This document shows, piece after piece, positions 1 to 39,206 of a DNA stretch of 39,206 bases. Position 1 is the stretch's first letter. Every line of letters starts with the position of its first letter. The stretch is from Frankiaceae bacterium. GTDB lineage: Bacteria > Actinomycetota > Actinomycetes > Mycobacteriales > SCTD01. The notes under the pieces are model-generated. The model did not search any database. It saw only the letters and a program-made list of their open reading frames with translations, and was not told the DNA's origin. A program made the position numbers and the translations under genes. The stretch is taken from assembly GCA_947479995.1 (NCBI GenBank), contig CANKBT010000002.1, positions 1 through 39,206 on the forward strand, written 5' to 3'.

Positions 1-1
1 G

Positions 2-286
2 GCGGTCGGCTCCGGCACCTTCACCGGCGACGTGCTGGCCCGCCTCGGCGTCGACCACGCGCTCGCCGGCTCGCCCGAGCGCTACCCGCGCTTCACGCCG
101 CCGGGCCCGCCGGTCGACCTCGTCGTGCTGCCCGACGAGCCGTACCTGTTCACGCCCGACGACGGCCCCGAGGCCTTCCCCGGCACGCGCGCCGCGTGCG
201 TCAGCGGGCGCCACCTCACGTGGTACGGCCCGTCGCTCGTCGAGGCCCGCGCGGTGCTCACCGCGCAGCTGGCCGCGGCCCGCTGA
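2..286 (+). CDS. 3' fragment of a substrate-binding-protein-like gene (BtuF/TroA-type periplasmic binding fold suspected); 5' end outside window
   Basis: Frame is open from the window edge to TGA 284-286. High GC3 and protein-like composition (...LVVLPDEPYLFTPDDGPEAF...HLTWYGPSLVEA...). Family call is from memory only. Confidence 0.5.
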   Translation, partial: AVGSGTFTGDVLARLGVDHALAGSPERYPRFTPPGPPVDLVVLPDEPYLFTPDDGPEAFPGTRAACVSGRHLTWYGPSLVEARAVLTAQLAAAR

Positions 287-308
287 GCGGCCCCCGTGGC
301 CGGTGCGG

Positions 309-1028
309 TCAGGGCAGCCGCAGGCTCGTGCTGCGCCGCGTCTCGACGAAGCCCAGCGCGGCGTAGAGGCGGGCGGCGGGGTTGCCGTCGGTGACGGTGA
401 GCCCGAGCGTCGGCAGGCCGGCGAGGGCCAGGCCGTTGAGCGCGTGCTCGAGCAGCACGTGCCCGAGGCCGCGGCCCTGCGCCGAGGGGTGCACGGCGAC
501 GTCGAGCACCCAGGCCGTCGGGGCGTCGGCCCACGGCACCGGCCCGGCGGTGAGCACGTGCCCGACGAGCGCGCCCTGCGCGTCGAGCAGCCGGGCGCTG
601 CTCGCCGCCAGCGGCGGTGCCGGGCGGCCGCTGGCGAAGACCTCGCGCAGCGCGCGCTCGTCCTGCGCCTCGTCGAGGCCGTACGCCGCGACCCGCAGGT
701 CGGCCAGCCGCTCGTCCCAGGCCGCGGGCACGATGGCCAGGCCCGCGGGGAGCAGGGTCGGCGCCGGCAGCGGCGACGCCGCCCGCGCCATGTCGCGCGA
801 GCGCCGCACCACGCGGGCGCCCGCCGCCTCCAGCGCCGGCACCAGCGGCTCGTCCGCCTGCACGCCGACGCGCGCGCCGGGCAGCGCCTGCACGAGTGCG
901 GCCGCGGCGTCGTCCGGCGTCGCGCCCGGCAGCACCTCGACGCGCGAGACGACGTGCTCGTGCCCGTCGTCGCGGACGTCGGCGCGCACCGCCTCGCGGC
1001 CGCCGTGCGCCAGCACCCTGGCGGTCAC
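309..1028 (-). CDS. GNAT family N-acetyltransferase
   Basis: This is the 3' part of track ORF 309..1766. GTG at 1028 overlaps the panB stop (GTGA). The C-terminal half has GNAT blocks ...[23 protein letters not shown]... and ...[14 protein letters not shown]... Confidence 0.8.
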
Positions 1029-1855
1029 GTGAAGGAGTGCTCCGGTCCGGGGAAGCGGCCCTCGCGCACGTCCTCGTCGAAGGCGCGGACGGCCTCGGTG
1101 AGCACGCCGCGCAGGTCGGCGTAGCGCTTGACGAAGGTGAGCGGCGCCCCGGGCGTCAGCCCGGCCATGTCGGTCCAGACGAGCACCTGCGCGTCGCAGT
1201 CGACGCCGGCGCCGATGCCGACGGTGGGCACGGCCAGCTGCGCGGTCACCTGCGCGGCGAGCGCCGCGGGCACGCCCTCGAGCACGACGGCGAAGGCGCC
1301 GGCGCGCTCGAGCGCCAGGGCGTCGTCGACGAGCGCCTGCGCGGCCTCGCCGCGCCCCTGCACGCGACGGCCCATGACGAGCTCGGACTGCGGCGTGAGC
1401 CCGACGTGGCCCATGACCGGCACGCCGGCCTGCACGAGCAGCTCGACGGCCGGCGCGACGCGCACGCCGCCCTCGAGCTTCACCGCCTGGGCGCCGCCCT
1501 CCTTGAGGAAGCGCACGGCCGTGCCGAGCGCCTGCTCGGGCCCGGCCTGGTAGGTGCCGAAGGGCAGGTCGGCGACGACCAGGGCCCGGCGGGTGGAGCG
1601 CACCACGGCCTGCACCATCGGCAGCAGCTCCTCGACCGTGACCTGCACCGTGGTCGGGTGGCCGAGCACCACGTTGGCCGCGCTGTCGCCGACGAGCAGC
1701 ACGGGCACGCCCGCCTCGTCGAACAGCCCGGCGGTCAGCGCGTCGTACGAGGTGAGCATCGCCCACCGCTCGCCGCGCGCCTTGGCGCGCTGCAGGTCGC
1801 GGGGGGTGACGCGGCGGCTGGTGACGCCTCCGTACAGGGCGGGGATCTCGGTCAT
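1025..1855 (-). CDS. panB: 3-methyl-2-oxobutanoate hydroxymethyltransferase (ketopantoate hydroxymethyltransferase)
   Basis: 276-aa product [10 protein letters not shown]... with blocks [50 protein letters not shown] and [10 protein letters not shown]. It is the tail of track ORF 1025..3208. Confidence 0.93.
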
Positions 1856-1929
1856 GCGGGTGCCTCCTGGTGGCGTCCCTCGAGGCGCCGCACGGCGTCC
1901 CCGGGTGCCGTCACGATGCCACCCGGGCG

Positions 1930-3702
1930 TCAGGCGCCCTCGGGCCGGGCCTCGACCGGCTCGGGCTCGCCCGGTGCCACGACCTCGCGCCAGCGCGACG
2001 TGATGGGCAGCCGGCGGTCGCGGCCGAACGCCCGGCCGGTCACCTTCGGCCCGGGCGGGCCCTGCCGCCGCTTGTACTCCGCGGCGTCGACGAGCCGGAC
2101 GACGCGGTCGACGAGCGCGGCGTCGAAGCCGGCCTCGACCAGCTCGGCGCGCCCCCGGTCGTGCTCGACGTAGGCGTCGAGGAGCGCGTCGAGCACCGCG
2201 TAGTCGGGCAGCCGGTCGCTGTCGAGCTGCCCCGGCGCGAGCTCCGCGCTCGGCGGCTTGCTGATGCTGTCCGGCGGGATGACCTCGCCCTGCGTGTTGC
2301 GCCAGCGCGCCAGCCGCCAGACCAGCGTCTTGGGCACGTCCTTGATCGGGGCGAAGCCGCCGGCGCTGTCGCCGTAGAGCGTCGAGAAGCCGGTGGCCAG
2401 CTCGCTCTTGTTGCCGGTGGTGAGCACGAGGTGCCCGTGCTGGTTGGACAGTCCCATGAGCAGCGTGCCGCGCACGCGCGCCTGCAGGTTCTCCAGCGCG
2501 ACGCCGTCGAGGTGCACCGCGGCGGTGAAGGCCTCGACCACGGGCGCGATCGGCACGACCTGCCACGCCAGCCCCTGGCGGCGCGCGAGGTCCTCGGCGT
2601 CGGTGACCGAGTGGCTGCTGCTCCACCCGCTCGGCATGCCGACGACGTGCACGCGCTCGGGGCCGAGCGCGTCGCACGCGATCGTCGCGACGACGGCGCT
2701 GTCGATGCCGCCCGAGAGCCCGAGCACCACCGAGGCGAAGCCGTTCTTGTCGACGTAGTCGCGCGTCGCGGTGACGAGCGCGCCCCACACCTCGGCCTCG
2801 TCGTCCAGCGGCGCCGCCACGACCGGCGCGAGCGGCGCGTACGCCGGCAGCGGGTCGTCCGCGAGCACGCGGTGCTCGACCGCGAGCTCGCCGACCTGCC
2901 CGGTGCGCTGCAGCGTGCGCGCGGGCAGGTCGAGGTCGACGACGAGCAGGTGCGGCTCCCACTGCGGGGCGCGGGCGACCACCTCGCCCGCGGCGTCGAC
3001 GACGAGCGAGTCGCCGTCGAAGACCAGCTCGTCCTGCCCGCCGACCATGTTGACGTAGGCGATCGCGCAGCCGGCCTCGCGCGCGCGGCGGCGCACCAGC
3101 GCGCCGCGCACGTCGTCCTTGTCGCGCTCGTACGGCGAGCCGTTGAGGCACAGCAGCAGGCCGACGCCCGCCTCGCGCGCGGTGGCGACCGGGCCGCCCT
3201 CCTGCCACAGGTCCTCGCAGACGGCGAGCCCGACGTCGACGCCGTGCAGCCGCACGACGGGGAAGCGGTCGCCGCGCACGAAGTAGCGGAACTCGTCGAA
3301 GACGCCGTAGTTCGGCAGGTGGTGCTTGGCGTAGCGCGCGACCACCTCGCCGCGGTGCAGCACGGCGGCGCTGTTCTGCGGCTCGCCGGCGGGGCGGCCG
3401 AGCGCCGGCACCGGGTGCTCGGTGCGGCCGCAGTAGCCGACGACGACGGCCAGCTCGCCGGCGCCCTCGTCGGCCAGGCGGGCCGCCAGCGCCGTCAGCG
3501 CGTCGAGCGAGGCCTGCACGAACGACCCGCGCAGCACGAGGTCCTCCGGCGGGTAGCCGGTGAGCACCATCTCGGGGAGCACGACCGCGTGCGCGCCGGC
3601 GGCGAGGGCGTCGGCCGCGGCCCGCGCGACGAGGTCGGCGTTGCCGGGCAGGTCGCCGACGACGGGGTCGACCTGGGCGAGGGCGATGCGCAGCTGGGCC
3701 AT
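1930..3702 (-). CDS. nadE: glutamine-dependent NAD+ synthetase
   Basis: 590 aa. N-terminal carbon-nitrogen hydrolase domain ([23 protein letters not shown]) plus a C-terminal NAD synthetase domain with PP-loop LSGGIDSAV. Confidence 0.93.
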
Positions 3703-3755
3703 GGCCCCACGGTACGGAGGCGCCGCCGGGGTGGCGTGATGAGGTGAGGTTCCCC

Positions 3756-3761
3756 TAACCT
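3756..3761 (+). promoter_or_regulatory. -10-like hexamer TAACCT placed 6 nt before ATG 3768 (leaderless geometry)
   Basis: Matches TANNNT. The spacer is exactly 6 nt and there is no Shine-Dalgarno sequence upstream of the ATG. Confidence 0.4.
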
Positions 3762-3767
3762 GCGGCC

Positions 3768-4154
3768 ATGATCCTCGACCTGCGCATCGACGGCCGCATC
3801 ACCGCGGCGTCGGTCGACGCCCTCGCCACGCCCCTGTTCGCCGCCGTCGACCGGGCCGCCCCGTTCGCGGTGCTGTTCGACCGCCGCACGATGACGGCGC
3901 CGACCGCCGACGGCCGCGAGGCCCTCGAGGCGGCGTTCGCGCGCTGGGAGGGCGTCGAGGCCCACTGCGTCGCGTGGGCCGACCTGCTCGACGAGCGCCG
4001 GGCCGGCTCGCTCGCGCGCGCCACCGCGGCCGCCGCCGAGGCCGGCGAGCCGGAGCCGCACGACCACGAGCACGCCTACCCGCAGCAGACCTTCACCGAC
4101 GAGCCGGCCGCCCGCGCGTGGCTGGCCGCCGCCCTCGCGCCGGTGACGGCGTGA
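3768..4154 (+). CDS. hypothetical protein (weakly STAS/SpoIIAA-like)
   Basis: 128-aa ORF with high GC3. Its stop overlaps the next start (GTGA at 4151-4154). Confidence 0.6.
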   Translation: MILDLRIDGRITAASVDALATPLFAAVDRAAPFAVLFDRRTMTAPTADGREALEAAFARWEGVEAHCVAWADLLDERRAGSLARATAAAAEAGEPEPHDHEHAYPQQTFTDEPAARAWLAAALAPVTA

Positions 4155-5101
4155 GGGGGCGCGCCGGGCTGCTCGCGCTCGCGCTGGCCCTCACCGCGTG
4201 CGGCGGCGAGGACGACGACGGCGGCAGCGGCGGCGCGGCCGCAGCCCCGGCGGACGACCGCACCGTGGTCGCGCTCGACGAGTTCGCCGCGGTCGCGCTG
4301 CTCAGCCTCGGCGTCGAGCCCGACCTCGCGCTCACGGTCTTCGACTACGAGAGCACCGGCGCCCTGCTCGCCGACCAGGGCGTCGCCACGCAGCCGTACG
4401 GCGCGGCGCTCGACGTCGAGCGCGTGCTCGCCGCCGACCCGGACGTCGTCGTCGGCGTCTCGATCCCGACGACGCTCGAGGTGCAGGACCGGCTGCAGCA
4501 GGTCGCGCCGACGACGGTGCTCGACTACGCGTCGAGCTGGCAGGACCAGCTCACCGCCGCGGCGGGCGCCGTCGGCGCGCAGGACCGCGCGGCCGGCGTC
4601 GTCGCCGGCCTGGAGGCGCGCACCCGGCAGCTGCGCGACGACCTGGCCGCCGCCGGCCGGGGCGGCGCGGTGGTGTCGGTGCTCGGCGACAACCCCGACC
4701 TGTTCAGCCCGCCGCCGGACAGCCCGGTCGGCAGCCTGCTGGCGGCCGCCGGGCTCGCCCGCCCGCCGGCGCAGCAGCAAGCCTCCGGCGGCGGCTCGCC
4801 GTTCACGCTGCTGTCCGAGGAGCTGCTGCCCGAGCAGGACGGCGACGAGGTGCTGCTGCTGTCGGGCGGGCCGTACGCCACGGCCGACCTCACCGGCTCG
4901 CGCCTGTGGCCGGGCCTGCCGGCGGTGCAGCGCGGCGACGTGGCCGAGGTGAGCGGCGAGGTGTGGCTGAGCAGCTCGGCCTTCGCGGTCGACTGGGTGC
5001 TCGACGACCTGCGCGCGGTGCTGCTCGAGGAGGGCGCGGTCGCGGCGGCGGGCGACGCCGCCGGCCGCTTCCGCGCCTTCCTCGACGAGCAGGCCGGCTA
5101 G
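4151..5101 (+). CDS. ABC transporter substrate-binding lipoprotein (siderophore/cobalamin-type, FecB-like)
   Basis: GTG 4151 lies in the frame of track ORF 3974..5101. The N-terminus [16 protein letters not shown] is a lipoprotein signal with lipobox L-T-A-C. The body reads like a class III periplasmic binding protein. Confidence 0.72.
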
Positions 5102-5967
5102 GCGCCGGCGGCGGTCAGTGCGTCGTACTCCTCGTCGGTGAGCTGCACCTGGGCGGCGCCGCAGTTCTCCTCGAGGTGGGCGACCGAGCCGGTGCCCGGG
5201 ATCGGCAGGATGACCGGCGAGCGGCGCAGCAGCCAGGCGAGGGCGAGCTGGGCGTGCGTCGCCTCGTGCTCCTTGGCGATCTCGTCGAGCACGCCGCCGG
5301 GCCGGGCGAGCTCGCCGGAGGCGACGGGGTACCACGGGATGAAGGCGATGCCCTCGCGCTCGCAGTGGTCGACGACGTCCTCGGACTGCCGGTTGCTCAC
5401 GTTGTAGAGGTTCTGCACCGACACGACGTCGACGACCTCGCGGGCCTGCTCGATCTCGGCGACGCTCACCTCGGACAGGCCGATGTGGCGGATCTTGCCG
5501 GCGTCCTGCAGCTCCTTCACCGCGCCGAGGCTGTCCTCGAGCGGCACCTGCGCGTCGATGCGGTGCAGCTGCCACAGGTCGAGGCGCTCGACACCGAGGC
5601 GCCGCAGGCTCATCTCCACGCACTGGCGCAGGTACTCCGGCCGGCCGACCTGCTCCCAGACGCCGGGGCCGCTGCGCGTCAGGCCGCCCTTGGTGGCGAC
5701 GACGACGCCGTCGCCGTACGGGTGCAGCGCCTCGCGGATGAGGTCCTCGCTGACGAACGGGCCGTAGCTGTCGGCGGTGTCGATGAGGTCGACGCCGAGC
5801 TCGACGGCCCGGCGGAGCACGGCCTTCGCCGTGTCGACGTCGGCCGGCGGCCCCCAGATGCCGTCGCCGGTGATGCGCATGGCGCCGTAGCCGAGGCGGT
5901 GCACCTCGAGGTCGCCACCCAGGGCGAACGTGCCGCTGGCGTGGACGGGTCGGTCGGTGGTGGTCAT
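5098..5967 (-). CDS. aldo/keto reductase
   Basis: 289 aa with a GAGGAG RBS before ATG 5967. Blocks [27 protein letters not shown] and [13 protein letters not shown]. It is the tail of track ORF 5098..8076. Confidence 0.88.
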
Positions 5968-6099
5968 GCGTCTCCTCGGGGGGTCAGGTGGTCCTGCGGG
6001 CTGCTCCTGGCTGCAAGGGCAGGCGTGCCCGGCGCCTTCCCGGGGAACGCACTGCTTGCCGCTGCAACGGTGCAGTGGCCCTGCCCCAGGAGGTACGAC

Positions 6100-7017
6100 G
6101 TGACCCCTCGCACCGCAGCCGCGCTCACCGCGCTGGCCCTCGCCCCGGCGCTCGCCCTCGCGCCGACCGGCGCCACCGCCGCGTCCTTCCCCGAGACGGT
6201 GCCGCTGCCCGACGCGTCCTCGCCGGAGGGCATCGCCGCCGGCCCGGGCACCACGTTCTTCGCCGGCTCGCGGGCCGACGGCAGCGTCTACCGCGCCGAC
6301 GCCCGCACCGGGCAGGGCGCGCCCCTCGTCGAGGGGACGCCCGGCGGCGTCGCCGTCGGCCTGACCTACGACCAGGCGTCCGGCCTGCTGTGGGTCGCGG
6401 GCGGTGCGACCGGCACCGTCACCGCGTACGACGGCCGCACCGGCGAGCTCGTCGTGCAGTACACCGCCCCGCCCGCCGCGTCCGGCGCGCGCTTCCTCAA
6501 CGACGTCGTCGTCACCCGCGACGGCGTCTTCGTCACCGACTCGAGCAACGCCGAGCTGGTGGTCGTGCGCACCGACGGCCGGGCGCTGCCCGACGACGTC
6601 GCGCTGCTGCCGCTGACCGGCGACTGGAGCCAGGGCCCGGGCTTCAACGCCAACGGCATCCGCGAGCTGCCGGGCGGCGACCTGCTCGTCGTCGACCAGG
6701 GCACCCTGCTCCGCGTCGACCCGTCGACGGGCGTCGCCGAGCTGCTGGAGCAGACCGGCGGGCCCGACCTCACGGCCGGCGACGGCCTGGAGCTGCGGGG
6801 CTCGACGCTCTACGTCGTCTACGGCCTGTCGCGCGACTCGATCGCGGTCGTCGACCTGGGCAGGAGCTCCTACGCCGTGACCGGGGAGATCACCGACCCC
6901 GACTTCGAGCGGCCCACCACGACCGCCTTCATCGCGGGCGCGCTCTACAGCGTCAACGGCAAGTTCGACACGCCGGGCGCGACCGAGTTCGAGGTCGTCC
7001 GCAGCGCCACCCGCTGA
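6100..7017 (+). CDS. secreted beta-propeller protein (SMP-30/gluconolactonase/LRE- or NHL-like)
   Basis: AGGAGG sits 6 nt upstream of GTG 6100. Sec-type signal peptide [20 protein letters not shown]. The body is strand-rich and repetitive. It is the tail of track ORF 4198..7017. Confidence 0.7.
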
Positions 7018-7024
7018 CCGTCCG

Positions 7025-7058
7025 CCCCGGGGTGGCGGGGGTCCCCGCCGCCCCGGGG
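7025..7058 (+). terminator. GC-rich hairpin after the last chromosomal gene
   Basis: CCCCGGGGTGGCGGGG (7025-7040) pairs with CCCCGCCGCCCCGGGG (7043-7058) with one G.T position. There is no U-tract, as is common in actinobacteria. Confidence 0.55.
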
Positions 7059-7105
7059 CTGACAGGATGGCCGGCATGGAGAAGCAGCAGGAGTTCTTTC
7101 GCGTA

Positions 7106-7158
7106 CCCTGCTCTGACCTGCGGTGATGGTCGCTTCCCCTCGCTGACCTGCGCCGATG
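7106..7158. repeat. imperfect direct repeat pair around core CTGACCTGCG (7113-7122 and 7143-7152)
   Basis: CCCTGCT-CTGACCTGCG-GTGATG versus CCCTCG-CTGACCTGCG-CCGATG, 30 nt apart, in the non-coding junction 7059-7220. Confidence 0.5.
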
Positions 7159-7220
7159 CGTTCGGTGGAGCGTGGGGCGTCGTGGGGCCGCTCGGTGCGC
7201 TTGGCCAAGATCATGCGGGC

Positions 7221-7592
7221 CTACTGCGGGGTGATCATGCGGAGCAGCCGCTCGAGTTCCGCCTCTCGTTCCTCGCGGCTCGGGTCGTCGAGCATCGACT
7301 GGGGGATCGGGGCGCCCTGCGGCAGTAGGGCGCGGACCTCGGCATCGGTCATGGCCACCACCGACGCGTCGCCGATGGCGCTGTCGGTCAGGGTGGTGTG
7401 CCGGAACCGCTTGCCGTCGGGTCCCACCTCGTAGATGAGCAGCTGCTGGCGGAACAGGCCGGCGCGGCGCAGGCGGTAGAGCTCGCCGCGGGCGCACTTG
7501 CCCTCGCTGGGGTGGCGGTGCGTCGGCTCGGTGTGCGTAAGGGTCCAGCCGTGCTCGAGGGCTTCGGCGACGACGGGCGGGTGCTTGGTCAT
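7221..7592 (-). CDS. hypothetical protein (orphan, 123 aa)
   Basis: Clean ORF with protein-like composition, ending in an acidic helix (...[19 protein letters not shown]...). Divergent from the 7690 operon. No family recognised. Confidence 0.6.
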
Positions 7593-7654
7593 GGCGCCGA
7601 GCGTGCAGGCGGGGTACGACAGTCATCGAGCGCCGACCTACGTAATACAAAGTC

Positions 7655-7683
7655 TGGACTGGCGTCATACGTCGCGGTACAGT
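7655..7683 (+). promoter_or_regulatory. promoter: -35 TGGACT (7655-7660), 17-nt spacer, -10 TACAGT (7678-7683); leaderless start at ATG 7690
   Basis: The hexamers lie in the lowest-GC stretch I noticed in the window (about 7636-7689). The -10 ends exactly 6 nt before the ATG and there is no SD. Confidence 0.5.
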
Positions 7684-7689
7684 GATGCC

Positions 7690-8061
7690 ATGCCCGCAGG
7701 AGAGCGTGACTACGACGGCGTCGAGTACGCCGACATGGTCTTCGGCGAGGTCGACTGGTCCGAGGTTGAGGGCGGCGCCCACGACCCCGCTCGCCGCCGC
7801 GAGCGCCTGGGCCAGCCGAACGAGGTCAACGTCCACACGACCTGGGCGACCGAGGCTTGCCAGGACCCGCGGCGGATCGTGCGGTCGGCGGGCAGCCGAA
7901 GCGGCATGACGGTCAAGGTCACCGGCTTCAGCCCGAGCGCCGGGTTCGTCGTGACGGTCATCGTCGCGCCGAAGGACTTCCCGCCCGCCGAGCGGTGGCA
8001 TGGCGCGACGGCGTACAAGAGCAAGACCAGCGAGGTCACGGACTACGAGAGCGAGGGGTGA
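7690..8061 (+). CDS. BrnT-like (RelE-fold) toxin candidate
   Basis: 123 aa. The C-terminal half ...[25 protein letters not shown]....[18 protein letters not shown] resembles the strand/strand/C-terminal-helix pattern of BrnT-type toxins. The gene order is toxin first, RHH second. Family call is from memory. Confidence 0.45.
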
Positions 8062-8068
8062 GACGAGG

Positions 8069-8506
8069 ATGAGCAAGAAGAGCGTGCGCGAGATGCTGCT
8101 GGCAGAGGCGGCCGAGGCCGAGGCCGTGGCCGAGATGGAGGACGGAGGCGAAGCGCCGGCTCAGCCGGTGCAGCGCGCCCGACGCCAGGCCGCGGACCCG
8201 TCGCAGGTCTACTCGGTACGCATCCCCGTCGACCGGCTCGAGCAGCTCCGCCGGCTGGCAGACACGCGCGGCGTCGCCCCGACCGCGCTCGTGCGCCAGT
8301 TCGTCCTGGAGGCGCTCGATCGAGAGTCGGCACTCGACGAGCTGAAGCAGGCGCACTTCGACTTCGTCTTCACCGAGGAGGAGCCCCGGATCATCGAAGA
8401 GCCGAGCGCGCCGCGCGCACCCGCCGTGAACCTGGGCCCGCGCCGTCAGCAGGCTGCCGCTCCTGTGCGCCGCGACTCCGTCGTCGCCAGGCGGGTAGCG
8501 CAGTGA
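8069..8506 (+). CDS. ribbon-helix-helix (CopG/BrnA-like) DNA-binding protein, antitoxin candidate
   Basis: 145 aa. The central segment [38 protein letters not shown] has the strand-helix-helix pattern of RHH proteins. The gene starts 7 nt after the previous stop. Confidence 0.55.
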
Positions 8507-9576
8507 TCAACAAGGACAGCCCGCGGTACGTGCCGCTGCTCAAGGGCAAGCAGGGCGAGCTGGACGCTCTCGTCGACACGAGCATCACCACACAGGCGAC
8601 GACGATCCCTCTCATCGAGGTCGTGCCCGGCAGCGGGCAGAGCGACGACCCGCTCGAGATCCGGGCCGACTGCTCCAAGCTCATCGAGCGGCTCGGCAAG
8701 AGGTGGAGCGGGCGCGTCATGCTCGACGGCGGGCTGCTCGATCAAGACGTCGCGCTCGACGCCGCCGACCACGGCGTCGTCTACTTCCTCGCCGAGGAGG
8801 CCCGGCGGTGGACCATGACTGCTCAGCCGGTACTTCGGCTGGGAGACCCGCATCGCGTCTTCCTCGACGTCGCGACCGTCTGCGCCGAGGACGGCAACGG
8901 GCTCACGATCCGCCTTACCAACGACGAGCTCGACGAGGAGCCGGAGGTCCTCGACACCGAGCTCGAGAGCGCGGTGTCACTCATCGGACTTGCGTACGAG
9001 GACGTCGACCTGCTCATCGACCTCAGCGAGGTGCAGGGCGAGCCCGCCGTTGCCGGCGCCGCCCGGATCGTGCTTCCGCTGCTGCGGGGGCTCACGAGCA
9101 TCGACCGGTGGCGGTCGGTCACCGTCGCGTCGGGGTCCTTCCCGATCGACCTGAGCACCTTCACTGCCTGGGTCGTTGGCGAGCGGCCGCGGGACGACGC
9201 CAAGCTCTACGACCGAGTGACCACCCGCTGGCACGGCCGGCGGCTCGACTACGGCGACTACGCCGTCGCTCACCCCGTGCTGGGCACCGGCGCGCCGTAC
9301 GCGCCGCCCCCGCAGCTGCGCTACACCGCGTCGAGCAGTTGGATCGTGCTCAAGGGCCGGCGCACCGACCCGCGGGCGAACAACCAGTTCTACGACATCT
9401 GCGACGTCGTGGCGGCCCACCCCGAGTACGCCGGCGCAGGTCTGGGCGTCGCTGACGCGCGGATCGCGAACAGTCGTGCCGAGGGGCCCGGCAACGGCAC
9501 CACATGGCGGCGCATCGGGACGGCGCACCACCTGGACTACGTGGCGCTGCGCCTCACCACTCTCGGCGAGCCCTGA
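8503..9576 (+). CDS. Beta-family protein (T4 beta-like / sce7725-related), function unknown
   Basis: 357 aa. GTG 8503 overlaps the RHH stop (GTGA). The N-terminal motif RYVPLLKGKQGELDAL is the hallmark I associate with the Pfam Beta_protein family. Confidence 0.6.
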   Translation: MINKDSPRYVPLLKGKQGELDALVDTSITTQATTIPLIEVVPGSGQSDDPLEIRADCSKLIERLGKRWSGRVMLDGGLLDQDVALDAADHGVVYFLAEEARRWTMTAQPVLRLGDPHRVFLDVATVCAEDGNGLTIRLTNDELDEEPEVLDTELESAVSLIGLAYEDVDLLIDLSEVQGEPAVAGAARIVLPLLRGLTSIDRWRSVTVASGSFPIDLSTFTAWVVGERPRDDAKLYDRVTTRWHGRRLDYGDYAVAHPVLGTGAPYAPPPQLRYTASSSWIVLKGRRTDPRANNQFYDICDVVAAHPEYAGAGLGVADARIANSRAEGPGNGTTWRRIGTAHHLDYVALRLTTLGEP

Positions 9577-10111
9577 GCCCCTCACGCACGACGCGCTGCA
9601 GGTCCTCGAGCGGGAGCCGCTCAACGAGCTGCTCCCAGAGCTGCCAGCGGGTCGCCTTCGAGAGCCGTGCGGTGCCGCCGTGCTGCTCGAGCAGCCCGTA
9701 GACCTCGTCTCGCCAGAGCAGCTGCGCGACGGCGAGAGGGTCGACGGCGGGGTTCCGGCTGGCCGGGCGCGCCTCGTGCAGCACCGCGGCGCCGTCGACG
9801 TCCTCGGCGACCCACACTCCCCACCAGTCGGGGAGCAGGTCGACGGCCCGGCCGGTGTGCTTGCCCTCGACGACGAGGACAGCCTCGTCGACGACCCGGC
9901 CGTAGAGGTCGACCTGTCCTTCGAGACGAGAGAGCCGGTCCTGCGCGCCCTTGATCTCGCAGCCGACGATGTGCCCGTTCACGGCAGCGACGTCGGCGCG
10001 CGTCGCACCGAGGCAGAGGCCGAGCTCGTCGCGCAGCAGCGTGTCCGGCGGCTCGCCGTGCAGCTCGACGAGGCGCTGCCGTACGGCGTCTCGGATCACG
10101 GCGTGGTGCAC
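9554..10111 (-). CDS. PD-(D/E)xK nuclease-fold protein (sce7726/MmcB-like)
   Basis: 185 aa from GTG 10111. The motif ...GATRADVAAVNGHIVGCEIKGAQDRLSRLEGQVDLY... gives D...E-x-K spacing typical of restriction-endonuclease-like folds. The start is supported by a TACCGT -10 placed 6 nt upstream. Confidence 0.6.
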   Translation of the reverse strand: MHHAVIRDAVRQRLVELHGEPPDTLLRDELGLCLGATRADVAAVNGHIVGCEIKGAQDRLSRLEGQVDLYGRVVDEAVLVVEGKHTGRAVDLLPDWWGVWVAEDVDGAAVLHEARPASRNPAVDPLAVAQLLWRDEVYGLLEQHGGTARLSKATRWQLWEQLVERLPLEDLQRVVREGLRARREW

Positions 10112-10117
10112 ACGTGC

Positions 10118-10123
10118 ACGGTA
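10118..10123 (-). promoter_or_regulatory. -10-like TACCGT (minus strand), 6 nt before GTG 10111 (leaderless geometry)
   Basis: Plus-strand ACGGTA at 10118-10123. The spacer GCACGT precedes the GTG and there is no SD. Confidence 0.4.
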
Positions 10124-10182
10124 GTGCCGGCTGGCTGATCGCGGCGATCCTGTGCTCGGTCTGTGATGTCGGTACCCGGCTC

Positions 10183-10188
10183 TACGGT
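10183..10188 (+). promoter_or_regulatory. -10-like TACGGT, 6 nt before ATG 10195 (leaderless geometry)
   Basis: Matches TANNNT with an exact 6-nt spacer. Back-to-back with the divergent 10118-10123 element. Confidence 0.4.
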
Positions 10189-10194
10189 CCACGC

Positions 10195-10401
10195 ATGGAC
10201 GCCGTCGACCTCTTCGACTTGACGCCTCGCGCCTTCCGCCGTCTGGTCGTGCTGCTCATGCTCGCGCTGATGGCCCTCATCGACCCCGTGCGAGACGCGG
10301 TCATCGGGTACCTCATGCAGTGGGGCGAGGCCCGCGCCGAGCAGGTGTCCGACGTCCTGCGCGAGCACCTGACGACCGAGGCGCCCGCGCCTCCGCCGTA
10401 G
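10195..10401 (+). CDS. small membrane protein (68 aa, one TM)
   Basis: ATG 10195 lies inside track ORF 10114..10401. Codons 10114-10194 have low GC3 (ggt, agt, tgt, gat, cca), so I prefer the shorter version. Hydrophobic segment RRLVVLLMLALMALI. Confidence 0.5.
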   Translation: MDAVDLFDLTPRAFRRLVVLLMLALMALIDPVRDAVIGYLMQWGEARAEQVSDVLREHLTTEAPAPPP

Positions 10402-10404
10402 CGT
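10399..10404 (+). promoter_or_regulatory. -10-like TAGCGT, 6 nt before GTG 10411 (overlaps the stop of the previous gene)
   Basis: Matches TANNNT with an exact 6-nt spacer. Co-transcription with 10195..10401 is an alternative. Confidence 0.3.
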
Positions 10405-10410
10405 CGCGCC

Positions 10411-10626
10411 GTGACGTCGCGCCTGCTGCCGCCGGACGGCGCCGGCAACCGCGCCTTCGAGCCGCCGGTGCCGGTGCTCGTCGAGCGCGACGGCGCGTGG
10501 CACCGCGGGCAGGCCGAGGTGTGGCGGGACTCGCGCTACCTCGTGCGCTACCGGAACGCGGCGACGACGCAGACGTACCTGCACTGGGTGCCGGCCGAGC
10601 GGGTGCGGGCGGACGACGAGGCTTGA
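10411..10626 (+). CDS. small hypothetical protein (71 aa, possibly SH3/Tudor-like barrel)
   Basis: High GC3. ...VLVERDGAWHRGQAEVWRDSRYLVRYRN...HWVPAERV... has a strand-rich small-barrel look. Confidence 0.5.
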   Translation: MTSRLLPPDGAGNRAFEPPVPVLVERDGAWHRGQAEVWRDSRYLVRYRNAATTQTYLHWVPAERVRADDEA

Positions 10627-10641
10627 CCGCAGACACGACGA

Positions 10642-10671
10642 AGCGCCCCCCGGCCGAAGCCGAGGGGCGCT
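10642..10671. terminator. bidirectional hairpin between convergent genes
   Basis: AGCGCCCC-C-CGGC [CGAA] GCCG-A-GGGGCGCT: a 12-bp stem with one internal mismatch and a tetraloop. It lies between stop 10626 (+) and stop 10690 (-). Confidence 0.6.
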
Positions 10672-10689
10672 GTGGTCGTGCGGGTGCTG

Positions 10690-11208
10690 CTAGGCCTTCC
10701 GGCTGACCGTGAACCGGCTGCCGGCGAGGACGGTGGCGGCGCTGCCACCGATCTCCGAGCGCATGACGACGACCAGGGCTGCGGGTGCGGTGAGCACGAA
10801 GCTGCCCTCGAGGTCGAAAGGCAGCGGGGTGCTGGCGCCGGCCGACGCCGTACCGCCAATCAGGTAGGGCGCGGCGGGGGTCATGGTGGTGGCGTTGCTG
10901 CCGCCGACGTTCGCGGCGACGGCCGCGCCGTTCTCGACGCGCCCGCCGGACAGGTTGCTCGCCGGGGCGACGGTGAAGCCGTAGCCGATGACCAGGCCGG
11001 TGGTGGTGGCGGCGCTGACGTAGTAGCCCTCGCAGTCCCACTCGTAGGTGCCGGCCGCCAGCGTCGGGCTGGTGAAGACGGTGACCAGAGTGCCGGTCGC
11101 GAGGGCGGTGTTGGTGCTGACGACGTTCGCGGCGAGGCGCTGGAACAGCGCGGGCTCGTCGACGTCGACCTCGGTGAGGCGCCCGCCGACGAGCGCGACG
11201 GCGCGCAC
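10690..11208 (-). CDS. tail fibre / receptor-binding-like protein
   Basis: 172 aa, Gly/Ala/Thr/Ser-rich and strand-rich. Last gene of the minus-strand structural block. Its N-terminal LVGGRLTEV motif is shared with the upstream fibre protein. Confidence 0.5.
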   Translation of the reverse strand: MRAVALVGGRLTEVDVDEPALFQRLAANVVSTNTALATGTLVTVFTSPTLAAGTYEWDCEGYYVSAATTTGLVIGYGFTVAPASNLSGGRVENGAAVAANVGGSNATTMTPAAPYLIGGTASAGASTPLPFDLEGSFVLTAPAALVVVMRSEIGGSAATVLAGSRFTVSRKA

Positions 11209-11211
11209 GGG

Positions 11212-11712
11212 CTAGGCCGCGAGGACGATGCTGTCGTCGGGCTCGAACGCCAGCGACGAGGTGGTGATGGCGCGGCCGAGGTACTGGTGCTTCTTGCCGG
11301 CGCCGCTGACCGGGGTGGCGGTGACCTGCCCGGCGGTCTCGGACAGGTAGTAGCGGGCGCCGACGGTCAGGCCGGTCAGGGCGGTGTTGCGGCCCTCGAG
11401 GTAGACCAGCGCGGTGCCGCCGTTGGTGACGGCGGACAGCACGAAGCCGTCGACGTCGCTGCCGGTGGTGCCTGCGCTGGCCTTGCGGATGCCGCCGGAG
11501 GTGATGGCGACCATGTCGCCGGCGGCGAGGGCCTCGGCGGCGGTGCCGGAGAACGTGTCGGCGCCGACGCCGGTCGGGAGCAGGGACGGGTCGAGGCGGC
11601 CGGTGCTGTCGGCGGCGATCACCTTGCCGGCGGCGGCCGCGGTGCCGCCGGTGTCGACGGCCGGCACCTGGGTGACGCGGCCGCCGACGAGCTGCAGCGG
11701 GGAGTCGGGCAT
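11212..11712 (-). CDS. tail fibre-like protein
   Basis: 166 aa with an AGGAGG RBS. ...GKVIAADSTGRLDPSLLP... is a motif I associate with actinophage minor tail/fibre proteins. Confidence 0.55.
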   Translation of the reverse strand: MPDSPLQLVGGRVTQVPAVDTGGTAAAAGKVIAADSTGRLDPSLLPTGVGADTFSGTAAEALAAGDMVAITSGGIRKASAGTTGSDVDGFVLSAVTNGGTALVYLEGRNTALTGLTVGARYYLSETAGQVTATPVSGAGKKHQYLGRAITTSSLAFEPDDSIVLAA

Positions 11713-11721
11713 GGGGGCCTC

Positions 11722-12204
11722 CTAGGCCGTCGTGTGGTGGATGGGGAGGGACAGGCGGACCTGCAGCTGGCCGGCTCCGAGGCTGTGCCCGACGCCGACC
11801 TGCACGAGGCCGGTGTTGGGGTTGGGCGTCGGGTAGCCGTCCGTGCCGAGGAACAGCGCGGTGCCGGCGGGCCAGGACCCGACGGGCAGCGGGCCGCCGG
11901 CGAGGGCGGTGACGTCGTCGCCGGGCGCGGCGCTGTTGCGGGCGATGCCCGCGAGGTGGTCGACCTCGTCGGGGCGCAGACTGCTGGCGGGGCGCAGGCC
12001 GCCGGTGTCGGCGACGAGGACCTGGCCGATCGTGACGGGCTCGAGCGCGGGGCGGGTGATGTTCGCGCCCTGGCCGGGGAGGCCGGTGGCGCCGCGGGCG
12101 CCGGGGATGCCCGCGCGCTGCGTGCTGACGGTCAGCTCGATGGGGGCGAGGACGACGGGGCGCGCGCGGGTCTGCGGCGCGTCGCCGAACACCGGGTTGG
12201 TCAT
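11722..12204 (-). CDS. tail fibre-like protein with a short collagen-like Gly-X-Y run
   Basis: 160 aa containing GIPGARGATGLPGQGA. ATGA overlap with the upstream gene. Confidence 0.55.
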   Translation of the reverse strand: MTNPVFGDAPQTRARPVVLAPIELTVSTQRAGIPGARGATGLPGQGANITRPALEPVTIGQVLVADTGGLRPASSLRPDEVDHLAGIARNSAAPGDDVTALAGGPLPVGSWPAGTALFLGTDGYPTPNPNTGLVQVGVGHSLGAGQLQVRLSLPIHHTTA

Positions 12205-12842
12205 GCGGGCGGTCCAGTGACGGAACGCTCGATGGTCACGGGGCTGGTGCGGATGATCTTCACCGCGCGCGCCTCATTGTTGCCGGTCTCGCCGATGAAG
12301 GCGTCGTACTGCGCGTTGGCGCCGTCGAGCTTCTCGGCGATGGCCCGGGTGTCGGCGCCGGTCATCTCGACGCGGACGATGAGGTCGGCGTCGTCCTCGC
12401 GGGGCTTGAGGAACGGCTGCAGGTCGAGCAATACGGGGTAGCCGGGGCCGCGGCGGACGTTCGCGTAGAAGATGCGGCTGTCGGGCCAGAGCGTCGCGCC
12501 GTTCGGCACACGCACTTCGGCGGCGAAGGGCTCGCCCTCGACGAGGGCAAGGGGGATGATGTCGTCGTCGCCGGGCGACAGGGTGACGCCACCGGCGCGT
12601 CGTACGAGGCGCTGCTGGCCGCGGATGACGCGGGTCCACACGGCGTAGCTGCCGCCGTCGTCCGGCCCGACGAGCAGCCCGCGCAGGCCTTCGATCTCGT
12701 CGGGGTCGCGCCAGTTGCCGTCCGATGGCATCTGGCCGAGGGGGAGGATGCAGACCTCGAAGTCCGTGACCGGCTCGCCGTTGAGGGTGACCGGCACCTC
12801 AAGGAACTCGCGGGTGGTGCGGGGCAGCACGATCTCGGTCAC
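12201..12842 (-). CDS. phage hypothetical protein (tail-associated by position)
   Basis: 213 aa. GTG 12842 overlaps the upstream stop (GTGA). Protein-like composition. Confidence 0.6.
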   Translation of the reverse strand: MTEIVLPRTTREFLEVPVTLNGEPVTDFEVCILPLGQMPSDGNWRDPDEIEGLRGLLVGPDDGGSYAVWTRVIRGQQRLVRRAGGVTLSPGDDDIIPLALVEGEPFAAEVRVPNGATLWPDSRIFYANVRRGPGYPVLLDLQPFLKPREDDADLIVRVEMTGADTRAIAEKLDGANAQYDAFIGETGNNEARAVKIIRTSPVTIERSVTGPPA

Positions 12843-13987
12843 GGCTGCTCCTTGAGGGTGGCGGTGTGGCGCTGCGGGACGAGGGTCGCGTCGAGCTCGC
12901 CGACGGCCAGCAGGCGGCTGGTCGCTCGTGTGGGGGCCAGGTCGGCGGTCATCACGAGCAGCAGGTCGGGCGGTTGGGGGCCCGCTACCGAGCCGGCTCC
13001 TGTGGCACTGACGAGCACTGGCGCCGTGGCGCTGCCGCGTCGTCGTGCTCGACCGGCGGCACTAGCGAGCGCAGCGATGGGCGCGACTGTGGTGCCGCGC
13101 GCGTGCTTCGTGCCCTGACCGAGCGCCACGCCGGTCACAACGGCGACGGCGGCGCCGGTACGCCGGGCGCGGCCGGTGCCGGCAGCTGCCGCGGCTACGG
13201 GTGCGGTGGTGCCGCCGCGGCGTCGGCTCCTGCCGTTGCCGGTCGCGACCGCCTGCACGACGGCGGTGCTGCCGCCAGAGCGCGTGACGGTTGCCTGCCC
13301 GGCGGCGTAGTGCGCCGCGACCCGCTGCGCCGGCAGAGCCACGCCGGGGTAGACGGCGACCTCGTCGACGCGCCCCGGGAAGAACGCGGCGGCGGTGCCG
13401 TTGGTGGTGGCCGCGCCGATGCTGGCGAAGCCGGACGTCGCGACGGTCGCGGGCGCCGCTCGCACGAGGGTGTCGACGAGGACGCCATTGGCGTAGAGCC
13501 GCCAGGTCGTCGTGGCGCTGTCGTACGTCGCGACGAGGTGCGTCCACTGCCCGGCCGGGACGCTGTAGGCGCTGGCCCACCGGCCGGAGCCGGCGGTGCC
13601 GTTGCCGAGGTCGACGAGCACCTGCCCGCCCGCGCCGAGGAACAGCGCGGCCTGGGTGCTGGCCGCGGCGAGGCGGTGGACGTAGATGCCGGCGGTGCCC
13701 GTGACGTTGGTCGGCATGACCCACGCCTCGAGCGAGTACGACGGGGCGGCCGACGCGCGGCGCAGGTTGTTCGCGTCCGCGGCGGTGGCGTGCCGCAGGT
13801 GGTCGTCGACGCCGTCGAACAGCACCGCCGTGCCGAGCCCGGGGCCGGACGTGGCGCCGAAGGTCGGGCCGCCCGTAGCGGTGAGGCTCAGGGCGACGGT
13901 GCCGCTCGAGGCGGCGGGGCCGGTGGACTCGTCGAGGCGCCAGTACCCGGCGGGTGCGTCCGCGAGGACGACGTCGCGGTAGGCCAC
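12839..13987 (-). CDS. LamG/concanavalin-A-like lectin domain tail protein with a C-terminal Arg-rich repeat region
   Basis: 382 aa from GTG 13987, inside track ORF 12839..14125. ...YWRLDES...AVLFDGVDDHL...SLEAWV...WTHLVATYDS...WRLYANGVLV...FFPGRVDEVAVY... is the LamG-like jelly-roll pattern. Confidence 0.7.
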   Translation of the reverse strand: MAYRDVVLADAPAGYWRLDESTGPAASSGTVALSLTATGGPTFGATSGPGLGTAVLFDGVDDHLRHATAADANNLRRASAAPSYSLEAWVMPTNVTGTAGIYVHRLAAASTQAALFLGAGGQVLVDLGNGTAGSGRWASAYSVPAGQWTHLVATYDSATTTWRLYANGVLVDTLVRAAPATVATSGFASIGAATTNGTAAAFFPGRVDEVAVYPGVALPAQRVAAHYAAGQATVTRSGGSTAVVQAVATGNGRSRRRGGTTAPVAAAAAGTGRARRTGAAVAVVTGVALGQGTKHARGTTVAPIAALASAAGRARRRGSATAPVLVSATGAGSVAGPQPPDLLLVMTADLAPTRATSRLLAVGELDATLVPQRHTATLKEQP

Positions 13988-13992
13988 GAGGG

Positions 13993-14334
13993 CTAGGCGG
14001 GGTTGAGGTCGATCGCGGTGTTGACGGCCAGCAGTACGTACTCGCCGCCGTTCGGAAACGGCTCGGCGGGCAGGTCGGCGCCTCCGTGGTTCGTGCCGCC
14101 GGACGCGGCGGTGAAGCCGCGCCACCCGGCGACGGTGAAGCCGGCGGGGATGCTGAAGGTCTCGTCGCCCGCGAGCGGTGTGCGCCCGGCGGCGGCCGCC
14201 GTCCAGGCGACGGGCTGCCGGGAGTAGCCGCCGCCGGTGGGCTCGGCGCCGCCGGCGTCTACGAGCGCGACGTACGTGACCGCGGCGGCCATCGCGTTCG
14301 CGCCGATGTTGAGCAGGCTGTCGGCGATCGCCAT
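13993..14334 (-). CDS. phage hypothetical protein (113 aa)
   Basis: ATG 14334 is preceded by GGAGG. It is the tail of track ORF 13993..14517. Confidence 0.55.
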   Translation of the reverse strand: MAIADSLLNIGANAMAAAVTYVALVDAGGAEPTGGGYSRQPVAWTAAAAGRTPLAGDETFSIPAGFTVAGWRGFTAASGGTNHGGADLPAEPFPNGGEYVLLAVNTAIDLNPA

Positions 14335-14336
14335 GG

Positions 14337-14657
14337 TCAGGCCTCCGAGATCTTCGTGGCGTTCGGGACGGCGGCGACGAGGCCGCTGCTGGCGGCGGCC
14401 GCGGCGAGCGCGCTGAGGACCTCGGCGAGAGTGAGGCCGTCCTCGGCGACGAGCGCCAGCGCGCCGGCGGCGGTGACGATGAGGGCGGTGACGGCCTTGG
14501 CGTAGCGCCGCACCCACGGCGGGGCGCCGTCGCCCGTGGGCTCGGCGGATGGGACGCGCTGCTCGAGGTCGGTCAGTCGCTCGTCGAGGGCGGCCTGGTC
14601 GTTGCGGAGTTCGACGACGTCAGCGTGCAGGCCGACGACCGTGGGGCGGGTGCTCAC
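14337..14657 (-). CDS. lysis-associated membrane protein (holin-like; coiled coil plus one TM)
   Basis: 106 aa. GTG 14657 overlaps the amidase stop (GTGA). TM-like segment AVTALIVTAAGALALV. Lies directly downstream of the endolysin. Confidence 0.5.
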   Translation of the reverse strand: MSTRPTVVGLHADVVELRNDQAALDERLTDLEQRVPSAEPTGDGAPPWVRRYAKAVTALIVTAAGALALVAEDGLTLAEVLSALAAAAASSGLVAAVPNATKISEA

Positions 14658-15448
14658 GCGAGCCGCTTCGCGAGCTCGTCGACGACCGCGGCGGCCATGC
14701 CGGCGGGGATGGCGGCCGCGACGGCCTGGGCGTCGTCGTCGGCGATGGCCTTGGCGAGCGCGAGCACGGCGCCCTTGGCGGCGCCGGCGTCGTCGCGGGC
14801 GCCGGCGAGCAGGGTCAGAGGGGTGTGCTCGGACAGCGGCACGCCGGGGGTCGGCTGCGCGAGCTGCCAGACCTTGCGGGCGACGAGGGTGGCGTCGTCG
14901 TCGGTCAGGGGCATGTCGTCCTCCTGCAGGTGGGTGCCGGCGCGCAGGGCGCGGACGGCGAGGCGCTCGGCGGCGAGCTCGAGGCCGTCGGGGTCGGTCT
15001 TGCGGCCGACGGGGGCGCAGATCGTCTTGTGCATGTGCAGCTCGCCGCCGGTGCGGGCGAGGATCGCGGCGGTCCCGAGACGCAGGCTGGCGAGCAGGGC
15101 AGGCGGCCAGTCCTCGCCGGTGGTGTGGTCGGTCTCAACGCCCAGGCTCTGCCGGTTGCCGGGCTTGCCGGGCAGGGTGCGGCCGGCGTGGTAGGCGACG
15201 CCGGCGGCGAGGACGTACCAGACGCCGCGGCGGTCGACCCACAGCTGGGCGCCGGCGGTGTTCCAGTTGCGCAGCATGTAGGCCGGGACGCCGGGGCTGT
15301 CGCCCTTAGCGCTGGCGTCGTGATGCCAGACGACGTCGATGCGCTTGCTGGTGAAGCCGCCGTGCCCGCGCTGCTGCCAGCCGTCGTGCTCGACGACCTG
15401 CAGGCCGGCGCCGCGCAGGACATCGACGAGCCACGGGGCGGTGGTCAC
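14654..15448 (-). CDS. N-acetylmuramoyl-L-alanine amidase endolysin (Amidase_2/PGRP type)
   Basis: 264 aa from GTG 15448 with a GGGAGGG RBS. Blocks IDVVWHHDAS, VAYHAG and HKTICAPVGRKTDP fit the zinc-amidase pattern. The C-terminal roughly 100 aa are of unknown (wall-binding?) function. Confidence 0.8.
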   Translation of the reverse strand: MTTAPWLVDVLRGAGLQVVEHDGWQQRGHGGFTSKRIDVVWHHDASAKGDSPGVPAYMLRNWNTAGAQLWVDRRGVWYVLAAGVAYHAGRTLPGKPGNRQSLGVETDHTTGEDWPPALLASLRLGTAAILARTGGELHMHKTICAPVGRKTDPDGLELAAERLAVRALRAGTHLQEDDMPLTDDDATLVARKVWQLAQPTPGVPLSEHTPLTLLAGARDDAGAAKGAVLALAKAIADDDAQAVAAAIPAGMAAAVVDELAKRLA

Positions 15449-15542
15449 GGGCCCTCCCAGTCGCAGCGCCTGCAGGCCAGCGGCGCGAAGACGTCCCGCG
15501 GGAACCGGAAGCGGTGACCGCGCAGACGGCACACGAGGCGCC

Positions 15543-16184
15543 TCAGCACGCGACCGGGCCGACGACGGGCAGCGAGCAGACGGTGTCGGTGAGGTCGCCG
15601 ACCACGCCTCGGTCGTCCGGGGGCGGTGTGGGCGGGGCTGCCGGTCCGCCCATCGAGGGCGGGGTGCTGCTGGGCGGCGTGACAGGTGTCGGCGGCGCCG
15701 GGCGAGAGGGCGTGCCGGTGGGCGCAGGTGCCGCGGACGTGCCTCCGGCGCGCGGTGCCTGCGCCGTGCCGCTCAAGTCGGTCATCGCGGGGACGGGTCG
15801 CGGCGGGTCACCGGCCTCGGGGATCGGCAGCAGGCACGGGGAGCCGGGCGCGGCGCGGTCGAGGTTGCGCTGGCGCAGGCTCGTGATGGCCGCGCGCAGG
15901 TCGTCGGCGATGGGCTGCCGCAGGACGGCGTCGTCGCGCACGCACTCGCCGTCGTCTCGGGCCTGCGAACGGCGGGCCAGCTCGGCGGTGGCCTCGGCCT
16001 CGAGGCGCAGGTCCTCGGCGGCCTGCTCGCGCTCGACGCGAGCGACTTCGGCCCGAACACGGCTGTCGAGGCGTTCGGTGCTCACGAGCGCGGCGATGCC
16101 GGCGCTGACGGCGGCGATGAGCAGCGCGGCGACGGCGAAAACGGCGACCATGGCGCCGCCGGTGCGCCGGTCGGGGGTGGTCAC
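15543..16184 (-). CDS. membrane-anchored coiled-coil / Pro-rich protein in the lysis cassette
   Basis: GTG 16184 overlaps the upstream stop (GTGA); ATG 16151 is an alternative start. N-terminal TM MVAVFAVAALLIAAVSAGIAALV, then a charged helical segment, then a PT-rich linker ending ...CSLPVVGPVAC. Confidence 0.55.
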   Translation of the reverse strand: MTTPDRRTGGAMVAVFAVAALLIAAVSAGIAALVSTERLDSRVRAEVARVEREQAAEDLRLEAEATAELARRSQARDDGECVRDDAVLRQPIADDLRAAITSLRQRNLDRAAPGSPCLLPIPEAGDPPRPVPAMTDLSGTAQAPRAGGTSAAPAPTGTPSRPAPPTPVTPPSSTPPSMGGPAAPPTPPPDDRGVVGDLTDTVCSLPVVGPVAC

Positions 16185-16516
16185 AGGCGCTGCCGCTTGC
16201 GGGCGCCGCGGACGGCGAGGGCGGTGACGCCGTAGACGAGCGCGGCGGTGAAGATAACAGTCGGGGCGAGCCGCCAGGTGACGGTGCCGTCGCCGACGCG
16301 CAGGGCCTGGTCGACGGCGAGGGTGGCGCCGCAGCCGCTGCCGCCCAGCAGCGCCCAGGCGATCGCGCGGGCGGCCTTGGCGTCGGCGCTGACGGTCCGC
16401 TGCCACTCGCCGTCGGGGGCGCGGCGGGTGGCGAGGTAGAGGGCGACGCCGACGGCGACGCCGAGCAGGCCTGCGCAGGCGACGGCGATGCGCAGGGCGT
16501 CGAAGAACACGGTCAT
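16181..16516 (-). CDS. holin-like membrane protein (about 3 TM, basic C-terminus)
   Basis: 111 aa with three hydrophobic segments and the tail RGARKRQRL. ATGA overlap with the upstream gene. Confidence 0.6.
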   Translation of the reverse strand: MTVFFDALRIAVACAGLLGVAVGVALYLATRRAPDGEWQRTVSADAKAARAIAWALLGGSGCGATLAVDQALRVGDGTVTWRLAPTVIFTAALVYGVTALAVRGARKRQRL

Positions 16517-16719
16517 GCGTTGCCTCCCGGCGGCTGGGTCTCGCTGTCCTGAGTGCGGGAGAAGAAGCGGTAGGCGCCGAAGCCGCCCATGCTGACCATC
16601 AGTCCGGCGCAGCCCCCCATGACCGCGGGGTCGCTGGTGACGACGCCGTACGCGAAGCCGGCCAGGGCCACCAGCACGACGATCTGGCCGAGCAGCACGG
16701 GCGACAGGCCGTCACGCAC
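16513..16719 (-). CDS. holin-like small membrane protein (2 TM)
   Basis: 68 aa with TM segments VLLGQIVVLVALAGFAYGVV and VMGGCAGLMVSMGGFGAYRFF, followed by a polar tail. Confidence 0.55.
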   Translation of the reverse strand: MRDGLSPVLLGQIVVLVALAGFAYGVVTSDPAVMGGCAGLMVSMGGFGAYRFFSRTQDSETQPPGGNA

Positions 16720-16737
16720 ATCGCTCTCCCGTCAGGG

Positions 16738-17493
16738 TCAGGGGACACGCCGGGTGTGCTGGTCGAAGAAGCGCACGAGGTCGGCGGTCGGGACGAGATT
16801 GGTGATGTCGTCGCTGTGGTTGAGCGTGTCGCTGACCTTCGTGGCGGTGCCGCCGAGCGCGGTCGCGAGGGCGCGGACGTACTGCGGGCGGGTGACGTCG
16901 TCCGCCTCGGAGTACCAGAAGCGGACGGCGCCGGGGCGGGCGAGCCCGACGTTGATGAGCGCGGCGGTGCCGGTGCCCAGAGGGCTGGCGTGCTGCGGCA
17001 GGGGAGCGGGCCAGGTGACGCCGAGCGCAGCGTCGATCTGGGCGCGGGCGACGCCGAAGACGTCGCGGTTGCGCAGGTCGTTGAGGTCGCAGGCGGGCTG
17101 GATGCCGCCGACGCACAGCACCCGGCCGGGGCGCAGGCGGATGTACGTCATGGCGACGAGGTCGCCCATGCTGATGGGCTGCAGGGCGACGAGGGTCGGG
17201 TGCGCGCCGTGCTGCGCGGCGAGCGCGACGGCGGCGTCGACGATAGGCGCGGTGCTCGGCCGGCCCCAGTTCGCGGGGCCAGTGGGGGCGACGGCGACGA
17301 CGACGTGCCCGGCGCGGACGAGAGCACGCACGAGGCGGGTGAGCGACGGGTCGGTCGTGTACGTCGCGGCGGTGTCGCCGGCGCCGGGCAGCAGGATCAC
17401 CGCTGGGCGCCCGCGGCCGCCGCCGCGCGGGACGCCGAGGAGGTCGGTCTCGCCGGCGCTGAGCCGGTCGCGGTCGAGGCCGACGACGCTCAC
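16738..17493 (-). CDS. alpha/beta-hydrolase-fold esterase/lipase-like protein
   Basis: 251 aa. Candidate nucleophile elbow QPISMGD, later acidic YSEADDV and histidine LNHSDD, in Ser-Asp-His order. ...VILLPGAGDT... looks like an oxyanion-region strand. Confidence 0.6.
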   Translation of the reverse strand: MSVVGLDRDRLSAGETDLLGVPRGGGRGRPAVILLPGAGDTAATYTTDPSLTRLVRALVRAGHVVVAVAPTGPANWGRPSTAPIVDAAVALAAQHGAHPTLVALQPISMGDLVAMTYIRLRPGRVLCVGGIQPACDLNDLRNRDVFGVARAQIDAALGVTWPAPLPQHASPLGTGTAALINVGLARPGAVRFWYSEADDVTRPQYVRALATALGGTATKVSDTLNHSDDITNLVPTADLVRFFDQHTRRVP

Positions 17494-18407
17494 AGCGCGT
17501 AGGCCGCCAGCCAGCTGCGGCAGTAGCGGCGCTTCTGCACGGGCGGGCCCGGGATGAAGAGCCCGTTCTGCAGCTGCATGACGGCAGGACCGACCTTCTG
17601 CCCCATCATGCGGAAGGTGCGAGGCGCGGCGATCGGGCCGATGCGGTGCAGGTCCTTGAGCTTGGCGCTGCCCAGGAAGGATGCGGGGACCAGGCCGGCG
17701 TCCTGCAGCACGAGGCCGAACTCGGGGTCGGCGGGGTTGACCTCTTCGACGAAGACGATGGGCTGGCTGGGGGTGCCGCCCTGTGTCGTCGTGGTGGCGA
17801 GCGCGCCGAAGGCCAGCCAGACGTCGCGGTCGGTGGGCTGCAGCGTCAGCTGCGGGCCGACGGCCTGCGCGGTGCCGGTGAGCACGAGGGGTGTGCCGGT
17901 GTTGTTGAACGCCTCGTCGAGGAACTCGGCGCCGAGGGCCGGGACGGGCTGGGCTCGGCCGAGGTCGGCGCTGTAGCCGAGCAGGTCGCCGTCGGTGGCG
18001 CCGTCGAATGCGCGGAGCAGGGCGGCGTCGGTCTGCGCGTTGCTGGGGGCCTGGGCCTCGAGCGCAGCGGCCTGTGCACTGACGGCCGCGGCCTGCGCGG
18101 CGCTGGCCAGCACGGGGGCGGCGGCGGCGAGCGCGCCGACCTCGCTGCTTGTCACGGGGAAGCGCCCGAGGCCCGCGTCGGCCCAGACGGTGTCGAGCTG
18201 CGGGAGGTAGACCAGGGGCAGGCGACCGAGGCGCACGGCGGCGGTGGTCGGTGACCCGGTGGCGTCCCGGGGCACGAGCGGCGCGCTGGCGACCTCGCTG
18301 GCGTAGAAGGTGACCACGTCGGAGTCGTCGACGAAGGTGCCGTCGCCGGCGAGCGCGACCGCAGGCCCGAAGGCGTAGTGCGTGACGCCGCCGACGACGA
18401 TGCTCAT
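17490..18407 (-). CDS. minor tail / fibre-like protein
   Basis: 305 aa with an AGGAG RBS and an Ala-rich central coiled segment. Assigned by its position among tail genes. Confidence 0.55.
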   Translation of the reverse strand: MSIVVGGVTHYAFGPAVALAGDGTFVDDSDVVTFYASEVASAPLVPRDATGSPTTAAVRLGRLPLVYLPQLDTVWADAGLGRFPVTSSEVGALAAAAPVLASAAQAAAVSAQAAALEAQAPSNAQTDAALLRAFDGATDGDLLGYSADLGRAQPVPALGAEFLDEAFNNTGTPLVLTGTAQAVGPQLTLQPTDRDVWLAFGALATTTTQGGTPSQPIVFVEEVNPADPEFGLVLQDAGLVPASFLGSAKLKDLHRIGPIAAPRTFRMMGQKVGPAVMQLQNGLFIPGPPVQKRRYCRSWLAAYAL

Positions 18408-18435
18408 GCGCGCTCCTGGGTGCTGGTCAGGCTGG

Positions 18436-19359
18436 TCACAGCAGCGGGCCGACCCACTGCAGGCGTACGCCGCAGCCGGCCTGGGCGCGCTTGGTGCCGG
18501 TGGCGTTGCGGACGTAGCCGAGGCGGACGGTGAGCGGCCCGCCTGCGTGCTCGTAGCGTCGGCTCAGGCTGGCGTCGTCCTCGATGCGCGGCAGCTGGCC
18601 GGCGGTGAGCAGCGTGTTGTTGGCCTGCAGCCGGCCCTCTCCATCGGCGCCGCCGGACAGGGAGTACTCGCCGGTGACGAGGTACTCGCCGCGGGGCGCG
18701 TCGCCGAAGTTGCCGACGTGCACGTCCTGCAGCCCGGCGATGAGCTCGCCCTCGACCTGCCGGTAGCTCTCCCAGATCCGGCGGGACGGGCTGTCGAGCA
18801 GCCACGTGGGTGCGCCGGTGGTGTCCGGAACGCGGGCCCACACCTCCGTGCCGCGGCGGACCTGCAGGCCGATCGGCGCGTCGGCCGGCAGCGCGGCGGA
18901 CGGGGAACCAAGCGTGATGGGCTTAGCGCTGAAGGCGCGCAGGTCGCGGATGGCGGTGGGTGCGGTCTGGCCGGCGGTGACCTGCACCAGCGCGAGGACC
19001 TGGTCGTCGAGGACGCCAGGCGAGGACTGGATGCCGGCGGGGATCTGCTCGCTGCTGCTGCCGGGGACGACGGCGAAGGCGCTGGTGTCGGTGCCCCAGT
19101 TGCGGCGCAGGACGATGGCGTCCCAGCGGCTTCCGCTGCCGATGGCGCCGAGCTGCAGGGTGGCCTGGGCGTCGGAGCGGGTGAGGACGCCGCGGCCGTA
19201 GGCGCTGCCGGGGGCGATGGCGACGGTGCGGTCCTGGCCGGCGACGGCCGTGATGGCCAGTCCGCTGGCGACGGCGTAGTCGGAGCCGAGCAGGGACGAC
19301 AGGGCTGCCCACTGCTGCTCGTCGACGGTGCCCTGGTACCCGACGTTGGTGATCGCCAC
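18436..19359 (-). CDS. minor tail protein
   Basis: 307 aa from GTG 19359, directly downstream of the Tal-like gene. Confidence 0.55.
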   Translation of the reverse strand: MAITNVGYQGTVDEQQWAALSSLLGSDYAVASGLAITAVAGQDRTVAIAPGSAYGRGVLTRSDAQATLQLGAIGSGSRWDAIVLRRNWGTDTSAFAVVPGSSSEQIPAGIQSSPGVLDDQVLALVQVTAGQTAPTAIRDLRAFSAKPITLGSPSAALPADAPIGLQVRRGTEVWARVPDTTGAPTWLLDSPSRRIWESYRQVEGELIAGLQDVHVGNFGDAPRGEYLVTGEYSLSGGADGEGRLQANNTLLTAGQLPRIEDDASLSRRYEHAGGPLTVRLGYVRNATGTKRAQAGCGVRLQWVGPLL

Positions 19360-19363
19360 GGCG

Positions 19364-20461
19364 CTACCTGCCTGCCTGGTTGTCGCGGATGGAGCGCAGG
19401 ACCTGTCCGAGCAGGCGCGCGACGGTGCGGTTGGGGTCGGCGCGTCGTTCGCCGATCTCGGGGGTCACGAGCAGCCCGTCGCGCTCGGAGAAGGCGACGG
19501 TCGCCTCGCGCAGCACATCGGTGACGACGACGCCGGGGGAGATCTCAACGGTGACGCGGTCACCGACATGCAGGTCCTGGCCGTAGCGGAAGTGCTTGGT
19601 CTCGGCGAGCTGCAGCGACAGGCCGCTGCGGGCACGGCCGTCGCCGAGGGTCTCGGCCGCGCGGCCCTGGACGACGGCCGGGTCGTCGGTGTCGCGCGCG
19701 TCGCGGAAGACCTCGACGACGTCGCCCCATTCGCCTTCGCGAGCGGTGCTGACGAACTGGGTGAAGGAGCGGGCCTCGGCCTGGCCCTGGTCGCCGAGGA
19801 CGACGCGGGTAGCGGTCGGGCCGGAGCGGTCGAGCTGCCAGTCGACGACGACGCCGGACGCGGCGGTGAGCGTGCGCGGGTACTCGCGCGGGGTGTAGCA
19901 GTCGACGAGCAGCCCGTCGTTGACCTGCACGACGGTGATGCCGATGCCGGCCTGGTCGACGAGCGGGAAGAGCCGGTCGGCGAGCGGGTGCATGCGGAAC
20001 GTGGTGCTGATGACGGCGCCGCGGCCGAGGTCGGGCGCGATCGTGACGGGCAGTCCGAGGCGGGCGGCGTTCGCGGCGATGACGCCCTTGACGACGGTCT
20101 CGGCCGGGCCGGTACGGGTGTCGTACGCCGCGGTCTGTGCGGAGAGCGGCGCACCGGGGACCGGCCAGCCGAGGATGCGGGTCAGGAGCCGCCAGTCGCC
20201 GTCGACGCGGTAGGTCGTGCGCTGCGGGTCGCCCGCGACGGCGCGGACGGGACCGCTGATGACCTGCCCGGCGTAGGTGACGACCAGCCGAGCGCCGTCG
20301 GCGGCGAGCTGGGCAGACCGCCGGTGGTCGCTGTCGAGCACGAGCTCGACGGTGTCGAGCGCGTTGTGCCGCGGGACGAAGCGCACGACGGCCGGGTCGC
20401 CGATGAAGCCGAGGCGGCGGAAGGCCTTGTCGTAGACCTCGATGCGAAAGGGGCTGTCCAT
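19364..20461 (-). CDS. tail-associated (Tal / siphovirus Gp37-like) protein
   Basis: 365 aa from ATG 20461, with a 1-nt overlap with the Dit-like stop. It is the tail of track ORF 19364..21085 and is the second gene after the tape measure. Confidence 0.6.
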   Translation of the reverse strand: MDSPFRIEVYDKAFRRLGFIGDPAVVRFVPRHNALDTVELVLDSDHRRSAQLAADGARLVVTYAGQVISGPVRAVAGDPQRTTYRVDGDWRLLTRILGWPVPGAPLSAQTAAYDTRTGPAETVVKGVIAANAARLGLPVTIAPDLGRGAVISTTFRMHPLADRLFPLVDQAGIGITVVQVNDGLLVDCYTPREYPRTLTAASGVVVDWQLDRSGPTATRVVLGDQGQAEARSFTQFVSTAREGEWGDVVEVFRDARDTDDPAVVQGRAAETLGDGRARSGLSLQLAETKHFRYGQDLHVGDRVTVEISPGVVVTDVLREATVAFSERDGLLVTPEIGERRADPNRTVARLLGQVLRSIRDNQAGR

Positions 20462-21378
20462 CACCAGGCGCGGGCGTACAGCGGAATGAGCGTTGCGGTG
20501 ATGCTGCCCGTGCCGGCCGCCGCCAGGGTGAGCGGAACCTGCTCGCCGGGCGCGACCGGCGCGAAGTCGACGGCGCCGAGCTCGGCGGTGCGGTCCGCGC
20601 CGGTGCCGTCGATGGCGGTCTGCTCGGTGGGGCGCGGGTCGACGCGCAGCGTCTCCCCGGCGGCGAGCTCGATGGGCACCTCGATGGTGCGGCCGTCGAC
20701 GCCGACGGTGACGCTGTCGAGCGGGCCCTCGAGGTCCCAGATCGGGTAGGCCGGCTCGTCGCCCGGGTTGTCGATCGTGGCGAGCGCGAGGGTGCTGCCG
20801 CTGCTGATCGTGAACGGCGGGCCGGGCAAGAACGGCGAGCCGGGTGACGCCTGGAAGGTCCGGGCGATGGGCTCGCCCTGCCAGAACGGCTGCTCGTCCG
20901 CAACGAGCCGCACGCCGTAGACGGCCCAGCCTGCCTGCACCGGCAGGCGGTCGAAGGCCTGGTTGTCGGTGCCGTCGTACCGGCAGGTGAGCGTGCGCCG
21001 TGCGCCGTCGGGGTGGGTGACGGTCCAGGTGCCGGGACGGTCGGGGTGCATCGTGCGCCAGAAGGCCCGGTCGTACTTGACCCACGCCTCGCTGCTGTCG
21101 TCGACGAAGACGAGCAGCGGCCAGAAGACGTCGCGCTCGAGGGTGCGGTGCCCGCGGTAGCGGCTGCCGGCGACGGCCGGGCTGCTGCTGGCGAAGCGGT
21201 CGTGCTCACCGCGCCCAAGACCGCGGGTGCCGCCGCGGATGAGTCGCACGCCGCTGTCCTCGCCGGTGAGCTCCCAGACGCTGCCGTCCCAGCCAGTCCA
21301 GGTAGGGCGCAGCCCCACCCATCGGCTGTCGACCTCGGGCTGCGGAACTGCGCCGGGGAGCGCGAGCAGCAGGGTCAC
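20461..21378 (-). CDS. distal tail protein (Dit-like)
   Basis: 305 aa. GTG 21378 overlaps the tape-measure stop (GTGA). Canonical position immediately after the TMP. Confidence 0.6.
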   Translation of the reverse strand: MTLLLALPGAVPQPEVDSRWVGLRPTWTGWDGSVWELTGEDSGVRLIRGGTRGLGRGEHDRFASSSPAVAGSRYRGHRTLERDVFWPLLVFVDDSSEAWVKYDRAFWRTMHPDRPGTWTVTHPDGARRTLTCRYDGTDNQAFDRLPVQAGWAVYGVRLVADEQPFWQGEPIARTFQASPGSPFLPGPPFTISSGSTLALATIDNPGDEPAYPIWDLEGPLDSVTVGVDGRTIEVPIELAAGETLRVDPRPTEQTAIDGTGADRTAELGAVDFAPVAPGEQVPLTLAAAGTGSITATLIPLYARAW

Positions 21379-24300
21379 GGGGCGCCAGCGCCGATGAGCG
21401 CGAGCGCGTCGCGCTGCTTCTGCTCGGCCGCCGCGAGGAGGTCGTCGGGGTCGTAGGCGTACATCGGCCCGTTGAAGTTGACCTGCGGCACGGCCGTCGC
21501 GCCCGCGCGGGCCGAGGCTGCGGTCTCGGCAGCTGCGGCGCTGCCGGCCGCGGCGGCGCTGCGGGTGATGCTGAGGCCGCTGGCCGGCCGGTCGAGGCCG
21601 CCCGTCGCCGCGGACGCCAGGTCGGCGCCGGTGCGGGCGATGAGATCCGCGGTCTGTGCCATGCCGGTGGCGAAGCCCTCACCGGTGAAGTGGCCGAGCT
21701 GCATGGTGACGCGCGAGGGGCTGCGGATCTCGAGTGCGGCGCCGATGGCGGACGCCGCGGCCTCGGCGAGCCGACGAGCCTGGGCAGCCGCGGCGCCGAC
21801 CATGCTCCCGAGGCCGTTGACGAAGCCCTGCCCGGCGGCGGCGCCCGCACCGAACAGCGAGCCGCCCGCCGCGCCCGCAGCGGCCGCAGAGGCCAGTCCG
21901 CCACCGGCAGCGCGAGCCGCGGCCTCCGTGCCGGCGATGCTGCGGGAGAAGCTGTTGCCGAGGCCGGCGCCAGCGGCAGCGGCGGGCGCCCCGGCGCCAT
22001 ACAGCGCGGCGAGGGACGGGTCGACCAGGCCGCCCTGCGTGGCGCCTGCTGCGGCAGGTGCGCCAGCAGCCAGCGTGCCGGAGTACTTGTCGACCAGCAG
22101 CTGCGCATTCGCCTCGACGAGGGCTGTCGGGATGAGCCCGGTCTCGACGCCGGTGCGCAGGGCGATGGCCTCCTGCGCGAGCGCGGCGGCCTGGCTGCTG
22201 AGGCCGGCGGCGAGCAGCTCGCCGTAAACCCGGCCGACCTCGGCGAGACGCGGATCCTCGGTGAGGCCGAGCAGCGCGGCGCCGGCGTTCTGCTGCCCGG
22301 CCGCGTACGCCGCGGGCGCCTGGCCACCGAGGCCGCCGGCGTACTCCGAGCCGGTGCTCTCGCCGAAGCCGTAGGCGGCCTGGGCGGTGGAGTCCAGCGA
22401 GGTGATGATGCCGTTCTTCAGCGTGTCGAAGGCGCGGTTGGCCTCCTGCAGCTTGTCGCCGATGCCCGGCACCCAGCCGAACAGCCCAGCGACGGCGCTG
22501 ATGACGCCGTCTGCCATCGTCAGGAAGGTCGTGACGATGAGGCGGGCGCCGTCCAGCACGAAGCCGACGGCGTTGCCGATGCCGGGGGCGATCGTGCCGA
22601 TGATGCTGACGAGGCTCTCGATGGCGATGACCGCCAGCGGCATCGCGTTGATCATGGCCTGCACGCCGCCGACGAACAGCGGGAGCAGCGTGACCGCAGC
22701 CTCAACCAGCAGCGGCAGGAGCGGCACGATCGCGACGACCATGTCGGCGAGGCCGGTAACGATGTCCGGCAGCAGCGGTGCGAGCTGGTTGAGCGCGTCG
22801 ATGAACAGCCCGGCGAGCTGGTCGATGACCGGCGCGAGCGCGTTCGTGAGGTCGACGAAGGCGGCCGCCAGCACGGGCAGCACCGGGCGCAGGGCGTTGA
22901 CGAGGGCGGCGATGACCGGCGCGAATGCGGTAGCGACCGTCTCGAGCACCGGCGCCAGGCCGACGAGCAGGGTGGCGGCGAGCTCGCCGAGCAGCGGCAA
23001 GATCGGCGTGAGCGCTCCGGCGACCGCGGCGAAGGCGGTGGCGAGCGGCCCGACGGCGGGGGCCACAGCGGCGATCGCCTGCGCCAGGGCCTGGCCGAGG
23101 ACGGCGGCGACATCTGCGAGCACCGGCAGGACCGGTCCGATGGCGTCCAGGACAACGCTGAACGCTTCGCCGAGCGCGACGAGACCGGGCTGCAGCAGGT
23201 CAAGCGCGGTCGACAGGCCTGCGGCGAAGACCTGGAAGCCGGTGCTCTCGAAGATGGACTCGAGCACCTCGGCGAGCGTGGTGATGATGCCGAGGACGGG
23301 GCTGATGGCACCGGTGGTCGCGCTGCCCAGTGCGCCGAGGGCCTGCCCGATCGCGCCGATGGTGGAGGCGACCTGCGGCAGGATCTGGTTGGCGAACTGC
23401 GCGAAGCCGGACCCGCCGCCGTTGGCGGCGAACTCCGCGAAGTTGCCGGCGGCGCGCGCGAAGCCGTCAGCGAAGCGGTCAGTCAGCGGGGTGATGTTGA
23501 CGAGCAGGTCGAGCACGCCGCCGAGGCCGACGAACAGGCCCGACCCGAACTGCTCGAACTGCCGGGCGCCGTCGCCGCCGAGGTAGTCGGTGAAGCGCGA
23601 GAAGGCCTCGCCGTTGACGAGCTGCTCGAAGGCGAGCCCAACGTTGCCGACCGCGGCCGACACTCCGACCACGGCCGGCGCCATCTCGGCTAGCGCAGCC
23701 GTTGCCCCGCGCAGGAACGGTGTCAGCGCCGCAAGCGTCGGGCCTTGAGCCGTGCGGCTGAAGTCGGCGTAGGCGTCCTTGGTGGCCTGCAACTCGGTGA
23801 GGAAGCCGCGCTGCTCGTCGCTGAGACCGGCAAGGGCGACGCGCTGACGCTCGAGGGCGGCGGCGCGCTGTTCATCGGTCGTGGCGGTGTCGTAGGCCTC
23901 CTGCGCCGCCGTGAGCTCCTTCTGCGCGGCGGTGACGCCCTTGATGGCTGGGACGGCTGCGAGCGCAAAGATGCCGAGGGTGCCGACGACCGCACCGAGC
24001 GCGCCGCCGAGGGCAGCGGCGCCACCGACGGCCGCCACGGTGAGCGCGCCGCCGAGCGCGCCGACAGCGACGGTGGCCGCGCCGGCGGCAGCCGTCACCG
24101 CCAGCATCTTGACCGCGGTCCCGGTCAGCCCGCTGTTGAGGAACGACAGCGGACGGGTGAGCAGACCGAGGCTCAGGGCGGCCGAGACCGCCCGACCGTC
24201 GAGCCGGTCGAGCTCGCGGTTGAGGCGGGACAGCGCCAGCAGCGCCTGCACGTTGCCGCGGATGTCGACGGTGATGACGACGACCCGGTTGTTCAGGGCG

Positions 24301-24686
24301 TCGAGCAGCGCCGGCAGGGCGGCCAGGCGCGCGAGCTGCGCGTTGCTCGGCACGCGGGCGACGACCGAGATGTTGCGCTCCCGCTCGGTGCGCTGCAGCC
24401 GTTCGAGCGTCGTGGTGAGCGCCTCAAGCCGGGCGACCGCCGCGGCCGACGGCTGCCGCAACCGCACGTTCAGCTGGACTGCCCGGCCGTCGAGGCGGTC
24501 GGCCATCGTCTGCAGCTGCGCAAGACTCGCCTCGGCCGCCATCGACTGCAGGTCGACGGCGAGCACCGAGCGGAACGACCGGGCCTCGAACCGCTCGCCC
24601 TCGAGCCGCGCCTGGTCCAGCCCTCGCTGGAACGGGTCACGATCGACGGTGAGCGTCGCGTCGATGGTGCCGGCGTCGTACGTCAC
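21375..24686 (-). CDS. tail tape measure protein
   Basis: 1103 aa, the largest gene in the window. Ala/Gly/Leu-rich with long repetitive helical and hydrophobic stretches. Preceded by the chaperone pair. Confidence 0.88.
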   Translation of the reverse strand: MTYDAGTIDATLTVDRDPFQRGLDQARLEGERFEARSFRSVLAVDLQSMAAEASLAQLQTMADRLDGRAVQLNVRLRQPSAAAVARLEALTTTLERLQRTERERNISVVARVPSNAQLARLAALPALLDALNNRVVVITVDIRGNVQALLALSRLNRELDRLDGRAVSAALSLGLLTRPLSFLNSGLTGTAVKMLAVTAAAGAATVAVGALGGALTVAAVGGAAALGGALGAVVGTLGIFALAAVPAIKGVTAAQKELTAAQEAYDTATTDEQRAAALERQRVALAGLSDEQRGFLTELQATKDAYADFSRTAQGPTLAALTPFLRGATAALAEMAPAVVGVSAAVGNVGLAFEQLVNGEAFSRFTDYLGGDGARQFEQFGSGLFVGLGGVLDLLVNITPLTDRFADGFARAAGNFAEFAANGGGSGFAQFANQILPQVASTIGAIGQALGALGSATTGAISPVLGIITTLAEVLESIFESTGFQVFAAGLSTALDLLQPGLVALGEAFSVVLDAIGPVLPVLADVAAVLGQALAQAIAAVAPAVGPLATAFAAVAGALTPILPLLGELAATLLVGLAPVLETVATAFAPVIAALVNALRPVLPVLAAAFVDLTNALAPVIDQLAGLFIDALNQLAPLLPDIVTGLADMVVAIVPLLPLLVEAAVTLLPLFVGGVQAMINAMPLAVIAIESLVSIIGTIAPGIGNAVGFVLDGARLIVTTFLTMADGVISAVAGLFGWVPGIGDKLQEANRAFDTLKNGIITSLDSTAQAAYGFGESTGSEYAGGLGGQAPAAYAAGQQNAGAALLGLTEDPRLAEVGRVYGELLAAGLSSQAAALAQEAIALRTGVETGLIPTALVEANAQLLVDKYSGTLAAGAPAAAGATQGGLVDPSLAALYGAGAPAAAAGAGLGNSFSRSIAGTEAAARAAGGGLASAAAAGAAGGSLFGAGAAAGQGFVNGLGSMVGAAAAQARRLAEAAASAIGAALEIRSPSRVTMQLGHFTGEGFATGMAQTADLIARTGADLASAATGGLDRPASGLSITRSAAAAGSAAAAETAASARAGATAVPQVNFNGPMYAYDPDDLLAAAEQKQRDALALIGAGAP

Positions 24687-24705
24687 GCGGGCCCCCTCGC
24701 TGCTG

Positions 24706-25301
24706 TCAGGTGACGGCCCGGCGGGCCGTGCGGATGGGCGAGCCGCCCGGCTCGGGCTGGGCTGCCTGTCGCCGGTCCGGGTCGGCGAACTCCTGCACGA
24801 GCCCGTCGACAGCGGCTCGGTACTGCCACCACGGCAGGTCGCCGGCGTCGTTCCACGTCAGGCCGAGGTGCCGGCTCATGAGGTAGCGCTCGACGCGCCG
24901 ATGCTCGCCGCCGGTCAGCGCCTCGTACCGGCCGGCGGCTACCGAGGGTTCAGCAGCGCCGACACCAGGTAGGCGGAGAAGCCCGCGAAGTGCCGGTGCG
25001 GCAGGTTCCACAGCTCGTCGTGCGACGGGCTCTGGCTGCAGACCTCGGCCAGCGCGGCCGTCGTCTGCTCGCGGGTGCGACGGGCGAGCTCGCCCTCCCC
25101 GCCTGCCTCGGCGACCTTCGCGCGGACCTTCTGCATGTCGACGACGCCCTTGTCGTCGATGAGGTCGGCCTGCATGGCGCGCAGTGCCGCCTGCAGCTGC
25201 TCGACCTGGTCTTGCGACGGCTCGGGGATGGTGCCGACCGGTCCGCCGACGGCCGAGAAGTCGTACGCCAGGACCTCGAGGTCCTCCGCCTTGTAGCCCA
25301 C
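24706..25301 (-). CDS. predicted G-T fusion chaperone made by a -1 programmed frameshift (site not located)
   Basis: Track ORF 24706..25416 is in the -1 frame relative to the G gene. It stays open across the G stop and continues with protein-like sequence ...LTWNDAGDLPWWQYRAAVDGLVQEF... No canonical XXXYYYZ heptamer was found by eye. Confidence 0.4.
24939..25301 (-). CDS. tail assembly chaperone (gpG-like)
   Basis: 120 aa from GTG 25301, located between the major tail protein and the TMP. It is the tail of track ORF 24939..25445. Confidence 0.65.
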   Translation of the reverse strand: MGYKAEDLEVLAYDFSAVGGPVGTIPEPSQDQVEQLQAALRAMQADLIDDKGVVDMQKVRAKVAEAGGEGELARRTREQTTAALAEVCSQSPSHDELWNLPHRHFAGFSAYLVSALLNPR

Positions 25302-25303
25302 CG

Positions 25304-25882
25304 TCAGGCCGCCGCGGTGAGCTCGAAGGACTCGATCTCGTCGCTCGGGCAGAGCGCGGCGATGTCGAGGGCGTACTTGCGGTAGTCGGCCAGGCGGCGG
25401 AACGCCTGCTCGACACTGCCGCCGGCCTGGGCGCGCGGCACCCACAGGCCGAGGCGGACCGAGTCGCCGTCGACGTCGACGAGCGTCTGGCTGAGCAGCA
25501 TGAGCGCGATCTCGTCGTCGGTGTTGGAGAAACGGAACGACTTGCGCGACGGGGCGCTGCCGCTGCCGACGACGGACGCGAGCGTGCCGCCGCCGATCGC
25601 GAGCTTGAAGTTCTCGAGGGTCGCCTCGGCGAGAGTGCAGCGCACCGCGACCTGCCGGGACGTGCGGCGCTTGACCGGCGCGTCCTGCTCCTCGATCGCC
25701 CAGTCGGTGACCTCGGCCGAGGTCGCGATCGTGTAGCCCTCGGTAGTGCCGCCGGGGTTGACCCAGGGCGAGGGCAGCGTGCCGGTGAAGGCGACGGTGT
25801 CGGTCGGGCGGGTCGTGCCGGCGGGGGCGTAGAACATCGCCATCGCCGTGCCGTTGACGTTCTCGGGGGTCCAGAGAGCCAC
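25304..25882 (-). CDS. major tail protein
   Basis: 192 aa from GTG 25882 with an AAGGAG RBS. Position immediately upstream of the chaperones. It is the tail of track ORF 25304..26536. Confidence 0.7.
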   Translation of the reverse strand: MALWTPENVNGTAMAMFYAPAGTTRPTDTVAFTGTLPSPWVNPGGTTEGYTIATSAEVTDWAIEEQDAPVKRRTSRQVAVRCTLAEATLENFKLAIGGGTLASVVGSGSAPSRKSFRFSNTDDEIALMLLSQTLVDVDGDSVRLGLWVPRAQAGGSVEQAFRRLADYRKYALDIAALCPSDEIESFELTAAA

Positions 25883-25884
25883 GG

Positions 25885-26088
25885 TCAGGACTCCTTCTCG
25901 GTCGCGGTGATGACGACCGGCACCCGGTGGGCGCCGGCGAGCGTGCGGAGCTGCTCGGCCTGCTCGGCGTTGACGTCGAGCGGCCTGCGGGTCAGGGGCG
26001 CGAGCCCCTTGATGCCGTGCTCGAAGCGGTCGTAGGGCGCCCGCACGGCAGCCGTGTGGCCCCCGGCGGTCGTCGTGGAGTCGGGCAT
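25885..26088 (-). CDS. small phage hypothetical protein (67 aa)
   Basis: AGGAGG RBS 4 nt before ATG 26088. Confidence 0.5.
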   Translation of the reverse strand: MPDSTTTAGGHTAAVRAPYDRFEHGIKGLAPLTRRPLDVNAEQAEQLRTLAGAHRVPVVITATEKES

Positions 26089-26154
26089 GGTGCCTCCTGG
26101 GCATGCCGAACAGCCCGGACGGTCCGGGTGCGGTCGTGCGGGTGCTCGCTGAGG

Positions 26155-26622
26155 TCAGCGGCGGGGGAGCGCGCGTGCCGGCTGCGGCCGGTCGACGGTG
26201 ATCCAGTAGCGGCAGCTGACGAGGGTGCGGCTGCGCTCGCGACGGAGGTAGCTGGGGGCGCCGCCCATCCGGCCGATGCGGCTGACGGTGCGGTGCCCGA
26301 TGAGCTCGTGGGGGCCGTCGGCGAGAACGGCGAGGTCGGCGGCCTGGGCGAGCGCCTCGGCGGACAGGGCGCGCTGCGTGTGGTCGTCGCCCGGGCGGGG
26401 GCCGCGGCCGCGGGCGAGGACTGTGACGGCGAGGGTGTCGAGCAGGCCGTCGGCCTCGAGGCCGGGGCCGCCGCTGACGGTCAAGCCGATGACCCGGTCG
26501 GGCATCGCGGGCAGCTCCTCGTCGCCGCGGTGCCACTCGTCGGGCAGCGGGACGGTGAGGCCTTCGTGCTCGCCGGGCCAGCGCTGCTGCAGCCAGGTGG
26601 CGAGGTCGCCGATCCAGAGCAC
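26155..26622 (-). CDS. tail terminator / tail completion-like protein
   Basis: 155 aa. Assigned by position between the head-tail connector genes and the major tail protein. Confidence 0.5.
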   Translation of the reverse strand: MLWIGDLATWLQQRWPGEHEGLTVPLPDEWHRGDEELPAMPDRVIGLTVSGGPGLEADGLLDTLAVTVLARGRGPRPGDDHTQRALSAEALAQAADLAVLADGPHELIGHRTVSRIGRMGGAPSYLRRERSRTLVSCRYWITVDRPQPARALPRR

Positions 26623-26623
26623 G

Positions 26624-27055
26624 TCAGCGGCCTCGTGCGCTGCGTCGGCGGCTCTTCTCGCGGAGCTGGGCGTCGCTCAGGCGCGGGACGGCGGCGGGGC
26701 GACTGTGCACGACAGCGCCGGCATCGACGACGGTGGTGGCGGCGCTGCGGCGCAGGTCGTTCTCGTCGAGCGGCGCGAGGACGGCGACGTCGTCTGCGAT
26801 GTCGCCCACGGCGTCGATCATCCCGGTGCGGATGCCGTCCCGCAACGTGCTGTCGGCGATGCGCCGGAAGCGCCGGTCCTGACGGGCGACGGTCGCGGTC
26901 TCGAGGTAGCGAGCTTGGCCGCCGCGCGGGTGGCTGAGCGACTCGTCGCGCTCCTGCACCTCGGCGTACCGCTGGTCGACCGTGGCCTTCCCGGCGAGCT
27001 GCCCGTCGCCGGTCTGTGCCTGCAGCACCCGGATCCGGTCACCGAAGGTGCCCAC
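26624..27055 (-). CDS. head-tail joining protein (HK97 gp10-like)
   Basis: 143 aa. Assigned by position and size; similarity call is from memory only. Confidence 0.45.
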   Translation of the reverse strand: MGTFGDRIRVLQAQTGDGQLAGKATVDQRYAEVQERDESLSHPRGGQARYLETATVARQDRRFRRIADSTLRDGIRTGMIDAVGDIADDVAVLAPLDENDLRRSAATTVVDAGAVVHSRPAAVPRLSDAQLREKSRRRSARGR

Positions 27056-27056
27056 G

Positions 27057-27539
27057 TCAGCGCCAGCCGAGGTCGTGCTGGCCGTAGCCGGCCGTCGGTA
27101 CGTGGGGGTCGGACTGGCCGCCGAAGAGCGCGCCCTCGTGCCAGGGGGCGTTCACGGCGCCGACCTCCCCGAGCGGCTCGGCCGGGGTGTCGCCCTGGGC
27201 CGGGGGGAGCGTGGCTCGCCCGACCGCGAGGTCGCGCAGCAGGGCGCGGGCGCGGTCGACGCGCAGCTGCACCGGGTCGCGGACGTCGAGGTCGACGTGC
27301 CGGCGGTGGGTGAGCGTCGCGTGCCAGACCGCCAGGTCGAGAGTGATGTCGCGGACGAGCTCCGGCACGGGCGCCGAGAACGGCACCGGGTAGCGCGAAC
27401 CGAGCGCGGCGTCAACCTCGGTCTGCGCCTTGCGGATCGCGAGACGAAGGTCGGTGTCGGCAAGGTCGGATGCCGTGCCGCCGACCTTCTGCGGGTCGAG
27501 CTCGGAGTGCACGTCGTGGGGCTCGAGGTAGCCGGGCAC
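27057..27539 (-). CDS. head-tail connector protein (DUF1320 / gp36-like)
   Basis: 160 aa from GTG 27539 with a GGAGG RBS. ...LRLAIRKAQTEVDAALGSRYPVPF...LVRDITLDLAVWHA... fits the DUF1320 pattern as I recall it. Confidence 0.5.
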   Translation of the reverse strand: MPGYLEPHDVHSELDPQKVGGTASDLADTDLRLAIRKAQTEVDAALGSRYPVPFSAPVPELVRDITLDLAVWHATLTHRRHVDLDVRDPVQLRVDRARALLRDLAVGRATLPPAQGDTPAEPLGEVGAVNAPWHEGALFGGQSDPHVPTAGYGQHDLGWR

Positions 27540-27567
27540 GTGGAGCCTCCGCGTTCGGTGGTGGTCG

Positions 27568-27604
27568 CCCCGTCGCCCCAGCCTCAAGGACCGGGGCGAC
27601 GGGG
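27568..27604 (-). other. intercistronic stem-loop (12-bp perfect stem) after the capsid block
   Basis: CCCCGTCGCCCC (27568-27579) and GGGGCGACGGGG (27593-27604) flank a 13-nt loop. Located between stop 27610 and the next RBS. Confidence 0.6.
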
Positions 27605-27609
27605 AGGGC

Positions 27610-27924
27610 TCAGGAGCGGGCGGCCTTGGGGGCCGTCGACTCCTGGGGCTCGGGCTGCGCCTTCGCCAGGGCCGCGTCGTACGCCGCCTGAGCCGCAGCA
27701 GCCGCCGCAGCGGCCTGCTCGGCCGCGAGCTTCTCGCGCTCGCCGGGCTTGACCACGGCGCCGGCCGCGACGAGCCGGCGGGCGTCCTCGACGTTGAGCT
27801 GCACGACGTCGCCCTTGCGGTGGCGCTTGTAGTCGTACGGCTCGCCGGGCTTGCTGACGGTCTCGTCCCAGGACTCGGCGACGAGCTCGTACTTGCCGGC
27901 CTTCAGCTCGCTGACGTCCGTCAC
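27610..27924 (-). CDS. phage hypothetical protein (head module, Ala-rich C-terminus)
   Basis: 104 aa. GTG 27924 overlaps the capsid stop (GTGA). It is the tail of track ORF 27610..28404. Confidence 0.55.
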   Translation of the reverse strand: MTDVSELKAGKYELVAESWDETVSKPGEPYDYKRHRKGDVVQLNVEDARRLVAAGAVVKPGEREKLAAEQAAAAAAAAQAAYDAALAKAQPEPQESTAPKAARS

Positions 27925-28856
27925 GCGGCACGCACGCCGGTGATCCAGCAGGCCGCCAGGGGCTGGTCGACCCCCATGACGCGCTTGCGGGTGCTGTCCG
28001 AGCGCCACGACTCGGTCGGGCCGCCGTTGGGGCCGCCGCCCTCGCCGTACAGCGGGGTGGCCTCGAGCGGGCGGGTGTCGCTGTAGAAGCCGACGGTGCC
28101 GCGCTCGAGCACGAGGACCTTGTTGCTCGAGAAGCTGTAGGACGTCAGCGGGTCGAGGCCCGCGATCTTCGTCGGCAGCTTGCCGGTGTACTCGATGTTC
28201 TCCGAGGACTGGCCGTCGCGGTAGACGCGGTTGAACTCCTCGTTGCCCTCGAGCACGGGCTCGATGTCGCCGGGCATGACGACCGTGTCGGCGCGGAAGC
28301 CGAAGCGGCTGTCGGCCGGGGCGCCGGCCGGTCGGGCGGAGGCGATCTGCTCCTTGGCCCGGGCGATGTCGCGGCGAATCTTGGCGGTCGCGCCGGCGTC
28401 CCACGCGGCGGTGGCCGCGACGGTCGGGATGCTCGGGTCGTCGAGCAGCGCGCGCAGGGCCCGCTCGTCGGCGCGGACGTGGGTGTTGCGCAGCTGCGTG
28501 ATCTGCCGGTTGACCGCGTCGACGTTGCCCTCGTCGCGCATCTCGCGCGAGACGCGGACGCCGAGGCCCTTCTTGATGCCGTAGGCCAGGCGGGGCAGGC
28601 CCATCTGGCCGGCGGCGACCGGGATCTCGGCGAACTCCGCCACGGCCTCGACGTCACCGTCGAGGTACAGCGGCGTGCTGCTGTGGAAGCTGACCAGGCC
28701 GTTGGTGTTCCGGCCGGCGTTGCGCAGCAGCGTCTCGCTGATGAACTGGTTGGCCAGCACGTCCAGGATGCGTGCCGGGATGAGGTACGGGTTGCCGACG
28801 AGGTCGGAGACCGTGGTGCGGGAACCGTCGCTGACGCTCAGCACGGGGGTGGTCAT
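27921..28856 (-). CDS. major capsid protein (HK97-fold type)
   Basis: 311 aa. Follows the protease/scaffold and decoration-like genes. Composition and length are typical of an MCP. Confidence 0.8.
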   Translation of the reverse strand: MTTPVLSVSDGSRTTVSDLVGNPYLIPARILDVLANQFISETLLRNAGRNTNGLVSFHSSTPLYLDGDVEAVAEFAEIPVAAGQMGLPRLAYGIKKGLGVRVSREMRDEGNVDAVNRQITQLRNTHVRADERALRALLDDPSIPTVAATAAWDAGATAKIRRDIARAKEQIASARPAGAPADSRFGFRADTVVMPGDIEPVLEGNEEFNRVYRDGQSSENIEYTGKLPTKIAGLDPLTSYSFSSNKVLVLERGTVGFYSDTRPLEATPLYGEGGGPNGGPTESWRSDSTRKRVMGVDQPLAACWITGVRAA

Positions 28857-28882
28857 GTGCGTGTCCTCTCGTGGTGGGCGGG

Positions 28883-29320
28883 TCAGACGGTCCGCATGAG
28901 ACCGACGGCAGCCGCGGCCACCCCGGAGGGGGCGGTGCAGGTGCCGACGATCGTGCGGGCGTCGGGGGTGGCGGCGGCCGGGGCGACCTGGCCGTTGGCG
29001 GTGGCGACGAGCTTGTCGCCGAAGGCGGCAGCGCCGCTGTAGGTCACGGGGACCTCGATGCCGCTGGTGGCGACGCCGACGGTGGTGGGCAGCAGCGCGG
29101 CGTTCAGCACCGGGCGGCCCTGGACGGTCGTCGGGGTGGTGACGACCGCCTCGGGGTTGATGGCGTCGGTGACCGCGACGCCGAGGACCTTCGTCGAGCC
29201 CGCGGCCGCGACGCCGATGCGACCGGAGCCGCGCGCCTCGACGAGCTGGCCGCCGGTGATGAACTCGGCCGGGGTGTAGGTGATCGGGCCGCTCTTGAAC
29301 TTCATGGGCACGCCGGGCAT
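28883..29320 (-). CDS. DUF2190-like head decoration/cement protein
   Basis: 145 aa, Gly/Ala/Val/Thr-rich and strand-rich, lying between the scaffold/protease and the MCP. Confidence 0.5.
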   Translation of the reverse strand: MPGVPMKFKSGPITYTPAEFITGGQLVEARGSGRIGVAAAGSTKVLGVAVTDAINPEAVVTTPTTVQGRPVLNAALLPTTVGVATSGIEVPVTYSGAAAFGDKLVATANGQVAPAAATPDARTIVGTCTAPSGVAAAAVGLMRTV

Positions 29321-29321
29321 G

Positions 29322-30503
29322 TCAGAAGCTCCAGTTCTTGTAGGTCTCGGAGGTCTTGACGGCCTCGAGCGTGGTCGGCTGGCTGGTGTCGACGCCGCGG
29401 CCGCTGCCCTGCTCGGCGGACAGGTCGACGGTGCCCTTGGCGGCGTCGAGCAGGTCGCGGATGACCGAGAACGGGTCGACGCTGGTGCCGTTGCTCAGGT
29501 CGATCTGGCCGGCCGCGGGGACCGACAGGACCGGCGCGGCCTTGTCGAGCAGGTGCGGCGGGACGCCGGCGGCGACCCAGTTCTGGCGCTCGTCGCGCCA
29601 GCGGGACTGCGCGACCGACAGCTCGAGCGCGGCGATGCGGGCGCGCTCGTCGCCGGCGAGCGGCGTGCTGAGCGACGCACCAACCGGCTCGGGGGCGGCG
29701 GGGGCGACCGGCTCGACGGGGGCGTCCTTGAGCAGGCCGTCGATGAAGGCGTTGAGCTGCTCGTCGGTCCAGCTGTCCGGGTCGTCGGGCAGCTCGTCGG
29801 CCTTCGGCGTCACGACGGGCGCGGCGGGCGCGGGCGGGGCGGTCACGACGACGGGCGCGGGCCCGGTCGTGATCGCCTCCTTCGGCGCCGGCGCGTCCGC
29901 CGGGGTCTTCTTGGCGAGGAGGGCCGCGAGGACCTTCTCCTCGTTCTCGGTCAGGGTCGCCATGTGGCTCTCCTCCTGGGTGATGGTGAACGCCTCGCCA
30001 GAGAGGTCGAGGACGGGTGTGGGGTCGCTGCTCAGGTCGACCGCCTGCCACGGGCCCATGCCGGTGACGCGCGGGTCGGCGGTGAGCAGGACGTGCTGCA
30101 GCGCCCGCGGCCAGGTGCGGCCGTCGGCGCGCTCGAGGGACTCGACGATGCGGGCGCTGACGCCGAGGCGGGGCATGCGCTCCACGAGCTCGGCGGCGTC
30201 GGGCGCCAGGTCGATCAGGCCGTACAGCCCGTCGTCGCGGACCTCGACGCGGCGGACCTCGCCGCGCATCCGCGTCGGGTCCATGTTGTGCGCGTTGGCC
30301 GGGTCGGCGAGGACGGCCGGGACCGCGTCGTACGCCTGCTCGTCGAAGGCGCGCGCCAGGTCGGTGAGGTACGGGCGGTCGAAGGTGAGCCGCCGGCCCT
30401 GGTAGGTGATGCCGCCCAGCGGCAGGATCTGCTTCCAGTACAGCCGGGCGCCCGCCTTGGCCGACGTGCTGTCGGTCCGCGGGGTGAGCAGCGCGCGGGT
30501 CAC
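29322..30503 (-). CDS. capsid maturation protease / scaffold fusion (Mu gpI-like)
   Basis: 393 aa. The N-terminal roughly 170 aa are protease-like (...VEVRDDGLYGLIDL...LGVSARIVE...ALQHVLLTADPRV...). A Pro/Ala-rich linker and a helical scaffold-like C-terminus follow. Confidence 0.6.
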   Translation of the reverse strand: MTRALLTPRTDSTSAKAGARLYWKQILPLGGITYQGRRLTFDRPYLTDLARAFDEQAYDAVPAVLADPANAHNMDPTRMRGEVRRVEVRDDGLYGLIDLAPDAAELVERMPRLGVSARIVESLERADGRTWPRALQHVLLTADPRVTGMGPWQAVDLSSDPTPVLDLSGEAFTITQEESHMATLTENEEKVLAALLAKKTPADAPAPKEAITTGPAPVVVTAPPAPAAPVVTPKADELPDDPDSWTDEQLNAFIDGLLKDAPVEPVAPAAPEPVGASLSTPLAGDERARIAALELSVAQSRWRDERQNWVAAGVPPHLLDKAAPVLSVPAAGQIDLSNGTSVDPFSVIRDLLDAAKGTVDLSAEQGSGRGVDTSQPTTLEAVKTSETYKNWSF

Positions 30504-31132
30504 GAGGCCCTCCTCATCGGCTTGCCGGCGGCGCGGAGCGCGTCGTACGCGCCGGGCCGGACGCCACGGGCGCGAGCGGCCTTGACCATGCGGCGCTTCT
30601 GCTCGGTCGTGAGCTTCGACAGGTCGAGGCCGCGGGTAGGCGTCGACAGCGCGACGGCGTCGTCGGCGGCGGCGCGCGAGGCCGGCACGACCTTGCCGGT
30701 GCGATCGACCGCGTGGCCTTTCGGCATGGGGTTGCGCGCCAGCCAGGCGGCGCGCTGGGCGGGCTCGAGTCGGTTCAGCGCGTCGGCGGTGTCCTTGGCC
30801 AGCTTCGCCTCGGCGCGCTCGGCGTCGCGCTTGGCCTTCTCGGCGGCCGCCGCGGCCTTGCGGTCGGCGGCCTTCTTGTCGCTGGCGGCCTTCTTCGACG
30901 CGGCCTTGCCGGCTGCGGCGGCCCGGCCGATGCTGCCGTCACGCAGCCCGTTGATCTGGCGCTTGGTGGCGTCGTTCAGGGAGCCGGTCTGCTGCAGTCC
31001 GCGGCGCTTCTGGAAGTCGCGGATCTGCTCCTCGGTCTTCTTCGACGTCGACGTGCTGCCGCTGGTGGTGCCGGACGCGGGAGCGAACTGGCCGCCCTGC
31101 GGGCTGCCGGCGGGCTGGTGGGTGACGGGCAT
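30500..31132 (-). CDS. head-module protein with a PG_binding_1-like motif and a Lys/Ala-rich coiled coil
   Basis: 210 aa from ATG 31132, the tail of track ORF 30500..31888. EEQIRDFQKRRGLQQTGSLNDATKRQI resembles the peptidoglycan-binding repeat. Confidence 0.55.
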   Translation of the reverse strand: MPVTHQPAGSPQGGQFAPASGTTSGSTSTSKKTEEQIRDFQKRRGLQQTGSLNDATKRQINGLRDGSIGRAAAAGKAASKKAASDKKAADRKAAAAAEKAKRDAERAEAKLAKDTADALNRLEPAQRAAWLARNPMPKGHAVDRTGKVVPASRAAADDAVALSTPTRGLDLSKLTTEQKRRMVKAARARGVRPGAYDALRAAGKPMRRAS

Positions 31133-31413
31133 CAGCGTGCTCCTGCCGCGCGGGCCTTGAGCGCTTCCCACTGCGCGAGCGCCTGGACGGCCTGCGCGCG
31201 GCTGCCGGCGTTGACGTTCTGCACGCCCGGGTAATTGAGGTCGCCGGTCGCGACGAAGCGCTTGACGATGTTGATCGCGACGGGGATCGCGCGGCTGATC
31301 GGCATGCCCTTGCGCTCGTGCAGAGCGACGGCGATGCGCTCGATGTACGGCGGCAGCCCGCCGCCGCGCTCCACCCAGTTGGCGCGTGGCGACCTGTCGA
31401 GCGCACCGGGCAT
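31132..31413 (-). CDS. conserved small phage head-module protein
   Basis: 93 aa. AAGGAG sits 7 nt before ATG 31413. ...NWVERGGGLPPYIERIA...AINIVKRF... looks like a recurrent actinophage family. Confidence 0.55.
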   Translation of the reverse strand: MPGALDRSPRANWVERGGGLPPYIERIAVALHERKGMPISRAIPVAINIVKRFVATGDLNYPGVQNVNAGSRAQAVQALAQWEALKARAAGAR

Positions 31414-32123
31414 CACGCGGCTCCTTCGGTCGGGGTGTCCTGCTGCTGCAGGTAGGCCGCGTAGGCCTCGTCGGTGCTGACGCGGGTGGCGTGCGCCGGG
31501 CCGGGCGTGCACCGGCAGGTCCCGCCGTGGCGGGTGCCGGGCCAGCCAGCGGCGGGCGGCCGGTCGGCGGTGAAGTTCGTGCGGTCCAGCGCGGCGCAGT
31601 CCGGCGTGGTGCGCGGGTCGCGGCGGGCGTACCAGCCGAGGACACGGCCGTGGTCGCGGGTGGCGACCTCAACGCGGGCGCCGGCGCGCATCCGGCGAGC
31701 CTGGGCGGCGGTGTGTGCGTCGTAGTGGCGACGCTCGGCCTCGACGGCGACCGCGAGGGACTGCGGGTTGTTCGCTGCGGCGGTGAGGCGGCGGGACGCG
31801 GCGAGCAGGTAGCGGGCGCGCATGCCGGGCTCGCCGGACAGCACCTGCGCGATGGGCTGCCGGTCGGCGTTCCGCGGGGTCGTCGCAACCTTGAGGCGCA
31901 GCGTGCGCGCTACGCGGGCCGGCGGCGACTGAGTGGCGAGGCGGACGGCGGCGGCCGCGGCGGCCGGGCTGACGCCGAGCGGCCCGAGCAGCGTGCGGAC
32001 CCGTGGGGTGAGGGCGGCGGCGCTGAAGCCGGCGGCGAGGAGCGCGGCGAGAGCGACGATCGCCCGGCGCTCGGCAGGCGTCGGCTCGGCGGGCTCGGTG
32101 TGCGGGGGCTGCGGGCTGGTCAC
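31413..32123 (-). CDS. head morphogenesis protein (SPP1 gp7 / Mu F-like)
   Basis: 236 aa. The C-terminal block DPRTTPDCAALDRTNF...GWPGTRHGGTCRCTP resembles the MuF C-terminal motif. GTGA overlap with the portal stop. Confidence 0.6.
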   Translation of the reverse strand: MTSPQPPHTEPAEPTPAERRAIVALAALLAAGFSAAALTPRVRTLLGPLGVSPAAAAAAVRLATQSPPARVARTLRLKVATTPRNADRQPIAQVLSGEPGMRARYLLAASRRLTAAANNPQSLAVAVEAERRHYDAHTAAQARRMRAGARVEVATRDHGRVLGWYARRDPRTTPDCAALDRTNFTADRPPAAGWPGTRHGGTCRCTPGPAHATRVSTDEAYAAYLQQQDTPTEGAA

Positions 32124-33529
32124 GCCGCTCGGGCGGCGTCGCGCGCGAGCACGAGACGTGCGGCGCGCTCGGTCGTGCGAGCCACCTGCGCGACCTGCTC
32201 GACCGGGCTGCTGTCGACGGTCGGTCGCTCAGGCTGCAGCGCCCGGCGGACCCGGTCGACGTCGAGCTCGAGGTACCCAGCCACCTTGACGATGAGCTGC
32301 TCGACGAACTCGGGCGGCACGACGCTGCGCTCGCTCGGGTCGGCGAGAGCCTGCAGCAGCTCGACGGTGGTGGCGAGGTCGACCTCGCGCAGCGGGGCGA
32401 AGCGCATGCGCGGCGAGGGGGCGTCGGCGCCGAAGTTCCAGCGGACGAGGTCGGCGACGAGGTAGGACGTGTTGGTCGCGGCGATCTCGCGCAGCACCGA
32501 GTCCCGGCCGGCGGTGAACAGGTCGGTGGCGTCGCGGCTCAGCGCGTAGGACCCGCCGCTCTTGCCGGGGTCGGTGAGGTTCGAGAAGCCGGCGAGGACG
32601 CTGGTGGCCTGCTCGGCGGACAGCCAGTCGAGCGCGGCCTGGAACTGGCTGGCGCCCTGGCCGTTGCTGTCGAAGGCCGCGAGCGACCAGCCGGCCGGGA
32701 GCGGCAGCACGCCACCGGAGCGCAGCCCGGCGGCCATCCGCCCCGCACGGTTCAGCTCGTCGGTCTGCTGCGGCGTCGCGTCGGTGGTGATGGTGCTGCT
32801 CGGGAACGACACGTTCTCGAGGAACTTCCACCACAGGAAGCGGATCTTGCGCTTCGTGTCCGCGATGAGCCATGTCAGCTCGAGGTCGGACGCGCCCCAC
32901 AGCGGGTTGCGGTGCTGGCCGTGGATGTAGACCAGCGAGCGCGGCGGGCCGAGGGTGACGGTCTGCGTGCCGGCGACGCGCTGCCCGCCGCGGCCGTCGT
33001 CCTCGACCTTCGGCACCTGCTGGCTGAAGCCGCGGTACGCGCCGGTGCGGACGTCGCGCTGCAGCGTGCACGTCGCCGCCGGGCGCCAGGCGATCTTGTC
33101 GTAGCCGACACGGCCATCAGGGGTGGCCCGCCAGACCTTCTCGAAGTACGCGCGGCGCTGCCAGACGGCGGCGGTCTGCTGCGCGAGGACCAGGTCGAGG
33201 GGGACGCCCATGCCGCCGGCGTTCGCCGGGCGGGTGAGGTGTTCGCGGACCCACTCGGTCTGGCCGCGGTCGCCGTCGGGCGCGTCGAACAGCGGCACCG
33301 CACCGCGCAGCGGCAGCGTCAGGGCCTGCTCGAGCATCGCGGCCTTGCCGTCGGTGGACAGCATCCGCTCGAGCTGCTCGACCGTCGGGGGCTTCCAGCC
33401 GTCGAGGCCCTCGTACGCCAGGTCCCAGCGGGCGTGTGCGTGCGGCTGGGCGCTGCCGGTCTCGCCGGCGTCGATGAGGTCGGCGGCGGTGCGGATGCGC
33501 TCGGCCGGGAGGCGGTCGGGCTGCGTCAT
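32120..33529 (-). CDS. portal protein
   Basis: 469 aa from ATG 33529 with a GGGAGGG RBS. First large gene after terL and directly upstream of the MuF-like gene. Confidence 0.8.
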   Translation of the reverse strand: MTQPDRLPAERIRTAADLIDAGETGSAQPHAHARWDLAYEGLDGWKPPTVEQLERMLSTDGKAAMLEQALTLPLRGAVPLFDAPDGDRGQTEWVREHLTRPANAGGMGVPLDLVLAQQTAAVWQRRAYFEKVWRATPDGRVGYDKIAWRPAATCTLQRDVRTGAYRGFSQQVPKVEDDGRGGQRVAGTQTVTLGPPRSLVYIHGQHRNPLWGASDLELTWLIADTKRKIRFLWWKFLENVSFPSSTITTDATPQQTDELNRAGRMAAGLRSGGVLPLPAGWSLAAFDSNGQGASQFQAALDWLSAEQATSVLAGFSNLTDPGKSGGSYALSRDATDLFTAGRDSVLREIAATNTSYLVADLVRWNFGADAPSPRMRFAPLREVDLATTVELLQALADPSERSVVPPEFVEQLIVKVAGYLELDVDRVRRALQPERPTVDSSPVEQVAQVARTTERAARLVLARDAARAA

Positions 33530-33557
33530 GGCTGCCCTCCCGAGCGATGTGGTTGGT

Positions 33558-33635
33558 CTCGACGGGGCGGCGGGGGTGTCGTGCCCGGCGAACCGCGGGG
33601 TGGGCGGTGGTGGGCGCGCGGGCCGCCCCGTCGAG
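33558..33635. repeat. 14-bp perfect inverted repeat CTCGACGGGGCGGC / GCCGCCCCGTCGAG enclosing a 50-nt G-rich loop
   Basis: Arms at 33558-33571 and 33622-33635, extendable by G.U pairs. Lies in the 215-nt non-coding gap upstream of the portal gene. Confidence 0.7.
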
Positions 33636-33643
33636 GTTTGAGT

Positions 33644-33660
33644 CCCTCGTTGTGCGAGGG
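33644..33660. other. hairpin CCCTCG-TTGTG-CGAGGG, whose 5' arm also pairs with CGAGG at 33632-33636
   Basis: CCTCG (33645-33649) can pair either upstream (CGAGG) or downstream (CGAGG of CGAGGG), so the two stems are mutually exclusive. Confidence 0.5.
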
Positions 33661-33744
33661 CGATGTGGCGACAGCCGGTCATAGAAGAAGCGGCTGGCGC
33701 CAAGGCGGCGATGCGCGGCGGCAACATCTGGCACCGTCGCCGCC

Positions 33745-33915
33745 ATGCCTCAGTTCAAGTACGAGTCCGAGAACCGCCCCGGCATGGGGACCTGGTACCG
33801 CTGGCACTGCAAGGAGTGCGGGCGCCGAGGCGACCTGAAGATCGACCGGCCGGTCGCCATGCGCGACGCGAAGGAGAGCCACGGCTACGGCCCGTGCCGG
33901 CAGTCGCGCATCTAG
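33745..33915 (+). CDS. small opposite-strand ORF (56 aa, Cys/His/Trp-containing) between terL and portal; absent from the ORF track
   Basis: MPQFKYESENRPGMGTWYRWHCKECGRRGDLKIDRPVAMRDAKESHGYGPCRQSRI. GC3 is about 95% with GC2 about 50% and a protein-like composition. The matching antisense frame has an early stop and is R/S-rich. No clear SD or -10. Confidence 0.45.
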   Translation: MPQFKYESENRPGMGTWYRWHCKECGRRGDLKIDRPVAMRDAKESHGYGPCRQSRI

Positions 33916-35372
33916 CCCCAGGCGACGAAGCCGCCCGGCGCGTCGTCGTCGCGGTACGCGTGCTGCACGACCTCGCCGCCACCGGCTGGCGGGGCGGTCG
34001 GACGCAACTCGGTCAGCGCCCACACGAGCGCGTCGAGGGCGTTCGGTGACGGCTCGCCCGCGGCGCCGGTGAAGCTCGTGAGCTGGTCCTCGAGCTGCTC
34101 GTGGTCACCGACATGCACGACGCCCGGGCGGGTGTAGAGCGCAGCGGCCGGCTCGGCGCGGGTGCGCTTGCCCTGTGTCGCGTCGACGACCTTGACGGGC
34201 AGCGTCGGGTCCAGGGTGCGAAACAGGTCGACGAGCCAGCGGCCGCCGTGGTTCTTCTCGACGACGACCCGGTCGGCGCCGTGCAGGTCGAACAGCCGGC
34301 GTGCCTCGCGGACCTGGGCGGCCGGGCCGAGCGCCCGGTCACCGAGCAGGTCGGCGGAGTGCAGGACGCGCGCGCGGTGGTCGAGGTGCATGGCGACGAC
34401 CGCGAAGCCGACGCCGTCGCCGTCCTTCTCGCCGTCGGACGGGTCGAGGGCAACGACCGTGCGGCCGAGGAGCTCAACGCGCAGGTCCTCGGGGCGCTCG
34501 CTCACGATGAGCCCGAGCTGCTCGCGCTCGGCCTTATCGGGGTCGCGGGTCCACAGCGCGCCGTCGGCCTCGTCGAGGACCTCGCCGTCGAGCTCCTGCC
34601 GGCCGAGCCGGGTGCCCTCGAGCAGGCGCATGCGGGTGAGCGCGGCGCCGGCGAGGTTCGCCATGTTGTCGCGGGTGTGCAGCAGGCTCGTGCGCGTCGG
34701 GCCGTGGGGATCGGCGAGCGCCGCGGTGAGCAGGCGCTTGACGAGCGCCAGGCCGGGGCGGCCGGCCTTCGGCGTGCCCGAGGCGATGATCTTCGCGGGG
34801 GCCTTGCGGACGGCGAAGCCGATCGACTCGTCCCAGGCGGTGGCCCACTGCTTCCATAGGCCGATCTCGTCGGCCCACACGCCGCGCAGGTTCTTGCCTT
34901 GCAGGCGCAGCGCCCCGTCGTCGGCGCCGTCGCCGTAGACGACTCCGCCGTCGCGCAGGAACAGCTCGCAGGTCGAGCGGTTCCAGCGCAGGATGTGCGG
35001 GCCGCGCTCGAGGAGCTCACCGCCGGGCCCGACCCGGCCGCCGAGGGCGCGGATGAGCCCGCTGTCCTGGGACTCGAAGCAGGTGGTGCGGACGTCGCCG
35101 AGGGTCGGGGCCACGACGCCCCACTCGCCGCCTGGGTGGGCGACGATGAGCTCGGCGAAAGCGTTAGCGCACGTCCAGGTCTTGCCGGCTCCGCGACCGC
35201 CTCGGACGTACCAAACGTCGTAGTCGCCGGTGGGGGGCAGCTGGATCGGGCGGGCCTTGAGGCGCCAGCCGAACGGGTCGAAGACGGCGGGCGGCTCGGG
35301 CTGCGGCTCGGGCGGGCTGAAGGCCTCGGCCATGCGCAGCAGGTCGGCGCGGACGTCTGCGGAGAGGGTCAC
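33912..35372 (-). CDS. terminase large subunit
   Basis: 486 aa from GTG 35372 (GAAGGTGG upstream). Walker A VRGGRGAGKTW, Walker B-like LRGVWADEIG, and nuclease-domain acidic blocks VVALDPSDG and VVVEKNHGG. Confidence 0.88.
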   Translation of the reverse strand: MTLSADVRADLLRMAEAFSPPEPQPEPPAVFDPFGWRLKARPIQLPPTGDYDVWYVRGGRGAGKTWTCANAFAELIVAHPGGEWGVVAPTLGDVRTTCFESQDSGLIRALGGRVGPGGELLERGPHILRWNRSTCELFLRDGGVVYGDGADDGALRLQGKNLRGVWADEIGLWKQWATAWDESIGFAVRKAPAKIIASGTPKAGRPGLALVKRLLTAALADPHGPTRTSLLHTRDNMANLAGAALTRMRLLEGTRLGRQELDGEVLDEADGALWTRDPDKAEREQLGLIVSERPEDLRVELLGRTVVALDPSDGEKDGDGVGFAVVAMHLDHRARVLHSADLLGDRALGPAAQVREARRLFDLHGADRVVVEKNHGGRWLVDLFRTLDPTLPVKVVDATQGKRTRAEPAAALYTRPGVVHVGDHEQLEDQLTSFTGAAGEPSPNALDALVWALTELRPTAPPAGGGEVVQHAYRDDDAPGGFVAWG

Positions 35373-35429
35373 GACCCACCTTCGGGCACAGCGGTGCAGG
35401 GCCAAGCGTGGGACAGATGGCCGGACACG

Positions 35430-36404
35430 TCAAGCGACCGAGCGGTGGCGGCGCGTCGCGCGAGCCTCGGCCTCGGGGTACCAGACGACGAGCTCGCCCG
35501 TCTTGACCAGGCAGGCGGCCGTCACGCCGCCGCTGCTGGTGGTGGCGCGCTGCGCCCACTTGCGGACCGTCTCGACGCCGATGCCGACCGCGGCGCTGAC
35601 CTGCTTGGGCGTGCCCCAGCCTGCGGTGCTGAGCACTGCCCGACCGTCTTCGACCTTGGCGCGGCACGCCATGAGGTACTCCGCCCACGTGTAGCCCTGC
35701 TTGCACCGGCGGCAGGACCAGCGGTCGGCGAAGCCGGCGTCGGTGAGGTCGCGCTGCAGCTCGCGGGCGCCGCACTGCGAGCACTCGACGTCGGCGCGCC
35801 ACGTCGGTGTGTCGCGGCCAGTGGCGCGCTCGAGGGCGCCGACGAGGAGCCGCAGGTCGGTGCGGTACTCGGCGAACGCGGGGTGGTTATTCGCTGCCCA
35901 GCGGGTGTGGCGCTCGAGGTAGTGCGCGGCGGCGCGGACGACCTGGCGCCGGCTGCCGCTGTCCATGGCGGCGGGCTCGCGGCGGGTGTTCCGCCAGTCG
36001 TCCTCCCAGGTGCAGAGGGTCCAGTCGGCGGAGGGCGTGTCGTCGGTGGTCTCGGCGTCGACGCTGACGCCCATGCCGCCGGGCGCGAGGAGCACGAGGG
36101 CGTCGCCGCCGAGGAGGGGCTGCTCGTCGGTGCCGCTGACGCGCTGCTGGTCGTACGCGCTGCTGCCGGCGGGCCGGCCGAGGCTGCCGGGGAGCCAGGC
36201 GTACAGGTGCAGGACCGTGGCGAGGTCGGTCTGGGCGGCGCTGATGCAGCGCTCGCAGGTGTTGCCCTCGCGCTTGGTGAGGCTGCGCGCGCAGATGCTG
36301 CAGAGCGGGTGCTCGGCCTCGAGCGCGTGCGCGTGCTGCTGCTCGCGCTCAGTGCCGTCGGCATCGCGGTCGGGCTGCCAGTCGCAGCGGGCGCAGCGCG
36401 TCAC
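35430..36404 (-). CDS. zinc-ribbon-rich protein with a C-terminal helix-turn-helix (packaging accessory or late regulator?)
   Basis: 324 aa from GTG 36404 with a GAGGAG RBS. CxxC pairs CARCDW...CSICA...CERC and CSQC...CRRC. HTH-like GTPKQVSAAVGIGVETVRKWAQR. Confidence 0.55.
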   Translation of the reverse strand: MTRCARCDWQPDRDADGTEREQQHAHALEAEHPLCSICARSLTKREGNTCERCISAAQTDLATVLHLYAWLPGSLGRPAGSSAYDQQRVSGTDEQPLLGGDALVLLAPGGMGVSVDAETTDDTPSADWTLCTWEDDWRNTRREPAAMDSGSRRQVVRAAAHYLERHTRWAANNHPAFAEYRTDLRLLVGALERATGRDTPTWRADVECSQCGARELQRDLTDAGFADRWSCRRCKQGYTWAEYLMACRAKVEDGRAVLSTAGWGTPKQVSAAVGIGVETVRKWAQRATTSSGGVTAACLVKTGELVVWYPEAEARATRRHRSVA

Positions 36405-36417
36405 GGCGTCTCCTCGG
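36400..36417. repeat. 18-nt gene-boundary repeat GTCACGGCGTCTCCTCGG (second copy at 37558-37575)
   Basis: Identical strings span the stop/start overlap and the RBS of two different gene junctions. Confidence 0.8.
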
Positions 36418-36538
36418 GCTCGTGATCGGGCTCGGCGTCGAAGCCGGGGCACGGGTCGGCGGGCGGGCAGGCGCGGCAGTCGCCGGCCGGGACGGTGTGC
36501 GCGACCCGGTAGTGGCCACAGAGGGCGCAGGGCGTCAC
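36401..36538 (-). CDS. 45-aa zinc-ribbon mini-protein
   Basis: VTPCALCGHYRVAHTVPAGDCRACPPADPC... GTGA overlaps at both ends (36535-36538 and 36401-36404). It is the last 46 codons of the otherwise spurious track ORF 36401..37171. Confidence 0.5.
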   Translation of the reverse strand: MTPCALCGHYRVAHTVPAGDCRACPPADPCPGFDAEPDHEPEETP

Positions 36539-37191
36539 GCGATCTCGCCGCCGAGCGCGAGGAGCTCGGCGTGCACGAGCGGCCCGACGGTCTCGGGTGA
36601 CAGCTCGGGCACCGGGTGGCCGACGGCCTTCTCGACCGCGGCCTGCCGGTTGGCTAGGACCCGCTGGATGAGCAGGACCATCGCGTCGACCCGGCGGCCC
36701 TCGAGGCGGAGCCGGGCCTCGTTGATCCCGAGGTGCGCGAGCCGGACGAGCAGGTCGTCGCAGTCCCGCCGCTGCTGCCGGAGCAGCTTGGTCCAGACGC
36801 TGTCGCCGGCGCGCTCGACTGGGAGCGCCCCGACCTGCTGCTCGAGCCAGCGGACGGCGGCGAGCTGCTTGGCGGCGGACAGCTGCAGCTCGGCGTGGAC
36901 GACGGGGACGGGCAGGCGGCTCGGGTCGTCGACGACGCCGAGGGTGCCGAGGAGGTCGCGGGCCTGCTGCCCCTTGGCCTGCTGCCGGGCGTTGGGGGTG
37001 CTGCCGCCGTGGTGCTTGCACAGCCCGTAGCCGAGGTGGTCGGTGCCGGCGCCAGCGCTGAGCCCGCACGGCCGGCCCTTCGCGTCGCCGCGGTAGGTGC
37101 TGGTGCTGTGCCCGGGGCAGTGCCCGGCGGGGTGGCCGGGGCAGTCGGGGTACTTGCCGGGGAGCGTGCATGGCACGAGGCCGCCGGTCAT
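36535..37191 (-). CDS. putative terminase small subunit (C-x2-HGG motif protein)
   Basis: 218 aa from ATG 37191. ...GAGTDHLGYGLCKHHGGSTPNA... matches a motif I recall from actinophage small terminases. The C-terminal part is helical. Lies upstream of terL. Confidence 0.4.
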   Translation of the reverse strand: MTGGLVPCTLPGKYPDCPGHPAGHCPGHSTSTYRGDAKGRPCGLSAGAGTDHLGYGLCKHHGGSTPNARQQAKGQQARDLLGTLGVVDDPSRLPVPVVHAELQLSAAKQLAAVRWLEQQVGALPVERAGDSVWTKLLRQQRRDCDDLLVRLAHLGINEARLRLEGRRVDAMVLLIQRVLANRQAAVEKAVGHPVPELSPETVGPLVHAELLALGGEIA

Positions 37192-37562
37192 CGGTCCTCC
37201 TCGGTCGGCGGGTCGAGCAGGCCCGCGGCGAGGCGGTCGAGCGCCACGACGTTGACCCAGTGGTCGATGCGGATGCCGTGCACGTGCTGGTCGGCCAGCG
37301 CCTTGACCCGGGCGGCCGCCTCGTTCCGTCCGCGCTGCCGTTCCGCGTCGAGGTGGGGCTGCACGACAGCGAGGACGACGTCGGCGAGGTGCGGCTGCCA
37401 GTCGCACCAGTAGCCCTGCCACCCGCAGGAGCAGGCGTGCCAGCCGGGGTCGTCGGGCTTGCTGCCCTTGCGGCGGTAGTCGTAGTAGTGCGCGGCGAGC
37501 GCGTCGAGCACGAGCCACCTGCGCGACACCTCCTCGCGCAGCGCCTCGCGGTCGCCGGTCAC
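37188..37562 (-). CDS. phage hypothetical protein (124 aa)
   Basis: GTG 37562 overlaps the upstream stop (GTGA). Begins VTGDRE... and ends ...LDPPTEEDR. Confidence 0.5.
   Translation of the reverse strand: MTGDREALREEVSRRWLVLDALAAHYYDYRRKGSKPDDPGWHACSCGWQGYWCDWQPHLADVVLAVVQPHLDAERQRGRNEAAARVKALADQHVHGIRIDHWVNVVALDRLAAGLLDPPTEEDR
37197..37216. repeat. 20-nt repeat CTCCTCGGTCGGCGGGTCGA (second copy at 37568-37587)
   Basis: Identical strings at the 3' ends of two adjacent genes, encoding (L/V)DPPTEE. Confidence 0.8.
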
Positions 37563-37587
37563 GGCGTCTCCTCGGTCGGCGGGTCGA
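37545..37587. repeat. composite junction sharing 19 nt with 37861-37879, 18 nt with 36400-36417 and 20 nt with 37197-37216
   Basis: Checked base by base. CTCGCGGTCGCCGGTCACG + GTCACGGCGTCTCCTCGG + CTCCTCGGTCGGCGGGTCGA tile this 43-nt junction. Confidence 0.8.
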
Positions 37588-37714
37588 CGCGCTCGTGGTC
37601 GGCGTTCGCCCACAACTCGGCGTAGACGAGGTCGGGGTCTTCTCCGGTAGCGCAGCGACGCAGGCTGTCGAGGAGGTCTTGGCCATGGATGACGTGCCAG
37701 CCGAGGGCGGTCAC
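37559..37714 (-). CDS. phage hypothetical mini-protein (51 aa)
   Basis: GTGA overlaps at both ends. Ends ...VDPPTEETP, where the GAGGAG codons double as the RBS of the next gene. Confidence 0.45.
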   Translation of the reverse strand: MTALGWHVIHGQDLLDSLRRCATGEDPDLVYAELWANADHERVDPPTEETP

Positions 37715-37878
37715 TCGTCGCCCTCGGCGTCGAGCGCGACGCACCGGGCGCAGTCGCACTCGACGCCCTCGTACCCGGCGTCCTCGTGCGTGCCGCACGG
37801 GTCCAGCACGCCGAGCGTCACCTTGCACGGGCAGGCGTAGCCGCCGGGCCACAGCGCGGGCTCGCGGTCGCCGGTCAC
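37711..37878 (-). CDS. Cys-rich mini-protein (55 aa)
   Basis: VTGDREPALWPGGYACPCKVTLGVLDPCGTHEDAGYEGVECDCARCVALDAEGDE has seven Cys. GTGA overlaps at both ends. Confidence 0.45.
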   Translation of the reverse strand: MTGDREPALWPGGYACPCKVTLGVLDPCGTHEDAGYEGVECDCARCVALDAEGDE

Positions 37879-37879
37879 G
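37861..37879. repeat. 19-nt gene-boundary repeat CTCGCGGTCGCCGGTCACG (second copy at 37545-37563)
   Basis: Both copies encode the start VTGDRE of two different genes together with the GTGA overlap. Confidence 0.8.
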
Positions 37880-38207
37880 TCGCCGCCAGGTCGGCCAGCG
37901 TGGCGAGGGCGTCGTCGTAGTCGCGGCAGGGGCCGCGCTCGGTGTCGTTCGGTCCGTCGTCGCCGCGCAGGCCGAAGTGCGTCGCGCCGCTGTCCTCGAA
38001 GGCGCACCACGAGCAGAGGCGGATGCCGTGCTCGGTGAAGGGCTTGTGCCGGACCGCCTGGTCGTAGGCCCGCCGCGCGATCCGCAGGTCAGCGCCACAG
38101 CGGGCGAGGACCGACTCGCTGCCGGTGCCGCAGGCGGCGTTCTTGGCTTGCCGCTCCGCGACCCGGGCCTCGACAGCGGCGAGCAGGTCGGCGGGGGAGG
38201 CGGTCAC
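37875..38207 (-). CDS. phage hypothetical protein (110 aa)
   Basis: GTG 38207 overlaps the upstream stop. Contains Cys residues (...CGTGS...CGAD...CSWC...). Confidence 0.5.
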   Translation of the reverse strand: MTASPADLLAAVEARVAERQAKNAACGTGSESVLARCGADLRIARRAYDQAVRHKPFTEHGIRLCSWCAFEDSGATHFGLRGDDGPNDTERGPCRDYDDALATLADLAAT

Positions 38208-38677
38208 GACGACGCCTCACGGTCGGCGTGTGCGACGAGGGCGAAGCGGAAGGTACGAGCCTGGCGCAGCCAGTAGTCACGTCGCTCCTCTGGCAGGCCC
38301 AGCCAGAGGCCGCGCACCCCCGTGCCAGTGACGTTGCGCCAAGCCGCCCAGAGCGCCATCGCTGCCGCTTCGATGGCCTGCTCGCTGTCCAGCGCCAGAC
38401 GGAAGCGGGCGAGGGCGGGCGGCGCGCTCCACTGGCAGTTGCACGGAACGTCGCTAGCGGCCGGGCAGCCGCGACCGTGTGGCACCGCGAGCACCTCCCG
38501 CGCGGCGTCCGCGGTCGGGCTGGAGGCAACCCGCCGAGCGACAGCGCCGCACGCCACGGAGCACAGCGACAGCCCGAGGGTGGCGCGCGCCTCACTAAGC
38601 GGTTCGCCGCACTGACGGCAGGCGGTCCTCGCGGCGTCCGCGGTCGGGCTGTCGGCCCGGTCGGGGGAGGTCGTCAC
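38204..38677 (-). CDS. phage hypothetical protein with an internal SPTADAAR duplication (157 aa)
   Basis: GTG 38677 overlaps the upstream stop. A 21-nt direct repeat occurs inside the gene (38501-38521 and 38630-38650). Confidence 0.5.
   Translation of the reverse strand: MTTSPDRADSPTADAARTACRQCGEPLSEARATLGLSLCSVACGAVARRVASSPTADAAREVLAVPHGRGCPAASDVPCNCQWSAPPALARFRLALDSEQAIEAAAMALWAAWRNVTGTGVRGLWLGLPEERRDYWLRQARTFRFALVAHADREASS
38501..38650. repeat. 21-nt direct repeat CGCGGCGTCCGCGGTCGGGCT at 38501-38521 and 38630-38650
   Basis: Exact copies 129 nt apart inside CDS 38204..38677. Confidence 0.8.
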
Positions 38678-38931
38678 AGCGGCATCCCCTCGCTGTGCAG
38701 GCGGCGCAGCCAAGCGCGCACCTGCGCTGGCGTGTGCAGCCACAAGCCGCTGGCCGGGCTCAGGTTGACCTCGACCCCCTGGATCTCGTCGACGGTCTCG
38801 ACGAGGAAGTCGATGACCACGTCAAGCATCACCGCCGCCTCGGCTGACCACTTCCCAGCGGGCCACACGGCCTTCGTCATCTCGTCCACGACCTCGTCGC
38901 GGTCGGTCGTCCTGCTCGGGCTGTCGTTCAT
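38674..38931 (-). CDS. phage hypothetical protein (85 aa)
   Basis: ATG 38931 is preceded by AGGAG. It is the tail of track ORF 38674..39186. Confidence 0.5.
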   Translation of the reverse strand: MNDSPSRTTDRDEVVDEMTKAVWPAGKWSAEAAVMLDVVIDFLVETVDEIQGVEVNLSPASGLWLHTPAQVRAWLRRLHSEGMPL

Positions 38932-39206
38932 CGGTGCTCCTGGGTGTCGGGGTGGGCGGTGGGCGGGGCGGCCGGCAGGACGGCCTGCGTGTCGTACGCC
39001 GCTGGCACGGCCGGTGCGTGTCGTGCCTCGCGCGCGGCCGGAGCCGGGACTGGTCGGCGGGCGAGAGCGGCCCGCGCGGCGCGGTACTCGTCGGTGGCGG
39101 GGCTGCCGGTTGGGATGTGTCGGACGGCGAAGGCCTCGCGGTCGACGAGCTCGTCGGCGCGGCAGGGCGAGCAGGCGTGCGCCCACTGGCCGCGGTGCCG
39201 GCCGCA
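38928..39206 (-). CDS. 3' part of a phage gene whose start lies beyond the window (Cys-containing, Pro/Ala-rich tail)
   Basis: Frame is open from 39206 to TGA 38930-38928 (ATGA overlap with the next start). Reads CGRHRGQWAHACSPCRADELVDREAF... with high GC3. Not listed in the ORF track. Confidence 0.45.
   Translation of the reverse strand, partial: CGRHRGQWAHACSPCRADELVDREAFAVRHIPTGSPATDEYRAARAALARRPVPAPAAREARHAPAVPAAYDTQAVLPAAPPTAHPDTQEHR

Follow-up and report, generated by a model that had tools for sequence, protein, structure and literature searches.

Four genes at the tail-fibre end of a prophage in an actinobacterium of the Frankiaceae probably constitute an anti-phage cassette of the gop-β-cII/PD-λ-2 class, which is carried as prophage cargo and would act by abortive infection (Abi) or superinfection exclusion. 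Its core is a β-family gene, whose product is predicted to form a TIM barrel, together with a convergent cII gene, and one packed operon joins a toxin-antitoxin (TA)-like gene pair to the β gene. A first-pass annotation of the window, by which the whole stretch of 39,206 nt analysed here is meant, had proposed prophage cargo with a role in defence or exclusion; the comparisons below support this proposal and, by analogy, make such a role credible.

Locus and prophage setting

The region comprises the following features (window coordinates, strand in brackets):

7018-7065 (+): GC-rich hairpin 3' of the last chromosomal gene (fold dG -46.7 kcal/mol, z -5.7)
7221-7592 (-): additional gene, supported by GC3
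7614-7689 (+): lowest-GC stretch (GC minimum) with a candidate promoter of putative function
7690-8061 (+): g1, 123 aa, predicted toxin-type BrnT-fold protein (GC3 0.93, AF2/Foldseek)
8069-8506 (+): g2, 145 aa, ribbon-helix-helix (RHH)-type protein, presumed antitoxin/autorepressor (concordant sub-threshold matches)
8503-9576 (+): g3, 357 aa, β family, P4 β/PD-λ-2C (Pfam, PADLOC, AF2)
9554-10111 (-): g4, 185 aa, P4 cII/sce7726 family, converging on g3 (NCBIfam, PADLOC, PF26915)
9554-9576: tail-to-tail coding overlap of g3 and g4, 23 nt, no hairpin between
10114-10401 (+): additional gene, supported by GC3
10411-10626 (+): additional gene, supported by GC3
10632-10680: bidirectional GC-rich hairpin between 10411-10626 (+) and 10690-11208 (-), right limit of the cargo region
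10690-11208 (-): last virion structural gene

Housekeeping genes occupy the window to the left of position 7017, where the stop of the last chromosomal gene lies, while TerL, portal, tape measure and minor tail genes are encoded on the minus strand in a run that ends at about 10690. These two neighbourhoods bear out the proposed prophage context and indicate that the cassette is cargo of a siphovirus-type prophage, located at its tail-fibre end. No att repeat was found within the 39-kb window, so that the exact edge of the prophage is undefined. All four genes were recovered at the positions first given for them, with GC3 values of 0.88-0.93, and their models are backed by GC3, homologue lengths and HMMs; the start of g1 is further supported by an 'MPAGE...' N-terminus in 38 homologues and that of g4 by the lengths of its homologues (185 aa). 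The interval had been described as four non-structural genes between two terminators, but seven GC3-supported genes lie between the two hairpins. Both hairpins are real and very stable (dG of -35.7 on the plus and -38.8 on the minus strand for 10632-10680, with z of -6.2 and -7.5, respectively), but a scan of 6900-10800 returned no T-tailed terminator and the hairpin at 7018-7065 lacks a T-tail. Position 7042, within this same hairpin, is where another metagenome contig (L003) begins.

The spacing within the operon was confirmed on the sequence, with 7 nt between g1 and g2 and a 4-nt GTGA start/stop overlap shared by g2 and g3. Ahead of g1, positions 7614-7713 form the GC minimum of the window at the 60-, 100- and 200-nt scales, as had been noted from the sequence. 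This stretch contains a TACGTA palindrome (7639-7644) and a candidate promoter composed of TGGACT (7655-7660), a 17-nt spacer and TACAGT (7678-7683). The elements of the promoter postulated for g1 agree with the consensus at only 8 of 12 positions and fell below the threshold of a consensus promoter scan of 6900-10800, which returned none; for this reason the promoter and a leaderless start are graded as only plausible. Since the candidate -10 element stops 6 nt ahead of the ATG, the g1 mRNA may be leaderless. A separate promoter had also been postulated for g4, and none was found.

The β protein and its convergent partner

The assignment of the 357-aa product of g3 to the Beta family is borne out by a match to Pfam Beta_protein (PF14350) at 4.1e-62 that covers 341 of 342 profile positions. 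In PADLOC, g3 is recognised by the PD-Lambda-2_C models (9.9e-35, 1.1e-27 and 1.4e-08) and not by the 'beta' model, which, like 'cll', is a P4 model. With P4 β itself, which carries the RefSeq name 'beta family protein', it shares 22% identity (E 1e-4). A link to sce7725 had been suggested as well and falls away, since no NCBIfam model, including sce7725_fam, matches g3 at E<=1.

The AF2 model of g3 (pLDDT 95.7, pTM 0.93) shows alternating strands and helices. No close solved structure of a relative exists, and the top Foldseek matches are all TIM barrels (prob 0.9-1.0), though remote ones (TM 0.3-0.4, 9-15% identity); in BFVD a protein of Gordonia phage Powerball matches with a TM of 0.83. 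Across 82 β sequences the residues E19, E39, D75, R137, D173, R230, D252, Y253, R273, Y274, D318, H342 and H343 are conserved, and the model suggests a TIM-barrel-type fold with a conserved polar, enzyme-like face. One might read these data as pointing to a metabolic enzyme (aldolase, lyase or dehydratase-like) that is carried as an auxiliary metabolic gene and plays no part in conflict, since the matched structures are metabolic TIM barrels (aldolases, DHQase, HpcH-like lyase, PEP mutase) and the conservation of acidic, basic and histidine residues suggests a catalytic function. This is highly improbable, however, given that the matches are not only remote but spread over unrelated enzyme families, that the neighbourhood is devoid of metabolic genes, that on phages, satellites and ICEs β nearly always occurs together with the nuclease-like cII and with partners of toxin type, and that members of the family are needed for phage defence (PMC9519451, PMC9122126).

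For the convergent gene g4, the proposed membership of the sce7726 family and the D...ExK motif were both upheld. It matches NCBIfam sce7726_fam at 1.9e-41 (142 bits, cutoff 70) and PADLOC 'cll' at 1.1e-18, PF26915 (Phage_P4_cII) is recorded for it, and it is 24% identical to P4 cII (E 9e-13). Among 44 cII homologues, including P4 cII, the residues E29, D40, E52, K54, D58, R62 and Q66 are invariant and Y70 is conserved in at least 90%, giving the signature E...D...ExK...QxxxY, which contains the catalytic D...(D/E)xK pattern. Sequence searches of the PDB with g4 gave no match, and a Pfam match of the PDDEXK clan was obtained for 0/44 cII members; judged by its motif, g4 is a probable PD-(D/E)xK nuclease.

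The 3' ends of g3 and g4 overlap by exactly 23 nt here and in 15/15 actinobacterial cassette loci, and 29 of 30 other β/cII pairs overlap by 14-140 nt, the exception being P4. The junction has no tendency to fold (z +0.18), and as there is no hairpin the convergent transcripts must overlap.

The toxin-antitoxin-like front end

The product of g1 had been called BrnT-like, and this identity holds for the fold but not for the sequence model. The AF2 model (pLDDT 87.8, pTM 0.82) has a single PDB match at E<=0.001, chain 7vd7_A (prob 1.00, TMt 0.74, rmsd 3.0 Å), which in turn matches Pfam BrnT_toxin at 1.5e-24. By sequence, 0/38 members of the g1 family match BrnT_toxin (PF04365/DUF497) at E<=10, and an hhalign comparison of g1 with 7vd7_A is insignificant (probability 2%); 2 of 10 distant relatives match BrnT_toxin below threshold (1.5e-4 and 7e-4), which provides a weak transitive bridge. 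The homologues of g1 number 130 and the representative clusters 234. By structure only, g1 is predicted to represent a divergent actinobacterial family of toxin type with a BrnT fold, resembling the BECR/RelE superfamily.

The protein encoded by g2 consists of an acidic N-terminal helix, a basic linker, a putative RHH core (approximately residues 47-85) and, at the C-terminus, a tail that contains the motif NLGPRRQ. Several matches, each below threshold, converge on one segment (CopG_antitoxin 0.0087, RHH_1 0.064, RelB-like 0.16) and suggest an RHH-type protein; a relative matches DUF6290 at 5e-4 over the same segment, and the sole PDB match, Arc repressor, is in register (E 0.84). The g2 gene follows g1 in 24/24 loci and is presumed to encode both the antitoxin and the autorepressor of the pair. 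The BrnT-fold match of g1 and this gene order lend support to the toxin-first, RHH-second layout that had been recognised in the DNA. The LGPRR motif of the tail occurs in 17/17 loci with β and 0/7 loci without it, a contrast that common descent exaggerates, since the β-less loci mostly form a clade of their own; in a close β-less relative, g2 ends right after the RHH segment.

BrnT/BrnA is a type II toxin-antitoxin pair reportedly described by Heaton and co-workers in 2012, with structures said to be deposited as PDB 3U97 and 7VD7. Apart from the superposition of the g1 model on 7vd7_A, g1-g2 resembles this pair in gene order, in tight coupling and in its occurrence as a stand-alone two-gene module. 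In contrast, g1 is about 30 aa longer than BrnT and escapes the Pfam BrnT_toxin model, and g1-g2 is joined here to β-cII. BrnA is an RHH autoregulator with its RHH at the C-terminus (PMC11980606), whereas the putative RHH of g2 is central, with the acidic helix on its N-terminal side and the β-linked tail on its C-terminal side. A single BECR superfamily comprises BrnT and the HigB-like toxins, and in both cases the toxin gene comes first (PMC11980606).

Distribution on mobile elements

The survey of 26 actinobacterial loci revealed g1-g2-β-cII in 15, g1-g2-β in one and g1-g2 alone in seven. The expectation that β and sce7726 genes are regular neighbours was confirmed, with cII facing β in 15 of the 16 β-containing actinobacterial g1 loci. 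On viral contigs, 27 loci could be assessed, and in 26 of them β and cII form a pair whose 3' ends overlap; g1 occurs in none. Upstream of β the partners are swappable and include true PD-λ-2 A/B, and in viral loci a tightly coupled upstream gene is often missing. The complete cassette is found at the edge of AICEs (RepSA, FtsK/SpoIIIE, NUDIX) in Saccharothrix and Umezawaea, and further mobile-element cargo includes Rac-SA53, Mycofy1 and an integrase-linked island in Nocardia. The four-gene form is conserved over several actinobacterial families, on prophages and AICEs.

These counts also bear on the question whether the two halves cooperate at all. A BrnTA-like type II TA pair could simply sit beside a self-sufficient β-cII unit, an adjacency that is frequent in defence or cargo islands. 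This would agree with the seven loci that have g1-g2 without β, among them a close relative (L014/L040, 67% identity) in which the lone pair of L040 stands in a housekeeping context and resembles an ordinary TA pair, and with at least 26 viral loci that have β-cII without g1, often with nothing tightly coupled upstream. We nevertheless regard two independent neighbours as unlikely. The 7-nt gap, the 4-nt overlap and the one AT-rich region upstream speak for a single unit, and β lies directly 3' in 16/17 g1 homologues of at least 62% identity, which represent several families and mobile elements of two kinds. Moreover, the tail motif of g2 is present only with β and is missing from the truncated g2 of the close β-less relative, and in PD-λ-2 defence depends on the analogous TA-like pair together with β (PMC9519451).

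Comparison with known anti-phage systems

The gop-β-cII locus of satellite phage P4 was reportedly described by Ghisotti in 1990. In the P4 record gop precedes β, β faces cII, and the locus adjoins int/att. Its function as an anti-phage system, listed by PADLOC and DefenseFinder as 'gop_beta_cll', was validated in E. coli K-12, where gop-β-cII on a plasmid confers protection from λ and P1 and gop proves toxic when β is absent (Rousset et al., 2022; PMC9122126). Cell death via gop-β-cII is set off by orf184, a phage gene. In the second E. coli system, PD-λ-2, Abi defence requires a Beta-family third component, PD-λ-2C (Vassallo et al., 2022; PMC9519451). There the toxin-looking A is the neutraliser and B the toxic part, and β is needed for defence and not for neutralisation (PMC9519451). 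The Beta family therefore has a known role, contrary to the first-pass annotation, and the statement that no characterised system has such a composition is wrong for the core: the pair of β and sce7726 genes corresponds to P4 β and cII, a validated defence, so that the region is one more variant within an established class. What has no earlier description is confined to the BrnT-like/RHH front end and to the combination of all four genes.

The likeness to gop-β-cII extends to the size of β (357 aa for g3, 355 aa in P4), to a cII/sce7726 protein that is encoded convergently and shares the invariant residues of E...D...ExK...QxxxY, to a small toxin-type gene directly 5' of β in one operon and to the position as cargo next to a mobile element's integration end. 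The g1 gene fills the position held by gop in P4, yet gop is replaced by two genes, and neither g1 nor g2 shows similarity to P4 gop or a match to the PADLOC 'gop' model. Further differences concern the core itself, in which β and cII are just 22-24% identical to their P4 counterparts and g3 is matched by PD-Lambda-2_C instead of 'beta'. P4 β lacks the near-invariant E39, R230, Y253, R273, Y274, D318 and H342, cII measures 264 aa in P4 and 185 aa here, and a 27-nt gap with a terminator separates β and cII in P4 where the window has the 23-nt overlap. The host here is an actinobacterium with 75% GC.

With PD-λ-2 the cassette shares three co-oriented genes in the order BECR-superfamily toxin-like, DNA-binding antitoxin-like and β, a match of g3 to component C at about 1e-34 and, by analogy, perhaps an Abi-type, TA-derived logic. 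However, the place of g1-g2 is taken in PD-λ-2 by a HigB-like gene and an Xre-peptidase gene. Component A is HigB-like there and has a BrnT fold here, with the broader BECR-type fold class in common, and B combines Xre-HTH with an M78 (ImmA/IrrE) peptidase in about 400 aa, whereas g2 is a 145-aa RHH-type protein without HTH_3 or Peptidase_M78 matches. Neither g1 nor g2 matches PADLOC PD-Lambda-2_A or _B, models on which true PD-λ-2 proteins reach 1e-28 to 1e-45 (A) and 1e-157 to 1e-186 (B). A true PD-λ-2 locus (L066) also lacks the cII gene that is present in the window. As there is no match to gop or to PD-λ-2 A or B, PADLOC rules would call no complete system here.

The cassette might alternatively serve the life cycle of its mobile element through lysogeny control, stabilisation or post-segregational killing, any anti-phage effect being incidental. 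TA modules classically stabilise mobile DNA, cII is a lysogeny-type name in P4, where the locus lies beside int/att, and the cassette is always found on integrative elements. Such a role is nonetheless improbable as the main one: gop-β-cII protects against λ and P1 from a plasmid, away from P4, the phage itself is reported not to need gop, β and cII, and the hotspot that holds the locus in P4-like satellites otherwise contains RM, retrons, Gabija and Kiwa (PMC9122126). That gop-β-cII is triggered by a phage accessory gene argues in the same direction.

Possible mode of action and significance

For an anti-phage cassette, the following course of events can be envisaged. The RHH protein g2 would repress the AT-rich, probably leaderless promoter and would also neutralise g1, while its β-specific LGPRR tail would tie the TA pair to β. 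The face of the β barrel could act as an enzyme or a ligand sensor that answers a phage cue, as orf184 is for the P4 system. This response would free the BrnT-like RNase, possibly along with the cII nuclease, so that the infected cell or the incoming phage is stopped. Which protein of the cassette is toxic is uncertain, because in PD-λ-2 the toxin-looking A is the neutraliser.

A broader reading, which is tentative and rather doubtful at present, regards β-cII as a widespread self-contained immune core of two genes in hosts of 29-75% GC, with β as a hitherto unrecognised TIM-barrel enzyme or sensor and cII coupled to it in antisense. Here β would turn a phage cue into the release of an effector via a short partner peptide that it acts on or that plugs it, the peptide in this cassette being the LGPRR tail of the RHH antitoxin, and the expression of cII would be tied to β through the obligatory antisense overlap of the 3' ends. 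If this is true, gop, HigB-like with Xre-M78 and BrnT-like with RHH would be plug-in effectors on one sensor, gop-β-cII and PD-λ-2 would be two faces of one modular superfamily and the cassette its first actinobacterial representative.

Taken together, two validated systems that are catalogued as unrelated entries have β in common, cII accompanies β in nearly all surveyed loci, and the toxin-type front end is the varying part. The confidently modelled β barrel with its catalytic-looking face offers concrete residues for mutation, and the β-specific tail motif that g2 has in this lineage is a testable candidate interface. The class reaches into high-GC Actinomycetota on prophages and AICEs, where rules of the PADLOC type would report no complete system, which is relevant to defence annotation, as well as to phage therapy and engineering, in mycobacterial and Streptomyces-type hosts.

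Gene content and prophage context

Because the window has a GC content of about 75% by composition, lists of open reading frames are noisy, and real reading frames were chosen by codon-position GC. The four genes proposed in the first-pass annotation (g1 to g4) are real by this measure, with GC3 of 0.88-0.93 and typical GC2. All four do lie between the flanking hairpins (7018-7065 and 10632-10680), as had been claimed, but they share this interval with three further GC3-supported genes absent from that annotation:

7690-8061, plus strand: g1, 123 aa, predicted BrnT-type fold, GC3 0.93
8069-8506, plus strand: g2, 145 aa, putative ribbon-helix-helix (RHH) protein, GC3 0.88
8503-9576, plus strand: g3 (β), 357 aa, Beta_protein family, GC3 0.92
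9554-10111, minus strand: g4 (cII), 185 aa, sce7726 family, GC3 0.90
7221-7592, minus strand: g0, additional gene
10114-10401, plus strand: g5, additional gene
10411-10626, plus strand: g6, additional gene

The starts of g1 and g2 match those of their homologues, which open with 'MPAGE...' (38 g1 relatives) and 'MSES(V/I)R...', respectively, and the 185 aa of g4 is the size of most of its relatives. The spacing had been read correctly: g1 and g2 are 7 nt apart, the g2 stop and the g3 start overlap in GTGA, and g3 and g4 overlap tail to tail by 23 nt (9554-9576). As parts of the cassette, g0, g5 and g6 were rejected, since tblastn matches to them were found in 0/26 related loci, and they are thus neighbours lying outside it. 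The orphan g0 (123 aa, GC3 0.94) is divergent from g1, and its product matches no Pfam, PHROG or PADLOC family and has no counterpart in the related cassette loci. Both g5 and g6 lie between cII and the tail-fibre genes (10106-10626 region). The g5 product is hydrophobic and probably sits in the membrane, and an ATG at 10195 may be an alternative start of this gene; g6 (71 aa) has a weak Agenet/Tudor-like match (E 0.0012). The start codons of g4 and g5 are only 2 nt apart, inside a GTGCAC-ac-GTGCAC palindrome.

In PHROG scans, the minus strand between about 35.4 and about 10.7 kb encodes terminase and portal along with tape measure and minor tail proteins, and NAD synthetase and other housekeeping genes lie to the left of 7017, so that the cassette sits between the chromosome and the distal end of the virion module. 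A 64.9-kb metagenome contig contains the window, and another contig with the same genes, from a different sample, starts at window position 7042, within the left hairpin, which is compatible with a junction there but no proof of one. When the rest of the window was searched for att-type direct repeats of the junction at 6990-7260, only chance matches of 12-14 nt came up, and the window has no tRNA gene; the prophage boundary is placed only approximately.

The β-cII core belongs to known defence systems

The family calls made earlier for g3 and g4 hold: g3 is a full-length Pfam Beta_protein (4e-62), and g4 belongs to the NCBIfam sce7726 family (142 bits against a cutoff of 70). In the PADLOC check of the cassette, g3 matches PD-Lambda-2_C (1e-34) and g4, whose database record carries PF26915 'Phage_P4_cII', matches 'cll'. 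Membership of g3 in the NCBIfam sce7725 family was rejected by model search. In its RefSeq record, satellite phage P4 carries gop (133 aa), followed by β (355 aa, 'beta family protein') and a convergent cII (264 aa, 'sce7726 family protein'), and the PADLOC models 'gop', 'beta' and 'cll' represent these P4 proteins. Both cassette proteins are distant homologues of their P4 counterparts (g3 and β, 22% identity, E 1e-4; g4 and cII, 24% identity, E 9e-13).

The gop-β-cII system protects E. coli against λ and P1 (Rousset et al., 2022; PMC9122126), gop being toxic without β according to Ghisotti 1990 as cited there, and the phage accessory gene orf184 sets off cell death via gop-β-cII (Silas et al., 2023). 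The second reference system, PD-λ-2, is an abortive infection system of a HigB-like protein A, a toxic Xre-HTH-peptidase B, which A neutralises, and a β-family protein C, which is required for defence (Vassallo et al., 2022; PMC9519451). Given this homology and the published defence activity, the first pass was wrong, as regards the core, in saying that the Beta family lacks a known function and that nothing of this composition had been characterised: β members act in both systems, and β with cII is the P4 gop-β-cII pair. Literature searches on sce7725/sce7726/PF14350, Phage_P4_cII/PF26915, 7VD7 and gop/toxin returned no mechanistic accounts.

The β-cII pair across viral and genomic loci

A β-profile scan of IMG/VR yielded 29 loci, 27 of which retain DNA downstream of β. 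The proposed neighbourhood of β and sce7726-like genes is borne out in these, as a cII open reading frame converges on β in 26 of the 27. The same arrangement occurs in the E. coli prophage Rac-SA53, in a Nocardia integrase-linked island and in another metagenome contig. In Mycolicibacterium phage Mycofy1 (PQ356897; L034 4896-5555, minus strand), a cII/sce7726 open reading frame unannotated in GenBank (HMM E 1e-64) lies just after the lysis cassette and converges on the phage β gene, and a sequenced actinophage thus bears the pair as cargo.

Of 30 pairs measured, 29 have overlapping β and cII 3' ends (14-140 nt, median 44); in the remaining pair cII is frameshifted. In the window and in 15/15 actinobacterial four-gene loci, β and cII share exactly 23 nt. 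P4 is an outlier: where other pairs overlap, its two genes are 27 nt apart, with a terminator in the gap.

The genes upstream of β differ among the viral loci, where no g1 homologue was found: β is preceded by no tightly coupled gene, by unrelated open reading frames or, in three IMG/VR loci (L066-L068), by true PD-λ-2 A and B (1e-28 to 1e-186). These three loci encode PD-λ-2 A-B-C, and L066 has no cII. The locus L050 (2189-5669) carries a PDC-M63A-like gene as well as a PD-λ-2B-like Xre-M78 gene upstream of β, on which a cII converges, and is a hybrid linking the separately catalogued gop-β-cII and PD-λ-2. Hence β is common to both catalogued systems, with cII beside it in almost every locus surveyed, and the front end upstream of β is modular. 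In Nocardia beijingensis (L036 9255-10010, minus strand), a few kb at most separate a gene with a Hypoth_Ymh domain and an integrase from a stand-alone β-cII pair, surroundings that suggest a small defence or cargo island.

Predicted fold and conserved residues of β and cII

The AlphaFold model of β, the 357-aa protein, is an alternating β/α barrel (pLDDT 95.7, pTM 0.93). The Foldseek comparison that had been proposed for it retrieved only TIM-barrel enzymes, which belong to unrelated families and resemble it remotely (TM 0.3-0.4); in a viral structure library, a Gordonia phage protein that is itself uncharacterised is the one close match. Among 82 β proteins, drawn from genomes with a GC content of 29-75%, E19, E39, D75, R137, D173, R230, D252/Y253, R273/Y274, D318 and H342/H343 are invariant or nearly so. 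Several lie on, or just past, predicted barrel strands, a pattern that in the model resembles a catalytic or ligand-binding face.

In cII, the residues E29, D40, E52-x-K54, D58, R62 and Q66 are invariant, P4 included, and Y70 is at least 90% conserved. RecB/Cas4-type PD-(D/E)xK nucleases typically show D...ExK with QxxxY after it. The nuclease reading of g4 keeps its invariant D...ExK residues, but neither PDB sequence searches nor a Pfam scan of 44 members linked cII to solved nucleases; judged by its residues, cII probably has a PD-(D/E)xK nuclease fold.

A front end with a predicted BrnT fold and a putative RHH protein

The g1 family is compact (130 homologues; 234 clusters at 50% identity) and nearly all actinobacterial. 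The 'brnT-like' label proposed for g1 fits the modelled fold and fails for the sequence. The AlphaFold model of g1 (pLDDT 87.8, pTM 0.82) has a single PDB match at E<=0.001, 7vd7_A (probability 1.00, target TM 0.74, rmsd 3.0 Å), which scores 1.5e-24 with Pfam BrnT_toxin and which a BrnT-like probe sequence recovers together with 3u97, 'Ribonuclease toxin BrnT'. By sequence, BrnT membership was rejected: BrnT_toxin was found in 0/38 family members at E<=10, the g1 profile matched no PDB sequence, and hhalign of g1 with 7vd7_A was negative. In 2/10 distant g1 relatives BrnT_toxin is the sole Pfam family, in register and sub-threshold. On the model, g1 has a BrnT-like fold and is at most a very divergent relative, outside the Pfam definition.

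The gene g2 follows g1 in 24/24 loci. In its product, an acidic N-terminal helix and a basic linker precede a β-strand/helix/helix core with concordant sub-threshold matches to CopG_antitoxin, RHH_1, RelB-like, DUF6290 and Arc repressor. Comparison with P4 gop revealed no homology to either g1 or g2. BrnT and HigB-like toxins belong to one BECR/RelE-ParE superfamily and are both encoded toxin first, BrnA being an RHH autoregulator (PMC11980606). Owing to this shared superfamily and gene order, g1-g2-β parallels A-B-C of PD-λ-2, in which slots A and B are held by other families.

One system or two neighbours

Of 26 genome loci collected with the g1 profile, 15 contain g1-g2-β-cII, one g1-g2-β, seven g1-g2 only and two a distant g1 only, while one contig is too short to tell. 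The cassette also occurs without a prophage at the edge of AICEs in two Saccharothrix strains and Umezawaea, beside RepSA, FtsK/SpoIIIE, NUDIX and HD genes. In these loci (L004, Saccharothrix mutabilis; L038, Umezawaea endophytica; L039, Saccharothrix sp. NRRL B-16314), it is followed by a conserved HD-NUDIX-DUF5919 block, with the AICE genes (HTH regulator, FtsK/SpoIIIE, RepSA) beyond it; these three genes may form another cargo or defence module.

Since the g1-g2 and β-cII modules each occur alone, they could be two adjacent modules working independently, an explanation that we consider rather improbable given the co-variation described here, the translational coupling of the genes and the example of PD-λ-2. 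β lies immediately downstream of g1 in 16 of 17 g1 relatives with at least 62% identity. The C-terminal tail of g2 (window 8390-8506) bears the motif NLGPRRQ (residues 121-127), and its general form, xLG(P)xR(R/Q/S), is present in 17/17 loci with β and 0/7 without (L008-L031; Fisher p about 3e-6, a value inflated by shared ancestry), 13-23 residues from the C-terminus apart from one outlier at 68 (L008). In a close β-less relative (L014), g2 stops directly after the putative RHH core. The tail motif is possibly a β-docking or substrate peptide, and on the same three grounds we favour functional integration of g1-g2 with β-cII.

Regulatory signals

The lowest GC of the whole window is, as noted in the first pass, directly 5' of g1 at the 60-, 100- and 200-nt scales. 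The promoter claimed there, TGGACT(7655-7660)-17-TACAGT(7678-7683), ends 6 nt 5' of the g1 ATG, and no Shine-Dalgarno sequence precedes g1, which makes a leaderless mRNA plausible; nevertheless, the candidate agrees with the consensus at 8/12 positions and a consensus scan of 6900-10800 returned no promoters, nor any T-tailed terminators, so that it stays an inference. On either side of the putative -35 element lie a TACGTA palindrome at 7639-7644 and a copy, ATACGT, at 7667-7672, a possible operator for the putative RHH protein g2, too short for statistical meaning. The flanking hairpins are real and exceptionally stable (left, z -5.7; right, z -6.2/-7.5). The g3/g4 junction is without structure (fold z about +0.2), and therefore the convergent transcripts must collide; the hairpin-free overlap suggests antisense or transcriptional-interference coupling of β and cII.

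Proposed function and significance

The composition of the cassette, its homology to validated defence systems, its conservation and its carriage as mobile-element cargo are established, and we count with these the folds of g1 and β as modelled. We consider it probable that it is a defence cassette of the β-cII class acting as a single unit. In such a unit, g2 would repress the operon and neutralise g1, its tail would join the g1-g2 pair to β, and β would sense a phage cue, free the toxin and possibly also license the putative cII nuclease, with abortive infection or exclusion of superinfecting phage as the outcome. The toxic partner need not be the one that resembles a toxin, since the toxin-like protein A of PD-λ-2 acts as the neutraliser. 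That maintenance of the element is the main role seems quite unlikely, and we give very little weight to a metabolic one.

Taken together, the core is already known and experimentally validated in E. coli. What is new is the predicted BrnT-fold/RHH front end, for whose combination with β-cII no description was found in the literature searched, the four-gene form that is conserved among Actinomycetota on prophages as well as AICEs, the 3' overlap of β and cII in nearly all pairs, the modelling of β as a TIM barrel with a predicted conserved face, and the β-linked tail motif in g2. Under PADLOC-type rules a complete system is not callable for this cassette, whose main value is as a comparative handle on the mechanism of this defence family.
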